In this document: positions 1-64,000 of the stretch, in pieces
Numbering within the stretch: the first letter of the stretch is position 1
Layout of the letters: every line of letters starts with the position of its first letter
Virus record (IMG/VR): IMGVR_UViG_3300021429_002604
Span: 63,439-127,438 of that record
DNA: 64,000 bases
Origin: a virus
Direction: 5' to 3' (one strand)
Program-made: the position numbers and the translations under genes
The notes under the pieces: generated by a model
Databases searched by the model: none
What the model was told of the DNA's origin: nothing
The model's input: only the letters and a program-made list of their open reading frames with translations

Positions 1-7
1 ATGGTAA

Positions 8-1855
8 ATGCCAAGTAACGGACCTAGTCAACAAGAGCTTCTCTTAAAACAGAACACATCCGATGTTGTAAATCGTAACAGTAACCTTGGATCTAATAAT
101 CCTTTTAAAGGTCCCACTGCGAGAAGCCTTTTCTATGAAGGTGCTAAAAGAAATCCTAGTAAATATGGACAGTACCTGTTCTATTCTCTGGGTAAGAACG
201 ACAACAACTTCGTTGACTCTTATTATAAATCAGAAAACGCTGACAATAATAGAAAAGTATCATCTCTAAAATCTAAAAATCCTTCCGCTGGATATCTGGT
301 GAGAGAAACAGCCGATCTTGAGGCTGTTAGCTCAGAAGCCGGACAGAGAATAGGAGGATTAGTTTCTAGCTTTGAAAAAAATATAATAGGGGGAATAGCA
401 GCACCTTATTACTGGAAAGATTTTCTATATTGTAAATATTACGGTGCTATACCAAATAATTACATGATCACCCTTAGGAGATTTCCTACACCCGTACTCG
501 ACAATCTTAGCGTACCCGATTCCATTAAAAGCACAGAAGCATATAGAACAGAAGGTGTGGGTAGACCCGTTGCACAGGCTGTAACTTGGTTTGGTGGAAA
601 TACTAATAACACACTTAGCTCACTGATTGAATTTACTACCGGGTTAGAATGGACCAACCGCTCTCAAAGTGATGTAATAGAGCAAGAGGCATTCTCCAAG
701 GGATTCTTCAATGATTTGCCCTACCAGTGGTTTTCCCAAGCTGCTAGAGCAGCTAGTGGTACTGATGCTATAGGAAATGGTATAGCTTCCGTTGGGGAAG
801 CCACCACCATCGGATTCGATCCAAATAATACATCTGTGGAGAACGCGAGATTTAGAGGATTAAGGGATAGAGCTAAAGATGGAACGATGGGGTTATTGAG
901 CGAGTATCAATGGGTTCCGATGGATGTTGTTAAGGATACACAGGTGAGAACATCGGGTCTTAATTTTACATGGGGTACTCTAAATGTTGTTTTTGAATAT
1001 GATCTGACCTCTGTTGGTGAGATTAATACAAAGGCAGCTATGCTGGATTTGATGGGAAATCTTCTCTCCATAGGTACCAATTATGGTAATTTTTTAACCC
1101 CTGATGTTAGATACCAATCAAACTTCGCTGGTATCGGATTTCCTGGAGGCGATGAAGGACTTAAGCTTTTTTATAAGGATCCTCTTTCATTTCTTCTTTC
1201 TTACGGGGATAAAATAGTTAATCCAAAGGGAGAGGCTGTCAAATCAGCGGAGGATGCTCAAATTTCAGGTCAAATAAATCCAGCTGATGCTACAGGCGGA
1301 AATGACTCAGAGATGGCAGACCTAAAGGCACAACTATCCAAAATCACTGAGGATGGTATAAGTATGGATAAAATTAAGGAGCTTGCTAAAAAATTTCCAG
1401 CAGCTTTTGGTAGAATACTTCAAGCCACAGTTACCCCAGGATTTATGGAAAAATACCAAGCATCAGCAAGTTTATTAACAGGAGCACCGATCGGAGAATG
1501 GCATTTGACCATAGGTAACCCCTGCAATCCAATTGCAATGATAGGTAATTTGATCTGCAAGAATGTAAAAATAGCCTTTGGTGATGTTTTAGGGCCTGAT
1601 GATTTTCCAACAACTCTAAAAGCTACATTTGATTTGGAACACGCTAGAGGAAGAGAAAGGGGAGAAATCGAAAGCATATTTAACCGCGGAGACGGTAGAC
1701 TTTACATGTCAACTCTAAGCACATCTGCTAGCGAGCAATCATGGAACGCATTTACAAACACCAACGGTGAGTTATTAAGTGAGCAGTTTAAGAAGAAAGA
1801 ATTAAATATGAGTCAAACCAGCGGTCTCGATGATTCGAAGGCGCCTGGTCAATAA
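8..1855 (+). CDS. Putative baseplate/tail structural protein (possibly tail-tube initiator-like)
   Basis: 615-aa ORF directly upstream of the LysM-hub-spike gene run typical of contractile tails. The role is inferred from position only. Confidence 0.45.
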   Translation: MPSNGPSQQELLLKQNTSDVVNRNSNLGSNNPFKGPTARSLFYEGAKRNPSKYGQYLFYSLGKNDNNFVDSYYKSENADNNRKVSSLKSKNPSAGYLVRETADLEAVSSEAGQRIGGLVSSFEKNIIGGIAAPYYWKDFLYCKYYGAIPNNYMITLRRFPTPVLDNLSVPDSIKSTEAYRTEGVGRPVAQAVTWFGGNTNNTLSSLIEFTTGLEWTNRSQSDVIEQEAFSKGFFNDLPYQWFSQAARAASGTDAIGNGIASVGEATTIGFDPNNTSVENARFRGLRDRAKDGTMGLLSEYQWVPMDVVKDTQVRTSGLNFTWGTLNVVFEYDLTSVGEINTKAAMLDLMGNLLSIGTNYGNFLTPDVRYQSNFAGIGFPGGDEGLKLFYKDPLSFLLSYGDKIVNPKGEAVKSAEDAQISGQINPADATGGNDSEMADLKAQLSKITEDGISMDKIKELAKKFPAAFGRILQATVTPGFMEKYQASASLLTGAPIGEWHLTIGNPCNPIAMIGNLICKNVKIAFGDVLGPDDFPTTLKATFDLEHARGRERGEIESIFNRGDGRLYMSTLSTSASEQSWNAFTNTNGELLSEQFKKKELNMSQTSGLDDSKAPGQ

Positions 1856-1867
1856 TAATATATTATC

Positions 1868-2461
1868 ATGGGTTATTTTAAAATAGACACATTAGTCAAA
1901 AATAAATCGGTATTTAATCCGTCAACATCACTAGAAAATACTAGTAGCTATGGTATATGGGATTTGACAAAAGCATCGGTTTCCTACAATAACACGAATG
2001 TCGAGGTCGGTAGTATGTTTATAGTGACTGAATTTTACCAGATGAGACCTGACTTGATTGCTGCAATAAAATTGGGTGACCACGCTAGTGTAGGATCTCT
2101 TTTGAAAATAAATAACATCAGTAATCCGTTCGCCCTCAAGGAGGGAAACGTCTTAGCTATCCCAACTCCAACCACGATAGAAAAAACTTTTAACAATAAG
2201 AAATCACTGAATCAAGCACAGGCTTCATCCAATACCAATACGAATCCAAATCAGGTGTTTAGAAAAAATCAAGAGCAAAAGAAATTTAAAGTTAGTGAAG
2301 GGAGAAAGAAATTTCTAGAATCTAAAATTAAAAATCAACCGGCTATGGTGCTACCACCTAACGTTGCACAACCAAATGATAAATCTATTGCTAAAAAAGA
2401 TGGCTTCCTTATATTTGCACCTAGTGCTGGTGGTGGTGGATTTAATAAACCGGTAAACTAA
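1868..2461 (+). CDS. LysM-like baseplate wedge protein (T4 gp53/tail protein X-like)
   Basis: LysM-like segment YQMRPDLIAAIKLG...LLKINNISNPFALKEGNVLAIP, in the expected position before the hub gene. Confidence 0.65.
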   Translation: MGYFKIDTLVKNKSVFNPSTSLENTSSYGIWDLTKASVSYNNTNVEVGSMFIVTEFYQMRPDLIAAIKLGDHASVGSLLKINNISNPFALKEGNVLAIPTPTTIEKTFNNKKSLNQAQASSNTNTNPNQVFRKNQEQKKFKVSEGRKKFLESKIKNQPAMVLPPNVAQPNDKSIAKKDGFLIFAPSAGGGGFNKPVN

Positions 2462-2462
2462 G

Positions 2463-4019
2463 ATGACTTCGGATGATATAAAATTAGGTGCTCTCGCCTT
2501 AAATAATATGAAGCTCGACGAGCTTCTTAAAATAGATTCATCTAACGGGTCGGATGATATTCAGACCAAAAGAAGGATGGGGGCTAACTCTGAAGCTGCA
2601 ACTGGAGTAGTTTCCCCTTATATTTCTATCAACGGATATAACATCACTAATTTTCTGATCAACTTCCATTTGGACCTAAGCGGATTTTTACCAGCCGTTA
2701 CATTTTCATTTAGTGCTGCCGAAACTGTTTTTATTTCGGTTAATTATCCAAAAGATGGAGATATAGTTTCTATATACATGAGAGCTCCTGGTGATTTTTA
2801 TAAGCCATTCCGAATGGATTTCCGAATTCTTTCCGTTGATGGAGGCTTATCTAGCAGATATTCTGATAGTGGATCCGATCCAAACGGGTCATTTTTTAAA
2901 TTCATGATAATTGCTGAGTGCAATGTACCCGGATTATATACACAAAGAATAAAGTCTTTTAAATCGATGCCTTCCAGTGATGTGTTACTTGAAGTTTCGC
3001 AAGATATAAATCTGGGATTTTCGACGAATGAAAAGGCAACCGAGGATGCCATGACATGGATTTGTCCTAACTATTCGTATTATGATTTTATCCAGGAGGT
3101 GACGTCAAGATCTTATAAAGATGACGAATCTAGCTTTTATGATTGTTGGGTTGATGGCTATTATAATCTGAATTTTGTTAATCTAGGAAACCAATTCTCC
3201 TTCGATAGTGATCCCAAGCAAGAAATAACTATCATACCCGGATATACCAATCTGGGATTAAAAATGGATACCGCTATACCAGGTACACCTACTGCTGATC
3301 CAATTAGCTTACCCCTTGTTTTAACGAATGCAGTTGGTGCGGGAATAAATCCATTTATGATAAATGGTTACACATTAACTTCTAGAGCTGGTAATAACAC
3401 TAATAACATGGGCTACATTACAACCATCGGGTTTTACGATGAAGCACTTGAAGCTAAGGAAGAACCAACTAAGAAGTACATTAAATACGAGATTGAGTCA
3501 TTAACATCAGAACATGTCCCTGTTGGTGGTATATTACAGAAGGGTAGAGCCAGAGGAAATGAATACAAGGAAGAAACGAGAAGAGAATGGCTGGGCGTAT
3601 TAAATACCGATCCTAATACAGGTGAGGGGGTTCATAAAAACTTTTACCATGCTAGATATCAGAATCTGATCAACATAAACGATGTTACCAAGATGACCCT
3701 GGAGGTTGAGCTTATGGGATATTTTCCAGGCATATACAGAGGCCAGGTGATACCGGTTGTTATCTATGTTTTTGATGCTGGTACCAGACAGCAAAACGTT
3801 GGACAAGAAGCCAATAAAGCACAAAATACAGACCAAGTACCAACTAAAGACGAGTTATTATCGGGTCTATATGTTGTCATGGGTATGGAAGTTTCCTGGA
3901 CGGAAACATCAGGAGGTATGAGACAAAAGCTCATATTATCCAAAAGAACTTGGGTGGCTAACGCATCTGGTGCTATACCAAAAGCTTTCCCTATATCGGT
4001 ACAAACTAGACAATTTTAA
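2463..4019 (+). CDS. Putative baseplate hub protein (gp27/gpD-like)
   Basis: 518 aa, between the LysM and spike genes. The C-terminal YRGQVIPV...LSGLYVVMGMEVSW...QKLILSKR segment resembles the terminal beta-barrel of hub proteins. Confidence 0.55.
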   Translation: MTSDDIKLGALALNNMKLDELLKIDSSNGSDDIQTKRRMGANSEAATGVVSPYISINGYNITNFLINFHLDLSGFLPAVTFSFSAAETVFISVNYPKDGDIVSIYMRAPGDFYKPFRMDFRILSVDGGLSSRYSDSGSDPNGSFFKFMIIAECNVPGLYTQRIKSFKSMPSSDVLLEVSQDINLGFSTNEKATEDAMTWICPNYSYYDFIQEVTSRSYKDDESSFYDCWVDGYYNLNFVNLGNQFSFDSDPKQEITIIPGYTNLGLKMDTAIPGTPTADPISLPLVLTNAVGAGINPFMINGYTLTSRAGNNTNNMGYITTIGFYDEALEAKEEPTKKYIKYEIESLTSEHVPVGGILQKGRARGNEYKEETRREWLGVLNTDPNTGEGVHKNFYHARYQNLININDVTKMTLEVELMGYFPGIYRGQVIPVVIYVFDAGTRQQNVGQEANKAQNTDQVPTKDELLSGLYVVMGMEVSWTETSGGMRQKLILSKRTWVANASGAIPKAFPISVQTRQF

Positions 4020-4054
4020 ATGTCGGATAAATATAAGAAATAATAAAACTTTAG

Positions 4055-6361
4055 ATGTCATTAGGAGCAACAGATAAACAGAGGAGTTTATTCCTGAAAG
4101 GATTTAAACTATCAAAGCAGGGTAATTACGAGGATCCAACTTACCTTGGGTTTAAGCTTGTTTTTGATTTCGGTACACTCCCGATTAGTGCAGAAGATGG
4201 TTTACCACCAAGCCCTCTTTTTAAGGATGATAGTTATTATTACGGTGCTAATAATAGTTTCTTCGGAGAAAATCCATTTGGACAAGCTCAGTATGATTAC
4301 GTGACTCCCTCCGCAAATGGTAAAGTTGCTTATTATTCAGCTGCTAGTTACCTTGAGCAAAGAGAATCAGCATTTCCGTATGGTGGGAAAAGAGCGGATA
4401 TGCTAAGACAGTTTAAAATAATATTGAGCGATCTTCTCTCAAATTCTCCTTGGTTTATACAATCCATTAGTGGTCTTGATACACTAGCAAAGGTTGCTAG
4501 ACCTGGATATCAGCCATCGGCCAGCGACGCCTCTTTTAGCTCACAAAGAACAGCAAACAAGTCTCTAGAATTCACAACTCTGGAATCTTTGAATATGAGA
4601 ATGACCACGTTAGCGGATCTTTATAATCAGGCAACTTTTGATTATGATAATATGCGAGAACTTCTTCCAAGAAATCTTAGAAAGTTCACGATGTACATTT
4701 TCGTTTCGGAGGTTAGAAATTTCTTTAAGACATCTAGACTCGTAGGTGCTTCAGCTGCTCTTACTGCTATAGATAATCTTTCAACATTGCTTGGATCTGG
4801 AAATAATCCAGGAAGTAATCTTGGAGTTGTTGATACCATATCAGGTGGACAAAATCAGAATTTCAACTCGGGGAGCTCAAATATAAATCCAGCAAGTGGA
4901 TTTAATTCCTTTGTGGGTAATATTTTGAATCAATCTGGATTGGACAATGATCTATCGCTTTTTAAAAATCAACAGGATCAGTCGGGTATAAAACCAATGC
5001 TTGTTTTTGAGTGTAGAAATTGCGAATTTGATTTCACTGAAAGTACTCCAATAGGAACTAGCATAAACATCGGTACCACTGCTGAACAGGCCACTCAGAA
5101 ATTTAAAATCCATGTGGGTAAAGTTAGGATTAGAAACCAATACCCTAACATCAGACAGGACGGAAAACCTTTAATACTCGGAGACAGCTGGGACTCTGCT
5201 AGATCTTCTGTACAAAAATCCCCAAGAGACACGCAAGATATTCTTTCTTTGGGTGGTGAGCTATTAACAAACTTCGTAAGTAATTCACTGAATGACCTAA
5301 TAAATGAAGGTGTTGCTAATTTTATTCAGCCAAACCTGGCTGGACTAGATAAGTTGGCTTTAGGTAACACATATAGCTTTAATCCTGCTCAGTTAAGTGC
5401 TGGACTTTCTTTCAATAATGCTCAGAATTTTTTAAATAGCTTGGATGGTGTAAACGCAGGATTTAGAGAAACAACTTTGCCAAATCCACAAACAACTGGA
5501 TTAGGTGGTCCACCACAAAGAGTTTATCCTCCTCCAGGAAGCCCTGATGCTTATTCGAAAGTTCCTGGAAGTGATCTAGGTGTCCCTGACAGAGTATATC
5601 CAGCTCCGGGTGGAGACGCTTATTCAAATGTACCGGGATCGGATCTCGGTGTCCCTGATAGAGTTTATGCACAGCCGAGTGGAGATGCTTATGACCAAGT
5701 ACCAGGACCCGATTTAGGAGTTCCTGATAGGGTTTATCCACAGCCGAATGGCGACGTTTATGTAGATGTACCTGGACAGGATCTAGGCGTACCTGACAGA
5801 GTTTATCCAGCTCCAACTGGAGATGAATACACAGGAGTTCCTGGACAAGATCTAGGAGTTCCTGATAGAACATATCCAGCTCCCGGAGGAGACGTTTATG
5901 CAAATGTACCAGGATCGGATCTTGGTGCTCCTGACAGGGCATATCCTGTTTTCAATGAGCAGGTTTATGGAACACCGCCAACACCGGGTCAGCTATCAAA
6001 CAATCTGGACGTTTATACAAATCCCCCTGTCACAGGTACATTAGAGGAGTCACAGGTGTATCCAGATGAACCAGCTCGTAATGATGTCGATAATTTGGGT
6101 GACCAAGTTTATCCAGAGAAGAAATTAGTTAATACTAGAGGTGAACTTAGAGAGGCATCAAATTCATTCGAACAACAGCCAGCTAAAGTTTATGCATCAC
6201 CTAAAGAGACTGCTAGTAGAGGTGATATAGGTAAGGTGTATCCGCCAACCAGCGGGGACTTTGTCGTCGAAAAACCTTTGGATTTAGGAAACCTAAAACC
6301 ACCGACAAAATATAACATAAGTAAGGGTGGGTTTAACACACCCAAAACTGAATTTGAATAA
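4055..6361 (+). CDS. Structural protein with Pro/Gly-rich 23-aa tandem repeats
   Basis: 768-aa ORF in the baseplate module, with a globular N-terminus followed by PGxDLGVPDRVYP repeats. Confidence 0.5.
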   Translation: MSLGATDKQRSLFLKGFKLSKQGNYEDPTYLGFKLVFDFGTLPISAEDGLPPSPLFKDDSYYYGANNSFFGENPFGQAQYDYVTPSANGKVAYYSAASYLEQRESAFPYGGKRADMLRQFKIILSDLLSNSPWFIQSISGLDTLAKVARPGYQPSASDASFSSQRTANKSLEFTTLESLNMRMTTLADLYNQATFDYDNMRELLPRNLRKFTMYIFVSEVRNFFKTSRLVGASAALTAIDNLSTLLGSGNNPGSNLGVVDTISGGQNQNFNSGSSNINPASGFNSFVGNILNQSGLDNDLSLFKNQQDQSGIKPMLVFECRNCEFDFTESTPIGTSINIGTTAEQATQKFKIHVGKVRIRNQYPNIRQDGKPLILGDSWDSARSSVQKSPRDTQDILSLGGELLTNFVSNSLNDLINEGVANFIQPNLAGLDKLALGNTYSFNPAQLSAGLSFNNAQNFLNSLDGVNAGFRETTLPNPQTTGLGGPPQRVYPPPGSPDAYSKVPGSDLGVPDRVYPAPGGDAYSNVPGSDLGVPDRVYAQPSGDAYDQVPGPDLGVPDRVYPQPNGDVYVDVPGQDLGVPDRVYPAPTGDEYTGVPGQDLGVPDRTYPAPGGDVYANVPGSDLGAPDRAYPVFNEQVYGTPPTPGQLSNNLDVYTNPPVTGTLEESQVYPDEPARNDVDNLGDQVYPEKKLVNTRGELREASNSFEQQPAKVYASPKETASRGDIGKVYPPTSGDFVVEKPLDLGNLKPPTKYNISKGGFNTPKTEFE
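5500..5950 (+). repeat. In-frame 69-nt (23-aa) tandem repeat, 6 good copies plus degenerate flanking copies
   Basis: gtccctga occurs at 5582 and 5651 (period 69 nt). Unit is approximately DRVYPAPGGDAYSNVPGSDLGVP. Confidence 0.9.
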
Positions 6362-6363
6362 TT

Positions 6364-7065
6364 ATGCCAAGTGAAAAAACCTACCTTGGTAGAGTGGTTG
6401 ATATTAAAGATCCACTTTATCAAGGAAGAGCTAAAATTGATGTTTTTGGTTTCTTTGATGAGATTCCTGTCGAGGATCTTCCCTGGGCCGAGCAGATTGC
6501 TGGTATGTCCTTTGGAGCAGGCTTTGGTGGTGGAAACATCACCATTCCCAGAGTTGGTTCCATAGTTGCTGTTCATTTTGAGGAAAATAACTATTATAAG
6601 ATTAATTATCATTACATCAAGGAGTTTTCACAGGACCTCCAGGAGGAGCTGAAAAAAGAAAACTCTTATGAAGGTACTCATGCTTTAATTTATGATGGCG
6701 AGGCCCAACCAGGGCTTCTTAAGATGATATACACCAGAAGCAATGGTTTAGTTTTTCAGCTGGGGGATGCTACGATACAACTTGATACCCAGAACGCTGG
6801 AACCGATAAGGAGAAGCTCAGAATCAAGATAAAAATGAATGATGATGAGATCCGAATGGAAAAAAGCGGTGGTAAGCAGAAGGTCATTGTAAAATCCGAA
6901 AATATAGAACTCGGCGAGGGAGCGGTTGAGAAGGTTATCCTCGGTAACAAGTTTCTACAATTATATAATCAGCACACGCACCCAACCGGTGTTGGACCAT
7001 CGGGTGTTCCGATAGTTCCGATGGTGGATCCTCAGCACTTAAGTCAAGTATCTAAAACTAAATAA
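6364..7065 (+). CDS. Baseplate central spike (gp5/gpV-like OB-fold, C-terminal HxH apex)
   Basis: N-terminal YLGRVVDIKDPLYQGRAKIDVFG...LPWA matches the gp5 OB-fold pattern. C-terminal HTHPTGVGPSGVP is the metal-binding apex motif of gpV/gp138-type spikes. Confidence 0.8.
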   Translation: MPSEKTYLGRVVDIKDPLYQGRAKIDVFGFFDEIPVEDLPWAEQIAGMSFGAGFGGGNITIPRVGSIVAVHFEENNYYKINYHYIKEFSQDLQEELKKENSYEGTHALIYDGEAQPGLLKMIYTRSNGLVFQLGDATIQLDTQNAGTDKEKLRIKIKMNDDEIRMEKSGGKQKVIVKSENIELGEGAVEKVILGNKFLQLYNQHTHPTGVGPSGVPIVPMVDPQHLSQVSKTK

Positions 7066-7067
7066 CG

Positions 7068-8867
7068 ATGCCAGCAAATTGGGGAACATTCATAACTAAT
7101 GTTAGTAGCAAATTAACGTCTCAGTCTATTGGATCATACGATGAGATGGCAGACTTTCTTAGAAACGAATATATTTCTGCGACTGTTGGTAAAGCTGCAT
7201 CTCCATATGGTCAAACCCACGTAAAGGGACAGGATGCCATTATGTACGAGGGATTTAAGAAAGGATTTAAAATGCTCTACGAAGGCGGTGATCTAACATT
7301 CGAGGAGAAGAAAACAAATCCAGCATACGCTGATCTTGAGGTTGAACCGCCCACGGTGGATATATCAGGAGCTGCTGATCAAGTTGAATTAGATTTTAGA
7401 GATTGGGCTGAGGAGAACAAAGCAACAATACCAGATTTTGTATATTCACAATTCTTTTCCCAATACCCAGGATTTCCTAAGGATAGAAAGCAAGCAGCAC
7501 TCGAGATTGCCAGAAAGATATTGCATCAGTTTGACGGAACCGGATCATATCTCCAATGGATGTATTCATTAAGAACCGGTCCATATAGCGACTGGGGAAA
7601 CCTAATAATGGATGAAGTTATTAAGCTGATAAATATTGAGGCTAAGAGAGAATTTCAACCAGGAGATCTTGTTAGAGGATTTGCTAAATATAAAAATATT
7701 GATACTATCGCTGTGACTAAAACCAGTAGGAGCGATAAAGATTATACAGTGGTTCCTCTTGGTAGTCCTTATAACGGGATCTGGAATACAGAATACCGAT
7801 ACGGAAACGACGTTTTCAATTATTTGAAAGGTGACACTAATATAGATAACATTTCTTCGCTTAACTCAGGAAATCGGAACGATTCCGAATTGATTGAGGG
7901 TAAGGTTGTTTCGGTATCTTCTGTAAAGGGGAATAGTAGTATAAAGGTATCCTTTTATAACAAGAATGTAAAGAAGTACTTTGTAAAGGAACTGATTCCT
8001 AGCACAGTATCAAGAAAACTTAATATCTCGGATATAACCGGGAAATTGCCTGCTATAAATATAACGAGGGAGCTTTTTCAGGATCAACACTTAAGTAATC
8101 CTAATAAGATCCCTGATTATCTAACCTCAAGTTTTATAAGACATTTCACATATTCTAAAAGATACGATGCTGGATATCTTAAGCAATGGTTAAAATATTA
8201 TGGAAGTTGGTCGGATAGCGTTATTGATAATATAAGTAAAAGCTTTGACGATTCTTACAGTTATGCTGATGATATAGTAAATATCTTTTCTAGAGACGGA
8301 TTCAAGAACACTTCATTTTTCCGGAAAAATGCTAATATTTTTAATACCAACTCTGGATTTCAATTATCAATTATTAAGCAGAGACTTGATTTTAATAAGT
8401 CTGTCGAGTATGATACCGAAGAAAATAGATTTAGAGAACTCAAGATTAGATGGATAAATGAGTTGGCTGATGCCGCTAGAAAAAACTCAGATCCTGATAA
8501 ACCGGAGGATCCCTACAATGTTATGGCCAAGGGCGTTCTTGATTATTGGAAATCATGTGCTCAACAACCCCTTACAAATGAGCCAGGTGCCCCGCCTTGC
8601 TTATTTGCACCTCCTCAGGGTGGACTTTACGCTCCGATTTATTATGGTAGTCAAACAATGCTCGGTAATAATATAAAAAGAGCTTTCAATACGGGAAAAA
8701 GATTCAGTCGGGCACCAGAAAAACAGATTGCAGCAAAGCTAGTTGCATCTGCCCTAGCATATTCTTTTGGTATGCATTTATTAGAACTTAAATTTATCTA
8801 TCGTGGTGGTATACCTGGGGCTAATGGCCCAATACCTATGATAGGTTTTATCCCTCTAGTTTATTAA
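7068..8867 (+). CDS. Hypothetical protein (baseplate module)
   Basis: 599-aa ORF starting 2 nt after the spike gene; no family recognised. Confidence 0.5.
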   Translation: MPANWGTFITNVSSKLTSQSIGSYDEMADFLRNEYISATVGKAASPYGQTHVKGQDAIMYEGFKKGFKMLYEGGDLTFEEKKTNPAYADLEVEPPTVDISGAADQVELDFRDWAEENKATIPDFVYSQFFSQYPGFPKDRKQAALEIARKILHQFDGTGSYLQWMYSLRTGPYSDWGNLIMDEVIKLINIEAKREFQPGDLVRGFAKYKNIDTIAVTKTSRSDKDYTVVPLGSPYNGIWNTEYRYGNDVFNYLKGDTNIDNISSLNSGNRNDSELIEGKVVSVSSVKGNSSIKVSFYNKNVKKYFVKELIPSTVSRKLNISDITGKLPAINITRELFQDQHLSNPNKIPDYLTSSFIRHFTYSKRYDAGYLKQWLKYYGSWSDSVIDNISKSFDDSYSYADDIVNIFSRDGFKNTSFFRKNANIFNTNSGFQLSIIKQRLDFNKSVEYDTEENRFRELKIRWINELADAARKNSDPDKPEDPYNVMAKGVLDYWKSCAQQPLTNEPGAPPCLFAPPQGGLYAPIYYGSQTMLGNNIKRAFNTGKRFSRAPEKQIAAKLVASALAYSFGMHLLELKFIYRGGIPGANGPIPMIGFIPLVY

Positions 8868-8901
8868 CAAAAAAAGTTCATTGCAAAGGAACTTAAGATG
8901 G

Positions 8902-8909
8902 GATATATA
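8902..8909 (+). promoter_or_regulatory. GATATATA putative late-promoter motif
   Basis: Intergenic, 43 nt before the S1 gene ATG; one of 8 upstream copies. Confidence 0.5.
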
Positions 8910-8952
8910 GTATAATAACGATACTTTTAATCACCTTTAAACTAAAAAAAAT

Positions 8953-10113
8953 ATGAATTCCAATTCTTTCGACGATTTTAACTGGGATCTTCCTAATGGA
9001 CTAACAATCAACAAGAAAATCAAAGGTTCTGAGGGACACAAGGTTTATTGCCACGAGCCATATGCTCAGGAGTTAGCAGATCTCTATTTTAAATCCTATG
9101 CAAATTTAGAAATTGGGTCTAAGGACTTAGTTGATGGTTCAGTATATCTTTGCAAAATAGTTCATTTGAAGGAAGACGAAGCATTAGCTCAAACCAATTC
9201 TGGTCAAACCATCTACATCGATCTTAAAAAAGAGAGAAGAGATGCTGAAAAATTAAACTTAATCAACCTAACATTTAACCCAGGCGAAGAAGTTAACGCT
9301 AGAGTAAGAAAAAATAACGGTAACTATACAGGATCTGTTATTGAATATTACATCCACAGCCTGAGAGTTGAACTTTTTGAACAAATCAAAAAAGAAAGCA
9401 GCGCATATAGAATAAAAATAGTTAGCGTGAATAAAGGTGGATACATTGCCGAATTATCGGGTATCAAATGTTTCCTTCCTGGATCACTAGCAGCAGCTAA
9501 TAAAATCACCGATTTTGAATCATACATCGGAAAAGAAATGCACGTTATGATCGAGGGTTATGTTGAATCGAAAGACATATTCATCGTTTCCTATAAGAAA
9601 TACCTTAATAAGATCATGGATTCTAAAATCCAAGAACTTGATCTTACCAAAAAATACAAAGGGTATGTTACAGGGACAAGCGACTTCGGTGTGTTTGTAG
9701 AATGGGACAGTGTTTACACTGGTCTTATTCACAAAACAGAATTCCCTGATGATAATACGCTAACCATGATTTCTCCTGGATCAGAAATTGAATTCTATGT
9801 GAAGGAGATCAAGGATAATAACAGATTAACCCTTACATTGGATAAGCCATTGGAAAGAAATGTTATTATACAGGAAATAGAGAACCAAGTGAAAGAAGGA
9901 ACTTGTGAACCATTACCAGCTAAGGTTAAACATAGAAGAAAGAATGGCGCTTTAGTTGAAATTCCACAATATGGTCTTATGGCCTTAATACCTCAGGATA
10001 GACTTGGGAAGAAGGGGAGCAACATCAAAACAGGAGACGATGTGACAATCGTTCCTTATGAGGTTGATGTTACCTCTGGAAAAATATATGTTGAACTTGT
10101 AAATGTCGGATAA
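8953..10113 (+). CDS. Multi-S1-domain RNA-binding protein (ribosomal protein bS1-like)
   Basis: Repeated S1 signatures: KIVSVNKGGYIAELSGIKCFLPGS, GYVTGTSDFGVFVEWDSVYTGLIHKTE, AKVKHRRKNGALVEI...ALIP. Confidence 0.8.
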   Translation: MNSNSFDDFNWDLPNGLTINKKIKGSEGHKVYCHEPYAQELADLYFKSYANLEIGSKDLVDGSVYLCKIVHLKEDEALAQTNSGQTIYIDLKKERRDAEKLNLINLTFNPGEEVNARVRKNNGNYTGSVIEYYIHSLRVELFEQIKKESSAYRIKIVSVNKGGYIAELSGIKCFLPGSLAAANKITDFESYIGKEMHVMIEGYVESKDIFIVSYKKYLNKIMDSKIQELDLTKKYKGYVTGTSDFGVFVEWDSVYTGLIHKTEFPDDNTLTMISPGSEIEFYVKEIKDNNRLTLTLDKPLERNVIIQEIENQVKEGTCEPLPAKVKHRRKNGALVEIPQYGLMALIPQDRLGKKGSNIKTGDDVTIVPYEVDVTSGKIYVELVNVG

Positions 10114-11509
10114 TAGAACACATTTTGATAAGATTAATGCTCTTGACTCATCAGTAATAGGATTTGAATTTGAGTTTTACACTAACCTGTTAAAGGGTCA
10201 AGCTGCCGAGTCATTGGGTAAGCTTATCAAAAAGAAAGTTATAGTTTCCGAAAAATACCATTCAAAAATACCGGTAGACGCCAACAATTTTAAGCTAGAA
10301 CCAGATTACTCAGGTGGTAGCAAAATGATGGAGCTTATTACCGGACCTCTTGCATACAGCGAGGCTATGCCGATTCTTATCAAAATTCTAAATTGGATTG
10401 ATGAGAATGGGTGGACTAGTGATAGATGCGCATTCCAATTTTCAGTAAGTTTTGATAAGTCCAGAAGAGACGTAAAGGACAAAATAGAAAACCTGGATAA
10501 GCTTAAGTTTGTCTTGGGACTTGACGAGGGATTTATCTACTCAAGATTTGGTAGCAGAGAAAAGAATGTATATGCCAAATCCATCAAAAAAGTTGTGCCT
10601 AGGAACAGATACTCGATATTGGAGAATATCCAATCGATAGATCCGAAAATGTATCGTGTACCTGAAGATAAGTACTATGGTGTGAACTTCACAAAAACAC
10701 CAAAGGGGTATATCGAATTCAGATATCTAGGAAACAGAGATTATCAGAAGAAAACCAAAGAAATCAGAGAGGTAATAGATTACATTATCTTATACCTCTA
10801 TGATATATTAAGCCACAGAATAAAGGGGTATACAAAAGACGACCTAGCGGTACTTCAGAAAATGATGGACAAATATGCAAAGGTAGTAAGATGTTTCACT
10901 AATCCTGATTTCTTCTTTAGAAATTACCCAGATTTCCACATCTTCGTTGATCTTAAGGGATGGGACGAAAACATAAAAACATATTTTCCCATCATTAGGG
11001 ATAAGGTATTTGACCTGATTATAGAGGGAAATATCACATCATGTTATTTCAACTACGATACTGCAACTGGTAGATACCAGGTAAAGGAAGCCAGATGCAG
11101 AAATGCTTTCGAAATTGACGGGATGGATTTAATCCTTTGTGATATTAAAAATGCTATTATTAGAAATTGCAACATCTACAATTCTGACATAAAAAAATCA
11201 TCGATAGAAGATTCTTATATTTTCGCAGGTACCAAGGTGACTTCATCAAAAATTAAGTCAACCATAGTGGATTTCTCAAACGAACTTAAAGATTGCTTTA
11301 TCGACTGCCAGGGCAAGAATATTAATTGCAAAATCGAAGGTGGGGTATTAAGAGCTGGTAACATTGGTGAAAATGCAGAGATTAGCAAGGAAACAATGAA
11401 AGTTAAAAACTTAGAAGACCAGAGGATGGTTAGATTCGTTACTGACAAGAGATTAAAGGATCTTAATGATAGATACAATAATCAGAGATTCGGTAATATG
11501 AATTATTAA
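10103..11509 (+). CDS. Putative amidoligase (glutamine-synthetase-like COOH-NH2 ligase) with C-terminal repeat region
   Basis: GFEFEF, EPDYSGG..MELITGPL, KYYGVNF and YIEFRY motifs. The C-terminus has short I/S/N-rich repeats suggestive of a beta-helix. Overlaps the S1 gene by 11 nt. Confidence 0.6.
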   Translation: MSDNRTHFDKINALDSSVIGFEFEFYTNLLKGQAAESLGKLIKKKVIVSEKYHSKIPVDANNFKLEPDYSGGSKMMELITGPLAYSEAMPILIKILNWIDENGWTSDRCAFQFSVSFDKSRRDVKDKIENLDKLKFVLGLDEGFIYSRFGSREKNVYAKSIKKVVPRNRYSILENIQSIDPKMYRVPEDKYYGVNFTKTPKGYIEFRYLGNRDYQKKTKEIREVIDYIILYLYDILSHRIKGYTKDDLAVLQKMMDKYAKVVRCFTNPDFFFRNYPDFHIFVDLKGWDENIKTYFPIIRDKVFDLIIEGNITSCYFNYDTATGRYQVKEARCRNAFEIDGMDLILCDIKNAIIRNCNIYNSDIKKSSIEDSYIFAGTKVTSSKIKSTIVDFSNELKDCFIDCQGKNINCKIEGGVLRAGNIGENAEISKETMKVKNLEDQRMVRFVTDKRLKDLNDRYNNQRFGNMNY

Positions 11510-11523
11510 AAAAACCAAGAAGC

Positions 11524-12300
11524 ATGACACAAGATGAGTTAATACAGGAAATACAAGATGCCCTTTCTTTTAGCTGTGCATTACCTTACAACTTAAATGC
11601 AACAGAAACTGAGAGAATTATCAAAAGAGCTAAAGCTTGGTTTTATGATAACTATCAGTATGCTGTAGAGGAAAGAGTGTTCGTTTTAGCAAACAATCTT
11701 TTCCAGCACCAAGAATTTAAAAGAACTAGACAGATCAGACTTCCTGAATCTATCATAGGAGTATATGAAGTTAGAGAACTTGGTGGATATGGACTCTCTG
11801 GTAATCCTGATAGGGATTTTGGTGACTCAAAGCTCCTTGGATCTGAACTACTTCTATCGCCATTCGTAGGGGATAACTTAGTTTATAGAACAGTGATGTA
11901 TTCATATTTCGATTTGGCCAAAGCTTATCTACTCAACACATATGCTTTTAAATACAATAAAAACACGAAATTCTTAACCATTCTTGGTAGAGATCCTAAC
12001 CGATCAGGTAAAGGTCAATTAGCACAGGGATTTAATGGTGGTGGTGTTGATGTTTCTGTAAGATGCCACGTGGCAATACTCGACGAATACTTATATGACG
12101 ATGAACTTTTTGTTAGATATTGTATAGCAAAATGTAAAATAGCGCTTTCACAGATGTTAAGCGTCTTCACATACAACCTTCCTGGTGGGGTTCAAATAAA
12201 CGCCAGCGAAATAGGAACTCAGGGAGCCACAGAGCTACAGGAAGTGATGGATATGATCAATGGCGAGAATACCCCATCTTATTTCCTTCAATGGAATTAA
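11524..12300 (+). CDS. Neck/head-completion protein (T4 gp13-like)
   Basis: C-terminal YNLPGGVQINASEI...ELQEV resembles the LPGGV motif of gp13-type neck proteins. Confidence 0.65.
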   Translation: MTQDELIQEIQDALSFSCALPYNLNATETERIIKRAKAWFYDNYQYAVEERVFVLANNLFQHQEFKRTRQIRLPESIIGVYEVRELGGYGLSGNPDRDFGDSKLLGSELLLSPFVGDNLVYRTVMYSYFDLAKAYLLNTYAFKYNKNTKFLTILGRDPNRSGKGQLAQGFNGGGVDVSVRCHVAILDEYLYDDELFVRYCIAKCKIALSQMLSVFTYNLPGGVQINASEIGTQGATELQEVMDMINGENTPSYFLQWN

Positions 12301-12304
12301 TCTC

Positions 12305-12312
12305 GATATATA
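12305..12312 (+). promoter_or_regulatory. GATATATA putative late-promoter motif
   Basis: Intergenic, 19 nt before the gp25-like ATG. Confidence 0.55.
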
Positions 12313-12331
12313 ATGGGAAATTAATTTTTCC

Positions 12332-12703
12332 ATGAGAGAGATTTACAATAGAGACCCATTAGATCCGGATTACAATCCTTATCAATTAGAGACCACAGAT
12401 CCTACTGAGATCTGCGTCGGTCAACTTAAAATGCTGCTACTTACTAATAAGGGCGAGGTTTTAGGCGATCCCAAATTTGGTTTAAATATAGAGGATCTTG
12501 TATTTAATCTCGAGCTCTCAGAAACAAGCATAAGGAAAGAACTGGATCTTGCACTTAATGTGTATGTTCCGCTGTTTTCTTTGCTTGGTGGAACTTATGA
12601 ACTTCAATTTTACGTGGGGACTTTAAGGGATATCGCTACTTTGGATTTTAAAATACCAGAGGACGGAAAACTTAGCCCACTGGTATCGCTAAGACTAACA
12701 TAA
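12332..12703 (+). CDS. Baseplate wedge / sheath initiator (gp25-like)
   Basis: 123 aa with LLLTNKGEVLGDPKFGLNIEDLVF, the typical gp25/GPW pattern; precedes the gp6-like gene. Confidence 0.8.
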   Translation: MREIYNRDPLDPDYNPYQLETTDPTEICVGQLKMLLLTNKGEVLGDPKFGLNIEDLVFNLELSETSIRKELDLALNVYVPLFSLLGGTYELQFYVGTLRDIATLDFKIPEDGKLSPLVSLRLT

Positions 12704-12712
12704 AAAAAGGAA

Positions 12713-14437
12713 ATGAATATATTTAAGAAAAATAACATTCTTATTAACGGTCTTCTAGGAGACACGTTTAATTTTTTGCAGGCAACCTATAATCAAACAT
12801 CGAATGTTTTTACTGTTGCCTCCGCTTGGGGACAAATCTTATTTGTTCTACAAAATCTTTCCCAGCTTATATTATATTTCATTGAGGATTCGATCACCGA
12901 GTTAAATATGCAGGAAGCAACCAGAGACTATTCTGTTAGAAGTTTAGCTAGAATTGCTGGTTATGATCCTGGACGTGCTAGCGCAGCTCAAGGTGAGGTT
13001 TCTATATCATGGAACACCAGAGAGGGTGATGTTGGTGGTGGATCGGTTATACTCAAAAATTACTCCCAGATCAGATGCCAGCAAAATGGTAAATTATACT
13101 CTCTGATATTTGGAAGTCCAGAAGTAACTATCCCCTTAGTTAGAGGGAATTCATTGAGAGTAAAAGTTGCTCAGGGAACTTTTGAAAGCGCGATAGTCAC
13201 CGGTAATGGTCTGGCACTTCAAAGTTTTAATCTTCCTTCCAGCTCAGGTATTCTATTGGATCAATTTTATGTTGATGTGTATGTTAATGAGGAAAAATGG
13301 AGAAGATATGATTCGCTCTATGATATACCATTAAACGGTAAGGGATACTTGGTTAGAACAGGAATACAAGAGGGACTGGATGTTTATTTCGGTAACTCCA
13401 ATTTTGGTATGGTTCCTCAGAGAGGATCAAGAATAAGAATAGAATATTTACAGACATCCGGCACTGGCGGAAATACAAACTCAACTAAAGAAAACCCACT
13501 TACTTATAAATTTTCCAGTAACGGAACAGATCTATTTGGATCGGAGGTTGATGTTAACCTTTATCTTGATATTAAGAATCAAATAGATCCATCATTTGGT
13601 ACAAACCCAGAGACCACCAACCTAATTAGATTGGTTGCTCCTAAGACTAGTAGATCTTTCGTTTTTGCTAATGCTGATAACTACGAGGTGTTCCTGAATA
13701 AATTGGGAATATTTTCTCAGATACAAGCTTTCTCAACTTTCGACGATGATTACTTAGATGATGATAACGTTGTTTACATATATCTGGTTCCTGACATCAC
13801 TTTGAATCTATCGAGTAACGAAGATTATTTTAGTGTTCCGGTTTCAGACTTTCTTTTAACTGCTCCACAAAAGGCCAGAGTTGTAAATCTGATCGAACAA
13901 TCAGGATCTATGATCGCAACCACGGTGATAAAAATAGTTCAGCCCGTTATAACCAGATATGTTACTAATGTCGTTCTTGGTATTTTCGAAGGATCTGACC
14001 CTGAGACAATTAAACAGTCCATAAGAAAAAGAATTTCTGAATATATGTTATCCTTGAAAAGAAGGGATAAAATACCAAAATCTGATTTCATAGCAATAAT
14101 AGAAAGCGTACCTGGAGTAGACACAGTATCTTTCTTCTTCGTCGGCCAAAAAAATGAGGAGAATCAGATAGCAATTAAAAACTTGACTAATGTTTCCCAA
14201 GCACAATTGGACGAGACTATAGGGATGGACCAGTTTGGTGATATTATTATAGGAAGAAATGAACTTGTACTATTGAGAGGTGGGTGGACAGACAGAAACG
14301 GAACATTCTATACTGAATCCGTTGTTGATGGAAAACCAGGGCCTCTTAATATAACCGTTGCATCCATTGTTCCTAGAAATTTTAGAAGTGAATTAAATGC
14401 TAGTCTAAAGTCACAAATAATAGCTCAAGGCTCATAA
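12713..14437 (+). CDS. Baseplate wedge protein (gp6/baseplate J-like)
   Basis: SVRSLARIAGYDPGRASAA, VYFGNSNFGMVPQRGSRIRIEYLQTSGTGGN and the position after gp25. Confidence 0.75.
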   Translation: MNIFKKNNILINGLLGDTFNFLQATYNQTSNVFTVASAWGQILFVLQNLSQLILYFIEDSITELNMQEATRDYSVRSLARIAGYDPGRASAAQGEVSISWNTREGDVGGGSVILKNYSQIRCQQNGKLYSLIFGSPEVTIPLVRGNSLRVKVAQGTFESAIVTGNGLALQSFNLPSSSGILLDQFYVDVYVNEEKWRRYDSLYDIPLNGKGYLVRTGIQEGLDVYFGNSNFGMVPQRGSRIRIEYLQTSGTGGNTNSTKENPLTYKFSSNGTDLFGSEVDVNLYLDIKNQIDPSFGTNPETTNLIRLVAPKTSRSFVFANADNYEVFLNKLGIFSQIQAFSTFDDDYLDDDNVVYIYLVPDITLNLSSNEDYFSVPVSDFLLTAPQKARVVNLIEQSGSMIATTVIKIVQPVITRYVTNVVLGIFEGSDPETIKQSIRKRISEYMLSLKRRDKIPKSDFIAIIESVPGVDTVSFFFVGQKNEENQIAIKNLTNVSQAQLDETIGMDQFGDIIIGRNELVLLRGGWTDRNGTFYTESVVDGKPGPLNITVASIVPRNFRSELNASLKSQIIAQGS

Positions 14438-14452
14438 AATAAATAAACGATA

Positions 14453-14983
14453 ATGCAGAGTTATTCACCATTCTTTCCTGGAGAAAATGAAAGTAAAAGC
14501 TACACCGTTAATGGAATAAAACCAAGAACGACTAATACAACTTTTTATGACAGTAAAGATTTGTATGCAACATCAAATTTAGCACTAGACCGAGCCTATA
14601 ATATAGGGTGTAGTGGATATAGAGCGGTGATTGCTAATGCTACGGGTTCCTATAAATTTGCTCCTTGCACATCGATTGCCGAATATAAGACAATAATGAA
14701 AGAAATGGGAAAGGTCACGGTTGAAAGAAGATATTATGATTTTGATCCAACCCAAAATATTTATGACATCAGGGATAGTATAAATGATAATCTATATAAT
14801 GGATTTGATTACCAAGATCAAATCCTAAAAAGATCGTTATCCAATGTTATCTATCGGGATCCAGTAAAGGAGGGTATACTTCATTACTTCCAGAGGGTTG
14901 TTTATGGATTGATTGAAACAACTAAACAAATAAAGAACTTCTTTAACTACACAGTTAAGAAAAATAATAAGAGAGTTTTCTAA
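14453..14983 (+). CDS. Hypothetical protein
   Basis: 176-aa ORF in the baseplate operon, containing a paired-Cys motif IGCSGY...APC. Confidence 0.5.
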   Translation: MQSYSPFFPGENESKSYTVNGIKPRTTNTTFYDSKDLYATSNLALDRAYNIGCSGYRAVIANATGSYKFAPCTSIAEYKTIMKEMGKVTVERRYYDFDPTQNIYDIRDSINDNLYNGFDYQDQILKRSLSNVIYRDPVKEGILHYFQRVVYGLIETTKQIKNFFNYTVKKNNKRVF

Positions 14984-14989
14984 TTTAAA

Positions 14990-17900
14990 ATGGCAGACAT
15001 AAGACTTAATTTTTTTGGTAAAGACGGTAATCCGCTAAATTTCAATTATATTGGACCTACCGGACCAACCCCAGCGGATTCTAAATTTACCTACATCACA
15101 TCCAATTCAGGTCTTACTAGCAATGGTGACGCCCTTCTTAACTTTGGTTCATCCAACTTTACCTGGCAACTCTACAAGACTGATCTTAATAATTTAGACC
15201 TTACTGCTTGGCATAACGAGATTGATTATTTCATTAGCCGGGGAGCTGATGTTTATTTGAATGGTGAAGTTGCGGGACAGCAAAGTTTTAGTTGTAAAAT
15301 TCAAAACATAGTTCAGGTTTCATCCGGTAATCTTATAATTAGCGGATTAACTGATGACTATAAGGGGCAGAGCATAATAAGTGCAAACAACCAGATCTAT
15401 TTCACCACAACGTATGAGAATAGACCAGGTGGATATTTTAAGGGCAACATCTATTTTGAGCCCGTTTCATCTGGACTATATGAAAATGAGCAGGTTTTTA
15501 TTGTACAGGAATTTGAAAATCCATCCACTAATGTTAAGGAGTATGGTCTACCACACACCGGAGCTACCGGAGCTACCGGAGCTACTGGTTCCCCTAAATG
15601 GAGAACCCGATGGTATAATGATAATTATGGTGAAACTGACGTAACCGATATTATATTCACGTATGCTATTGAGGATCAGCTTGAAGGTGGAGACGGCGAA
15701 CCGCTGATTGTAAACTATCCAAACATGGTTATGCCTGTTGATGTAGATCCTAACGATTACTATACCCTTGGTTACGTCCATACAGAGAATGTCACATCAG
15801 AGGCATTGTCGATAAATGTTGCATTAAATGCATCGGAAGAGGCTGAGGGCATCTACGAGAGAAAACTTATAGTTGAAGACATCACCACAGGGACTCCTGA
15901 AAAAATACTCGAGATTGATTTTTATGGGCAGATCGTAGGGGAGGATGAGAGATTTAAAGTTCTTTTGGAGAACCTAGGTCGAGCTTTCTATAGAAGTGAT
16001 TCCGTTATACTAAGGGATCATGACCCGGATGAGCCAAGCCCGAATTTCTTAGAGATTAATGAGAAAAGGAAGGAGCTACTCGTTGCCGGGGAGGAGATAT
16101 TCCCGTACATCGGAAGTTATAAGGGGTTAATTAATGCACTAAAATTCTTCGGTTATCAGGATTTGAGAATAAAGGAATATTGGTTAAATCTAAATTATAA
16201 AAATCTAAAATTAGAATCTCCAGTCCAACAGAATCAATCTTTTCTGAATGCTATTAAAACCCAGCAATCAAAAGGATATTCACAAAGCTACCAAGTTGGT
16301 GATGTTCTAGATAACGAGAATTCAGGAAAATATAAATTAACCCAAACATACGGTCCGGATTCGACTGGAAAATATGTTTTAAATGTCACTTCGGAAGACT
16401 CATTAATACCTAGCAGAACGTATAAAAAAACAGCACTGTTTGGTCTTTATTACGATCTAAACAAAGTTACTGATAATACGGATGCTTTTGGTTACCCTGT
16501 AGTAAATGACGCATTTAAATTCACACAGGAGGAGGTTCTGATAAAGATATTTGCTTTAAAGGAGAGACTTAAGAGAGACTATCTACCTCTGAACGCCAGA
16601 ATTATAGACATAACCGGAGAGGGTGTTTATTTCATGATCTATAACACTAAGTCATGGACCGATGTGATGGAAAGAATAGACGTCAATTCTGGTTTCTATT
16701 TCGACTTTTTTCCGAATCCTGATTTTGGTTTTCTTGAGGATCTTAGAAACTTTTCAACTAGGCCTTTATCATCTGGAATTCAAACTCCTAGCTCATACAG
16801 TAACTCATACCAAGCCGATGTTGATTTCATAGGCGGAACTGGAAGCGCTATAAGCTTTGTGGGGGATTTCCCATTTGGCTCCACTGGACCGAATCCAACT
16901 CTGGTTGTAAATGCAGGACAGACATATCAGTTCAACGTGGTTGACTCCAATAGCTATGGGTATGATTTTTATCTAACAACAGATCCTTTATTAACACCGG
17001 TGGATCCACTTGGAGTTATGAATAACGGAGCAACCGGGGGTAGTTCAGTTATCTGGTATGTGAACCCTGAACAATCTTCACCGATTTATTATTATTCGTC
17101 AAATAACACATCCCTTTTAAATGGTAGCATTACTGTTTTACCTGCTACTCTATCGGATCTTGGTAATATTGTAAATCCACTGGATAATCAGCAAATTTAT
17201 AATCCAGCACAGAATGATTCGCTACTAACCGCAATTGGTAACTTCTATGAATTAAAACAGAACGGTGACATACTAGAACTCGGTGATGATGACTTCGATC
17301 CTAGTGCTTATATAGATCCAACCACGGGACAGCAATATCAGCTTCCCCTTGGTATGCCAGTTATATTAGAGCTGATCCTGGATGTATGGGAATGGAACGA
17401 ACTTAATATAAACTGGAATGCACTAATTATACCAACATACAAAGTTGGAGACGTTGTTCAAGTTAGACAACAAGGCAATTTCTTTTATGGAGTTTTTGGA
17501 ACTGTTACCGCTGTGAGTTATTCAACTGGTGATTATACAATTTTACTAGATCCCCCGTATAACATTCCTCAGAACTTTGCTGAGGCTGATTTACTTTCGA
17601 GCGTCCAGATTTACAATCTACTAACTTGGGAAAATATAGATTTTTCTAATGCGGTAGAAATTGAGTGGATCGTAAATAAGAACGCAACACAATCAGGATC
17701 ACCCTATAATTTTCAATTTAGAGGTGCCATAGCGGACTTTTATAAACTTGCCCACTTCTTACCTTACACTGGGGAATATAAGGTCATATGCAACATCTAT
17801 GATGCCTTTAATGCAAAGACAACTGTAATCAAGGATCGGATAATAAAAGTTGAACCTAAAACTATAGATATTGATGCTTGGACCAGATACAGGGAGGTTG

Positions 17901-19801
17901 AAAGATACCTATGGGACAATGCCGATAGGGGATGGGATCTTTATGATTCTATGTGGGAATACCCTGCTGAGGGCGAGACTATTGAGGTTGTTGAAAAATC
18001 AATACCTAGCGAGATTTTAGATTTCGCAACTTACGGGAATAAATCGGAGGAGGGTCAGAGTCTTTATGTGTATTCTCCAAATTCAGCAATCGGTGCTACC
18101 GGAGAAATCTCATTCACACAAACGATATCACAAATCTCCGAAATATATTCACTTCAGATATTCCCTGGTCAATACGGATATGCAACAATATCAACTGCAA
18201 CCCCACATGGTCTTACTAATGGAGACGAGGTAACCATAACAGGAACAGTATCCGAACTGAATGGAAGATGGGTAGCAGGAGTGACAGGATCAACAACAAC
18301 ATTTAAAATACAGACATCTCTAAATCCAACTTGGAATGGTATAAATCTGGAGACTTCTCCGGTAAATAGATATGTTACGGACAACTTAATTTACACCAAT
18401 CAGCAATTTACAGGAGCAGGAACAATTACTATTTATGCTGGCGGGAGGGAAATAGGGACAGCTGAAACTGGGGATACACTTTATAACACAGCTAACGCTA
18501 TCACTTCAGCCGTAAATTCACTAAGAACGTATCCTGATTATTTTGCATCATGCATAAATCCATCAACCGATCCCGTGAAGGTTCTAATTTCTGCACCGAA
18601 CGATCTCGGTGCTGATCAGAACGGTGTACCTTTAAGTGCAACTTTAACCGGATCAATCAGTTTAGTTTCATCTGATGCTGCTTTAACAGGAGGGGTAAGT
18701 CCAGCTGATAGTTACGTTTACTGGTCAGAAAATGATCCTAACCAGCCGAACGAGAATCTTAAATATTGGGGAACTAAAAGACTCAACTGGGAGGTTTTCA
18801 CCGATAACAATTGGGAAAACGCATATGCACACACTTGGTTCGATTTTGAATTCAACAACGATTGGCTCGGCGGATATGAGCTTCATACCATTTTACCAGG
18901 GGATTATGTTAAGATTAGCACTGCAAACTCGACATATCCATTCCCGGTAGGGGTAACCTTTAATAACGGAATTTCTGGACTAACACTTCAGGAGGTAGCA
19001 GATCAACTTAACAATTCGGACGAGCCACACATAACCAATTTCTACTATCGACCTATGCCTAGTGACGTTGGTGGACTTGGTGCGACCGCTGGTCCGATAA
19101 ACTTAAATATAACAAATAACTTTTTAATAAATAGTGCATTTCAGCCACCACCTTCATTAAACGGAGGTAGTCAGCTTCTAATTGCTCAATTTGGTTACAC
19201 CGGAGGAGTACAGATTACCTCGACGACAACAACTTCAACAACTTCAACGACTACGACATCAACATCAACGACATCAACGACTACGACATCGACGACATCG
19301 ACATCAACGACGACAACGACAACGGCAGCTCCTACGACTACCACGTCAACCACGTCAACCACAACTATTAATCCTTGTTTATTAGCTGGTACTGCTAGTA
19401 TGGTTTATCCTACTACGACAACCACATCGACCACAACTTCGACGTCAACGACCACAACAACCACAACAGGGATTATTATAGCTTACTGGGAATACCTGGG
19501 AGCTTGTATAACTCAGTCTGCTGAATTCTACCAAAACGGAAACTTGATGGCTAACCCGAGTGGTTCTGGAACTAGCTCAGGAAGCTTTGTTATAGTGCCT
19601 GGGGACGTATTGGAGGTTTATCACACCTCTGGAATTAAAGGTGCTGGCTGTTTAACTGCTACTGCTGTAGTGGAAATACCTTATTTAACGTCCTTGGTTG
19701 GTGCATTTGATAGTGTTAGCGGTACGAGTGTAACTGCATATGTTAGCTGGACAGTAAGTGGATCCGATGACATTGGACTATATGCCGGATTAATGCCTTA
19801 A
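14990..19801 (+). CDS. Large baseplate wedge/fibre protein with C-terminal mucin-like Thr/Ser tracts
   Basis: 1603 aa after the gp6-like gene. Contains a GSYKGLINALKFFGY...IKEYW wedge-like motif, TGATGATGATG and long STTTT runs. Confidence 0.6.
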   Translation: MADIRLNFFGKDGNPLNFNYIGPTGPTPADSKFTYITSNSGLTSNGDALLNFGSSNFTWQLYKTDLNNLDLTAWHNEIDYFISRGADVYLNGEVAGQQSFSCKIQNIVQVSSGNLIISGLTDDYKGQSIISANNQIYFTTTYENRPGGYFKGNIYFEPVSSGLYENEQVFIVQEFENPSTNVKEYGLPHTGATGATGATGSPKWRTRWYNDNYGETDVTDIIFTYAIEDQLEGGDGEPLIVNYPNMVMPVDVDPNDYYTLGYVHTENVTSEALSINVALNASEEAEGIYERKLIVEDITTGTPEKILEIDFYGQIVGEDERFKVLLENLGRAFYRSDSVILRDHDPDEPSPNFLEINEKRKELLVAGEEIFPYIGSYKGLINALKFFGYQDLRIKEYWLNLNYKNLKLESPVQQNQSFLNAIKTQQSKGYSQSYQVGDVLDNENSGKYKLTQTYGPDSTGKYVLNVTSEDSLIPSRTYKKTALFGLYYDLNKVTDNTDAFGYPVVNDAFKFTQEEVLIKIFALKERLKRDYLPLNARIIDITGEGVYFMIYNTKSWTDVMERIDVNSGFYFDFFPNPDFGFLEDLRNFSTRPLSSGIQTPSSYSNSYQADVDFIGGTGSAISFVGDFPFGSTGPNPTLVVNAGQTYQFNVVDSNSYGYDFYLTTDPLLTPVDPLGVMNNGATGGSSVIWYVNPEQSSPIYYYSSNNTSLLNGSITVLPATLSDLGNIVNPLDNQQIYNPAQNDSLLTAIGNFYELKQNGDILELGDDDFDPSAYIDPTTGQQYQLPLGMPVILELILDVWEWNELNINWNALIIPTYKVGDVVQVRQQGNFFYGVFGTVTAVSYSTGDYTILLDPPYNIPQNFAEADLLSSVQIYNLLTWENIDFSNAVEIEWIVNKNATQSGSPYNFQFRGAIADFYKLAHFLPYTGEYKVICNIYDAFNAKTTVIKDRIIKVEPKTIDIDAWTRYREVERYLWDNADRGWDLYDSMWEYPAEGETIEVVEKSIPSEILDFATYGNKSEEGQSLYVYSPNSAIGATGEISFTQTISQISEIYSLQIFPGQYGYATISTATPHGLTNGDEVTITGTVSELNGRWVAGVTGSTTTFKIQTSLNPTWNGINLETSPVNRYVTDNLIYTNQQFTGAGTITIYAGGREIGTAETGDTLYNTANAITSAVNSLRTYPDYFASCINPSTDPVKVLISAPNDLGADQNGVPLSATLTGSISLVSSDAALTGGVSPADSYVYWSENDPNQPNENLKYWGTKRLNWEVFTDNNWENAYAHTWFDFEFNNDWLGGYELHTILPGDYVKISTANSTYPFPVGVTFNNGISGLTLQEVADQLNNSDEPHITNFYYRPMPSDVGGLGATAGPINLNITNNFLINSAFQPPPSLNGGSQLLIAQFGYTGGVQITSTTTTSTTSTTTTSTSTTSTTTTSTTSTSTTTTTTAAPTTTTSTTSTTTINPCLLAGTASMVYPTTTTTSTTTSTSTTTTTTTGIIIAYWEYLGACITQSAEFYQNGNLMANPSGSGTSSGSFVIVPGDVLEVYHTSGIKGAGCLTATAVVEIPYLTSLVGAFDSVSGTSVTAYVSWTVSGSDDIGLYAGLMP
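19219..19470 (+). repeat. Low-complexity Thr/Ser (mucin-like) coding tracts
   Basis: STTTTSTTSTTTTSTSTTSTTTTSTTSTSTTTTTTAAPTTTTSTTSTTT and a second run PTTTTTSTTTSTSTTTTTTT, encoded with mixed ACN codons. Confidence 0.95.
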
Positions 19802-19813
19802 AAAATATAAAAC

Positions 19814-20383
19814 ATGATCGATAAAGAAAAAATACAGGGTGTGCATGAACAAAAACCGATACGTGGTTTATTTGAAATCCCATTGGCAATTTCAAAATTC
19901 AGTGGTGAATATTCAATAGAAAAACACTCTAGGCTTGATTTTTTAGTTCTTAAAGGTCCAAGCGGTCAACTAGGAACAGATCAGGCTGGTTATATACTGG
20001 GGCACAATCCGGGGATTCTTGATATTGAATTTGATAGTATTCTAATAATTGGATTGGGACTGGGCGTAATACCTTATGTTGTCCAGGATTTCTGTTCTGT
20101 GGTGGATGTGGTGGAATTACAATCTGATGTGATTAGTTGTGTTAATCAGCTTGGACATCTTAATAGCAATGTTAATTTAATACAAGGGGAAATATCAGCA
20201 TACGCGCCAACTAGAAATTATGATGTGATCTTGCTTGATATCTGGTACACGGATATCACTGAGGAATTAACCGACGAGCTGATAGAGAAATACAGTCCAC
20301 ATTTGAATGCTGGCGGGTTTCTCTATATACCAATTAATGCTGGTTCTATAGAAGACAAGGTTAAAATATATAATAACAATTAA
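19814..20383 (+). CDS. Class I SAM-dependent methyltransferase
   Basis: Motif I ILIIGLGLG, acidic VDVVEL after strand 2, and NYDVILLDIW. Confidence 0.8.
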   Translation: MIDKEKIQGVHEQKPIRGLFEIPLAISKFSGEYSIEKHSRLDFLVLKGPSGQLGTDQAGYILGHNPGILDIEFDSILIIGLGLGVIPYVVQDFCSVVDVVELQSDVISCVNQLGHLNSNVNLIQGEISAYAPTRNYDVILLDIWYTDITEELTDELIEKYSPHLNAGGFLYIPINAGSIEDKVKIYNNN

Positions 20384-20394
20384 ACGAATAGAAA

Positions 20395-21009
20395 ATGCCA
20401 TCAGCACTTATAACTTTAACTACTGCGGGAACTGGAACAGGCCCATTTGATCTTTATTCTAATGTCGGTGGATATGCCGCTCCATTTGAAACTAATGTAC
20501 CTAAAAGTTCACTGGTATCTGGTTATACATCGAATTTGGTAACAGCCGGAACCACAATCATCAGGGTCCAGTCAACCAGTGTGGGATGTCCTAATTATGT
20601 TGATATTTCAGTAGCCGGAATTACGACAACCACGACATCAACATCAACTACAGCAACCCCTACCAACTCCTGGCTTAATAATAACACAGGAAATACCATC
20701 ACTGGAACATTTGTATTCAGTGTTAAGATAGGAGCTGGTTCTTTCAATACGGTGTATTCAGCAACCACCTCAATCTTACCTGGTGCAAAGCTTAATTTCA
20801 ATCAATTATACTATCCTGGTGCTTTTAATACCAACGGTAATACATTTAAAGTTGACGTGTACAGTGCTACCGGTCTTTCAACATCCAATTACATTCAGAT
20901 GTTCGTTGGCTGGACGAGTACCCCTGGATATTTCACAGCGGGAACTCCATATTCCGCTCAAACTTATTCCTCAGGTTCGCAATATCAATTACTTATAGAT
21001 CTATATTAA
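20395..21009 (+). CDS. Small Thr/Ser-rich beta-rich structural protein
   Basis: 204 aa, with two putative domains joined by ITTTTTSTSTTATPT. Confidence 0.55.
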   Translation: MPSALITLTTAGTGTGPFDLYSNVGGYAAPFETNVPKSSLVSGYTSNLVTAGTTIIRVQSTSVGCPNYVDISVAGITTTTTSTSTTATPTNSWLNNNTGNTITGTFVFSVKIGAGSFNTVYSATTSILPGAKLNFNQLYYPGAFNTNGNTFKVDVYSATGLSTSNYIQMFVGWTSTPGYFTAGTPYSAQTYSSGSQYQLLIDLY

Positions 21010-21057
21010 CGGAACACTTCATTTATAATTAGCTATAAGTTTCATAAAGTTTGAAAC

Positions 21058-22023
21058 ATGATAAATAAAAAAATGACATTCGTCTGTGCCCAGCCGGATG
21101 TGCCTTATTTTCACTGGCAGGTTGAAGTACTAATTCACAACTTCATGAAAAATGGGATCAATCCAAATTGGATCGAGATTCTATTTGCATATGATGACAG
21201 CATCTCATCTGAAGGATTAGAGTTAGCGAAGAAATACCCATTTGTAAGATTCTTTTTTTACCGAAAAACTCCTTGTGATAATTACGGATATATTCCAATC
21301 TTGAGACCTGATATACTCGAACAGCATTTTGAGCGCTATCCTCAGCTTTCGAACGAGATTATATTCTATCACGATTCGGATATCATTTTTAGAGAACTCC
21401 CCGATTTCAATTCGTTGATAGATGATGAAACTTGGTATTTAAGTGATACCGTTTCCTATATCGGATCGGAGTACATCAAGAGCAAATCTGACAAAATTCT
21501 TACCGATATGTGTAATATCGCTGGCGTCTCTAAAGAGCTGGTCGAGGAAAATGATAAAAATTCCGGCGGTGCACAATATCTAATGAAAAATATAGATCAT
21601 CTCTTTTGGAGAGATGTTAAATTTGTTTCACTTGATCTTTATAAATACATGTTGGATGCTGAAATATCTGAACGACAAACACTCACTGAAGAACAGCTAT
21701 TGACTTATAATCCCATTCAAAAATGGTGCGCTGATATGTGGGCGGTTTTATGGTGTGGGCTCAAGAGAGGTAATCAAGTTAGATTATCCGACGAGCTTGG
21801 ATTTAGCTGGGGCTCTTCTTGGGGACAGGACGAATGGAAGAAACATAAAATAATGCACAATGCTGGGGTTGTTAATAACTGCGACGGAAGAGCCTTTTAT
21901 AAGGGTGAATTTATCGAAAGATCTCCGTTTGAAGCTGACTTCTCAACAATAGACCCAAATAACAACACATATAATTACGTACAGGCCATCCTATATGCCA
22001 AGGAGATGAGAGCTAAGCTTTAA
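21058..22023 (+). CDS. GT-A glycosyltransferase resembling plant peptidyl-Ser galactosyl/Hyp arabinosyl transferases (GT96/GT95-like)
   Basis: YFHWQ near the N-terminus, YIPILRP, the DxD motif IIFYHDSDIIFR, GGAQYLM, WCADMWA and IMHNAG occur in the same order as SGT1/HPAT motifs (recalled from memory, not aligned). Confidence 0.65.
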   Translation: MINKKMTFVCAQPDVPYFHWQVEVLIHNFMKNGINPNWIEILFAYDDSISSEGLELAKKYPFVRFFFYRKTPCDNYGYIPILRPDILEQHFERYPQLSNEIIFYHDSDIIFRELPDFNSLIDDETWYLSDTVSYIGSEYIKSKSDKILTDMCNIAGVSKELVEENDKNSGGAQYLMKNIDHLFWRDVKFVSLDLYKYMLDAEISERQTLTEEQLLTYNPIQKWCADMWAVLWCGLKRGNQVRLSDELGFSWGSSWGQDEWKKHKIMHNAGVVNNCDGRAFYKGEFIERSPFEADFSTIDPNNNTYNYVQAILYAKEMRAKL

Positions 22024-22044
22024 TTTTATCCCCTGTTTATTTGT

Positions 22045-22052
22045 GATATATA
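22045..22052 (+). promoter_or_regulatory. GATATATA putative late-promoter motif
   Basis: Intergenic, 22 nt before the ATG at 22075. Confidence 0.55.
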
Positions 22053-22074
22053 GGGTAAGTAATCATCATTAAAC

Positions 22075-23880
22075 ATGGCAGATATTCAGATAGGTGTAAA
22101 TCAGGGAGACACGGTTTATTATTTCGACCAAAGTGTTGGCTCCGTCGTTACCAGAAATTGGTTTTTCCCTGGAGGAACACCAACAGGGGGAACAGCATTC
22201 GGTCCTGCTATACAGTATAATAGCGTTAATTCATTCGGATATAATGCTTCGCTCCTAGTTACTGATGCTGCCGGAATAACTGCAGCTGCTAGTAAATCCA
22301 ATATTATTGTGGTTTCACCGGAGATTGCAAATCCATCAATTACGATAACACCATCCACCCTTTACATGGGACCAGTTGTAACTTACGGTGCTACTGGATC
22401 AACCGGAACTGGGTTTGTATCATATGTTTGGAATATACCTGGTATTGGTGCAACATCAGGCCCCACTCTTTCTAATGTGTATAAACAATATAATGATTGG
22501 TATGCTCTTGCTGGAACATATGCTGGATTACCAGGGGCTTCTTATGTTGCACCCGTCACGTTATTGGTGACGACAGCAGTTGGTAACACGTTTAATGTTA
22601 GCACAACCGCTACATATTATAAATATGGACCCGTTGAGGAGGTTGATTATAATCAAGCAACTTATCCTTATGGGATTAGTGGTCCTTATTATGTGCCAAC
22701 CGTTATCTCTGCAAATTCAGGAGGCATCGGTTTAGGAGGAAGCAGCGTGGTAATTAGTATAGACCAGAGCATGGTTGCTGGCTGGGTTAATAGCTATTTT
22801 CATTCGACAACAGAAAACTGCTATTATTGGGCGAACACTGATGATCTCGATTACACTAACGGTACAGTTTTTGGACCTATCCAATTTAAAACAATATTTT
22901 CCGGCGCTGCTTTAACATTAGCAGGTGCCACCTACATTGCAAATCCAACAATAGATCTTGGTAATTATATCAATCCCGGAGGCGTGACGGGTTTGCTGAA
23001 TAATATTTTTTATATAACTGATTATCCAGCTGGTGGAAAAATAACTGACGCTAAGACTGGCGGACGTCAATGGTCAAACAATGCTATACAAGCTTATCTT
23101 AGCAACACATATTATCTTTCTAACTCGTCCAAATTCATCGAGAACGGCGGAATAGGTAGTGGTAATTCACCTAATTATAATTTAGCAACTGTTGATGATA
23201 GTGTTAATTACGGAACCTATAATCTGAATGGCGGATACGGCGCTACTGCTCACGGACCTTGCGTACCTACTTCCACGTTTTTTCAAACCGTACATGGCAT
23301 ATCCGGTGTAACGGTTGATGTGTTAGTCCAAATCACTTGCGAAAACAATCCATCCGGATACCAGTACCCCGTTACATTATCATCCCCCGGAGGAACCGGT
23401 AATAGCCCAGATCTTAACTTGGTTAGTGTACAGAACAATTCCAGAGGTGATGGTATAGCAACAATCTTAAACAAGGCAACGGATTTAATAGGCGGTCCTA
23501 CCAAACTTACGGATTTTATTTTATTTGAAGCTTCCCCTTACTATGCACCATATGAGGGAGGTGGATTCACATTAAGTAAACAATATGATGCTGTCAACTT
23601 TAATGGCTTGAGAGTTTCTGTAATGAACCCTGAAGTTAACGGTACGGGTACTATTCTTGATGGGGATTATATAAAAACTATCACCCTTACATGGGGTTCA
23701 GATTGGAACTCCGCTATTGTCGGTAACGGTTTATTTGGACAAGATAGACCGCTGGCATCCGATCCTGATCCAGCTTCACCGAGATGGATATCATGGCTTG
23801 GAATAAAGGAAACCATGTCGATACCGACTGACGCTCATGACTCGTATTTCAGAGGGTGGAAAATCGGTGGATTAATATAA
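22075..23880 (+). CDS. PKD-domain-containing virion protein
   Basis: N-terminal YFDQSVGSVVTRNWFFPGGTP...YNASLLVTD PKD pattern; Gly/Thr/Asn-rich remainder. Confidence 0.6.
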   Translation: MADIQIGVNQGDTVYYFDQSVGSVVTRNWFFPGGTPTGGTAFGPAIQYNSVNSFGYNASLLVTDAAGITAAASKSNIIVVSPEIANPSITITPSTLYMGPVVTYGATGSTGTGFVSYVWNIPGIGATSGPTLSNVYKQYNDWYALAGTYAGLPGASYVAPVTLLVTTAVGNTFNVSTTATYYKYGPVEEVDYNQATYPYGISGPYYVPTVISANSGGIGLGGSSVVISIDQSMVAGWVNSYFHSTTENCYYWANTDDLDYTNGTVFGPIQFKTIFSGAALTLAGATYIANPTIDLGNYINPGGVTGLLNNIFYITDYPAGGKITDAKTGGRQWSNNAIQAYLSNTYYLSNSSKFIENGGIGSGNSPNYNLATVDDSVNYGTYNLNGGYGATAHGPCVPTSTFFQTVHGISGVTVDVLVQITCENNPSGYQYPVTLSSPGGTGNSPDLNLVSVQNNSRGDGIATILNKATDLIGGPTKLTDFILFEASPYYAPYEGGGFTLSKQYDAVNFNGLRVSVMNPEVNGTGTILDGDYIKTITLTWGSDWNSAIVGNGLFGQDRPLASDPDPASPRWISWLGIKETMSIPTDAHDSYFRGWKIGGLI

Positions 23881-23903
23881 AACAAGTAAATTAAAAGATA
23901 TAA

Positions 23904-26900
23904 ATGGCAGGCTACAATATAATAATGAATCAAATAGATCTGGATCACGAATTCTATGTTTGGGGTTCTGGACAAGATTTAAGAAGATTCAACGGAAGCG
24001 GTTGGGATTATTATAACTACCAGAATTCTGCTGTTCCCAGCGGTGCACCATACTTTCTAGATACCAGATGTATCTCAATGAGTCCCGACGATAAAGTTTG
24101 GGTTGGATGCGCACAAGGACCTACTGCAGGTCTAAATGAAAATGCTGTTTTTTATATTGATACTGATGATGTCTCTGTCGGAAAAAAATGGGCTTTCTCC
24201 AATCTGGGGACTTTCAATGTTCCGCAGGAGATTTCCCATATTTACGCTTGTCCATTTGGGGATGATATACTAGCTTTTGCCACTCCATTAAATGGATTTG
24301 GTGGAACCGGTGCAAGCGGATCTTATACGGAGTTTAAGGGTGTAACTGGGGGAAGGTTATTCTATTATATAATTGAAACAGATCAGTGGAAAGAAACAGT
24401 TCCAGGATACAACTGGTCTCACATCTACGATATTAAAGCAAAAGGTTACGGTGGTAAGGATTACATATATTACGTCGGAACTACAGAAGGATTATTTGCT
24501 ATCCCTCAGGGTACACTGGAATACACTGAACTTCTGAATGGTGATAAAATTATCAAACAAGCTCAGGTTTATAACACCAAAACAAGCGGAATTATATCGG
24601 ATTATATTTTCTCATTGGATCTTGATGAAAATGGTAATCTATGGATAGGTACCGATTTGGGACTTTCTTTCTTTGATGGCACACAATTTTGGAACTACCC
24701 TGTTTCTGCTGGCCCAGTTACTAAAATTAAATCGAGGCCAAATGGACATGTTTTCTATGCTGCTGGTGACGGGGAGATTAATCAGGGAACAGGTCTTTGG
24801 CACTTTAATGGGGTTAGCCACACACAATACACATCATCAAATTCCAATCTAAACAACAATAACGTATTGGATATAAAATTAGTTGATCACAACATCTCAC
24901 AGAACGATCTTATTGTTTATGAGAATGGTCTATGGGTTTTATGCTATAATGATCTTGTTTCATTTAACTACGATCAGCCACACGTCTACGGGTCTTCTAA
25001 ATATGCAGGTGCTACCGGATGGAATTTCACATACTTTACCGGTACGGGAGCTAGTGCTGCACCGCTACCTAAAGTGGATAAATACACATGGGAGTATCCC
25101 GAATGGAGGGTTTATGAGGACGATTACCTGCAGTATAAATTTCCGGGACTTGACCCGAGAAATCTTTTCTTAACCACTAAGCTTTCCGATATTGCAAGCG
25201 GTGAAGCTGGTAAGCAACCATACTGGGATAATTGGCCAATACCTTCGTACGAAGAGGAAGTCTTAGTAGAATCTATTTCTGATTATAATTGGGCAGAAAA
25301 AATACAGATCACGCAAACCGATGTCCAGGGTGCAACCGGTGAAATCTATATCACTTCAACAGCGAGCATAAAAACATCAAACGGAGCCAAATATTATGTT
25401 GGTGGTTATCTGACAGGAAACACTTCGGCTAATTTCGGTTATTATAACAATTCTGATCCTGCAATATTGAATAATGAAAATCCAACATTGGGTGGTAAAA
25501 ACAGTAGCTACGTTGCACAGACTGCTTCCACCGATATAGGATCGATGGGATTTATAGCTTGCTATAATTCCGCGGGACTTGTTGATAGCTTGCTACCTTT
25601 TAGGGGATATTGGACAAGAATAGATGACATGGTTCCCTCACCAGACGGAGTGGAGGTTATTGCAACCGGGCAATTTAAAAGATTCATCGAGAATGGAGAT
25701 TATGTATGGGATTCGATCGAGCTCATGAATAACTTCTTTGAAAATGGACCAACGGGTGCACCGATCGGAGCAACTAATCAGAACATAGTGGGATTAACAT
25801 CGGGATCATATACATGGATATATGGTTCAACTGGTGATTTCGTGAGTGATATTTGGCTTTATAACACCACAAATCCTCCACCAACACAATCATTCTACTT
25901 AGCAACCTCTGATTCTCCAGGTACATATGAGAATCTGACATCTTTTTATGTAAACTACACCTCCGGAACAGCAACCGATCAAACAACAAATTTAAGAAAG
26001 TTTGTAACCGGAAACACAATAAGATTAAACTGGTATTCGCCTTTGCTTTCACCTGAAGCATACTACAGGATCGACAGAATTTCAAACGTAACCGGAGGAT
26101 TGAGATACGATGTTACCTACATGACGGGTTCAACCGGACCTATTGGAAACACTTCAGGTAACGTTTTTACATTGCGTGGTTATGATTATTCTACGAACAC
26201 ATATCCGATTGTAAGAAATCTTCAGGGAATTACTAGTAAATTAAATGCATGGGAAGCTGGTGTAAATAAAAATGTTGAATCTGTTGGATTATTTGTAACT
26301 AAAATATCGGGAGATCTTGGTAGTGTAGCATCGCTTGCCCCGCTTTCGAATTTCTCGGAGTCTTTAGATGCTAGAAAATATTTCAGGGTTACTGGATTTA
26401 GGCATTTTCCAAGAGCATCCGTTTTCAATAATACTGACAATAGTAACACCATAAAATTAGATGTTACCAGGTACTCTATAAATTTAGCTATAGATAATGC
26501 TAACGCATGGAATATATTAGCCGGAAGCTCAGAGGGAGGATTTGCTACATTAAAGAATCTTTGGAATAGAACAAATGATGGATTTCTAACATCTGATTAC
26601 ATTCTCCAGAGTGATAGGAATGTGGTTTACTCATTCAACGAGGATTCAGTTCTATCCTATGTTAGATTATCAGCGGACGACCTTTCACTATTAACAACAG
26701 TAACATCGGAGAGTCTTGACTTCACAAGTGGTGTACCTAAATATAATGCTGGAGTAATCGGTTCTGTTAAATCTCTAAGAGGTGATAACACGACTCTAAT
26801 TACTGGATATATTAAAGAATCTTTTACAATCGGAGGTATACAGATTTCAGCAACCGGTTCTAATAAGCCATATTATTTAATAATCAATAAAAATGGTGCA

Positions 26901-27998
26901 GGAGTAACTGGAGCACTTATCGGTGATGCTTATGCTGGGGGTACACTAAATTTACCTGCTGCTGATAAAGATGATTCTACGTATTATGTTACCACCATAT
27001 TTGGAGGCTCCGGGACATATTTCGGTAACAATTTTATTGCAGGTTCAACAGGAACAACATATTTGTTAACATCTAATATAACGGAACAAGCAGTTTCAAA
27101 ATCTATGTTCTCGGTTGATATTGATTATGCGACACAGGCTCAGGTCACTCTAAATTCAGGAGGTCCGATCGGGGATGATCAATATTATATGGTATATGGT
27201 ATCTCGATTGGTGCTACAGGTGTCAGTGGAACAAATATCCTAAAAACTAATCGAAGCGGTAAAATACTTGATTCTGTTAATTTGTATGGTTATCCCTATA
27301 CTGCAACAACGGATGCTTTCTCTATAAACAGAGATGCTGACGGAAATTTATTTATGAGCGGTGTTAATAAAATTGGATCTACTGGTGGAGGTTACTACGC
27401 AGCAGACCCAGAATCAGGATTCACTCTCCTTACTAAGCAATATGTACCTGAACTTGGAATCAACCTAGGTAACATAATATCCAGACCTGGATCGGGAGCT
27501 TGGACGTGGTGCGATGTACATTCAACGGATAAAGGAATGCAAATACCTCTTTTATCAACGGTGGTCTTTAATAATTACGCTTCTAACATTTACGGGAAAC
27601 AGAACAATAAATGGATATTGAGCGATTCTGTAACTGGAGCTGAAATTTTGAATGTTAAATCAACTCCTTATTTTATATACACATTTACAACTTCGGGAAA
27701 TTATACGATCTACAACAGCGTGGAGGATTCATTTGGTAATGTTTATGCAACAACAAGACCTGGATATATCGAGGTGATTGATCATAAGGTTAAAAGACCT
27801 GATGATAGGAATCCTGATGCAGTTGATTCATTTGACTATGGACAGCCAGAGCCTTTCTATGGAAGAGATTATCAAGCTCAAAAACTTGATAAGGATCTGA
27901 TGATAGAACAGCAGAGGATATTTAAATCGGGAGTACCCCCATTCGGAACTCAAGTTATTATACCGGGAAATCCTGATGCTACTTTTAGATCCGAATAG
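23904..27998 (+). CDS. Large beta-propeller protein (two-component-regulator propeller-like repeats, C-terminal PKD-like domain)
   Basis: YNTKTSGIISDYIFSLDLDENGNLWIGTDLGLSFFDG and YTSSNSNLNNNNVLDI are Reg_prop-type repeats; C-terminal YTFTTSGNYTIYNSVEDSFGN. Confidence 0.65.
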   Translation: MAGYNIIMNQIDLDHEFYVWGSGQDLRRFNGSGWDYYNYQNSAVPSGAPYFLDTRCISMSPDDKVWVGCAQGPTAGLNENAVFYIDTDDVSVGKKWAFSNLGTFNVPQEISHIYACPFGDDILAFATPLNGFGGTGASGSYTEFKGVTGGRLFYYIIETDQWKETVPGYNWSHIYDIKAKGYGGKDYIYYVGTTEGLFAIPQGTLEYTELLNGDKIIKQAQVYNTKTSGIISDYIFSLDLDENGNLWIGTDLGLSFFDGTQFWNYPVSAGPVTKIKSRPNGHVFYAAGDGEINQGTGLWHFNGVSHTQYTSSNSNLNNNNVLDIKLVDHNISQNDLIVYENGLWVLCYNDLVSFNYDQPHVYGSSKYAGATGWNFTYFTGTGASAAPLPKVDKYTWEYPEWRVYEDDYLQYKFPGLDPRNLFLTTKLSDIASGEAGKQPYWDNWPIPSYEEEVLVESISDYNWAEKIQITQTDVQGATGEIYITSTASIKTSNGAKYYVGGYLTGNTSANFGYYNNSDPAILNNENPTLGGKNSSYVAQTASTDIGSMGFIACYNSAGLVDSLLPFRGYWTRIDDMVPSPDGVEVIATGQFKRFIENGDYVWDSIELMNNFFENGPTGAPIGATNQNIVGLTSGSYTWIYGSTGDFVSDIWLYNTTNPPPTQSFYLATSDSPGTYENLTSFYVNYTSGTATDQTTNLRKFVTGNTIRLNWYSPLLSPEAYYRIDRISNVTGGLRYDVTYMTGSTGPIGNTSGNVFTLRGYDYSTNTYPIVRNLQGITSKLNAWEAGVNKNVESVGLFVTKISGDLGSVASLAPLSNFSESLDARKYFRVTGFRHFPRASVFNNTDNSNTIKLDVTRYSINLAIDNANAWNILAGSSEGGFATLKNLWNRTNDGFLTSDYILQSDRNVVYSFNEDSVLSYVRLSADDLSLLTTVTSESLDFTSGVPKYNAGVIGSVKSLRGDNTTLITGYIKESFTIGGIQISATGSNKPYYLIINKNGAGVTGALIGDAYAGGTLNLPAADKDDSTYYVTTIFGGSGTYFGNNFIAGSTGTTYLLTSNITEQAVSKSMFSVDIDYATQAQVTLNSGGPIGDDQYYMVYGISIGATGVSGTNILKTNRSGKILDSVNLYGYPYTATTDAFSINRDADGNLFMSGVNKIGSTGGGYYAADPESGFTLLTKQYVPELGINLGNIISRPGSGAWTWCDVHSTDKGMQIPLLSTVVFNNYASNIYGKQNNKWILSDSVTGAEILNVKSTPYFIYTFTTSGNYTIYNSVEDSFGNVYATTRPGYIEVIDHKVKRPDDRNPDAVDSFDYGQPEPFYGRDYQAQKLDKDLMIEQQRIFKSGVPPFGTQVIIPGNPDATFRSE

Positions 27999-28012
27999 GG
28001 ATAATATTTAAA

Positions 28013-28765
28013 TTACTTAGAGTTTTTTTCTTCCCATTCATCGAAGGTTTCTTCGATGATTTTCACGATGGGATCTCTGACTATATCACCAACAGAAAAA
28101 CTCATTGTTCCAATATCCTCCTTATTCTCGAAGAGTCTAACAACAAGATCTAGTGATGATAGCTTTGAGTTTTTCATATCAACCTGTTTGGTGTCTCCCG
28201 TGATTATCATTTTAGTATCGGTTCCTATACGGGTCATCGTGGACCTCATGTTTTTCTGAGTTATGTTTTGAGCCTCGTCCACTATGATAATTGCATTATC
28301 TATTGAACGTCCTCTGATGTATGCTAAAGGCAGAACCTCGATATATCCCTGATCTAACATGATTTGGGTTAGACCCTCCCCTATTATTTTGTGGAAATTA
28401 TCAAGGAAAGAGATGGTAAATGGAAACATTTTCTCTTTAAGATCCCCTTTAAGAAATCCAACTTCCTCACCCTCCAGTACAGTTACACTTTTAACAAGGA
28501 GAATTTTCTTAAATCTAGAATCCGTTTTTAGAAGCTTTAATGCCTGTGCACATGCTAGATAGGTTTTTCCTGTTCCTGCAGGGCCCGACGCAATTGTGAT
28601 CTTATTTTCATTTATTAGAGTGATCAGTTTTTTCTGATTCTCATTCTTGTATTTGTAATCTATTCTCAGCTTTTGTAGGTCAAATCCAGAGTGATTTGGA
28701 ACGTACCCGGGCGGGAATGTTTCATAAAACTCTTCTTCAGTAATTCTCTTCTTTCTGTTTGCCAT
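28013..28765 (-). CDS. phoH: PhoH-family ATPase
   Basis: Walker A GPAGTGKT, GFLKGDLKEK, RGRSIDNAIIIVDEAQN and IITGDTKQVD. Confidence 0.95.
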   Translation of the reverse strand: MANRKKRITEEEFYETFPPGYVPNHSGFDLQKLRIDYKYKNENQKKLITLINENKITIASGPAGTGKTYLACAQALKLLKTDSRFKKILLVKSVTVLEGEEVGFLKGDLKEKMFPFTISFLDNFHKIIGEGLTQIMLDQGYIEVLPLAYIRGRSIDNAIIIVDEAQNITQKNMRSTMTRIGTDTKMIITGDTKQVDMKNSKLSSLDLVVRLFENKEDIGTMSFSVGDIVRDPIVKIIEETFDEWEEKNSK

Positions 28766-28770
28766 TGATA

Positions 28771-28938
28771 TTATTTTTTTTGTAGAGTCACAGATCTGTT
28801 ACAATCCGGATGATTTTTGATGCTATTAAATAAATTATAGGTATTTTTTGCTATTTGACGGGAATAAACCACGGAGTTTGCAGTTAAAGATATATCCTTA
28901 AAGGCTTTTTTAGAGAGTTTGGTTTTTTGTCCTAGCAT
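28771..28938 (-). CDS. Possible 55-aa basic hypothetical protein upstream of phoH
   Basis: ATG at 28938 (MLGQKTKLSKKAFKD...LQKK). It fills the gap and stops 5 nt before the phoH start; it is the shorter form of the track ORF 28771..29100. Confidence 0.3.
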   Translation of the reverse strand: MLGQKTKLSKKAFKDISLTANSVVYSRQIAKNTYNLFNSIKNHPDCNRSVTLQKK

Positions 28939-28961
28939 ATTTAAGTGTTGTCTGCGACAGT

Positions 28962-28969
28962 GATATATA
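28962..28969 (+). promoter_or_regulatory. GATATATA putative late-promoter motif
   Basis: Located where plus-strand transcription must restart after phoH, 30 nt before the ATG at 29000. Confidence 0.6.
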
Positions 28970-28999
28970 TTTCGCTCTAAAAAACAAATAAAAAAGAAA

Positions 29000-29905
29000 A
29001 TGGCAACTGTAAACATTAATGAAATCTTAGGATCCGATTCAATATCAGGATCAAGGGTAACCATAAACTCCAACTTTCTGACCTTACAGAACTGGATCAA
29101 TGGTTACGTAAACGTATTTGGAATCGATACTATAAATGGTATCCTTGACCTTTCTGGAGCATCGACAGGAAGGGTGCAAGCAAAAATTGGAAGGTTTGAT
29201 TCACTTTCCCTTCCCTCGGTAGGAACAGCATTGGCTTCGGTTAGTTCTGCTGGTGCCGCTGCATTTGTCGATGTGCAAACAACAACATTCACTGCATCTG
29301 GAGCGATTGTAGCAACGTCTACAGTTACTTTGAGTTCGCTATCTACATTCACTGCGAATGGTACTTCAACTTTCAACGGAAGCTTAAGTGCAAATGCAGC
29401 TTTGTATCTAGGAACGCAGGGGCATGTTATAAGTCAAAATACCACTTATAAAACAGGTGCAACCGCAGGAACTGCTTTCCCTGATAATACCGTTGGCGGT
29501 GGCGGACGTTATTCTTCGGTTAACTCACCTTATGCCGTTACTGGTTTAGAAGACGTGATCTATGCAGAATGCGGTCCCACAGGTTTTTATATTAAGGTCG
29601 TAGACGGAACTTCACCAGTTGGTGGAACTCTTCCTTCAATCCCTCAGGGTACTAGAATTACTGTGGTAAACACATCATCTGCAACAGGCTATATTCACAC
29701 CGGAGTTACCGGATCAACATCCTACTATACTGGATTTAATACCGCATCAACATACGGCGGATTCGATACGGGAGGTTTAGTTGTAAGTGGAAGTAAGGCA
29801 TACAGATCTTCAGTTACTCTACAATGGGAACCTAGAGTTGGACAGGGACAAGCAACGCAAAACGGTTCTTGGATAGTACTAGGAGCTACTAACATCACGG
29901 TATAA
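29000..29905 (+). CDS. Short tail fibre/spike-like protein
   Basis: The N-terminal DSISGSRVTINSNF motif is shared with the fibres at 41359-46780; Ser/Thr/Gly-rich body. Confidence 0.55.
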   Translation: MATVNINEILGSDSISGSRVTINSNFLTLQNWINGYVNVFGIDTINGILDLSGASTGRVQAKIGRFDSLSLPSVGTALASVSSAGAAAFVDVQTTTFTASGAIVATSTVTLSSLSTFTANGTSTFNGSLSANAALYLGTQGHVISQNTTYKTGATAGTAFPDNTVGGGGRYSSVNSPYAVTGLEDVIYAECGPTGFYIKVVDGTSPVGGTLPSIPQGTRITVVNTSSATGYIHTGVTGSTSYYTGFNTASTYGGFDTGGLVVSGSKAYRSSVTLQWEPRVGQGQATQNGSWIVLGATNITV

Positions 29906-29925
29906 TAAAATAATAATAGGAATCA

Positions 29926-32124
29926 ATGGCAAAGACACCATTTATAAGACCTTTACAAGTTCAGGGGGGTACATTTTATACCTTCAGTTCTTCCGCTGAA
30001 GATCTTTCTTTTACGTTCAATAACTCCGTTAATAAATTCAGGTTTTCTAAATTTGCTCTTTTAAATATTCCGGATATTGATAACAGTTCAAACTCTGGAA
30101 CAAATTATATTAGACTGAATGGACCTGATAGCGCATTTCTTGATTGGGCTAACAGCACTGGGTTAATTATAACCGGGGACGGAAACATTGATTTCTCACA
30201 AAGTTTTCAAAGCTATTGTTTGAATCTCGAATCAACAATAACTGGTACTGATGAGTACGATTCTACATTAAAACAAAATGTATCGGAGAGGATTTTCTTT
30301 AAGTGGTTAAGAGAAATCGGAGCCATTAGATTTAGAGCAGCAGATTCAACTGAGGTGGTTGCCACATTGGATCAGAACACGGTAACTACTGTCGATGGAC
30401 TACCAGTTACACAAAAAAGATATGTTGAGGGTGACGCAGCATCAGGAACAACCGGAGCTTATGGATTAACTGGAGCTGTTTACAATAATGTTATACAGTA
30501 CATAGGAAATCTTGACATAGTGAATTCGGTAAAGAATTCAACTAATACATACTCCGAAGTTTATGTTTATGTACCAACGAAAGATGGTAACACCCCGACA
30601 GTTCTTTTAAAGAATGTGGTTGATAAAAACTACTATCCAGATTATCAATGGAGCAATGATCCATCAAACCCACTGAATGACGAGTACCTTTTCGGAAGAA
30701 ATTATGACGAGGCAAATCCTAGCGGATTAACAACATTAGCTATTTTCGATGATGATGTGTTAGGATCTCCGGCTTCCAGCTATATTGACACTGGAGTAAC
30801 TGCTTCTTCTGTTGCAGGAAGTTGGTATTCACCAAGAGACACTGCAAACACATACTTTACTGATTCATCATTCGTCGATCCTTCTAACTACATCCTTACT
30901 AAGACGGATAATTCTAACAGTTTGACCTACGTAAGGAGTAAGCTAGATTCGATTGGTATTGATTTCAACCCGAACTCTTATCAGGAGATCATCTCAAATC
31001 CTAATATATCAACAATAGAGGAGTTTAATTCCACCGCAGACGCCTCAGATTTTGAGTTTAACGCAGTATTAATCTATTATGATGTGTATGATCCTGCTAT
31101 ACCTACAAATGTAGCTACGAACTTGTATGGAGTGTTATTCTTAGACGATGTAAATTCTGCTAGCGGTGACATCTTTATTCCTAGATTACAGAAACATAGA
31201 CCTAATCCTGTTACCAAATTAAATGGTAATTCGTATGGATTCAAGATAAATCTGAAGTTTGATACTGACGTGGATCAAACTGGTGTGGAGCAAGCAATAA
31301 ATGACTACTCTCCATTTTCTTTATCTATGTTTATGGATGCTATGAACGTCCTACAGGATGCTTCATCAACACTAAATAATGCAAGTGTTGACTTTATAAA
31401 TTTAAGTAATAGAGTTACAAACATAGAAAACATTACTCTATCTTCGCAGACAACGGCAAATCTAGAAAGAAGAATTGGTGGACTTGAACAATCATTTGCT
31501 GCTAATCAGGCTTTGTTTAATAACACACATTCAATAATGGATCTTATTAATCAGAATTATGATTTAGTGAGAGCTATTATAAACAATCAGACAAGCGTTG
31601 AAGTTTCATATAATCTTGATCTTTTTAAACAGGGGTCAGGAATCATATTAGATAGATCTACCCCTAACGAGGTAACCGTTAATAATGTAACACAAGATTT
31701 TAATATAGGTGCGAATTTAGGTAAGGGAACGCTCACACAAAACGGATCTAACGAGATCACGTTGCTTAATTTCTCGAATTACTTTAAACATGTTAATAAC
31801 GGAAATCCTCTAACATTAACTGGGGATTTAACCATAAGCATAAAGGATAATCCAATAAACTGGAAAAACGGGCAAAGGTTTAGATTGTCTTTTGGAGACA
31901 TTATTTACCCCGGTAATTATTTCATAAACATATTAACCAATTCTCAGGGTAAATATCCGCTATCAAATCCTAGTAACATTAGTTATTCGACTAATATAGT
32001 GACTCTCGATGATGATATCTTTGCATCGCAGGATTATAAACCAGTAATAGATATAGTTTGTATAGACTCTGAGAATCTAAAATTCCAGGTTGATATGATA
32101 GGAAAAAGCTTAACCAACAACTAA
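29926..32124 (+). CDS. Virion structural protein (internal coiled coil)
   Basis: 732 aa in the tail module, with a heptad-like segment (NLSNRVTNIENITL...NLERRIGGLEQ). Confidence 0.5.
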   Translation: MAKTPFIRPLQVQGGTFYTFSSSAEDLSFTFNNSVNKFRFSKFALLNIPDIDNSSNSGTNYIRLNGPDSAFLDWANSTGLIITGDGNIDFSQSFQSYCLNLESTITGTDEYDSTLKQNVSERIFFKWLREIGAIRFRAADSTEVVATLDQNTVTTVDGLPVTQKRYVEGDAASGTTGAYGLTGAVYNNVIQYIGNLDIVNSVKNSTNTYSEVYVYVPTKDGNTPTVLLKNVVDKNYYPDYQWSNDPSNPLNDEYLFGRNYDEANPSGLTTLAIFDDDVLGSPASSYIDTGVTASSVAGSWYSPRDTANTYFTDSSFVDPSNYILTKTDNSNSLTYVRSKLDSIGIDFNPNSYQEIISNPNISTIEEFNSTADASDFEFNAVLIYYDVYDPAIPTNVATNLYGVLFLDDVNSASGDIFIPRLQKHRPNPVTKLNGNSYGFKINLKFDTDVDQTGVEQAINDYSPFSLSMFMDAMNVLQDASSTLNNASVDFINLSNRVTNIENITLSSQTTANLERRIGGLEQSFAANQALFNNTHSIMDLINQNYDLVRAIINNQTSVEVSYNLDLFKQGSGIILDRSTPNEVTVNNVTQDFNIGANLGKGTLTQNGSNEITLLNFSNYFKHVNNGNPLTLTGDLTISIKDNPINWKNGQRFRLSFGDIIYPGNYFINILTNSQGKYPLSNPSNISYSTNIVTLDDDIFASQDYKPVIDIVCIDSENLKFQVDMIGKSLTNN

Positions 32125-32145
32125 TAAAATAAATAACCAAAGGAA

Positions 32146-35100
32146 ATGTCAGGAACACAGAATACAATAAGTTCTTTAGTAGCACAATTTTTAAGACTCC
32201 AGAAAAATTCATTAGAAATTATCAATGGATTAAATGAAGTTGCAGTTTCTACTAACAAAACCGTAAGTATAGAGGTTCTGGATGAACAGGGACTACCCAA
32301 GAATGCAAACGTGCCTTCTTATGGATATCTAAGTGGAGAAATTCAAAGACTAGATAACAACATAAAAGCTCTTGCAGGAATTGGAGACACTTCAGCAACT
32401 GTTAGAAATCCAGATGGAACATACTCTCAGGTTTTCAAATACGAGACTTTAAAGGAACCACCCAGATTAACTAATTTGGCTGTTCCTAGCACTTTTGGTG
32501 TTAAGGATAATTGGTTTTTTGAAAGTTTTCTAAGTCCTCTTCTTTATGTGAATATTAACGTCACTGGACAAATAGCTGATTCTGCAGACAGAATCGTTGT
32601 TAAAAGAATAATAGCAAACACACAAACCGAAACTCAGAAGGCTTATTTTGATCAGCAGCTAAAAGGTAGAAATGATCTTTCGTATGATCAATTCTTGAAA
32701 GCTCTTTCTGACAATGGAATTGGCTATTTCGTAGATGAGTCTATTGAGCAACTACCATTGAGAACTATAAGATATGTAGGTGGATTTGGAGTTCTTAGTT
32801 ATTATGATGATACGGTATCAGTAACTGACCAAAACGGAGCTACTATCCAGGAGGTGAGAAGAAACTATAAGCTTGATAAATTATCTTATACAGACACTCT
32901 TACGAACGTCGTAGATGGGAAAAGTTTGGATGTTGGTGATAGAATAGCTACACAGGACGGAAGCTTATACCAAATAACATCAATTGATAGGGATCAGGCA
33001 TCAATCCAGGCTAATAGAGTTTCTGGATATCAACCGATTCAATTAGGCTCGAATTCGCTAACAATATCTTCCACAGATTTTGGACCTAGATACGTCCAAG
33101 TAAATGTCGGATATGATGAGAGACAGGGAATATACTTTAAAACTATCGATGATAATTTTAATATCGTTAGTGCGGTATGGTCAACGGGTATAATTTTCTG
33201 GAGCAGCGAGCTTCAAACAACTAACTCGGACGGTGAACTAGTTTCTCTTGAGACCTATTACCTAACCCAGGTTTCTGATTTGGGTAAAGTTTTTCTTGGT
33301 ACAGCTAAGGAGAATAAAATACCTGCTATACAGGGTCTCACTCCGGATGCACCTCTATTGACAACCGACAGTTTCAAGGTTGTACAAATAAATAAGCAGG
33401 TTACCCAATCAACATCGGTTAAGGTTGTTGAGGATAAACTAAACGTTAAAACAACTCTTAGAAGCGAGATCGATGCTCTTGACGAGGCAATAGGTGATGC
33501 ACAGCTTCAACTTAATACAGGATTATCCAGATCCGATACTTATTCAGGAGGACGTAATCAATTCATTTCTAATCCTGATGATTTATCAGGAACAACTGAG
33601 GGAACAAGCTTTAATACAAGAATCAGAGATTATGTTGTTGAAAGTCCGCTAACAGCTCCTAGAGGTGTTAATATAGCTTCGATTAGAGCTAATCTTAACA
33701 GCTTAATCGATCAGAGAACTAAGAAAGCTCAATTGTATGCTTCACTTGTTGAGGAAGTTACGACATTGGTTCAGGATGTTCCCCAAATAGTAACTCCTCC
33801 TAAATACAGGGTTAGAGGATTTTGGCCGATTCCTGCTCCTAAAGTTGATCCTTCGACAGGAACACAGCAAGTAATCCAATTTTCGGTTAGATATAGATAT
33901 CTTAGCGACAGCGGATCAGCTCAACCCTCAGACCAGATCGAATTTGTTGACAATGACGGATTAAAGAAAAATGCTTCATTCTCAAATTGGACTGAGTACA
34001 AAACGGACATTAGAAAGAAAGTATATGACTCAAATAGGGGAATATATGTTTGGGCTGATGAGATAACATCGGATTCCAATGTGCAGAACATAAATCAGCT
34101 AGACATAGCTATAACAAAGGGAGAGAAACTTGAAATACAGGTAGCTTCAGTATCTGAAGCAGGATGGCCTGATAATCCATTAACTTCCGATTACTCTCAG
34201 TCCGTTACCGTATCATTTCCTGATGATCTTGCTGTAGAAGGTATATCAACCACACTAAGACAAAATAATGAGGACGCAGCGGTTGTGAAAGTTCAAAGAA
34301 ACTTAGACTCTCAGGGATTACCTAGCCACCTATCTCAACAGTTTACGTCTGGTGATAAGACATACTATCACGATTCAGTTGGTATAGCTAGTGGATTCTA
34401 CAATAGCGCAGGGGCGGTTATAAGTCTTTTTGATAAACTAACGGAGCTTCAAAATCAGATATCTGCTCTTTCATCTCAGATATCTACAGCTAAGGGAGTT
34501 CTTGAAATCTATATTGTTGATTCTAGCAGTAACAAGCTTAAGGTATCTAGAGGATCAACAGTTAAAATCACTTCAGGATTTTATAGTGATATTTTCTCCA
34601 ATCCTATCGGTGCGGATGCTGGTAAAATAGCTTCATTCACGTATAATATTCAATTATATAATGCTAAAGCATCAGCTGTTGAATTAGCTTCGGTTATACC
34701 TGGTGGTCTAACTGTTAAAGCTCCATCGACGATTTCTCCTCAAAATTATCCTGTTGGGTATGACGATAATCTTAGATATGGTGATTGCCCTATCTCTATT
34801 ACATCCCTAGTTTTAGCTGACTCCTCAATTGTTAATAATGCTTACTATAGACAAGCACCACCGTTTGCTTCAGCTAACTCATATTCTCAATACATCTATT
34901 CTAGATATAGAAGTGTTGGGTACGACCAACAGCTTTATACCGGGAATAATTTGGGATCGAGTTTCTCAACCAACTTTAGTGCTTCCTATGCTTATGATGG
35001 TGGATTAACAACGGTGAACTTTGGTCAGTCTGGTACATACCCTCAAAACGGTACGATTATGACACCTTATGATCCATCAGCAACCCCATCAACGGTTTCT

Positions 35101-35808
35101 GGAGCAACCGGATCGAATATTTGGAATGGAACATATTCAGGGACAACTGGTGGTACTCCTAACGGTGGTGGAGTTATTTCCGAATTCTGTATTGATAAGA
35201 GCCATCCATATTTAACTGCAGTTGGTACAGCATCTTCTTTTGTTAACTATGATGATTTAGTTAAGCCTTTCGCTTCATCCAATAAAGTTTATCCTCCATT
35301 TAGACACACACAAACTTTCTGGGGGGATACCACATTAGATTACTACTGGGTACAGCAGTCTTATAGGACACCAATTACTTTTGCTACCGGTGCAACCGCA
35401 TCGAGGGATGATAGGATGTATCCGGATAAATTAGGATTTACTGCCAATGACGAGTATTTAATAGGTAAATATTCATGTGGAGCATATCTTTATTTAGGAC
35501 CTCCGTCGGCATCAGCATTACAGGTCCAAGGAACAACGTCTCTATCAACAAAAACCTTATATGATGGAGATTCTAATGCAATAAACGTACCTTTGGTATT
35601 CCAATTTAGACCTGTTGATAAATCAGGTTATATTGGAGGATTTAGAAAAGCAGGGAACCTTACTAATATCACATATACAAAGAAAATAGGAATTGACGTA
35701 CAAGTACAAAATGAGGATTCATTTTCTTTCGATGTACAGATCAGTGGATCATATAAGAATGACACATTGGTTGCTCCTAACTTTGACAGTGGTCTTAGTA
35801 CAGTTTAA
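32146..35808 (+). CDS. Large virion structural protein
   Basis: 1220 aa with coiled-coil stretches (LFDKLTELQNQISALSSQI), co-oriented with the tail genes. Confidence 0.5.
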   Translation: MSGTQNTISSLVAQFLRLQKNSLEIINGLNEVAVSTNKTVSIEVLDEQGLPKNANVPSYGYLSGEIQRLDNNIKALAGIGDTSATVRNPDGTYSQVFKYETLKEPPRLTNLAVPSTFGVKDNWFFESFLSPLLYVNINVTGQIADSADRIVVKRIIANTQTETQKAYFDQQLKGRNDLSYDQFLKALSDNGIGYFVDESIEQLPLRTIRYVGGFGVLSYYDDTVSVTDQNGATIQEVRRNYKLDKLSYTDTLTNVVDGKSLDVGDRIATQDGSLYQITSIDRDQASIQANRVSGYQPIQLGSNSLTISSTDFGPRYVQVNVGYDERQGIYFKTIDDNFNIVSAVWSTGIIFWSSELQTTNSDGELVSLETYYLTQVSDLGKVFLGTAKENKIPAIQGLTPDAPLLTTDSFKVVQINKQVTQSTSVKVVEDKLNVKTTLRSEIDALDEAIGDAQLQLNTGLSRSDTYSGGRNQFISNPDDLSGTTEGTSFNTRIRDYVVESPLTAPRGVNIASIRANLNSLIDQRTKKAQLYASLVEEVTTLVQDVPQIVTPPKYRVRGFWPIPAPKVDPSTGTQQVIQFSVRYRYLSDSGSAQPSDQIEFVDNDGLKKNASFSNWTEYKTDIRKKVYDSNRGIYVWADEITSDSNVQNINQLDIAITKGEKLEIQVASVSEAGWPDNPLTSDYSQSVTVSFPDDLAVEGISTTLRQNNEDAAVVKVQRNLDSQGLPSHLSQQFTSGDKTYYHDSVGIASGFYNSAGAVISLFDKLTELQNQISALSSQISTAKGVLEIYIVDSSSNKLKVSRGSTVKITSGFYSDIFSNPIGADAGKIASFTYNIQLYNAKASAVELASVIPGGLTVKAPSTISPQNYPVGYDDNLRYGDCPISITSLVLADSSIVNNAYYRQAPPFASANSYSQYIYSRYRSVGYDQQLYTGNNLGSSFSTNFSASYAYDGGLTTVNFGQSGTYPQNGTIMTPYDPSATPSTVSGATGSNIWNGTYSGTTGGTPNGGGVISEFCIDKSHPYLTAVGTASSFVNYDDLVKPFASSNKVYPPFRHTQTFWGDTTLDYYWVQQSYRTPITFATGATASRDDRMYPDKLGFTANDEYLIGKYSCGAYLYLGPPSASALQVQGTTSLSTKTLYDGDSNAINVPLVFQFRPVDKSGYIGGFRKAGNLTNITYTKKIGIDVQVQNEDSFSFDVQISGSYKNDTLVAPNFDSGLSTV

Positions 35809-35838
35809 TTTAATGAATAAATTTTAAGAATTTAATAT

Positions 35839-38800
35839 ATGTCCGGAGCAAAGCTTTTCGATTATAATTCATCTTTTGCGGTTATAAGAACCAACCCTAA
35901 GTTAACTGGTAACTTGAAAATAACCATTGACTCCAGCAATGGGGTTAGTCTTAATTCACTAAGCGTTAATCCAACACTCAGCAATGACAGATTTAAGAAT
36001 TTCAACGTAACCGGAGAAAACAGCTTTGCTTTAGATGTTTTTAATTTCTTTGACAAAGGGACAACACCAGCTTCTAGTATATTCCAGGTCGGAGAATTTA
36101 CTAGAGGTTCTAGAGAACCAGGTAAACAGTTCGCAGAGCAATATGATTTTTTCTATGCCAGTGGTGCTTCTGCATTAGCTGATAAGAATTATTCCGAATC
36201 TTTTAGCTACTTTGCCCCACTATGGATAAAGAATGAAATACCGGATTATTTTGTTATTTTTAAGGTTCCTGGTCCTGTTAGTTATCCATACTCCGATAAT
36301 CAAACAACAATATCGGATGGTGTAAAATATAAACTTGTTCAGAATTACGATAGTACCAGCGATTTTACCATATCATATGGCAAGGATCCTTCTGGTAATG
36401 ACATCATATATTCTGCTGGTGATATATTTACCGGATCAAGTGACTATTCGACCTATACTATACTAACTGGGAGCGGAATAATAGTTCTATTTGACGAGTT
36501 AGCCAATTTGGGTGCGGTTAATGACGTGGAAACACTCTTTGATGATAAAATAATAACCAATCTTTCTGTAGTTAAAACATTTGATATCGGGGAGAACACC
36601 AAGATAGGTAAATATATTAGGTCCATATTTAACGATAAGCAGTTTTCAAAATCGCCAATAGATGTTAGTTGGGGTCCTAATGCTTATACATACTTCAGAG
36701 GGGTTTCTGTTACTGACGGTATATTTACAAGAAAGGGAGAAATACTTTCGCAGTACTATGCTAGTGATTCGTCTGATAAAATGATGGATTTCGAATCTTA
36801 TATAACATCGGGATTTTCGAGAAACAATATAATTTGTCCGAATTTATTAAACTTTGAATTTTTATTCGACGATCCAGATTCTGATCTATATACTATAAAT
36901 AGGTATCTAGGTTTTTATGTTTCTAAGAATGATATGGCATCTCTTAGAATGAATGGTAACTTTTTCTACGAATATCGGAATCTAGAGGGCAATAATGATT
37001 TACCTAAGCCTTCCCGAAATTCTTTCGGCTACTACTATGACAATAACAGCTACGGTGTAACAGCTTCTACTGGGGTTAGACTCTTTTATGAAGAAGCCAC
37101 TGGATTCCTGCCAGGATCTAACGATGTTAATTTACTAAATCCCCATAAATTATTCTATCTAACTGATAAGAATAATAATTTTTATACCTTAAAAAGGGAT
37201 GAAGGATATGTTACAACCGGGGGAAATTCACCTGCGTATTCGTACGGCCCATATAATAGTACTACCGGGCAATTTTCAGCAACTGGTTCGACCGGTGCTA
37301 CCATGGGATCGATTGTTGTCCAGGACAATTACTTGGATTTATTATCCTTTACTGGAACAGACACCAAGATAGCTTCTGTCCCTGGTGTCCCTGCATCACA
37401 GCCGGGAAGAGCATACTGTGATATTGAATTTTTAAAGCCATACGATCTTACTTCAGCTCTAACATTTAAGATATACTGGCCAAATGGAAAAAGAACTGAG
37501 GGCTCGAGAAAATATGACCTAGTGCAATCAGAAGATTTTTCTGCAATCCTGGTCTGGGTCGCAGGTTCCTATTATTCTACGGGATCAAGCTATTATTTCA
37601 ATGCTAGTTCAGGTACAACCACCGATATTTCTACCGGGCTTTCTAGCCTTCTTGACCTGGTTAATCCAGTATCATGGGAGAGTGGATCCAATTTGGGTGC
37701 AACCGTCATAAGATTAAAAGATCCAGGAACTTATGGAAACGAAGCCTACTCTATAAGTGTCTTTGATGACTATGTCTCTTTTGTTCTAAGTTTCAAAGGA
37801 ACATGGGTAAACACCAGCTCTTATTTAGCTGGTGATATAGTTTTATATAATGGAACCTATTACTCTGCAAATTCTAATATAAGTTCACCGTCACCCGGAT
37901 CATTTAATGTATCCCCTAATACATCAGGATGGACCGAATATTTGACATTCGCTAACAGCGGATATCTAAAAATAAACGGAACTGATGCTTCTGAGATAAA
38001 CGGAACTGTATATTTTGAAGGTGGGACTAGAACTAAGGATGCCAGAGTTATTTTTCCTATTGAATATGATGGATTTGTCGAGGCTGGGAATTTCATAAAA
38101 ACGACGGAGGGATATTCCATCATAACTAGCGTTACACGATATGTTGATGATCCTCAGAGAGATCCTACAACAAATAAGATAACGGGTTTTAATAACTTTA
38201 GTTATTCCAAAGTTGCTAACATCTCTGATTATGTGGCGAACGACCAAGCAAAAAGAAATACAATATCATATCCAAGAATAGAGCTAGGATCCGATAAATC
38301 ATTTAATGTGTACAGCACTCCAAATCTAAATATGGGTGTATTTACTTTCTTTGATACCAAGGAATTTGATTTCGATTTCTGGTCTTCCAATTATGGTTAC
38401 ACCCCAACAGCGGAGACTTATAAGTATTTTCAATTACCAATCGGAGCTAGCGGATCTATTTCTGCTGGTATACCTTATCTTGTAAAACAGGGGCAAGCAA
38501 ATTACAACGGAATTCTATATAATCAGGGTGCTATATTTTACGGTGTAACTGGAGCTAACTTCTTTACTGACGCCAGTCCAAATTTATATAAGGATCTTGT
38601 AGTTTTTCCTGCACAATACTCCAATGTTTCTTATAGTCCCTCAGCTACTAATTACGGAAATCAAATTGGATACAACGGTGATTTAAATGCTTTCAATGGG
38701 TTTATAGGAATACAAAGTCTAAATCCAGATCCTATATCTTCAACAGCATCGAAGAATCAGATTTTTAATAGAGGAAAACTTGGAACTGAATACGAATATT

Positions 38801-41355
38801 TAGAAGAAAACTATACACCAGAAAGAGCTAATGTATCTAGAATAGTTCCATTCATCAATAAATGGGTGTATTCATCAGGTACTGATGCTAGAGGAAATTC
38901 ATATAGGTTAAATGTTAGTCCAGCATTTACTCCAACCAATTTTTCACCAAGTATTGATAAGATTATTCCAGATTCTAGATACATCACTCATGAGTGGTTT
39001 TTATTGGAGGAACCACCTAGACAGTTCCCCATATCGGAAATGCAGAACCAAAATAGCTATCTCGCAGGAAAAATAGATTTAGCTAAAGCAAAGAGTGCTG
39101 ATCCTGCTGATGCTTTATATCTCTCCTCGTATTTTACTGTGGAGCCTCAGGACTACGATAGCGCATACTCCGATCCTGCATCATATACCAAGGAATTGTT
39201 CACCCCATTTACATATAATAAGGCAAATGGATATTACGAAACCTTATTTAGAGGGGTAAAGGTATATCTAAAGAAGAGATCAAATCTTTCAAATTCTGTT
39301 GCTGATTCAGCAGATAAATATATTCCCCAATATAGAGGATATGAGGATTATAAATTTGCAGCTATTATAAAAACTGTTATTGAGGATGACTCAAAAATAC
39401 AGGATCCAGTGAGCTACGAGATCATAGAAAATGCACAACAAAGATTCGTCCTTCTGATATGTAACGTTCTCATGAGAGATTATAAATCATTCCCTCTAGG
39501 ATATACTGGCGGAACCGGAGGAGATCCACAACTAGATTATACACTCCTATATTCACTAAGCAATAAGGAGAAGTTAAGATCTACTTTGGTAACGGGGCAA
39601 AAATACTATGAGATAGCAGATATAAAATTAAGTTCAGCTTTGGATCTTTCCTTATCATCAGGAAGCATAGTTAATACGGTCCAAAGCCCGGGTGTAATTA
39701 ATTATATCCCAAGTTTAACTTATGATACCGATTTAAGAGAGGAGATCAACACATTTTTTGTTGAAAATTCACCAGGTGCGACAGCTGGTCCAGATCCTGC
39801 TGGTAGTGGAAGTTTTAAAGTTCCTAGTATTTCAGGAACACCAACTTATCCATGGCCTATCGGGGTTGGTCCTAATTATGTTGAATTCGGTAAGATTGCA
39901 ACAGGTGCTGCAGCTTACACTTTTTCTATACCTTTTTCGGCAGCTAGTCCAGTTACTGTACCTGTTGGACCATCATCCGTTTATAAGAACCAACCGGTTT
40001 TTCAATTAGCGGGAGGTGAGAATTATTACGATTCGATATTGCAAAGAACCTCTGTAGCTGATGTGGCAAAAAGAATAAATTCGGGATCTACTTATATCTC
40101 ATACAAGACTTACGTATGGGATTCGATCAATTTGGTTACGATCGAGAGAGTTAATGACTTTAATCTCTATATAGAGAAACCAACTAGATTGGTTAAAACC
40201 AAGGGCACAAGATCTAGTAAATTTTACGGAGGACCACAAACTATAGGTGAATCTACACCAACCGGATATGTTATTCAATCGAACCAGAATCTACCTTCCA
40301 CACTATTAAGGTATTCTGGTGGATATGAACCTATGTTTAGAAAGGTTATCCATTTTGATAAAGATAAAACAGATACCATTCAGGGATATAACCAGTTGGA
40401 TCTATCGTTCAGAAATTGTAACTTTGCCCCATATAAATATTATTTTGGAATATCCAGGAATTTGGAATTCACTAAAATTGCACAAGAAAATAATATCCTT
40501 GCTTTGAGCCAGAATTTACCAGAAGGACCGGTTTATCCTTTGGTTGGTCAGTCACCGATTTGGAAAAAGGACTTCAATTTGTTTTCATCGTCATGGGATC
40601 CTGGTTATTATCAGAAATTTACAGGCGCTGATGTTTATGAAAACGTTGCAGGAACGAGATCGATGAAGGAATTCAAGAGTTTCCTTGGTTCAAAAATAAT
40701 GAAAACCCCGGATCCTCTATCCTTTAATAATTACATAACTCTCCAGATATCAAGAACCTCCGGAGACTCCGATGTTGCTGCAATCAATGGTAAGATAGAT
40801 TCGTCACTGAAATCTATACAGACAATAACACCATCAAATACAGGAACAGGGATTGGTAGCGTTGGTCCATATCTTTCGGGTGTGGATTATAATAAGATTG
40901 ATCTTTCAATATTCCCTGATGCTGAATTGGTTTGGCAATATTTCCCTGAAAATAAATTGGTGAGAGGAATAATAAGGCTAGACAGAATGTTGAGAAGATC
41001 CCTTTTAAATTCCGGAATAAAGCAAACATTTATTAACAACATCATATCAGACTTTGGAGTGGGCGATCCTGATTCCATCAATGATGATGTTAATGCTTAC
41101 ATCGATCTAAACGTTTCTCCGTTATACCAGGGTAATGTATTTGATTTATATGTAAGAAAATCATCAACACCAACTGATGCCAACTATATGGTAAGAGGAG
41201 ACATTGCTACTTCGGAAAAGTATAAACTTGAATATCTGAATGAGGCAAATTATAAATTAACAAAAAATGGGGATTTAATTTATAATTTTGAGTATAATCT
41301 AGAAACTAGCTATAACTACTCATTACTGTTTAATCTAGGAATAAAGAAAATATAA
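35839..41355 (+). CDS. Very large virion structural protein
   Basis: 1838-aa uninterrupted ORF in the tail module, Tyr/Ser/Gly-rich. Confidence 0.5.
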   Translation: MSGAKLFDYNSSFAVIRTNPKLTGNLKITIDSSNGVSLNSLSVNPTLSNDRFKNFNVTGENSFALDVFNFFDKGTTPASSIFQVGEFTRGSREPGKQFAEQYDFFYASGASALADKNYSESFSYFAPLWIKNEIPDYFVIFKVPGPVSYPYSDNQTTISDGVKYKLVQNYDSTSDFTISYGKDPSGNDIIYSAGDIFTGSSDYSTYTILTGSGIIVLFDELANLGAVNDVETLFDDKIITNLSVVKTFDIGENTKIGKYIRSIFNDKQFSKSPIDVSWGPNAYTYFRGVSVTDGIFTRKGEILSQYYASDSSDKMMDFESYITSGFSRNNIICPNLLNFEFLFDDPDSDLYTINRYLGFYVSKNDMASLRMNGNFFYEYRNLEGNNDLPKPSRNSFGYYYDNNSYGVTASTGVRLFYEEATGFLPGSNDVNLLNPHKLFYLTDKNNNFYTLKRDEGYVTTGGNSPAYSYGPYNSTTGQFSATGSTGATMGSIVVQDNYLDLLSFTGTDTKIASVPGVPASQPGRAYCDIEFLKPYDLTSALTFKIYWPNGKRTEGSRKYDLVQSEDFSAILVWVAGSYYSTGSSYYFNASSGTTTDISTGLSSLLDLVNPVSWESGSNLGATVIRLKDPGTYGNEAYSISVFDDYVSFVLSFKGTWVNTSSYLAGDIVLYNGTYYSANSNISSPSPGSFNVSPNTSGWTEYLTFANSGYLKINGTDASEINGTVYFEGGTRTKDARVIFPIEYDGFVEAGNFIKTTEGYSIITSVTRYVDDPQRDPTTNKITGFNNFSYSKVANISDYVANDQAKRNTISYPRIELGSDKSFNVYSTPNLNMGVFTFFDTKEFDFDFWSSNYGYTPTAETYKYFQLPIGASGSISAGIPYLVKQGQANYNGILYNQGAIFYGVTGANFFTDASPNLYKDLVVFPAQYSNVSYSPSATNYGNQIGYNGDLNAFNGFIGIQSLNPDPISSTASKNQIFNRGKLGTEYEYLEENYTPERANVSRIVPFINKWVYSSGTDARGNSYRLNVSPAFTPTNFSPSIDKIIPDSRYITHEWFLLEEPPRQFPISEMQNQNSYLAGKIDLAKAKSADPADALYLSSYFTVEPQDYDSAYSDPASYTKELFTPFTYNKANGYYETLFRGVKVYLKKRSNLSNSVADSADKYIPQYRGYEDYKFAAIIKTVIEDDSKIQDPVSYEIIENAQQRFVLLICNVLMRDYKSFPLGYTGGTGGDPQLDYTLLYSLSNKEKLRSTLVTGQKYYEIADIKLSSALDLSLSSGSIVNTVQSPGVINYIPSLTYDTDLREEINTFFVENSPGATAGPDPAGSGSFKVPSISGTPTYPWPIGVGPNYVEFGKIATGAAAYTFSIPFSAASPVTVPVGPSSVYKNQPVFQLAGGENYYDSILQRTSVADVAKRINSGSTYISYKTYVWDSINLVTIERVNDFNLYIEKPTRLVKTKGTRSSKFYGGPQTIGESTPTGYVIQSNQNLPSTLLRYSGGYEPMFRKVIHFDKDKTDTIQGYNQLDLSFRNCNFAPYKYYFGISRNLEFTKIAQENNILALSQNLPEGPVYPLVGQSPIWKKDFNLFSSSWDPGYYQKFTGADVYENVAGTRSMKEFKSFLGSKIMKTPDPLSFNNYITLQISRTSGDSDVAAINGKIDSSLKSIQTITPSNTGTGIGSVGPYLSGVDYNKIDLSIFPDAELVWQYFPENKLVRGIIRLDRMLRRSLLNSGIKQTFINNIISDFGVGDPDSINDDVNAYIDLNVSPLYQGNVFDLYVRKSSTPTDANYMVRGDIATSEKYKLEYLNEANYKLTKNGDLIYNFEYNLETSYNYSLLFNLGIKKI

Positions 41356-41358
41356 GAT

Positions 41359-42900
41359 ATGCCAGTTACTAATATACAATCATTAAACTACGGGGATTCA
41401 CAATCCCAGAGCATCGACAAGATAAACCATAATTTTGATGAGATAGTAGAGGGACATGGTGGAACCCAGGGAATAACTGGTCCTACTGGAAGTGATGGAC
41501 CCGCAGGAAACAGAGGTCCGATAGGAACTCAAGGAGCAACCGGGGTCAGAGGTACAAGATGGTTTGTTGATTTCACGCAACCATCAGGAACTTATAATGC
41601 AGTGGTTGAGGGTGATTTTTGGATCGACTCCGCTAATGGAAATATTTACACATTTACCGAGTCCGGGTGGGAGTTTACGGGATATACCCTAGCATCGGGG
41701 GGAGACATTTTTAAGGCTGAAGATTCATACTTCGCTTCGGGCGGTACTGGATCTGCTATTCTTTTTGATCAGATACTCCCACAAAATTATCTTTTTATAG
41801 TAGCTGATAAAGTACCCGAATCTGGAGTACTGAACGAGAATCTTTCAAAGTTTATAATCTCCACAGATACAACAATCAACGATGCTCCTTTATTGGAATT
41901 TTCAAAGAGTAACATAGAGTCTGGATTGATAGGTGACTACTCACAGCACCCTATTTTTAGATGGAAGAATTTTCAGAGTGATAATAACTCCCTGGTTCTG
42001 GAGATTCCCGGGGGATCTTTTATTATAGGAGCATCCGGAGGATTTGAGTCAACGTCTGATCTCATTAATATAAAGACACCATCATCCGCAAACATATCCT
42101 ATGGTGCCACCTCTGGATCTGGAATTTTTTCAACCGGTGGATTTGATCTTAATGCGGGTGGTCAATTTAAAATTAAGAGCGCTTTTGTTAATGTAACGGG
42201 AGGTTCCGGCTATATTTCTGCCCCGGTAAACCTTACCGCTAATCTTACCTCAACTGCTCCTTCGATATATTCATTTAATGGGGGAACTGCTGGATTCAGA
42301 ACTTCCCGAACCGCTGATACATTCAATACACTATCTCATTCAACGTATTCAGTCTCGTTAGAATCTGCATCGGATAGAGAATTTTTTATAGACACCAAAG
42401 GAAAGATAAAAACTAAAAAAGCAGAGACCTCTTTATCGTATGTTTCAACAACTCCAGGAGCAACTAGTACTGTATCGACAAATTCAGTAAACTGGTATCT
42501 CATCTCAAGAACTGGTACCACTGTGAATTCTTCAGTGCTAGAAGGTGGAAATACCGTTGTTGTTAATCCTGTAGTTCCTAGTAGCGGATTTGTTGGTATA
42601 GGGATTTATAACAATCCTGAATTTTCGTGGGCAGGACCAACTGGAGGATTAGATTTGGGACAATCGATAGATGTCAACGTACACTATAGTGCAACCTCCA
42701 TTCAACCTGGATATTCTGATGGATTTAGATATATTGGTAGAGGTGCAACAAGCGGTAATGTTACTAATGTCGTATCTCTACCCTTTCCTGCAACCAATGT
42801 TGATTTCACATTGGCAAGAGGAGTAACCGGAGGTAACATGACAGTTTTTTATAGAGCATACGGATCTGCTGGTGGATCGGGTGGATCTTTTACTATCTGA
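41359..42900 (+). CDS. Tail fibre paralog A with short collagen segment
   Basis: GDSQ...DKINHNF N-terminus; Gly-X-Y run GTQGITGPTGSDGPAGNRGPIGTQGATGVRG; EGDFWID motif. Confidence 0.7.
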   Translation: MPVTNIQSLNYGDSQSQSIDKINHNFDEIVEGHGGTQGITGPTGSDGPAGNRGPIGTQGATGVRGTRWFVDFTQPSGTYNAVVEGDFWIDSANGNIYTFTESGWEFTGYTLASGGDIFKAEDSYFASGGTGSAILFDQILPQNYLFIVADKVPESGVLNENLSKFIISTDTTINDAPLLEFSKSNIESGLIGDYSQHPIFRWKNFQSDNNSLVLEIPGGSFIIGASGGFESTSDLINIKTPSSANISYGATSGSGIFSTGGFDLNAGGQFKIKSAFVNVTGGSGYISAPVNLTANLTSTAPSIYSFNGGTAGFRTSRTADTFNTLSHSTYSVSLESASDREFFIDTKGKIKTKKAETSLSYVSTTPGATSTVSTNSVNWYLISRTGTTVNSSVLEGGNTVVVNPVVPSSGFVGIGIYNNPEFSWAGPTGGLDLGQSIDVNVHYSATSIQPGYSDGFRYIGRGATSGNVTNVVSLPFPATNVDFTLARGVTGGNMTVFYRAYGSAGGSGGSFTI

Positions 42901-42906
42901 TATATA
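42899..42906 (+). promoter_or_regulatory. GATATATA putative late-promoter motif
   Basis: Overlaps the TGA stop of the gene at 41359; 27 nt before the ATG at 42934. Confidence 0.5.
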
Positions 42907-42933
42907 CAATAACTATTTCCACTAAAAGCACAA

Positions 42934-44619
42934 ATGGCAGAACTAAAACTATTAAGAATTGATGAAGGGGATTCACAGAAAAATCTGACAGATAAGGTAA
43001 ATTCAAATTTCTCTAATCTGATACTTTTTGGTGGTGGGCCTTACGGTAGGTTAGGTGGACAGGGACCAGAAGGTGCAAAAGGTCCTACCGGACCTAAAGG
43101 ATCTTATGGGGATCTTGGAAAAAGAGGAACCATATGGACTGTGGGTCCATGTCAACCTACTCCGACAACATCTGTAAATGGTGACTTCTGGCTAGATACT
43201 GATAATGCAAACACTGTTTATCAATTCAATTCTAGCGGTGTTTGGTCTCTTTATGGATTCAATTTAAAAGCGGAGGATCTGTTTAGGGTATATGGCCCGG
43301 TTTCTAATTCGTCCGGTGTTTCTAGCAAATATGGATATTTTCTATCACCCAACACTCCGATAGATTATACCGTGGTTATCAGTGATAATCCGTCCATGAA
43401 CAGTGGAACCCAGACTTCACCAAATCCCGTACCGAACCCGCAGTATTCTAAATTTGTTCTATCCGTAAATGGACTAGATGCAACAAAAAATATATTGGAG
43501 TTTAGTAAATCTGATTACACGTCCACTACATTTACTGCAGGAACACCTAAATTCCATTGGGATCAAGGGGCAACTGCTTCTCGTGGTAACTATGGATTGA
43601 GATTCTCAAATTACGGACGTACCAAATTCGCTATACCAAATTCGGCTTTAAGATTAGAGTCAACTGCATCTTCGATTGATATTAATTCTGTTGGATTCAA
43701 CCTCTATATGAACACTTCTCAATTGTTTACAGCAAGCGTTCTAAGCGACATATATTTTAATTTTAATGGAGGAACCGCTTTATTCACCACCAAAAATATT
43801 GCGTATTCATCAGGTCAATTTAATATCTTCACGAGTTTTAATGTTTATTCTGATGCCACTGATTTAACCCCGCCATTACATTTAATATCAGCTTCACCAA
43901 CAACGGGGAACCTCAGATATCTGTACAATTCGACAGCAAATAACGGAGCTTTCCTTTTCAGAATTGTTCAGGGAACAGGATTACTATTCTCCGTTTATGG
44001 AGATGGATATATCTATATGGATAAGAAGGTTAATTCCATTCAGTCTCCACAGACAATAACACAAACTGTAGCTGGAACTTTTGCTGGTACGAATATAAAC
44101 TGGACAACCATAGTTCCCTCCGTTGCTATGACCACAGCATCGGGTAACTATTTTTATTCTAACAATGGATCTGATTTTGTTGTACAAAAATCAGCATCAG
44201 CTTCGTCTGGAGAGAGGGGAATATGTCTATGGACTCCTGCAACCGGTGGTGCAGTTGGGTTTAATGGAGGGTGGTTAAACCTAGTTGAAGACCAGGAAGC
44301 AATAACTTTCAGAGTTCACAGTAGCAGTCCTGGTTCTACCGGCGATTGTTTTAGATATATCGGATTAAACACATCGCAATCACCAAACACTTTACCTAAC
44401 CCATTTAATTCAGGACCTAATGAGTCTATAGCAACTTTACCTGTGGGTGAATATGCTTCGACAGCCGAATTTACTGTGGTTAACTTAAGAGGAGCCACTG
44501 GTGGAGCCGGTGGAACAGGAGGTACTAAAAGATGGTACAAGGTATTTTATTCTGCTTGGGGCGGAAATTTAACCAACACTTATTGCGGTGTTTTAGCAAC
44601 ATGTAATTCAACGGCTTAA
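42934..44619 (+). CDS. Tail fibre paralog B with short collagen segment
   Basis: GDSQ...DKVNSNF; GRLGGQGPEGAKGPTGPKGSYGDLGKRG; NGDFWLD. Confidence 0.7.
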   Translation: MAELKLLRIDEGDSQKNLTDKVNSNFSNLILFGGGPYGRLGGQGPEGAKGPTGPKGSYGDLGKRGTIWTVGPCQPTPTTSVNGDFWLDTDNANTVYQFNSSGVWSLYGFNLKAEDLFRVYGPVSNSSGVSSKYGYFLSPNTPIDYTVVISDNPSMNSGTQTSPNPVPNPQYSKFVLSVNGLDATKNILEFSKSDYTSTTFTAGTPKFHWDQGATASRGNYGLRFSNYGRTKFAIPNSALRLESTASSIDINSVGFNLYMNTSQLFTASVLSDIYFNFNGGTALFTTKNIAYSSGQFNIFTSFNVYSDATDLTPPLHLISASPTTGNLRYLYNSTANNGAFLFRIVQGTGLLFSVYGDGYIYMDKKVNSIQSPQTITQTVAGTFAGTNINWTTIVPSVAMTTASGNYFYSNNGSDFVVQKSASASSGERGICLWTPATGGAVGFNGGWLNLVEDQEAITFRVHSSSPGSTGDCFRYIGLNTSQSPNTLPNPFNSGPNESIATLPVGEYASTAEFTVVNLRGATGGAGGTGGTKRWYKVFYSAWGGNLTNTYCGVLATCNSTA

Positions 44620-44620
44620 T

Positions 44621-46780
44621 ATGCATTTTAATACTAAATATATTTTTCAGGGTGATTCACAAAGGGATATCACAAATAAGATCAACTATAATTTTGATCA
44701 GATATTATCCTTTGCTGTGGGTCCGGATGGACATATTGGACCAAGAGGGGCGACAGGATTATACGGTCCTGCCGGGTATAAGGGTGCTAGCGGAGCAACA
44801 GGTACAAGGGCCTCTAAAATATTCAAGCAACCAACACAGCCTCTAGCTTCAGAAACTCAGGAGTATGATGTATGGGTAGATAACTCATCTGGTGAGGGAG
44901 ACGTTAATGTGCTGGGAGCTACCGGTAACTGGAGTTATTCGGGATATTCATTCTTTACATCGTCATATTTTTCAACTTTCTCCTGGATGCTTGGCCCTGC
45001 GGGTTCAACTGATAAGTATGTAATAGGTATCAAGGACACAGTAAATTCACCTGAGATTAATTTGGTTTTAAGTGATGGTGATCCGGATCCATCCTATTCA
45101 AATCCGAATAAATCAAAGCTTCTTGTTGCTACCCAGGATCAGACAACCACACCGATTATGAGTTTTGGTAAATCTGGAGCCATTTCTCAGGGTGTACCTT
45201 CTTTCTATTGGGATTCTTCCGGGTCTAATAGCAATCTGAGCTATAGATCTAGCGGAGATCTTGATATAACTTCTCAATTAAGACTTGGCATAGATTCAGC
45301 TCTTGCAAGAACGCTATTATTTGGAAACAACTTAAATTTAACCGCAGCTAATTTTACTATTGGCGGATCTGGAGATTTTCAGCTAGCATCAAATACAACT
45401 GTAGGTAGCGGTGGCGTATTTAACGTGAGTTCGACCAATTTACTTTTCTCCTCATCATATTTTACACATTTTGATCCAACAACAATTTATGCTTCTTCGG
45501 GAAACTATGTCCTGAATGACGTTCCAAATTCTGCAGGATTAAACTCTGGTATAACGGTAGCAACCACAGCATCTGCTAATGATACTTTCTCGATAAATGA
45601 TTTGACTGGTTATCCGGTATTATCGGGTAAACCATACGGAACAGTAAATTCAGGTAAACACTCGGAGATTATTTTTGGTTCTACCGGTGGAGTCACCGGA
45701 GGGACCGCTGGACCTTTTTCTTACCATGTAAAGAAAGCGTCTCAGGTTACAAAAAGCACAATATCGGTATCTTCGGTTTCTACGTCTACGTCCAGTACTA
45801 CGACAACTGTGAATCTGCCGAACGTATTTGACTTGACCCAAACATCTTTATGGGATGCCAATGTTATAGTAGTTACACCAACAGCTGTACAGACTTCAGC
45901 GGTGGGAATTTATTTAAGAATCCCCTCGTCGTACCTGAATACTCTCAATCCAGTATACTCGACAGGAAAAACAAACATTTACAGAATACTATTAAATAGT
46001 CTAAACCCTATACTTTATACATCTTACATACAGGGGTTTGTTTATACCTATACCAATTATGGTTCTGGTGGATTAACGTCTACGTCAATTCTAACTTATA
46101 TCGATTTACCTACCCCTATTTCATCCAATAGGTATTGTCAATATGTAGATCTCCATTGGCTTGGTGTTGCTAACGCTACCAACCTTAATCCTAGACTTTT
46201 CTATAAGGCATGCAATGGTGTTGGCGGATATATCGAGCTAACCAACTTAAACAGTATAGGATCTGAGCAACCAATAACTTCTGGTTCATCGCCAGCAGGC
46301 GGAGGTAGTTATGGAGGTGAATTCGAAGAACTACCGCCTACTTCTGGTTCAAGTTGTCCTACACCTGATATGTTGATCTTATTGGGTCAAAATAAATGGA
46401 TTTCTGCTGGAGAGTTGGAAGTGGGCATGGAGGTTTATACCGAGCATGAACACACAAATGAATGGGGCTACTATAGAGTTTCTCATGTTGGAAGGGCGGT
46501 TCAGTCTGTGATTTCTGCTATGATCGGAGGTAAGAGCATTAAAGTTTCAGAATCACATAGATTCCTAACAACCGACGGTGAATATATTGCGATAGCAGAA
46601 CTTCCTATCGGAACTACGCTTCGAACAATAGAAGGAACAGCTATACTTGAATCCAAAGAAAATGTTGGAAATATGGAAGTTGTTAAGATTGAGGTCGATG
46701 ATGCTCACACTTATGTACTGGAGGAAGTATTATCGCACAACATTAAATACTATATCGATCCTGGTTATAATATACCTTAA
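44621..46780 (+). CDS. Tail fibre paralog C with collagen segment and C-terminal Hint domain
   Basis: GDSQ...NKINYNF; GHIGPRGATGLYGPAGYKGASGATG; C-terminal CPTP...SESH...SHN Hint domain. Confidence 0.75.
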   Translation: MHFNTKYIFQGDSQRDITNKINYNFDQILSFAVGPDGHIGPRGATGLYGPAGYKGASGATGTRASKIFKQPTQPLASETQEYDVWVDNSSGEGDVNVLGATGNWSYSGYSFFTSSYFSTFSWMLGPAGSTDKYVIGIKDTVNSPEINLVLSDGDPDPSYSNPNKSKLLVATQDQTTTPIMSFGKSGAISQGVPSFYWDSSGSNSNLSYRSSGDLDITSQLRLGIDSALARTLLFGNNLNLTAANFTIGGSGDFQLASNTTVGSGGVFNVSSTNLLFSSSYFTHFDPTTIYASSGNYVLNDVPNSAGLNSGITVATTASANDTFSINDLTGYPVLSGKPYGTVNSGKHSEIIFGSTGGVTGGTAGPFSYHVKKASQVTKSTISVSSVSTSTSSTTTTVNLPNVFDLTQTSLWDANVIVVTPTAVQTSAVGIYLRIPSSYLNTLNPVYSTGKTNIYRILLNSLNPILYTSYIQGFVYTYTNYGSGGLTSTSILTYIDLPTPISSNRYCQYVDLHWLGVANATNLNPRLFYKACNGVGGYIELTNLNSIGSEQPITSGSSPAGGGSYGGEFEELPPTSGSSCPTPDMLILLGQNKWISAGELEVGMEVYTEHEHTNEWGYYRVSHVGRAVQSVISAMIGGKSIKVSESHRFLTTDGEYIAIAELPIGTTLRTIEGTAILESKENVGNMEVVKIEVDDAHTYVLEEVLSHNIKYYIDPGYNIP
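46355..46741 (+). other. Hint (bacterial intein-like) domain 1, 129 aa
   Basis: Starts at Cys579 (CPTPDMLILL), block B VSESH, block F/G VVKIEVDDAHTYV...SHN; +1 residue is Ile. Confidence 0.85.
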
Positions 46781-46810
46781 AATTCACCAATATAAAAAAA
46801 ATAGATAAAT

Positions 46811-47077
46811 ATGATACAACTAACAAAGAAAGAACAGGAGAGCATGCTTAGATTATCTAAGGAGTTCGTAAGCATTCACCAAGAAATTTTGCATGTTGAA
46901 AAAACTATCAAGGAGATGGAAGACCGATCATCCTTGTTGATCAGTCAACTGGAAAGATGCAGGGAGTACGAAGGGGATTTCATCTGCGATTTGGAAAAAA
47001 AATACGGAGAGGGCTCGTTAGACCCTATTAATCTAACATGGCAAAAAGAAACTATAAAGAATGAAATACATCAGTAA
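46811..47077 (+). CDS. Small coiled-coil hypothetical protein
   Basis: 88 aa, helical and charged; overlaps the next gene by 17 nt. Confidence 0.55.
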   Translation: MIQLTKKEQESMLRLSKEFVSIHQEILHVEKTIKEMEDRSSLLISQLERCREYEGDFICDLEKKYGEGSLDPINLTWQKETIKNEIHQ

Positions 47078-47909
47078 AGAAAATTTAAGTAAAGCAACCG
47101 GATTACTAGGTAACAGGTTCTTTTTATTGGCAGTAATCGTGGTATTGATTATGCTGTCATTGAAGCAATGCGGTGATGCTGATCACGCTAAAGCCGAGGC
47201 TCTAAGAGAGCATAATAATTACCTTGCTTCATTGGATTCAGTTAGAGTTATCAAGAACGATCTTGGTCATCTAATTGTTGAAAAATCTGCTTATCAATTG
47301 AAAGTATCTGAATTAAGTAAAGATCAGAAAGAGCTTATTGCTAGATTAGATCTTAAGTCAAACGGGAGAGGGAATACCCCAAGGACAGTTATCCAAACCG
47401 TTTCCGAGTATAGAGACAGCATAATAAACATAGCTTCTGAGGTTGTTAAGGATCCTAATGGAAATGAGTCAATTACATTTCTTCATGAACCACAGTTACC
47501 TGGTAAAAATAAATTGAAAATATCAGGTAAGGTTCCATACGATCTTAGCCTATCTAAAGATCCAAGAGACACTACCAAATATGTCGCATCAGTTATACCA
47601 GGAGGAACCACTTTAACAATAGAGCAGAATATTGACATAGTAACGGCTTTATACCAGGATCCTAAATCCAAAAGAATAATGACGAGAGTAAGCACAACAT
47701 ATCCAAATTTAACTTTCAGTGATGTCAATTCTTTTGATATAACAGACAACCCAGAAACTAGAAAAGCTTTAAAAGCTGCTAGAAAAGAGTTTGGCTTAGG
47801 TGTTAATGTAGGATATGGGTTACTTGGAACATCAACAAGTTTAACCCCTGGATTTTACATAGGGCTTGGTGTTCATTACTCACCAAAATTTTTACAATTC
47901 GGAAAATAA
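47061..47909 (+). CDS. Membrane-anchored protein, possible spanin-like lysis protein
   Basis: N-terminal hydrophobic helix FFLLAVIVVLIMLSLKQC, then a coiled coil, then a C-terminal amphipathic hairpin FGLGVNVGYG...FYIGLGVHY. Confidence 0.45.
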   Translation: MKYISKENLSKATGLLGNRFFLLAVIVVLIMLSLKQCGDADHAKAEALREHNNYLASLDSVRVIKNDLGHLIVEKSAYQLKVSELSKDQKELIARLDLKSNGRGNTPRTVIQTVSEYRDSIINIASEVVKDPNGNESITFLHEPQLPGKNKLKISGKVPYDLSLSKDPRDTTKYVASVIPGGTTLTIEQNIDIVTALYQDPKSKRIMTRVSTTYPNLTFSDVNSFDITDNPETRKALKAARKEFGLGVNVGYGLLGTSTSLTPGFYIGLGVHYSPKFLQFGK

Positions 47910-47918
47910 AATATAGAA

Positions 47919-50648
47919 ATGGCATTTACTACTACATCTAAGTTTGTCCAGATTACTCCATATTTGCTAATGGAGTACATGTACGCTGATGAACCCACTC
48001 CAGAAACACACTTTGTTAATAATGGTGGAGTTACTGTCGGATATGATAAATTGATAAATGGATTTAGAAGTAATAATGTCCAAATATTTAATAGAGATTC
48101 CGATTATAATACCACGCATAACACCACCGAAAATAACGTGGTTAGAATTGGCGAGAGTTCGTTCGTAACTCTGGATTCAAATCTAATAGTTCCATTCAAT
48201 GATTATTCGGACGAATTAACCAACACTGTAGATTTACCGATCGTTTTTCCTTCCAATTTGCTGGTTGTTTATGACACTGTAAGGTATCATATAAGAGCTG
48301 GATATAATTTAAATAACATAGACGGGATCATCTTGACTGTTGAATATCAAGACGAAAATTTAGAATATGTTACAGGTTCACAGATACTCATTAAAAAGGG
48401 AACTGAGCAGGAATATTTCTTAAATCCAAATCCTGTAACTATTGGTTCTAATATCTATGATAAATATTTTGAGATAAAGCTTCCGAATCTGAAGGATATG
48501 AATGATAAGTATCTTGCAGCATCTCCCGCATTTAAGCCTGAGACACTGGCATCACTAATAAGCTCGAGCGGAGATGGATTCATTTACGGAGCACCAATAA
48601 GGGTAACAGCTTGGCAAGTACAGAGTATCGTAGATTATAATGGATATGAAAGATATAACTGCGCTAGAATAGCAACACTATCATTAGAGCAGGAAGATCC
48701 ATTTTCTAATATAGGTGCAACGATAAGAGAATCTGAGAAAGGCCAATTCTTTGAATACTATGCAACCGATAATGAAGGGTTCATAGAGGATTTTATATTA
48801 TTCCAGAATTCGATAGGAAATGGGTATTATATAAGTCATCAAATAGAGGTGCTTGAACAGATAGGTGCTGCACTTATACAGACATCAGGCTTTCAGTCAA
48901 TACAGACAACAGCATACGATCTTCCCAATTATTATCGGCCTATAGTTAAAAATGCTGCTGTTGCTGCAAGCTTTACTTTGAGATATACAATGTCTCTAAT
49001 CAATAGTGTCGATCAAAGTAGGGTTATTAGAATATCATCATATAGCTCGGTAAATCCTGGACAATGGGGGACTAACATAACCCCTATTAAATTAAGTACG
49101 TTTCCACAGGTTCAGAAAATTTACAATAGGGTTTATTCACAACCATCAATAACCGTTGGTGGTGGAAATACCAATCAGCCCAAGGAGATAGTTAAATATA
49201 CAAATGTGTTCATCAACCAAAATTATGTTACTTCCACTGTAAATAACTTAACATTCACAGATAATACCCTAAAGATAAATTCGGGAGCGGAACAAACAAC
49301 AGCATTCGGTACTGGTAAGATGACAATTTCGATTTCACCTTTCGATAATTATTACAAATTTAAATTTATCAAGAGCGGACCTTCGAATGATCCAGTCCCT
49401 ATTGATCTAAGTGCTTCTGGGAAATTCAACATATCATTTGTTGATCCGGTTGGAAATAAAATACAGATTCCTGCTTTGGAGGATAGAAATTTAGCAAATC
49501 CTTCCACCGGAGAACTTGCATTTAAAATTGACGAATCTATATCAACTAAGGTGCTTCAGTTAAATGACAGAAGATTCTTTATCACGAACGGAACTTCTAT
49601 AAACCCGGCACAAAATGGGGTTGCTACAAAACAGGTGGTTTCTGTTGATTCTGGTGTCACTAGCAATGTTATCGAGAAAAGAATAGAATCAGTAATCGCA
49701 GATAGAAGAAATGAAGCTGCGGCTATAAAAGGAGCTAACAACTACATAAATTTACCTGCATCTAGCATTCTTACACCCGTTAATAATGCTAATTCTGTTA
49801 TGTACTGGGGATATTGGAAAAAAGAGGGTGAGGCAGATTTCGTTATCGGAGATACCGCAGCACCTGCACCTGTAATTACATCAGGAAGCGGAATTGGAGT
49901 GGTTGGCTCAATTGAAGCTAGTCCGAGTCCGATTATTAAAAATATACTGCCTTTAAGCTCGACTTCTGGAATTTTCACAATAGGAGCAGCAACTTCAAAT
50001 ACGTATGAGACTTTGACCGGAAGCGCTCTTATTGCAGCTTTAAGCGCAGAGATTGCTGGTTACAATGCCACTGGCTGGAAGGACCAAACTATAATCAACT
50101 ACTTCTTGACCCCAGGTAAAGCTGGGTATATTAAATATCCAGGATTAACCAAAGCAGAATTTACTAAAGCTGCAAGCGGCATTTTAGCTCCTGCATCTTT
50201 AACTAATCTAAATAAAAGAAACAAGGGGGGTGGAGGATGTCCTACTCCTGAAATGAGAATTCTGTTAGCAGATGGAAGAAACATAAAGGCTGGAGACATA
50301 ACGGTTGGTACCAAGATAACAACGGTTCACGAGAAAACAGGTGAATGGGGACAATATAGAGTTTCTTATGCCGGAAGAATGATTCAACCTATACTTTCTG
50401 TTAAGATAGGTGGAACATCAGTTAAAGTGTCAGATTCACACAAATTCCTAACCGAGAATAATGGTTACGTTACAATCTCTGATCTTAAGATAGGATCCGT
50501 TATTAGAACTGTTACTGGATTAGCTAAATTGGAAAGTAAGGATAGAATCGGAGAGGGCGAAGTTGTTAAAATAGAGGTTGAAGAGGCACACACTTATGTG
50601 ATGGAGGGTATAATCTCACATAACATTAAGGCTGCTACAATAGAATAA
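47919..50648 (+). CDS. Structural protein with C-terminal Hint domain
   Basis: 909 aa, with a low-complexity linker, then GGGC-PTP...SDSH...SHN-IKAATIE. Confidence 0.7.
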   Translation: MAFTTTSKFVQITPYLLMEYMYADEPTPETHFVNNGGVTVGYDKLINGFRSNNVQIFNRDSDYNTTHNTTENNVVRIGESSFVTLDSNLIVPFNDYSDELTNTVDLPIVFPSNLLVVYDTVRYHIRAGYNLNNIDGIILTVEYQDENLEYVTGSQILIKKGTEQEYFLNPNPVTIGSNIYDKYFEIKLPNLKDMNDKYLAASPAFKPETLASLISSSGDGFIYGAPIRVTAWQVQSIVDYNGYERYNCARIATLSLEQEDPFSNIGATIRESEKGQFFEYYATDNEGFIEDFILFQNSIGNGYYISHQIEVLEQIGAALIQTSGFQSIQTTAYDLPNYYRPIVKNAAVAASFTLRYTMSLINSVDQSRVIRISSYSSVNPGQWGTNITPIKLSTFPQVQKIYNRVYSQPSITVGGGNTNQPKEIVKYTNVFINQNYVTSTVNNLTFTDNTLKINSGAEQTTAFGTGKMTISISPFDNYYKFKFIKSGPSNDPVPIDLSASGKFNISFVDPVGNKIQIPALEDRNLANPSTGELAFKIDESISTKVLQLNDRRFFITNGTSINPAQNGVATKQVVSVDSGVTSNVIEKRIESVIADRRNEAAAIKGANNYINLPASSILTPVNNANSVMYWGYWKKEGEADFVIGDTAAPAPVITSGSGIGVVGSIEASPSPIIKNILPLSSTSGIFTIGAATSNTYETLTGSALIAALSAEIAGYNATGWKDQTIINYFLTPGKAGYIKYPGLTKAEFTKAASGILAPASLTNLNKRNKGGGGCPTPEMRILLADGRNIKAGDITVGTKITTVHEKTGEWGQYRVSYAGRMIQPILSVKIGGTSVKVSDSHKFLTENNGYVTISDLKIGSVIRTVTGLAKLESKDRIGEGEVVKIEVEEAHTYVMEGIISHNIKAATIE
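50238..50624 (+). other. Hint (bacterial intein-like) domain 2, 129 aa
   Basis: Starts at Cys774 (CPTPEMRILLADG), VSDSH, VVKIEVEEAHTYV...SHN. About 70 of 129 positions are identical to Hint 1 in an ungapped hand alignment. Confidence 0.85.
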
Positions 50649-50658
50649 AATAATAAGC

Positions 50659-51207
50659 ATGTTACTTAATCCAAAATCAAGTAGTTTTTATTTCGTCTTC
50701 CCTAGAGGGTTCTTCCCTGCTAAGGTGGTAGACAAGTATTTACCCTACTTAAAAAAACAACCCATACCGTTTGACACTGTATCTGCTTATATGAACAGCA
50801 CTATCAGATCGGTTGGATTTCCATCGATGACTATAGATTCGGTTGAGCAAGTAAGACCGCTGGGAAAAAAGATTAACTATAAAAGCGGAACCCCCGTGCA
50901 GGAGCTTTTTACTAAGGACTTTGCCATCCAGTTTAAATTGGTTGATGGATTTATAAATTATTTTATAATGCTTGATACTATTTTACACTTTTTGGATTTC
51001 GAAAACCCAAATCTGTTTATACAGGATTTACCGCTTAGAGTGATGGATAACGAGGGAAATATAGTGACATCCGTTTCTTTCCAGGGTGTAACTTTAACAT
51101 CATTTTCTGAGATAGAATTAGCATACACATCCAATGCACCGCAAACTGTTTCATTTAATGTTGGATTTAAATGCAACTACATAGATATAGTTTTGGAAGC
51201 TAAATAA
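50659..51207 (+). CDS. Tail-tube-fold protein (gp19/gp3 tube terminator-like)
   Basis: 182 aa; C-terminal LRVMDNEGNIVTSVSFQGVTLTSFSEIELAY...SFNVGFKCNY matches the tube-fold pattern. Confidence 0.6.
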   Translation: MLLNPKSSSFYFVFPRGFFPAKVVDKYLPYLKKQPIPFDTVSAYMNSTIRSVGFPSMTIDSVEQVRPLGKKINYKSGTPVQELFTKDFAIQFKLVDGFINYFIMLDTILHFLDFENPNLFIQDLPLRVMDNEGNIVTSVSFQGVTLTSFSEIELAYTSNAPQTVSFNVGFKCNYIDIVLEAK

Positions 51208-51215
51208 GATATATA
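51208..51215 (+). promoter_or_regulatory. GATATATA putative late-promoter motif
   Basis: Intergenic, 19 nt before the ATG at 51235. Confidence 0.55.
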
Positions 51216-51234
51216 AGTTAAATAAAACAATAAC

Positions 51235-51465
51235 ATGAAAACATTTACAAATTTAAAACAATTAAACGAGATGAAGTACGGTCAAGCACTTTATAGTGAA
51301 AAAGACCATATGAAAAACCTTTTGGTTGCTGCATCAGGAAACGATCAAAGAGTACTAAACGACATTGTAAATTGTTTGACTGACGACCAAATGAAAAAGT
51401 GCTACGAGAAACTATCTAAAGTTTACGGGTATACTGGTAGCGTGGGTCAAAAAATAACAGGATAA
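51235..51465 (+). CDS. Small hypothetical protein, possible capsid-targeting-like N-terminus
   Basis: 76 aa, starting MKTFTNLKQLNE; preceded by GATATATA. Confidence 0.55.
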   Translation: MKTFTNLKQLNEMKYGQALYSEKDHMKNLLVAASGNDQRVLNDIVNCLTDDQMKKCYEKLSKVYGYTGSVGQKITG

Positions 51466-51489
51466 TTCTAACCCTCTAAATCTATTTTT

Positions 51490-52197
51490 ATGAATTTAGT
51501 CGGAATAGACTTCTCCATAAACTCACCAGCTTTTTGCTGCTTTAAGAACGGTAAATACACTTGGGGATCTGTTACAAGATCTGACAGATCTGCCGATTCA
51601 CTGTTAAAAAATACTAAAAAACCCTATTTCATATTGGAACAAGACGACAATTTTGTTCTACAGTTTGTTGATAAAGTGGATTTACCCGATGACTATTCGG
51701 GAAGGGAGAGAGCTAAAATAGGCTACTTCCTTGAAATAGTTAACGCTCTTTGGAACTCTATAATAGATGTAATGGGGCATGAACCATTTCACGTTGCCAT
51801 GGAAGGACTAAGTTTCTCATCCAATGGTAATGCTCTTATAGACATCTCGATGGCAACCGGACTACTGAGGGAAAGAATAATCTCGGAGGTCGGAGTGGAT
51901 TCTTTCCATGTATTTTCACCAACCACTATCAAAAAATATGCGGTAAAGGGGAATGCAAAAAAAGATGAATTGTATCATGCTCTTTATAATTTCAAAGAGG
52001 ATGAAACAAATTTGAATGATTTTGGTAAAATACTAGAAACAAACAAAGAAGAGTGGATAACCCCAAGCAAGGTGGTTAATAAACCGATCGATGATATTGT
52101 GGACGCAACTTGGATTAATTTATATTTAAAAAAGGAATTAAAGGAAAATTATGGAATTAAAGGAAATTTTAAAACAGCACTTACAGCAAGCCTCTAG
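51490..52197 (+). CDS. RuvC-like Holliday junction resolvase / RNase H-fold nuclease
   Basis: N-terminal VGIDFS, VAMEG, PTTIKKYAVKGNAKKDE and DDIVDA provide the acidic catalytic set. Confidence 0.8.
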   Translation: MNLVGIDFSINSPAFCCFKNGKYTWGSVTRSDRSADSLLKNTKKPYFILEQDDNFVLQFVDKVDLPDDYSGRERAKIGYFLEIVNALWNSIIDVMGHEPFHVAMEGLSFSSNGNALIDISMATGLLRERIISEVGVDSFHVFSPTTIKKYAVKGNAKKDELYHALYNFKEDETNLNDFGKILETNKEEWITPSKVVNKPIDDIVDATWINLYLKKELKENYGIKGNFKTALTASL

Positions 52198-52744
52198 CAT
52201 TTTAAATGACTTCATCAATAACGACGAGTATCTAAGCTCGGTCGAAGAGGCAGCTCAAACAATTATCACAGCACTACAGAACGGTAATAAAATAATCTCT
52301 GCGGGGAACGGCGGATCTATGTGTGATGCTATGCATTTTGCAGAGGAGCTTAGTGGAAGATATAGGAATGACAGAAAGGGCTTAGCCGCAGTTTCTATAT
52401 CAGATCCCTCACATATTACATGTGTGGGTAACGATTACGGATTCAAACACATTTTTTCAAGATACATCGAAGCCCTAGGAAATCCAGGAGATGTTTTCTT
52501 TGGCATTACCACATCAGGTAATTCAGAGAACATCATCTGTGGGTGTCTGGAGGCTAGAAGAAAGAATATGCTGGTTGTTATTCTTACATCCGACTGTGAG
52601 GGTGATTTACAAGTCGATTACGAGGACTTAGTAGACGTTTTCATAAAAACCCCTTCTAACAAATACGCTGACCGTATACAGGAACTACATATCAAAATAA
52701 TACATTCCCTGATTGATATGATAGAGCAAAAATTGGGAATATAA
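52151..52744 (+). CDS. gmhA: D-sedoheptulose 7-phosphate isomerase
   Basis: GNGGSMCDAMHFAEELSGRY, SHITCVGNDYGF..IFSRY, GITTSGNS and ADRIQELHIKIIH closely follow the GmhA/LpcA consensus. Confidence 0.92.
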   Translation: MELKEILKQHLQQASSILNDFINNDEYLSSVEEAAQTIITALQNGNKIISAGNGGSMCDAMHFAEELSGRYRNDRKGLAAVSISDPSHITCVGNDYGFKHIFSRYIEALGNPGDVFFGITTSGNSENIICGCLEARRKNMLVVILTSDCEGDLQVDYEDLVDVFIKTPSNKYADRIQELHIKIIHSLIDMIEQKLGI

Positions 52745-52806
52745 AAAATCAAGAGAAACAAAAAGTAAACAAAAAGTAAAATTAAAAACAAAAACAAAAA
52801 CAAAAC

Positions 52807-53763
52807 ATGAGTAATTTAGACATCTTCAATCTCGACGCAGAAGCGTTCGTAACGAAAACCGCTCAACAAGGTGGCGGAAAAGACCTTGAGTTCTACAAGC
52901 CTTATCCAGAGGATGGAAAGGACGGAGTTTACAAATCTTTAATCAGATTCGTACCTAACCCAGTCGATCCAGCTAAATCTAAAGTTCACAAATATTATGT
53001 GTACTTAAATGATCCTGTATCTGGTGATGGATTCTCTGTAGATTGCCCTTCAACGGTTGGAAAGAAATCTATTCTAAAAGATCTTTTCTGGAAACTTAAA
53101 AATTCTCACTCTGCTGCAGACCAGGAATTAGCTAAGAAATTTTCTAGAAAAGAGGATTTTTATTCTTTGATCCAAATTGTACAGGACAAAAACAAACCAG
53201 AGTTGGAAGGTAAAATCATGATCTTTAAATTTGGTAAGAAGTTAAATGACATGATCGAGGCTCAATTGCAACCTGAATACGGTGATCCTTGCAACCCTTA
53301 CGATCTTTTCGAAGGACGTGAATTTGCAGTAAGCGTTAGAAAAGTTGGTGAGTGGAACAACTACGATCTTTGTTCTTTCGTGGGTGAGAAAACAGCTATC
53401 AGAGTTAATGGAGTTGGTATGAAGAAAAATCAGGACGATATGAAAAGTGTCCTTGATTATTTGAATGAAGGTCCCCAGAACTTAACCAGCTTTGATTACA
53501 AAGACTGGGATGATGATGTAACTGATAAAGTTATGACTGTTATCAAGAACACTGTTCCTGAGCAAAGAGTGATCAATGAGATCATGGGTGGAGTATCTAC
53601 CGCTAAATCCACACCTGCACCAGCTGCTAAGCAGACTTCTACTTCAGATTTATATAGCGAAGTTAGTCAAACTAAAGTTTCTGGACATGTAGAAAAGCCT
53701 GAAGCTCCTGCTCAATCAGCAAGCAGCTCTTCTTCTCTAGAGGATTTATATAGCGATCTTTAA
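52807..53763 (+). CDS. Single-stranded DNA-binding protein (T4 gp32-like)
   Basis: LIRFVP, CPSTVG, GKIMIFKFGKKL, NPYDLFEGREF and NYD motifs, with an acidic C-terminal tail (LEDLYSDL). Confidence 0.8.
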   Translation: MSNLDIFNLDAEAFVTKTAQQGGGKDLEFYKPYPEDGKDGVYKSLIRFVPNPVDPAKSKVHKYYVYLNDPVSGDGFSVDCPSTVGKKSILKDLFWKLKNSHSAADQELAKKFSRKEDFYSLIQIVQDKNKPELEGKIMIFKFGKKLNDMIEAQLQPEYGDPCNPYDLFEGREFAVSVRKVGEWNNYDLCSFVGEKTAIRVNGVGMKKNQDDMKSVLDYLNEGPQNLTSFDYKDWDDDVTDKVMTVIKNTVPEQRVINEIMGGVSTAKSTPAPAAKQTSTSDLYSEVSQTKVSGHVEKPEAPAQSASSSSSLEDLYSDL

Positions 53764-53779
53764 TAGACACAATTTAAAC

Positions 53780-53811
53780 GGGGTGGTTCCTTAGAAGAAC
53801 CGCCCCTTTTT
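53780..53811 (+). terminator. Rho-independent terminator after the SSB gene
   Basis: GGGGTGGTTC-cttagaa-GAACCGCCCC (10-bp stem with one G-U pair) followed by TTTTT. Confidence 0.8.
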
Positions 53812-53817
53812 ATTACC

Positions 53818-54882
53818 ATGCAACCAGAAAAAGTAGAGGATACCCTAAGATTAGTTCTTTCCCGAGAATTTAGAGATAGCCCAGCCAAACAAATAATATA
53901 CAAGGCTGGTACTCGATTAAATTTCTCGTGTCCTTATTGTGGTGATTCGCATGACGCTAAGAAAAAGAGGGGTAATTTTTATCTGGACACTTTAGCTTAC
54001 AAGTGCTACAATGGAGGATGTGGAATATACAAGGACATAATATCATTCTTTAAGGACTTCTCTGTTTATTCAAGATTGACCGGCGAGGAGAGGGAAGAAA
54101 TACGTAGTATTCTTGACGAGGGAAAAACCAAGAGAAGAAGTGCATACGGTAAGATTGATATTGGATACTTTTTTGAGAATGATATAAGCGATGTTCTGAT
54201 AGATAGATCTAATTTTATAGAGAAGCTAAAACTACAGGAAGTCTGGGGTTCTTCGATACAAAGATATATTACTAGGAGAAGCCAAAAGCTAGATAAGAAA
54301 TTTGCCTGGGACAACAAGAAGGAGAGATTATTTCTATTTAATCTTACTCCCGATGACAAGATAATAGGACTCCAAGTGAGAAATATGAACTCTGCAAAGG
54401 GATCTCCGAAATACTTTACGTATAAACTTAGCGGCATATACGAGAAGCTTCTGTATGTTACGGACAATGAATTCCTAGAGAAAGCAAGAGCGGTGGATCC
54501 GATCTCCCATGTTTTTGGTATAGGCACACTGGATTTTTCCTCTGACATAACCGTATTTGAGGGTCCTATGGATTCCTGGTTTTGGACAAACTCTGTTGGA
54601 TTATGTTCCCTCGAGAATAAATTCCCATTCGAAGTTGATAATGTTAGATACTGGTACGACTGGGATAAAGCCGGAATAGAAAAAACGATGGATCTATTAA
54701 GCAAGGGTCAAACTGTTTTTAATTGGGGAAAATTCTTGGAAGAGAATGGAATATCTAAAAATAGAAAATGGGATTTGAATGAGCTAGTTGTTCATTTAAG
54801 AACCACCGGGAAAAAGATTAAAAGATTTGATAACTATTTTACTAGTGATGTTCTCGACCTTAGATATTTTATTAATGAATAG
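53818..54882 (+). CDS. DNA primase (T4 gp61-like)
   Basis: Zn finger CPYCGDS...KRGNFY...YKCYNGGC; TOPRIM motifs VFEGPMDS and YWYDWDKAG. Confidence 0.85.
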   Translation: MQPEKVEDTLRLVLSREFRDSPAKQIIYKAGTRLNFSCPYCGDSHDAKKKRGNFYLDTLAYKCYNGGCGIYKDIISFFKDFSVYSRLTGEEREEIRSILDEGKTKRRSAYGKIDIGYFFENDISDVLIDRSNFIEKLKLQEVWGSSIQRYITRRSQKLDKKFAWDNKKERLFLFNLTPDDKIIGLQVRNMNSAKGSPKYFTYKLSGIYEKLLYVTDNEFLEKARAVDPISHVFGIGTLDFSSDITVFEGPMDSWFWTNSVGLCSLENKFPFEVDNVRYWYDWDKAGIEKTMDLLSKGQTVFNWGKFLEENGISKNRKWDLNELVVHLRTTGKKIKRFDNYFTSDVLDLRYFINE

Positions 54883-55129
54883 AGAAAAAATGGGATCTGA
54901 TTTAACCGAGGAATGGGAATTTGAATTAGCTAGGCAGGAAAAACCTAAGCTAAAATTTCCTCTGAAGGTCATCGAAGCAGACCTGGATAAAGTTGAATTG
55001 GGATTTGCAGATCCCATTATAAATGAGCCAAAAAAGAAAAAGGAAGACAAAAGATCGCAGGAAGCTAAAGTCATAGATCTCCCTAAAAAAAGAAGCCATA
55101 ACAAAAAGGACAAATCAAAATTATTCTAA
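54875..55129 (+). CDS. Small hypothetical protein
   Basis: The likely start is the ATG at 54875 overlapping the primase stop, not the track start at 54827. Charged 84-aa product. Confidence 0.5.
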   Translation: MNREKMGSDLTEEWEFELARQEKPKLKFPLKVIEADLDKVELGFADPIINEPKKKKEDKRSQEAKVIDLPKKRSHNKKDKSKLF

Positions 55130-55572
55130 TGTCAACAGAAAAAACAGATTTTAATAAGATATTTGAGAACGAAAGAGCAGAGTGGAAAGAGAAAGTCCAG
55201 GTTCTAGCTATACAGATGAAAGATATAAAGACCCTGGCGAAAGCTCAGGTTGATATGTTTAGTAGCAGACAGGTTCTATTGGAATACAGCTACAAGTTGG
55301 CTTCAATTATATCTAAGCTTAGCGCAAGATACAGAGCGGATAAAGCAAAAAAACTTAAGGACTACTCCGAGAACAATGATGTTAGATATGGATCCAATGA
55401 AAAAACTGTTCTTATAGAAGGTGATCTTACGGAGATCAGCGAGAAGATAGAATTGGTGGAAAGCCACAGAAAATTCATAGATCAAACCATACAGACGGTT
55501 GACCATATGCTTTATGGTGTGAAGAGTAGAATAGCACTGGAGGATTATTTAAGAGGATCCACGGTAAAATAA
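55129..55572 (+). CDS. uvsY: Recombination mediator (UvsY-like)
   Basis: 147-aa helical protein with LIEGD...IDQTIQTVDHMLYGVKSRI, immediately upstream of the UvsW-like helicase. Confidence 0.6.
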   Translation: MSTEKTDFNKIFENERAEWKEKVQVLAIQMKDIKTLAKAQVDMFSSRQVLLEYSYKLASIISKLSARYRADKAKKLKDYSENNDVRYGSNEKTVLIEGDLTEISEKIELVESHRKFIDQTIQTVDHMLYGVKSRIALEDYLRGSTVK

Positions 55573-55583
55573 TATATAATTGC

Positions 55584-57137
55584 ATGTTAAAATTTCAAGT
55601 TTCCGAAGACCAGCAATGGATGATTTTAGTCGAGTCACTTGATGAGGTCGAGAAAAAACAAATAGACATCTCATTAACTAAAAAGATCCACAATTTTTAT
55701 TTCCATCCTCTTGTTAAAAAGAAGATTTGGGATGGCAGTATATGCTTCATAGAGAAGAAGGGTGGATTTTGGAAAGTTCCTATCGGGTTATGGAGAGAGC
55801 TTCTTCAGATTGGCGAGGAGTATAAAATAGAGATAGAAATCAACGGACTAGAAAATATAATACTCAAGGACCCAACGCTTGAGGAATTTACTGAGTGGGT
55901 CGATGAATTTTTCAAAGATGGTATCGGCGGAGATATAAGCAAGAAACCCAGGGATTACCAAATAGAGACTGCATGGAAATTGATCAAGTACAGATACTCG
56001 GTTTCCGAGGTGGCAACATCTTCAGGTAAAACGCTAATAGCCTTTATGATATTTTCATATCTTAAATCCAAAGGTTTAATTAAGAAGTTTCTGATGATTG
56101 TTCCTAGTACTAACTTGGTCTTCCAAGGGAGTGAAGATTTCGAAGATTATGGCCTAGATAGAATAGGAACCAAGATTCAACAGATTGGTGGGGGTAGTAA
56201 ATTAAGAGAGGGGTGTGATCTTATCATAGGAACTTTTCAATCATTAGTAAAGCAGGACGAGGAATTCTTTGCCGATGTTGATGCTGTCTTTGTTGACGAA
56301 GCACATCACACAAATAGCATGTCCATAAAAAAGATTGTTGCCAATTGTATGCATTCTAAATGGAGATTCGGTCTAACCGGTACTCTAACAAAAAGAGGAA
56401 CTGCTGATTATCTAACAATCCAGCAATTTCTAGGACCTCTTGTTGTAGAGATTCCGCCAAGCTTTCTCTTCGATAATAATTACGCAACACCGGTTGCCAT
56501 TAAGGTTGTTGTCATGGATTGGCTTGAACCTGAATACAAGGAAAAACTTGCTGAACTGAAGGCCAACAATAGCAAAGGTGGTGATAATAAGATAGAGGGT
56601 AATGAATTTTATAACATAGAGAGGAAGCTTGTAATAGAAAGCAAGAAGAGACTGAATTATGTGGTGGACTTCATTAATAAAACATCTAAAAACTCACTAG
56701 TTCTATTCCAATCGGTTAAGGACGAGTATGGCAAGCAAATATGGAACGCTCTTAGGGAGAAAAGCTCTGACAGGGAGGTTTTTTATGTTGACGGGGATAC
56801 CGATGAGGGACTAAGAGAGGAATATAAAACAAGGATGTCTACGGGGACAAATAAGATACTAATAGCCACATATGGTACATTTGCCACAGGTATCTCGATT
56901 AACAACTTACATAACATTTTCTTGGTTGAATCATATAAGAGTGAGGTTCTAATCAAGCAAAGTCTTGGTAGAGGGATGCGTAAGATGGACGGAAAGGAAA
57001 AGGTCAATGTGATAGATTTTGTTGATGACTTTAGCACTAAAGGCTACCAAAACTACCTAATAAAGCATAGCGAGGTGAGAATACAGATCTACAGGAAGGA
57101 ATGCTTCGATTACAAGATATTTAATGTTAAACTTTAA
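55584..57137 (+). CDS. uvsW: SF2 DNA helicase (T4 UvsW-like)
   Basis: PRDYQ, ATSSGKT (Walker A), VDEAH, GLTGT, TYGTFATGISI and QSLGRGMR motifs. Confidence 0.9.
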   Translation: MLKFQVSEDQQWMILVESLDEVEKKQIDISLTKKIHNFYFHPLVKKKIWDGSICFIEKKGGFWKVPIGLWRELLQIGEEYKIEIEINGLENIILKDPTLEEFTEWVDEFFKDGIGGDISKKPRDYQIETAWKLIKYRYSVSEVATSSGKTLIAFMIFSYLKSKGLIKKFLMIVPSTNLVFQGSEDFEDYGLDRIGTKIQQIGGGSKLREGCDLIIGTFQSLVKQDEEFFADVDAVFVDEAHHTNSMSIKKIVANCMHSKWRFGLTGTLTKRGTADYLTIQQFLGPLVVEIPPSFLFDNNYATPVAIKVVVMDWLEPEYKEKLAELKANNSKGGDNKIEGNEFYNIERKLVIESKKRLNYVVDFINKTSKNSLVLFQSVKDEYGKQIWNALREKSSDREVFYVDGDTDEGLREEYKTRMSTGTNKILIATYGTFATGISINNLHNIFLVESYKSEVLIKQSLGRGMRKMDGKEKVNVIDFVDDFSTKGYQNYLIKHSEVRIQIYRKECFDYKIFNVKL

Positions 57138-57147
57138 TTTCGTTGGG

Positions 57148-57155
57148 GATATATA
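57148..57155 (+). promoter_or_regulatory. GATATATA putative late-promoter motif
   Basis: After uvsW, 18 nt before the ATG at 57174. Confidence 0.55.
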
Positions 57156-57173
57156 GAAAAATATGTTTTTATT

Positions 57174-57719
57174 ATGAATATTAAATCCTTTAACGATTTT
57201 ATTGGCGAAAATTTGACAGAAAGCGAAGTTTATGGTACTGAAGGTAAAACCAAATTCAGTAGATGGCTAAGAAATGTAAATAGTCGTGTAAAAGACTCCA
57301 TGGGTGATAGTTATTATTCAAAGTATTATGATGACCATAATGACCCATACAAAACAATGAATCAGATCTCCAATATAATTCCAGGAGCTGTTAGATTGGT
57401 TACTGGTGCAGCTGCAGCTTTATCTGATTTCTTTTTCAAGGGTAATAATAAAGATGATTTTTCCAAACTTTCTAAGGAGGATCTAAAAACCAAAAAGAAA
57501 GAGGTTGTTGATAAATGGGACAATGATAACATAGCTTCCAAAGATATTACCGAGGCAGATGCTGAGAAATTCTACAAATCTGGAGTTCTGAAGGGTAAAA
57601 GATACTTCGGTAAAGAATACGATCCGGCTAATCCTAAGAACAAGGAAGAGGAGATGTACACGGATTACGTTAATGATGTGATGGAGAGATACCATAAAAA
57701 AATCAAAAAGAATGCATAA
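57174..57719 (+). CDS. Hypothetical protein with capsid-targeting-like N-terminus
   Basis: Starts MNIKSFNDFIGENLTE; preceded by GATATATA. Confidence 0.55.
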   Translation: MNIKSFNDFIGENLTESEVYGTEGKTKFSRWLRNVNSRVKDSMGDSYYSKYYDDHNDPYKTMNQISNIIPGAVRLVTGAAAALSDFFFKGNNKDDFSKLSKEDLKTKKKEVVDKWDNDNIASKDITEADAEKFYKSGVLKGKRYFGKEYDPANPKNKEEEMYTDYVNDVMERYHKKIKKNA

Positions 57720-58647
57720 TAGTAGAGTATTAAATTTTTCTGGATTTGCTATACTATTAGAGGGTGGTGCTGCTATTAAGACATCGAGAAGAATCAGGGA
57801 GGATGAATTCCCAAAAACTCTTGATAATATAAAGCAGATTCTTTTCCCTATTCTTTCAATTGATCCGACAAAGACCAATCAGCAGTACATTATAATAGGA
57901 AGCATTGGCAAGAAGAAGAATCCTGAGGACACGTCAGGTGATCTTGATTTGGGGTATGACAGCTCATGGTTTGCTAGGGAGCATAATATAACAGTTAAAG
58001 ATGTTTCTGCCTTTACGTACGACCTTCTCACTGAAAAATTATCGGATGCATTAGGATTCCAGCCGGAAATAGCATTTTTAAAAGGATTAAATATAGTTAG
58101 TGTCGGATGGCCAGTTGAAGGTGACGTTACTAAGGGTATAGTTCAGTTAGACCTTATACCGATCTCAAGTATGGAGTGGGCAGAATTTATTTATTATTCA
58201 CCCAACTATAAAATAGGTGAGAGTAAGTATAAATCAGCTCATAGAAACTGGTTATTAGCTGCTATACTAGCCGCAAGAAGAGAAGTTATAGGTAACGATG
58301 AGAACGGGGAAATAATGGATTATAACTCGCCTGTATTGATTCTTAGTGATGGTCTATTCTGGCACACTAAGTCATATAGAGGTAAATTAAAATCTAGATT
58401 GAAGAATCCAAAAAAGATTGAAGGTAGTGAAAGATTCGTTACCAGAGATCCACAGGAATTTGTAGATTTTGCTTTGGGAAGGGGATATACTCCGAATGAC
58501 GTTAAAACGTTTGAAGCTTTGTTAAATATTATAAAATCTCCGGATTTTGAGTTAAACCAGAATCTTCCGGAAATTAAGGATAAGTTTATGGAATATCTAA
58601 CTAGAGCTAATCTAGAGATACCTACCGAAATAAATCAGATATCTTAA
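57712..58647 (+). CDS. Pol-beta superfamily nucleotidyltransferase-like protein
   Basis: IIGS...SGDLDL (GS and DxD) with a candidate third Asp in VQLDLIP. Confidence 0.6.
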   Translation: MHNSRVLNFSGFAILLEGGAAIKTSRRIREDEFPKTLDNIKQILFPILSIDPTKTNQQYIIIGSIGKKKNPEDTSGDLDLGYDSSWFAREHNITVKDVSAFTYDLLTEKLSDALGFQPEIAFLKGLNIVSVGWPVEGDVTKGIVQLDLIPISSMEWAEFIYYSPNYKIGESKYKSAHRNWLLAAILAARREVIGNDENGEIMDYNSPVLILSDGLFWHTKSYRGKLKSRLKNPKKIEGSERFVTRDPQEFVDFALGRGYTPNDVKTFEALLNIIKSPDFELNQNLPEIKDKFMEYLTRANLEIPTEINQIS

Positions 58648-58670
58648 GTATAACAGTAAAGAATTTAGAT

Positions 58671-60734
58671 ATGTCAGGAATAAGTCATTTATATGATATT
58701 TACAACAAGAAGGGTAAAGATTTTATTAATAATCTCTTTAACTCCTATGTGACCGTTAATGAAAAGATGGATGGATCCGCTTTTGTGTTTGACCGGGATT
58801 TGGAAACTGGCAGATTTAATTTTTATAAAAGAGATCAAAGGAATCCTATTACTCTAGTTGATAGAACTCTTATGAAATATTACGAGATTCCGATCCAATA
58901 TATTGAATCATTGCCACCTCATATAATAAAGGATCTACCTAGAGGATGGAAATTTGGACTCGAGTATTTTGCAAATATAAAACCTGTTGAGATTGCATAT
59001 GATAGATTACCTAAGAATAATCTTATTCTTTCATATGTTCACACTAAGAGCGAAAATGGGAAACCATCGTCCACTATACAGGATAAGGAAAAACTTGATA
59101 CGTGGGCAGATTTATTAGGGGTTGAAAGACCACCGATAGTTTTCCAAGGGTATTTAAGCGAAGAGCAGAAGGATAAAATATTAGACTTTCTAAGAACACC
59201 GTTCGAAGAACTTGTCAGCGAATATAAAACCAGAAGCTTTGTTCGTTATATTATAGGTGTACTTAACCCGGAAGCTCAAGCTAGTGCTTTAAATAACGAC
59301 CTGGATAAACCGATCGAGGGTATAGTTTTCAGATTCGGCGAGGAAGATATCGAATCTGAACCGGTACTTTCCAAGATGGTAGATCCGGTATTCACTGAAA
59401 TGGCTAAAGAGAAATCAAAGAAAAAAATAGAGGAAAAACCTAGTGATTTCTTGGGCATAACCATATTGGATGCGATGAACTTTATACTGGAGAGAGGCGT
59501 TGATAGCTTTGGTGTTAGCGGAAACACTGATGACGAGAGATATATTTCATTCATATCGGATGTTTTTTCCAAATTCCTTGAAGAATATGGATACAAATAC
59601 AAAGGTGCGGATTTTCAAGAACCTGACTATTTAAAGAAGGACGAATTTAGATTAAATAAACCACTCATAAAAGATAAAAGAGTATTGAGTTACCTTGATG
59701 CCGATGATTCGTATGAGTCACTATTTAAACTAATACTAAATTCGTTCAGGAAGATAAAGAAAAGAGCAGGCGGTATTATCACTGCCGGTATAATTGATCA
59801 ATTCAATTTATTGGTTGGAGATATACAAGGAGTTGTATCAGCTAAGTCTACCCCAAAAATACAGGAATCGCAAGTTCCTTCATTCCTTGACTTTAAGAAG
59901 AATAATCTATCCGCAAAAACTATAGACTATACAACTTCTGAGAACGAAGAATCCGACAAAAGCGAGGAAGAATACGATCACTTCTATTCATACAATGAAT
60001 TCATCTCAGCTCTAGAAACTTTAGACACACAGGAGAAACCAAAAGAGATCATAACAGAGACCGATGAGAAAAAGGAGGAGGAACCTAAGGAGAAAGAACT
60101 ACAGGATGTGAATCTTTTAGTTGGTAGATTCCAGCCATTCCATAATGGACATCTGAATATGGTAAAGAAAATGGCAGAGGAGAACGAATTACCTAGTATT
60201 ATTGCGGTCGTACATCCTGGACATAATAGATCCGGTAAAACACCATTTGACGAGGATCTTGTTTCCAAATACATGGAAACAGTGGTTAAAGAAAATGCTG
60301 GCAAGATACTTGGTTATTTTATTATTAATAGAGGTCTTCTTGGAATCATTTACGGAAAGGCTAAAGAACTGGGATATTCGGTTAAATCTATTGCAGCTGG
60401 AGATGATAGAATAGACGACTATAAAAAACAAACGGAATATCTCAAGAAAGCTGGCGGAGATTTCCCTGACGACATCGAGATAATACAGACTCCAAGATCT
60501 AGTAGCGGAACTGAAGTTAGAGGGAAGATAGATAACGAGGACTTTGTGGGATTTAAAAAGTTGGTCCCGCATGCGGTTTCTACTTTTTATGATCAATTAG
60601 TTTCTTCCCAGAATGGAAGATCAATTAAAGAATCTGAAGCTGTGAATTTTCTAAACGAGTACGGCGACGAAAAAACCAGAGATGAAATAGAGAGCGAAAT
60701 AGCAGCTAAAGAAATTAAAAATAAAGAACAATAA
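58671..60734 (+). CDS. Fusion of an RNA-ligase-like domain and a HIGH-motif nucleotidyltransferase (NMNAT/cytidylyltransferase-like)
   Basis: Ligase motifs I (NEKMDGS), III (GLEYF), IV (IEGIVFR) and V (SKMVD); acidic linker; C-terminal VGRFQPFHNGH and SSGTEVR. Confidence 0.7.
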   Translation: MSGISHLYDIYNKKGKDFINNLFNSYVTVNEKMDGSAFVFDRDLETGRFNFYKRDQRNPITLVDRTLMKYYEIPIQYIESLPPHIIKDLPRGWKFGLEYFANIKPVEIAYDRLPKNNLILSYVHTKSENGKPSSTIQDKEKLDTWADLLGVERPPIVFQGYLSEEQKDKILDFLRTPFEELVSEYKTRSFVRYIIGVLNPEAQASALNNDLDKPIEGIVFRFGEEDIESEPVLSKMVDPVFTEMAKEKSKKKIEEKPSDFLGITILDAMNFILERGVDSFGVSGNTDDERYISFISDVFSKFLEEYGYKYKGADFQEPDYLKKDEFRLNKPLIKDKRVLSYLDADDSYESLFKLILNSFRKIKKRAGGIITAGIIDQFNLLVGDIQGVVSAKSTPKIQESQVPSFLDFKKNNLSAKTIDYTTSENEESDKSEEEYDHFYSYNEFISALETLDTQEKPKEIITETDEKKEEEPKEKELQDVNLLVGRFQPFHNGHLNMVKKMAEENELPSIIAVVHPGHNRSGKTPFDEDLVSKYMETVVKENAGKILGYFIINRGLLGIIYGKAKELGYSVKSIAAGDDRIDDYKKQTEYLKKAGGDFPDDIEIIQTPRSSSGTEVRGKIDNEDFVGFKKLVPHAVSTFYDQLVSSQNGRSIKESEAVNFLNEYGDEKTRDEIESEIAAKEIKNKEQ

Positions 60735-60737
60735 AAA

Positions 60738-61283
60738 ATGACAAAGATAGTTACATCGTTTGATCAGTTTATCAGCGGAATGAATGAATCCGATGGATTC
60801 GGAACATCACCCTTTCTATTAGAAAAATCCGGTGATGTATACCACTATTTCTTCAATATAGATCAGGAAAGCAGCGAAGACCAAATGGGCTTCCATCTAA
60901 TTGTTGGAAAATACTCTGATAATGAGGTTATCGAGGGACCTAAAAATTCATACTGTGTATTAACACTGAATCAGATTGCATCTGAGGTTATTGATGACAT
61001 CGCAGTGGATAAAGAGGAGATACCACAAACAAGCAAGGAGAAGTTCAAGATGGAAGGAAATGAGATATCCAGACTTATGGAATCCATATTCAAATGTGTT
61101 AATAGCTATCTTGAAGCAAACTCTAAGGTTGTCAGAATTTATGATGAGATGCAGGACAATTTAGAATTTGATGGCAAAGGGGAATATATGGAATATATGA
61201 AATCCATAGCTATATCTCAGCTTGGAGGCAATTGGTCAATTCAGCAAGGTGCCACTCAGAAGTCCATTATTATTAGTAGATAA
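60738..61283 (+). CDS. Hypothetical protein with capsid-targeting-like N-terminus
   Basis: Starts MTKIVTSFDQFISGMNE; acidic 181-aa product. Confidence 0.55.
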   Translation: MTKIVTSFDQFISGMNESDGFGTSPFLLEKSGDVYHYFFNIDQESSEDQMGFHLIVGKYSDNEVIEGPKNSYCVLTLNQIASEVIDDIAVDKEEIPQTSKEKFKMEGNEISRLMESIFKCVNSYLEANSKVVRIYDEMQDNLEFDGKGEYMEYMKSIAISQLGGNWSIQQGATQKSIIISR

Positions 61284-61307
61284 CGAAACAAATTAGTGAA
61301 TCCAATA

Positions 61308-61315
61308 TATAAATA
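61308..61315 (+). promoter_or_regulatory. TATAAATA (T4 late-promoter consensus)
   Basis: Exact match 22 nt upstream of the Hc1-like ATG; could be chance in AT-rich DNA. Confidence 0.35.
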
Positions 61316-61337
61316 GTAATAAATAAAACAAATCAAA

Positions 61338-61517
61338 ATGGAAAAATTCGAACAAATCAAGGCTCTTATCGAGCAAACCCAAGGAGACGCTGAAAAGTTT
61401 TTCAGCAAAGGGAACGGAACAGCTGGTACTAGACTTAGACAAGCTATGCAGGAGTTAAAAAAACTTGCTCAGGATCTTAGAATCGAAGTACAGGAAGCTA
61501 AGAATAATAAAGCTTAA
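61338..61517 (+). CDS. Hc1/histone-H1-like small protein (59 aa, below the ORF-track cutoff)
   Basis: Hand translation: MEKFEQIKALIEQTQGDAEKFFSKGNGTAGTRLRQAMQELKKLAQDLRIEVQEAKNNKA. The KF..KGN..AGTR.R..MQ.LK.LAQ..R pattern matches the Bacteroidota 'histone H1' family as recalled. Confidence 0.75.
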   Translation: MEKFEQIKALIEQTQGDAEKFFSKGNGTAGTRLRQAMQELKKLAQDLRIEVQEAKNNKA

Positions 61518-61544
61518 TTTTTTAACCACTTAAAACAAATTTAC

Positions 61545-61778
61545 ATGGCCTATTATCTTGTAAAAGTTAATTTTGAATCTGGTGAAGTTAATAAAGCTGG
61601 TGACCCAATCTACAAGAAATCTGAATTTCTTGTTGCTGGAGAATCAGTAATCGAATGTGAAAAGAAAGTTGCCGAGTACATGGACGGCACTGTCGGAGGC
61701 TTCGAAACTTTTCAGATTTCTAAAACAAAAATAGAATCTGTCATCTATGACAAAGAAAAGTACGAAGACATCATCTAA
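61545..61778 (+). CDS. DUF4494-like small protein
   Basis: YLVKVNF.SGE...KKSEFLVAGESVIECEKKV...FETFQISKTKIESV resembles the Bacteroidota DUF4494 family. Confidence 0.55.
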   Translation: MAYYLVKVNFESGEVNKAGDPIYKKSEFLVAGESVIECEKKVAEYMDGTVGGFETFQISKTKIESVIYDKEKYEDII

Positions 61779-62007
61779 TCCTGCAGACACAAGCTCTTAT
61801 GTCCCGCCACAGTCACCCATAGCTATACAGCCAGGGGATACAGGATTCACTACTGTCGGCAAAGCCTACAATAGATTTATCTGGACATTTGGAGATTGGA
61901 ATAAACAGAAAAAGAAGATAATAAATCCCGATACCAATTGGGATCTAAATTCGAAACCCATGACTGATAAGGAATGGGAAAATAAGAAAAAGGACTTATA
62001 TTTATAA
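61747..62007 (+). CDS. Hypothetical protein
   Basis: 86 aa; overlaps the previous gene by 32 nt and ends inside a terminator hairpin. Confidence 0.45.
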   Translation: MTKKSTKTSSNPADTSSYVPPQSPIAIQPGDTGFTTVGKAYNRFIWTFGDWNKQKKKIINPDTNWDLNSKPMTDKEWENKKKDLYL

Positions 62008-62019
62008 GTCCTTTTTTTT
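61987..62019 (+). terminator. Probable (possibly bidirectional) intrinsic terminator
   Basis: AAAAAGGACTTATA-tt-TATAAGTCCTTTTTTTT perfect inverted repeat with a T tract. Confidence 0.7.
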
Positions 62020-62021
62020 GT

Positions 62022-62029
62022 GATATATA
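62022..62029 (+). promoter_or_regulatory. GATATATA putative late-promoter motif
   Basis: Immediately after the terminator hairpin, 4 nt before the CHAP gene ATG. Confidence 0.5.
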
Positions 62030-62033
62030 GTTC

Positions 62034-62780
62034 ATGAGGAATATTAAAAGGTTCGCTGAATTTGTTTTTGAGGGTTTGTCAGGCCTGACAAAAAGTGCTC
62101 TCGATGCAGTAACACTAGAGAATCCTCCTGGATCAAATAAGGGTGATAAAGTTGAGGTCATGCAAAGATCTGTTGGTATTTCTCCAGGTGATCCTTGGTG
62201 TGCAGCTTTTGTTTATAGCATCTTTAAGAATGCAAACATTGATCCTGCTATAATGAGGAGAATACCCAAAACGGGAGGGGTAAATAAAATGTGGCAAAGT
62301 GCTACTAATGCCAAGAAAATAACCAAGGAAGAAGCTTTAAAAAACCCGGAACTCATACTTCCAGGAATGGTTTTTTTCTATTTAACCAAGAACGATAAGG
62401 GTCAATATCCAGGAACAGGTCATACGGGAATGGTGATAAAAGTTGACAAAAACAATAAAACTATCACATCAATCGAAGGTAATACTAATCCATTCGATGG
62501 TGCCAGAGAGGGATTTGGTTCGTTTGTGATTACTAGAAAAATAGAGGATCCAAGTATATCTAAAGATCCTAAATTACATCCATCCAAAATGCTTGGCTTT
62601 ATAGACTTCCTTGATGGGTACAGGAATCCAGAAGATCTTGAATATTCAAAATTCATTAAAAGCCTTGGTAAGATAGAATTAGCATACAGGAATCAAACAA
62701 TAGAGGAGATCTGGAAAATCCAAAAATTTCCGGGCATATTGGATCAATATGCATTAAATTACGAAAATAGAGATAAATAA
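62034..62780 (+). CDS. CHAP/NlpC-P60-like peptidoglycan hydrolase
   Basis: Catalytic pattern PGDPWCAAFV...GHTGMV...SIEGNTN; N-terminus MRNIKRFAEFVFE. Confidence 0.8.
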   Translation: MRNIKRFAEFVFEGLSGLTKSALDAVTLENPPGSNKGDKVEVMQRSVGISPGDPWCAAFVYSIFKNANIDPAIMRRIPKTGGVNKMWQSATNAKKITKEEALKNPELILPGMVFFYLTKNDKGQYPGTGHTGMVIKVDKNNKTITSIEGNTNPFDGAREGFGSFVITRKIEDPSISKDPKLHPSKMLGFIDFLDGYRNPEDLEYSKFIKSLGKIELAYRNQTIEEIWKIQKFPGILDQYALNYENRDK

Positions 62781-62792
62781 AACAAACTCAAT

Positions 62793-63170
62793 ATGCCAGC
62801 AGTAAGTACAGCACAACAAGCATTAATGGGACAAGCGTATGCAGTTAAGGTGGGAGAACTAAAGCCTTCTGATCTTAATCCCAAATACAGAAAAAGAATT
62901 TTAGCACTTGCAGATAGCATGTCTAAAAAAGAACTTGATGCATTTGCATCGACAAAACATAAGGGATTACCACATCATATCGATGAGGAAGTTACCGGTG
63001 AGCTTGCCGTTAGCTTAGAACCGGTTGGATCCGATGAAATGCCAAGTTTCCAACCCAAGGGTCCTGGTAAAATAATCCCATTCTTGAATCCCGATTCGAA
63101 ACAGAAAACTAAGGGTAAAAAAAATCTCCAAAATCTGAAAGATTACAGGGACTGGATAGCTAACAAATAA
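62793..63170 (+). CDS. DUF3008-like protein
   Basis: MPAVSTAQQALMG...SMSKKELDAFASTKHKGLP matches the DUF3008 pattern. Confidence 0.6.
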   Translation: MPAVSTAQQALMGQAYAVKVGELKPSDLNPKYRKRILALADSMSKKELDAFASTKHKGLPHHIDEEVTGELAVSLEPVGSDEMPSFQPKGPGKIIPFLNPDSKQKTKGKKNLQNLKDYRDWIANK

Positions 63171-63189
63171 AAAGTCATATAGCTAACTA

Positions 63190-64000
63190 ATGGCTCAATT
63201 CCCATCCAACCCCCGAATAGGACAAGCTTTTCTTGCAGACTCTAATCTTTATGTTTGGAGTGGCTACCAGTGGATCGTTGCACAGGTGGGCGGTTCAGGG
63301 AATAGCTCAGCAGGTACATCGGGAACTAGTGGTGTTGATGGTAATTTCTACGGTTCCTCAGGATCTAGTGGAACGAGAGGATCCAGCGGAACATCGGGAA
63401 CACCTGGAACACCTGGTGGTGACGGTGAACCAGGATCAGCAGGAACATCAGGAATCAATGGGTCCAGCGGAACATCAGGATCAACAGGAACACCCGGATC
63501 TTCCGGATCAGCAGGAACATCAGGATCAACGGGAACACCAGGATCTTCCGGATCATCGGGAACCCAGGGATCTTCAGGAACATCTGGTTCTAATGGGTCT
63601 TCCGGAGTCAGTGGAGTGAATGGGGTCGATGGGTCTACAGGAACATCAGGAACTAGCGGAAGCTCCGGTGTAACCGGATCTGCTGGAACATCAGGATCTG
63701 CAGGGACATCGGGAGCAGTAGGATCACCGGGATCTGCTGGAACCTCAGGAACACCGGGATCTGCAGGAACATCTGGTTCTAATGGTTCTTCGGGAGTCAG
63801 CGGAGTCAACGGTGTTGATGGATCCTCTGGAACTAGTGGAAGCTCTGGTGTAACCGGATCTGCTGGAACTTCAGGATCTGCTGGATCTGCTGGAACCTCA
63901 GGAACACCAGGATCTGCAGGAACATCTGGTTCTAATGGTTCTTCAGGAGTCAGCGGAGTCAACGGTGTTGATGGATCCTCTGGAACTAGTGGAAGCTCTG
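63190..64000 (+). CDS. 5' part of a Ser/Thr-rich collagen-like fibre protein (runs off the window end; absent from the ORF track)
   Basis: ATG at 63190 gives MAQFPSNPRIGQAFLADSNLYVWSGYQWIVAQVGG, then near-continuous Gly-X-Y (GSS, GTS, GSA, GVD, GTP) with no stop up to 64000. Confidence 0.85.
   Translation, partial: MAQFPSNPRIGQAFLADSNLYVWSGYQWIVAQVGGSGNSSAGTSGTSGVDGNFYGSSGSSGTRGSSGTSGTPGTPGGDGEPGSAGTSGINGSSGTSGSTGTPGSSGSAGTSGSTGTPGSSGSSGTQGSSGTSGSNGSSGVSGVNGVDGSTGTSGTSGSSGVTGSAGTSGSAGTSGAVGSPGSAGTSGTPGSAGTSGSNGSSGVSGVNGVDGSSGTSGSSGVTGSAGTSGSAGSAGTSGTPGSAGTSGSNGSSGVSGVNGVDGSSGTSGSS
63577..64000 (+). repeat. Three related copies of a collagen-coding block (spacing 189 and 153 nt)
   Basis: tctggttctaatgg recurs at 63583, 63772 and 63925. 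The last two copies are nearly identical at DNA level. Confidence 0.85.

Follow-up and report, generated by a model that had tools for sequence, protein, structure and literature searches.

A widespread fusion of a ligase and an HxGH nucleotidyltransferase in a phage cassette, possibly part of a fill-and-seal repair kit

Judging by predicted structures, two neighbouring phage genes encode three different nucleotidyl-transfer folds, each with intact catalytic motifs, as a preliminary description of this DNA had proposed from its letters. The first gene encodes a 311-amino-acid enzyme of the Pol-beta superfamily. The second encodes a 687-amino-acid fusion of a ligase that resembles T4 RNA ligase 2 (Rnl2) and an HxGH (HIGH) nucleotidyltransferase. 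The preliminary description had not recognised this fusion as a characterised enzyme. The architecture is real and widespread (778 cluster representatives) and so far apparently undescribed: a review of jumbo phages names Rnl2-HNH, HIGH-Nudix and HIGH-kinase fusions, and the fusion of ligase and HxGH is not among them (PMC7824862).

Our best explanation, to which we give a little less than an even chance, is that these genes belong to a late, probably head-loaded kit that would repair broken nucleic acid by filling and sealing. The 311-aa enzyme would add one or a few nucleotides to a 3'-OH end. The Rnl2-like module, with K32 as the AMP acceptor, would next seal the nick that this leaves in a duplex, between the 3'-OH and a 5'-phosphate. 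The ligase would be the hub of the kit, as across phages it nearly always comes with an adenylyltransferase-like HxGH module, which is fused to it or encoded by the next gene. The substrate might be RNA, DNA, or ribo-patched DNA, and a putative role in anti-defence is plausible.

The window that we analysed is 64,000 nt long (positions 63,439 to 127,438 of IMG/VR record IMGVR_UViG_3300021429_002604). The source of the cassette is a large freshwater jumbo phage, and a distant DNA search of a phage collection found no cultured relative, but only a single 53-nt match. The list of open reading frames confirms that the 311-aa ORF overlaps the upstream ORF (by 8 nt) and that 23 nt separate its stop from the start of the 687-aa ORF. 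The translations of both ORFs contain all of the motifs that had been named, and the conservation of these motifs in relatives (below) goes beyond what chance would give. Features are listed in Table 1.

Table 1. Features of the cassette, in window coordinates
Feature	Position	Strand	Basis or remark
Promoter-like element GATATATA	57148..57155	+	19 nt upstream of the cassette's first gene
181-aa protein of unknown function, N-terminal tag MNIKSFNDFIGENLTE	57174..57719	+	ORF; tag motif scored; syntenic in relatives of the clade
311-aa Pol-beta-superfamily nucleotidyltransferase, family-X-polymerase-like palm and thumb	57712..58647	+	AF2, VIA-align, Foldseek, invariant residues
Catalytic GS (residues 63-64) to DxD (77-79) segment	57898..57948	+	Invariant in alignment A3
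D147 (third catalytic Asp), Y161-Y162-S-P, and YKSAHRNW helix (173-180) at the start of the thumb	58150..58251	+	Invariant columns
687-aa fusion of Rnl2-like ligase and HxGH nucleotidyltransferase	58671..60734	+	ORF
Ligase nucleotidyltransferase domain (residues 1-238): motif I EKMDG (K32), III FGLEYF, IV EGIVFR, V K235	58671..59384	+	Pfam, Foldseek, conservation
All-helical domain after the ligase core (239-392)	59385..59846	+	AF2 helices 239-390, pLDDT mostly >85
Acidic disordered linker (393-477): I-Q-E399, tag-like helix 1 P403-SFLDFKK, tag-like helix 2 F438-YSYNEFISALE	59847..60101	+	AF2
HxGH (HIGH) nucleotidyltransferase domain (478-652): GRFQPFHNGH (485-494), SGTEVR (612-617)	60102..60626	+	PF01467, VIA-align, phmmer
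181-aa protein of unknown function, N-terminal tag MTKIVTSFDQFISGMNE	60738..61283	+	ORF; tag scored
Hairpin and run of eight T, likely terminator	61989..62019	+	Stem, then TTTTTTTT on the + strand

Three nucleotidyl-transfer folds

The translation of the 311-aa enzyme contains the motifs IGSIGKK (G63-S64), GDLDLG (D77, D79), and VQLDLIP (D147). G63, S64, D77, D79, and D147 are invariant across 37 relatives, with identity down to 48%. In the AlphaFold2 (AF2) model (mean pLDDT 89.8, with residues 1-18 below 50), the palm begins at about residue 20, and the 8-kDa and fingers (helix-hairpin-helix) domains are absent. Each of the best 8 matches from VIA-align was a family-X polymerase, with Z of 8.6-9.1 and 162-184 aligned residues, and Foldseek matched the enzyme to Pol beta with a probability of 0.98. 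The family-X alignments span residues 22-268 of the model. They take in the Pol beta construct that consists of palm and thumb (3lqc, residues 142-334) and nearly the whole of ASFV Pol X, with 165 of 176 residues aligned (Z 8.9). The match to family X (Z about 9, TM about 0.3) is modest and structure-based only; for VIA-align, a best Z of 7-8 is commonplace. In a Pfam search at E up to 1, the 37 members of this family matched no Pfam family, including the Pol-beta palm and thumb models, and a sequence search of the PDB with the 311-aa enzyme gave no match.

With its Pol-beta palm, which carries GS, DxD, and a third Asp, and with the thumb that follows, the 311-aa enzyme is probably a minimal family-X-polymerase-like nucleotidyltransferase that has only the palm and thumb. 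Assays for CCA addition and cyclic-nucleotide formation had been suggested; we rejected a CCA-adding-like or cyclase-like identity because the palm and thumb best match family-X DNA polymerases. Terminal uridylyl-, CCA-, and cGAS-type enzymes aligned over only about 100 palm residues, with Z of at most 7.6. The Y161-Y162-S-P and YKSAHRNW motifs (the model has a helix at 175-187) presumably recall the YFTGS and helix-N motifs of Pol beta, which we treat as a mere lead.

In the AF2 model of the 687-aa protein (mean pLDDT 85.1), residues 1-392 are an Rnl2-type ligase fold with a complete set of motifs I, III, IV, and V, including EKMDGS (K32), EGIVFR (216-221), and SKMVDP (K235). Foldseek's top matches were structures of T4 RNA ligase 2 (2hvr and 2hvq, E = 1.8e-7 to 3e-7), and the alignment to full-length Rnl2 extends over 371-391 columns, across the core and the helical C-domain. 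The helical domain (239-392) is part of an N-module (1-410) that is conserved in relatives. Of 63 diverse proteins related to the fusion, all have E31, 55 have K32, and 59 have K235. The RNA_ligase family (PF09414) matched residues 26-222 with E = 4.7e-4, which is below the gathering cut-off (20.8 vs. 27 bits); some relatives reach that cut-off (P0242 at 27.0 bits) or exceed it (P0244 at 29.3 and P0255 at 32.0). The hallmark activity of Rnl2-type ligases is to seal 3'-OH/5'-phosphate nicks, with the use of ATP, where the 3'-OH strand ends in a ribonucleotide. Because the phage encodes a separate ATP-dependent DNA ligase (PF01068), the Rnl2-like ligase is not the replicative ligase.

Instead, this ligase and the 311-aa enzyme might form a counter-defence that repairs RNA (tRNA) in the cytoplasm, of the classical type that combines an RNA ligase and a Pol-beta enzyme. 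A tRNA that was cut by a host anticodon nuclease and trimmed would receive untemplated 3' nucleotides from the 311-aa enzyme and would be resealed by the Rnl2-like ligase, and packaging would not be involved. In favour of this, the ligase module matches an RNA ligase best, and its family is PF09414. The precedent of RlaP, a Pol-beta enzyme that acts with RNA ligases in RNA repair (PMC7824862; bioRxiv 10.64898/2025.12.29.696909), argues for it as well. RlaP adds 1-2 NMPs to damaged RNA 3' ends, and RlaP-RNA-ligase pairs are common in jumbo phages. Similarly, the 311-aa gene adjoins the ligase gene, and homologues of the two are adjacent in Agrobacterium phage Atu_ph07 (see below). Complete relatives have 2-39 tRNA genes, but the closest of them has only 2, and the contig itself has none. 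Furthermore, the 311-aa protein had no match to PF10127 (RlaP) in the Pfam search, its mixed alpha/beta thumb is like that of Pol X while the paper on the RlaP structure gives a helical C-domain, and no polynucleotide kinase or phosphatase was annotated among the cassette genes (by Pfam or PHROG). The late-type promoter element (see below) would also be odd for early counter-defence, unless the enzymes were pre-loaded. We consider tRNA repair of this kind unlikely, at perhaps one chance in a few.

The third fold, the HxGH domain, most resembles archaeal NMN adenylyltransferase (NMNAT) in the structural comparisons, in a near tie with PPAT and NadD. It matched PF01467 above the cut-off (E = 1.3e-5), and VIA-align placed it closest to the NMNAT of M. 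jannaschii (1f9a, Z 16.8, rmsd 2.1 A, 151 of 164 residues), with NadD (Z 16.4) and PPAT (Z 15.2) both within 1.6 Z. FHNGH (490-494) and SGTEVR (612-617) are intact and lie on a Rossmann fold, as in NMNATs. H494 is present in 37 of the 44 relatives that have this domain, but only 19 of the 44 have a His at the first position of HxGH.

HIGH enzymes occur in known NAD+ synthesis systems of phages (PMC7824862), and the preliminary description had proposed NAD regeneration. The HxGH domain would then be a true NMNAT that rebuilds NAD+ against NAD-depleting defences (NARP2-type, with Nampt), and fusion to the ligase would serve only co-expression or co-delivery. Archaeal NMNAT/NadM proteins are indeed its nearest solved structures and sequences (phmmer against the PDB finds NMNAT at E = 1e-4), and NMNAT models are the commonest NCBIfam match in the fusion family (27 of 63 members). 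Also, of the first 5 complete relatives, 3 have Nampt, and the fusion is the sole PF01467 protein in two of those three and in a third relative that was searched later. Several results weaken this proposal. The domain scores far below the curated NMNAT models (33.5 vs. 127 bits for NF002243 and 29.5 vs. 181 for TIGR01527), and these matches are limited to residues 482-529, or about 45 residues around HxGH. The phmmer alignment is gapped through the region of the nicotinamide-binding pocket and shows no conservation there. In a family-profile search, PPAT ranks first, at tie level with NMNAT. Presence of the fusion does not track Nampt either: Nampt was found in 7 of 19 fusion-bearing IMG/VR relatives that were searched and in none of the other 12, and in three distant fusion-bearing phages (G006, LR756500, and G007), a separate gene of PF01467 lies 2-9 kb from Nampt. 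Finally, of 94 non-redundant phage loci, 92 have HxGH and ligase together (fused in 71 and as adjacent genes in 21), which points to a ligase-linked role. Overall, we view a dedicated role in NAD+ rebuilding as quite improbable.

Promoter-like element, leader tags, and head loading

The promoter-like element GATATATA has 8 copies in the window, all on the + strand and each 12-51 nt before a start codon. Seven of the 8 are wholly intergenic, and intergenic DNA makes up 3.9% of the window; the remaining copy overlaps a stop codon by 2 nt. Copies other than the cassette's stand ahead of structural genes and a CHAP lysin. Sharing this element with structural genes suggests that the cassette is expressed late. 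The hairpin after the second 181-aa gene (the scan reported its palindromic stem on the minus strand) likely closes the transcription unit, and another GATATATA follows directly, at 62022. The best reading of the promoter-like element and the terminator is that 57148 to about 62019 forms one late transcription unit that encodes leader-tagged proteins.

The leaders are short [FY]xx[FY] tags. Among 112 ORFs, 8 have an N-terminal tag with [ILVM]xE, where 1.9 would be expected. The polymerase-like enzyme and both of the 181-aa proteins are among them, as are genes that neighbour the prohead protease gene. The first 181-aa protein matched no family in Pfam or PHROG; the second has no confident family, with a single sub-threshold Pfam match (DUF6272, E = 0.052) and none from PHROG. 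Of 86 loci, 40 have a homologue of the second (cluster 4) downstream of the fusion. In the polymerase-like enzyme, residues 1-17 form a disordered leader that ends in L-L-E (E17) and is followed by an invariant GG; across the family, the P3 position holds L, I, or V, and the E at P1 does not vary. The fusion carries its tags internally: its linker has pLDDT below 50 except for short helices at 405-413 and 441-449, and 37 of 44 family members have a tag-like motif in the linker, mostly straight after the ligase module. The second tag of the linker is without a canonical [ILV]xE site. Stand-alone HxGH genes begin with a tag of their own, which is the same as the linker tag (for example, MDNLKNIQDFITE).

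In T4, the capsid-targeting sequence (CTS) directs proteins into heads for injection (PMC9026906). Because the cassette's leaders end in [ILV]xE, like the CTS, and a T4 gp21-type prohead protease is encoded as well (PF03420, at C1:47352-49301), the cassette proteins are probably loaded into the virus head. By this analogy, the tagged proteins would enter the prohead, be trimmed, and be injected with the DNA, and the fusion might be cut in its linker to give separate ligase and HxGH enzymes. The tags could possibly be hub- or clamp-binding peptides instead.

Linkage across phages

The preliminary description had named missing linkage in relatives as a ground for refutation. The association of ligase and HxGH held up across phages, and the linkage of the polymerase-like gene held only in part. 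That gene lies directly upstream of the fusion throughout the window's clade, but it occurs along with the ligase and HxGH genes in only 26 of the 94 loci. In the other 68, it was not found within 7 kb, and it is not beside the fusion or the ligase in LR756500 or in the four largest phages. In a Lak phage, the polymerase-like gene is present with no ligase nearby. On the other hand, the pairing recurs in the very distant Atu_ph07, in which a gene homologous to the ligase module is immediately followed by one homologous to the polymerase-like gene (E = 8e-10 with hmmsearch and 2.4e-5 with hhalign; the fold also matched in BFVD, E = 4e-17). This order is opposite to the cassette's, and judging from these comparisons, the adjacency arose independently.

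Perhaps there is no functional unit, and three unrelated enzymes are kept together by genome collinearity, with leaders that are an ordinary sequence feature and not for targeting. The region from primase, UvsY, and helicase to the lysin is syntenic in all relatives, and the helicase is upstream of the fusion in 79 of 86 loci. Because the whole region is collinear across the phage group, adjacency within the group is weak evidence. Also, either catalytic site can be lost separately: in 44 relatives with both domains, the ligase lysine is missing from 7 that retain H494, and H494 is missing from 6 that retain the lysine. (So the two chemistries need not be sequential steps.) This explanation would also account for the many fusion-bearing loci that lack the polymerase-like gene. 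It does not fit with the persistence of the ligase and HxGH together through fusion, fission, and a reversal of order (in one locus), the independent pairing in Atu_ph07, the tag on the split HxGH gene, or the enrichment of N-terminal tags. We therefore think that mere collinearity is very unlikely.

Comparison with known systems

Among the gap-filling polymerases of family X, the closest parallel to the polymerase-like enzyme is ASFV Pol X (PDB 5hr9), which is also a minimal palm and thumb without the 8-kDa and fingers domains. ASFV pairs its Pol X with a viral DNA ligase to fill and seal, which resembles the pairing proposed here, although here the partner is of the RNA-ligase type. The 311-aa enzyme has an extra C-terminal helical region (about 269-311), and the likeness is structural only, at 14% identity.

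T4 RNA ligase 2 (gp24.1) is the best fold match to the ligase module. Besides the nucleotidyltransferase core and helical C-domain, they share the E-K of motif I, the EG of motif IV, and the motif V lysine, at about 13% sequence identity. The helical domain is larger in the ligase module (about 150 residues, vs. about 90 in Rnl2), a single lysine is evident in motif V, and the module is joined to a second enzyme.

Archaeal NMNATs (PDB 1f9a and 1ej2) share the HxGH Rossmann fold, GRFQPFHxGH, and an SxTxxR-type motif with the HxGH domain, at 23-24% identity. Unlike the NadM/NatV enzymes of phage NAD+ salvage, the domain has no Nudix or kinase partner, is obligately linked to a ligase rather than to Nampt, and fails the curated NMNAT models.

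In phages and in bacteria, pairs of RlaP (PF10127) and RNA ligase likewise place a Pol-beta-superfamily enzyme beside a 5'-phosphate RNA ligase (Burroughs and Aravind 2016, as cited in PMC7824862; Carruthers et al., bioRxiv 10.64898/2025.12.29.696909). The shared logic, which is predicted for the cassette, would be to restore end nucleotides and then seal, and RlaP is thereby a precedent for the fill-and-seal reading too. The cassette differs from these pairs in its missing PF10127 match, its Pol-X-like thumb, the joining of its ligase to an HxGH enzyme, its leader tags, and its late-type promoter element.

Lastly, the CTS of T4's internal proteins IPI-III and Alt, which is removed by gp21 (PMC9026906), is a short N-terminal leader with an [ILV]xE site, as in the cassette. 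In both systems, the cargo would be enzymes or proteins unrelated to head structure. The cassette's putative targeting leaders have their own clade consensus ([KS]F[NDE][DE]F) and internal copies in the linker of the fusion.

The cassette and its enzyme modules

The window is the final 64 kb of an IMG/VR viral contig that is 127 kb long and was estimated to be 46% complete. Complete relatives are phages of 270-434 kb, with 2-39 tRNA genes each and, in some, direct terminal repeats. This stretch is contained in sequencing runs of freshwater metagenomes, river and lake samples among them. When we sought close DNA relatives in a phage collection, we found a single 53-nt match and nothing longer. 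The genome encodes a prohead protease of the T4 gp21 family. A primase, a helicase, and a weak UvsY-like match (PHROG E = 0.008) lie 5' of the cassette, and an ORF with long collagen-like Gly-Ser/Thr repeats is still open at the end of the window.

Translating the ORFs bore out all of the coordinates and motifs in the preliminary description, and the catalytic residues of the 311-aa and 687-aa proteins are conserved among relatives. The preliminary description also read three nucleotidyl-transfer chemistries in these two genes; judging from the predicted structures, the fold assignments are sound and the observation is real.

Features of the cassette, its genome, and related loci (window coordinates unless a contig or locus is named)
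Feature	Location	Detail
GATATATA sites	8902, 12305, 22045, 28962, 42899, 51208, 57148, 62022	all on the + strand
311-aa polymerase-like ORF	57712-58647	8-nt overlap with preceding 181-aa ORF
687-aa fusion ORF	58671-60734	starts 23 nt past the 311-aa stop
Lone intergenic TATAAATA	61308-61315	~22 nt 5' of 59-aa gene
59-aa gene	61338-61517	
Hairpin and T-run	~62019	
Collagen-like ORF	63190-63999	
PF01068 ligase gene	C1:36606-37937	own viral contig
Three genes with tag-type starts	G000:C1:51148-53445	own viral contig, 5' of window
Relatives of 870-1290 aa	L128:6986-10363; L160:6995-10204	also proteins P0242-P0272
~147-aa ORF (example)	L133:6520-6984	
421-aa ORF	L041 (LR756500.1) 6704-7969	
Run of hypothetical genes	L123 (Atu_ph07, MF403008.1) 6824-12831	

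The 311-aa protein had no sequence matches in Pfam, PHROG, or the PDB. Its AlphaFold2 model is confident (pLDDT 89.8), residues 1-18 excepted. In an exhaustive structural comparison, the best eight matches were family-X DNA polymerases (Z = 8.6-9.1, 162-184 residues aligned), and the aligned span corresponds to the palm and the thumb. The family-X matches were Pol beta, Pol lambda, TdT, Thermus Pol X, and ASFV Pol X, which is a minimal palm-thumb enzyme; 165 of its 176 residues align to the model. Foldseek was in weak agreement (E = 5e-3, probability 0.98). We rejected a CCA-adding, poly(A), cGAS/CD-NTase, or MenT-type identity, as these gave palm-only matches with lower Z: terminal uridylyltransferases, CCA-adding enzymes, cGAS-like enzymes, and MenT align over the palm alone (~100 residues, Z <= 7.6). 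We call the enzyme Pol-X-like, a label which stops short of family membership, because the Z values are modest. Past the third Asp (D147), there are invariant YYSP (161-164) and YKSAHRNW (173-180) motifs, which, as a lead, we take to be at the place of Pol beta's YFTGS and helix N. In a search of predicted viral structures, uncultured tailed phages often had this fold, and the best named match was a protein of phage Atu_ph07 (E = 4e-17).

The model of the 687-aa protein (pLDDT 85) has two folded parts with a disordered acidic linker (393-477) between them. For residues 1-392, the best match was full-length T4 RNA ligase 2 (E = 1.8e-7); PF09414 was below threshold for this protein (20.8 bits) and attained its cut-off in relatives. 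We considered whether this might be the replicative DNA ligase, but the genome encodes a separate PF01068 ligase, so the Rnl2-like module does not have that role. We also sought a LigA-type ligase in the genome and found none. Residues 478-652 superpose on the NMNAT of M. jannaschii (Z = 16.8, rmsd 2.1 A), with NadD (Z = 16.4) and PPAT (Z = 15.2) nearly tied, while the family profile of this module matched PPAT first and curated NMNAT models scored far under their cut-offs. It can safely be described as an HxGH nucleotidyltransferase that is NMNAT-like by fold, with a putative second substrate.

The window's protein has both active sites intact (K32 and H494). Among 44 two-domain relatives, both sites are kept in 30, while K32 alone is lost in 7, H494 alone in 6, and both in 1; in N-only forms, K32 is kept in 19 of 19. 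The independent loss of the two sites argues against strictly sequential chemistry. Many relatives are longer (870-1290 aa), with 300-600 additional residues behind or between the two enzyme modules, and a Pfam search of these additional regions identified no family.

Partners of the ligase in other phages

We collected diverse loci by using three sub-family alignments (the A5 alignment yielded a single locus) and scored their ORFs with HMMs of the three modules. The ligase and HxGH modules are fused in 71 of 94 non-redundant loci and are separate adjacent genes in another 21, with the order reversed in one; in the other 2, a contig end interrupts the locus. Only 26 of the 94 have the polymerase-like gene within 7 kb of the fusion or ligase. 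The linkage implied by the preliminary description, which viewed these genes as one unit, holds for the ligase and HxGH modules but much less so for the polymerase-like gene. LR756500 has the fusion with no polymerase-like gene nearby, four phages of 630-735 kb have the ligase module alone, and a Lak phage has the polymerase-like gene alone. Agrobacterium phage Atu_ph07 has a polymerase-like homologue directly downstream of a ligase-module homologue, which is an independent pairing with the order opposite to the window's. Given this pattern, the ligase looks like a hub with two facultative partners. Adjacency inside the window's phage group has little weight because the whole region is collinear there.

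Other genes near the ligase were also seen. The neighbours that stand in the polymerase-like gene's place in other phages (clusters 6, 8, and 9) match no Pfam family. Just 5' of the ligase fusion, 33 of 86 loci have a ~147-aa ORF with a hydrophobic stretch and no Pfam family, and 30 of these 33 loci are without the polymerase-like gene. Immediately 5' of the fusion in LR756500.1 is a 421-aa ORF whose start, MKFLKSYEEFLNENLILEGG, is tag-like (see below) and has LEGG in common with the 311-aa enzyme. Its end, SEGIVFVY, is reminiscent of ligase motif IV; it matches no Pfam family, and BLAST against the 311-aa enzyme found no similarity. On the 3' side of the Atu_ph07 pair, at least 8 hypothetical genes (encoding ~250-360 aa) run head-to-tail with overlapping stops and starts, and those scanned match no Pfam family.

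The HxGH module had been proposed to regenerate NAD. With an NMNAT-like fold, NAD+ synthesis is possible, but besides missing the curated cut-offs for NMNAT, the fusion is accompanied by Nampt in only some genomes. Nampt is present in 3 of the first 5 complete relatives; in a second set of 21 records, every one of the 7 from named phages has it, as do 4 of the 14 from IMG/VR relatives. Three distant fusion-bearing phages (G006, LR756500, and G007) have a separate PF01467 gene 2-9 kb from Nampt, besides the fusion; the fusion is the sole PF01467 protein in three Nampt-bearing genomes of the window's clade. Because Nampt is patchy and there are separate PF01467 genes, NAD+ synthesis is not what ties the HxGH module to the ligase. 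More widely, a Nampt-family gene lies ~2-10 kb from a separate PF01467 gene (225-388 aa) in G006, G007, LR756500, LR756502, LR756501, and Atu_ph07. These are the usual phage NAD+ salvage pair.

Promoter-like elements, leader tags, and possible packaging

All eight copies of GATATATA in the window are 12-51 nt 5' of a start codon. Seven are wholly inside the intergenic 3.9% of the window, and the other has a 2-nt overlap with a stop codon. The copy at 57148 is ahead of the cassette, and the remaining ones are ahead of structural genes and the CHAP lysin gene, so from sequence GATATATA looks like the late-promoter core of this phage. The T4 late promoter, TATAAATA, was rejected as the late element, as its 7 sites are mostly intragenic and not enriched; GATATATA fits instead. 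A hairpin followed by a T-run probably closes the cassette's transcription unit. Contigs from four metatranscriptome studies cover parts of all four cassette genes, and one of 212 nt spans the NTase-ligase junction, but this coverage does not demonstrate expression, as DNA can be present in such libraries. Near the lone intergenic TATAAATA, there may be a strong internal promoter; in one run, contig depth (a poor measure) rises from ~9 to ~51 from 61296 onward.

An N-terminal tag ([FYW]x[DENQSGA][FYW] and then [ILVM]xE) is present in 8 of 112 ORFs, versus 1.9 expected from the internal rate. Among the tagged ORFs are those of the polymerase-like enzyme and the two 181-aa proteins that flank the enzymes, as well as genes beside the prohead protease; a start of like kind (FAEFVFE) is seen in the CHAP lysin. 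The leader of the polymerase-like enzyme is disordered and ends with [LIV]-x-E, followed by an invariant GG. The fusion has no tag at its N-terminus, and its linker contains two tag-like helices, with an [ILV]xE site (I-Q-E399) ahead of the first one in the window's protein. Of 44 family members, 37 have a tag-like motif in the linker. Stand-alone HxGH genes have their own tag and [ILV]xE at the start, as a per-polypeptide targeting signal predicts. In position and logic, the tags are close to the capsid targeting sequence of T4 and its processing by gp21 (PMC9026906); packaging is putative. Farther 5' on the contig, three consecutive genes have tag-type starts (MKNIPSFNEFKK, MTLKFKEWEELNE, and MLSFDEFRLTE). 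They are ~1.8 kb 3' of the gp21-like protease gene, with one 573-aa ORF between, and likely encode scaffold, core, or internal head proteins.

A possible repair kit

RNA-ligase-2-type enzymes are common among phages, and to our knowledge, their natural substrates are still unclear. Our preferred reading, which we rate as somewhat short of an even bet, is that the cassette is a fill-and-seal kit for RNA, DNA, or ribo-patched DNA, expressed late, probably loaded into the head, and built around the Rnl2-like ligase. A rather improbable alternative is that the ligase and HxGH modules are a novel two-enzyme chemical unit, delivered in the capsid along with the Pol-X-like filler, for immediate repair of breaks while a defence drains ATP or NAD. 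In that case, HxGH could supply the ligase with a dinucleotide adenylate donor (NAD+ or an analogue), by synthesis or by recycling, or else it could undo abortive 5'-adenylylated ends by pyrophosphorolysis. The fusion family is uncharacterised, with 778 representatives when clustered at 50% identity (N-only and longer forms included), and its ligase is nearly always coupled to an HxGH adenylyltransferase, which points to unstudied ligase biochemistry.

If the leader tags do load these enzymes into the head, then jumbo phages that infect freshwater hosts of Bacteroidota type inject their DNA together with a repair kit, and the known range of cargo for T4-like capsid targeting would be wider. 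As a fill-and-seal kit, the cassette would be a variant of the known repair pairs of an RNA ligase and a Pol-beta enzyme. With a minimal Pol-X-like enzyme as the ligase's partner, the "restore then seal" logic known from RlaP systems would reach further, and there would be a parallel to the Pol X-ligase system of ASFV and to bacterial LigD ribo-patch repair.
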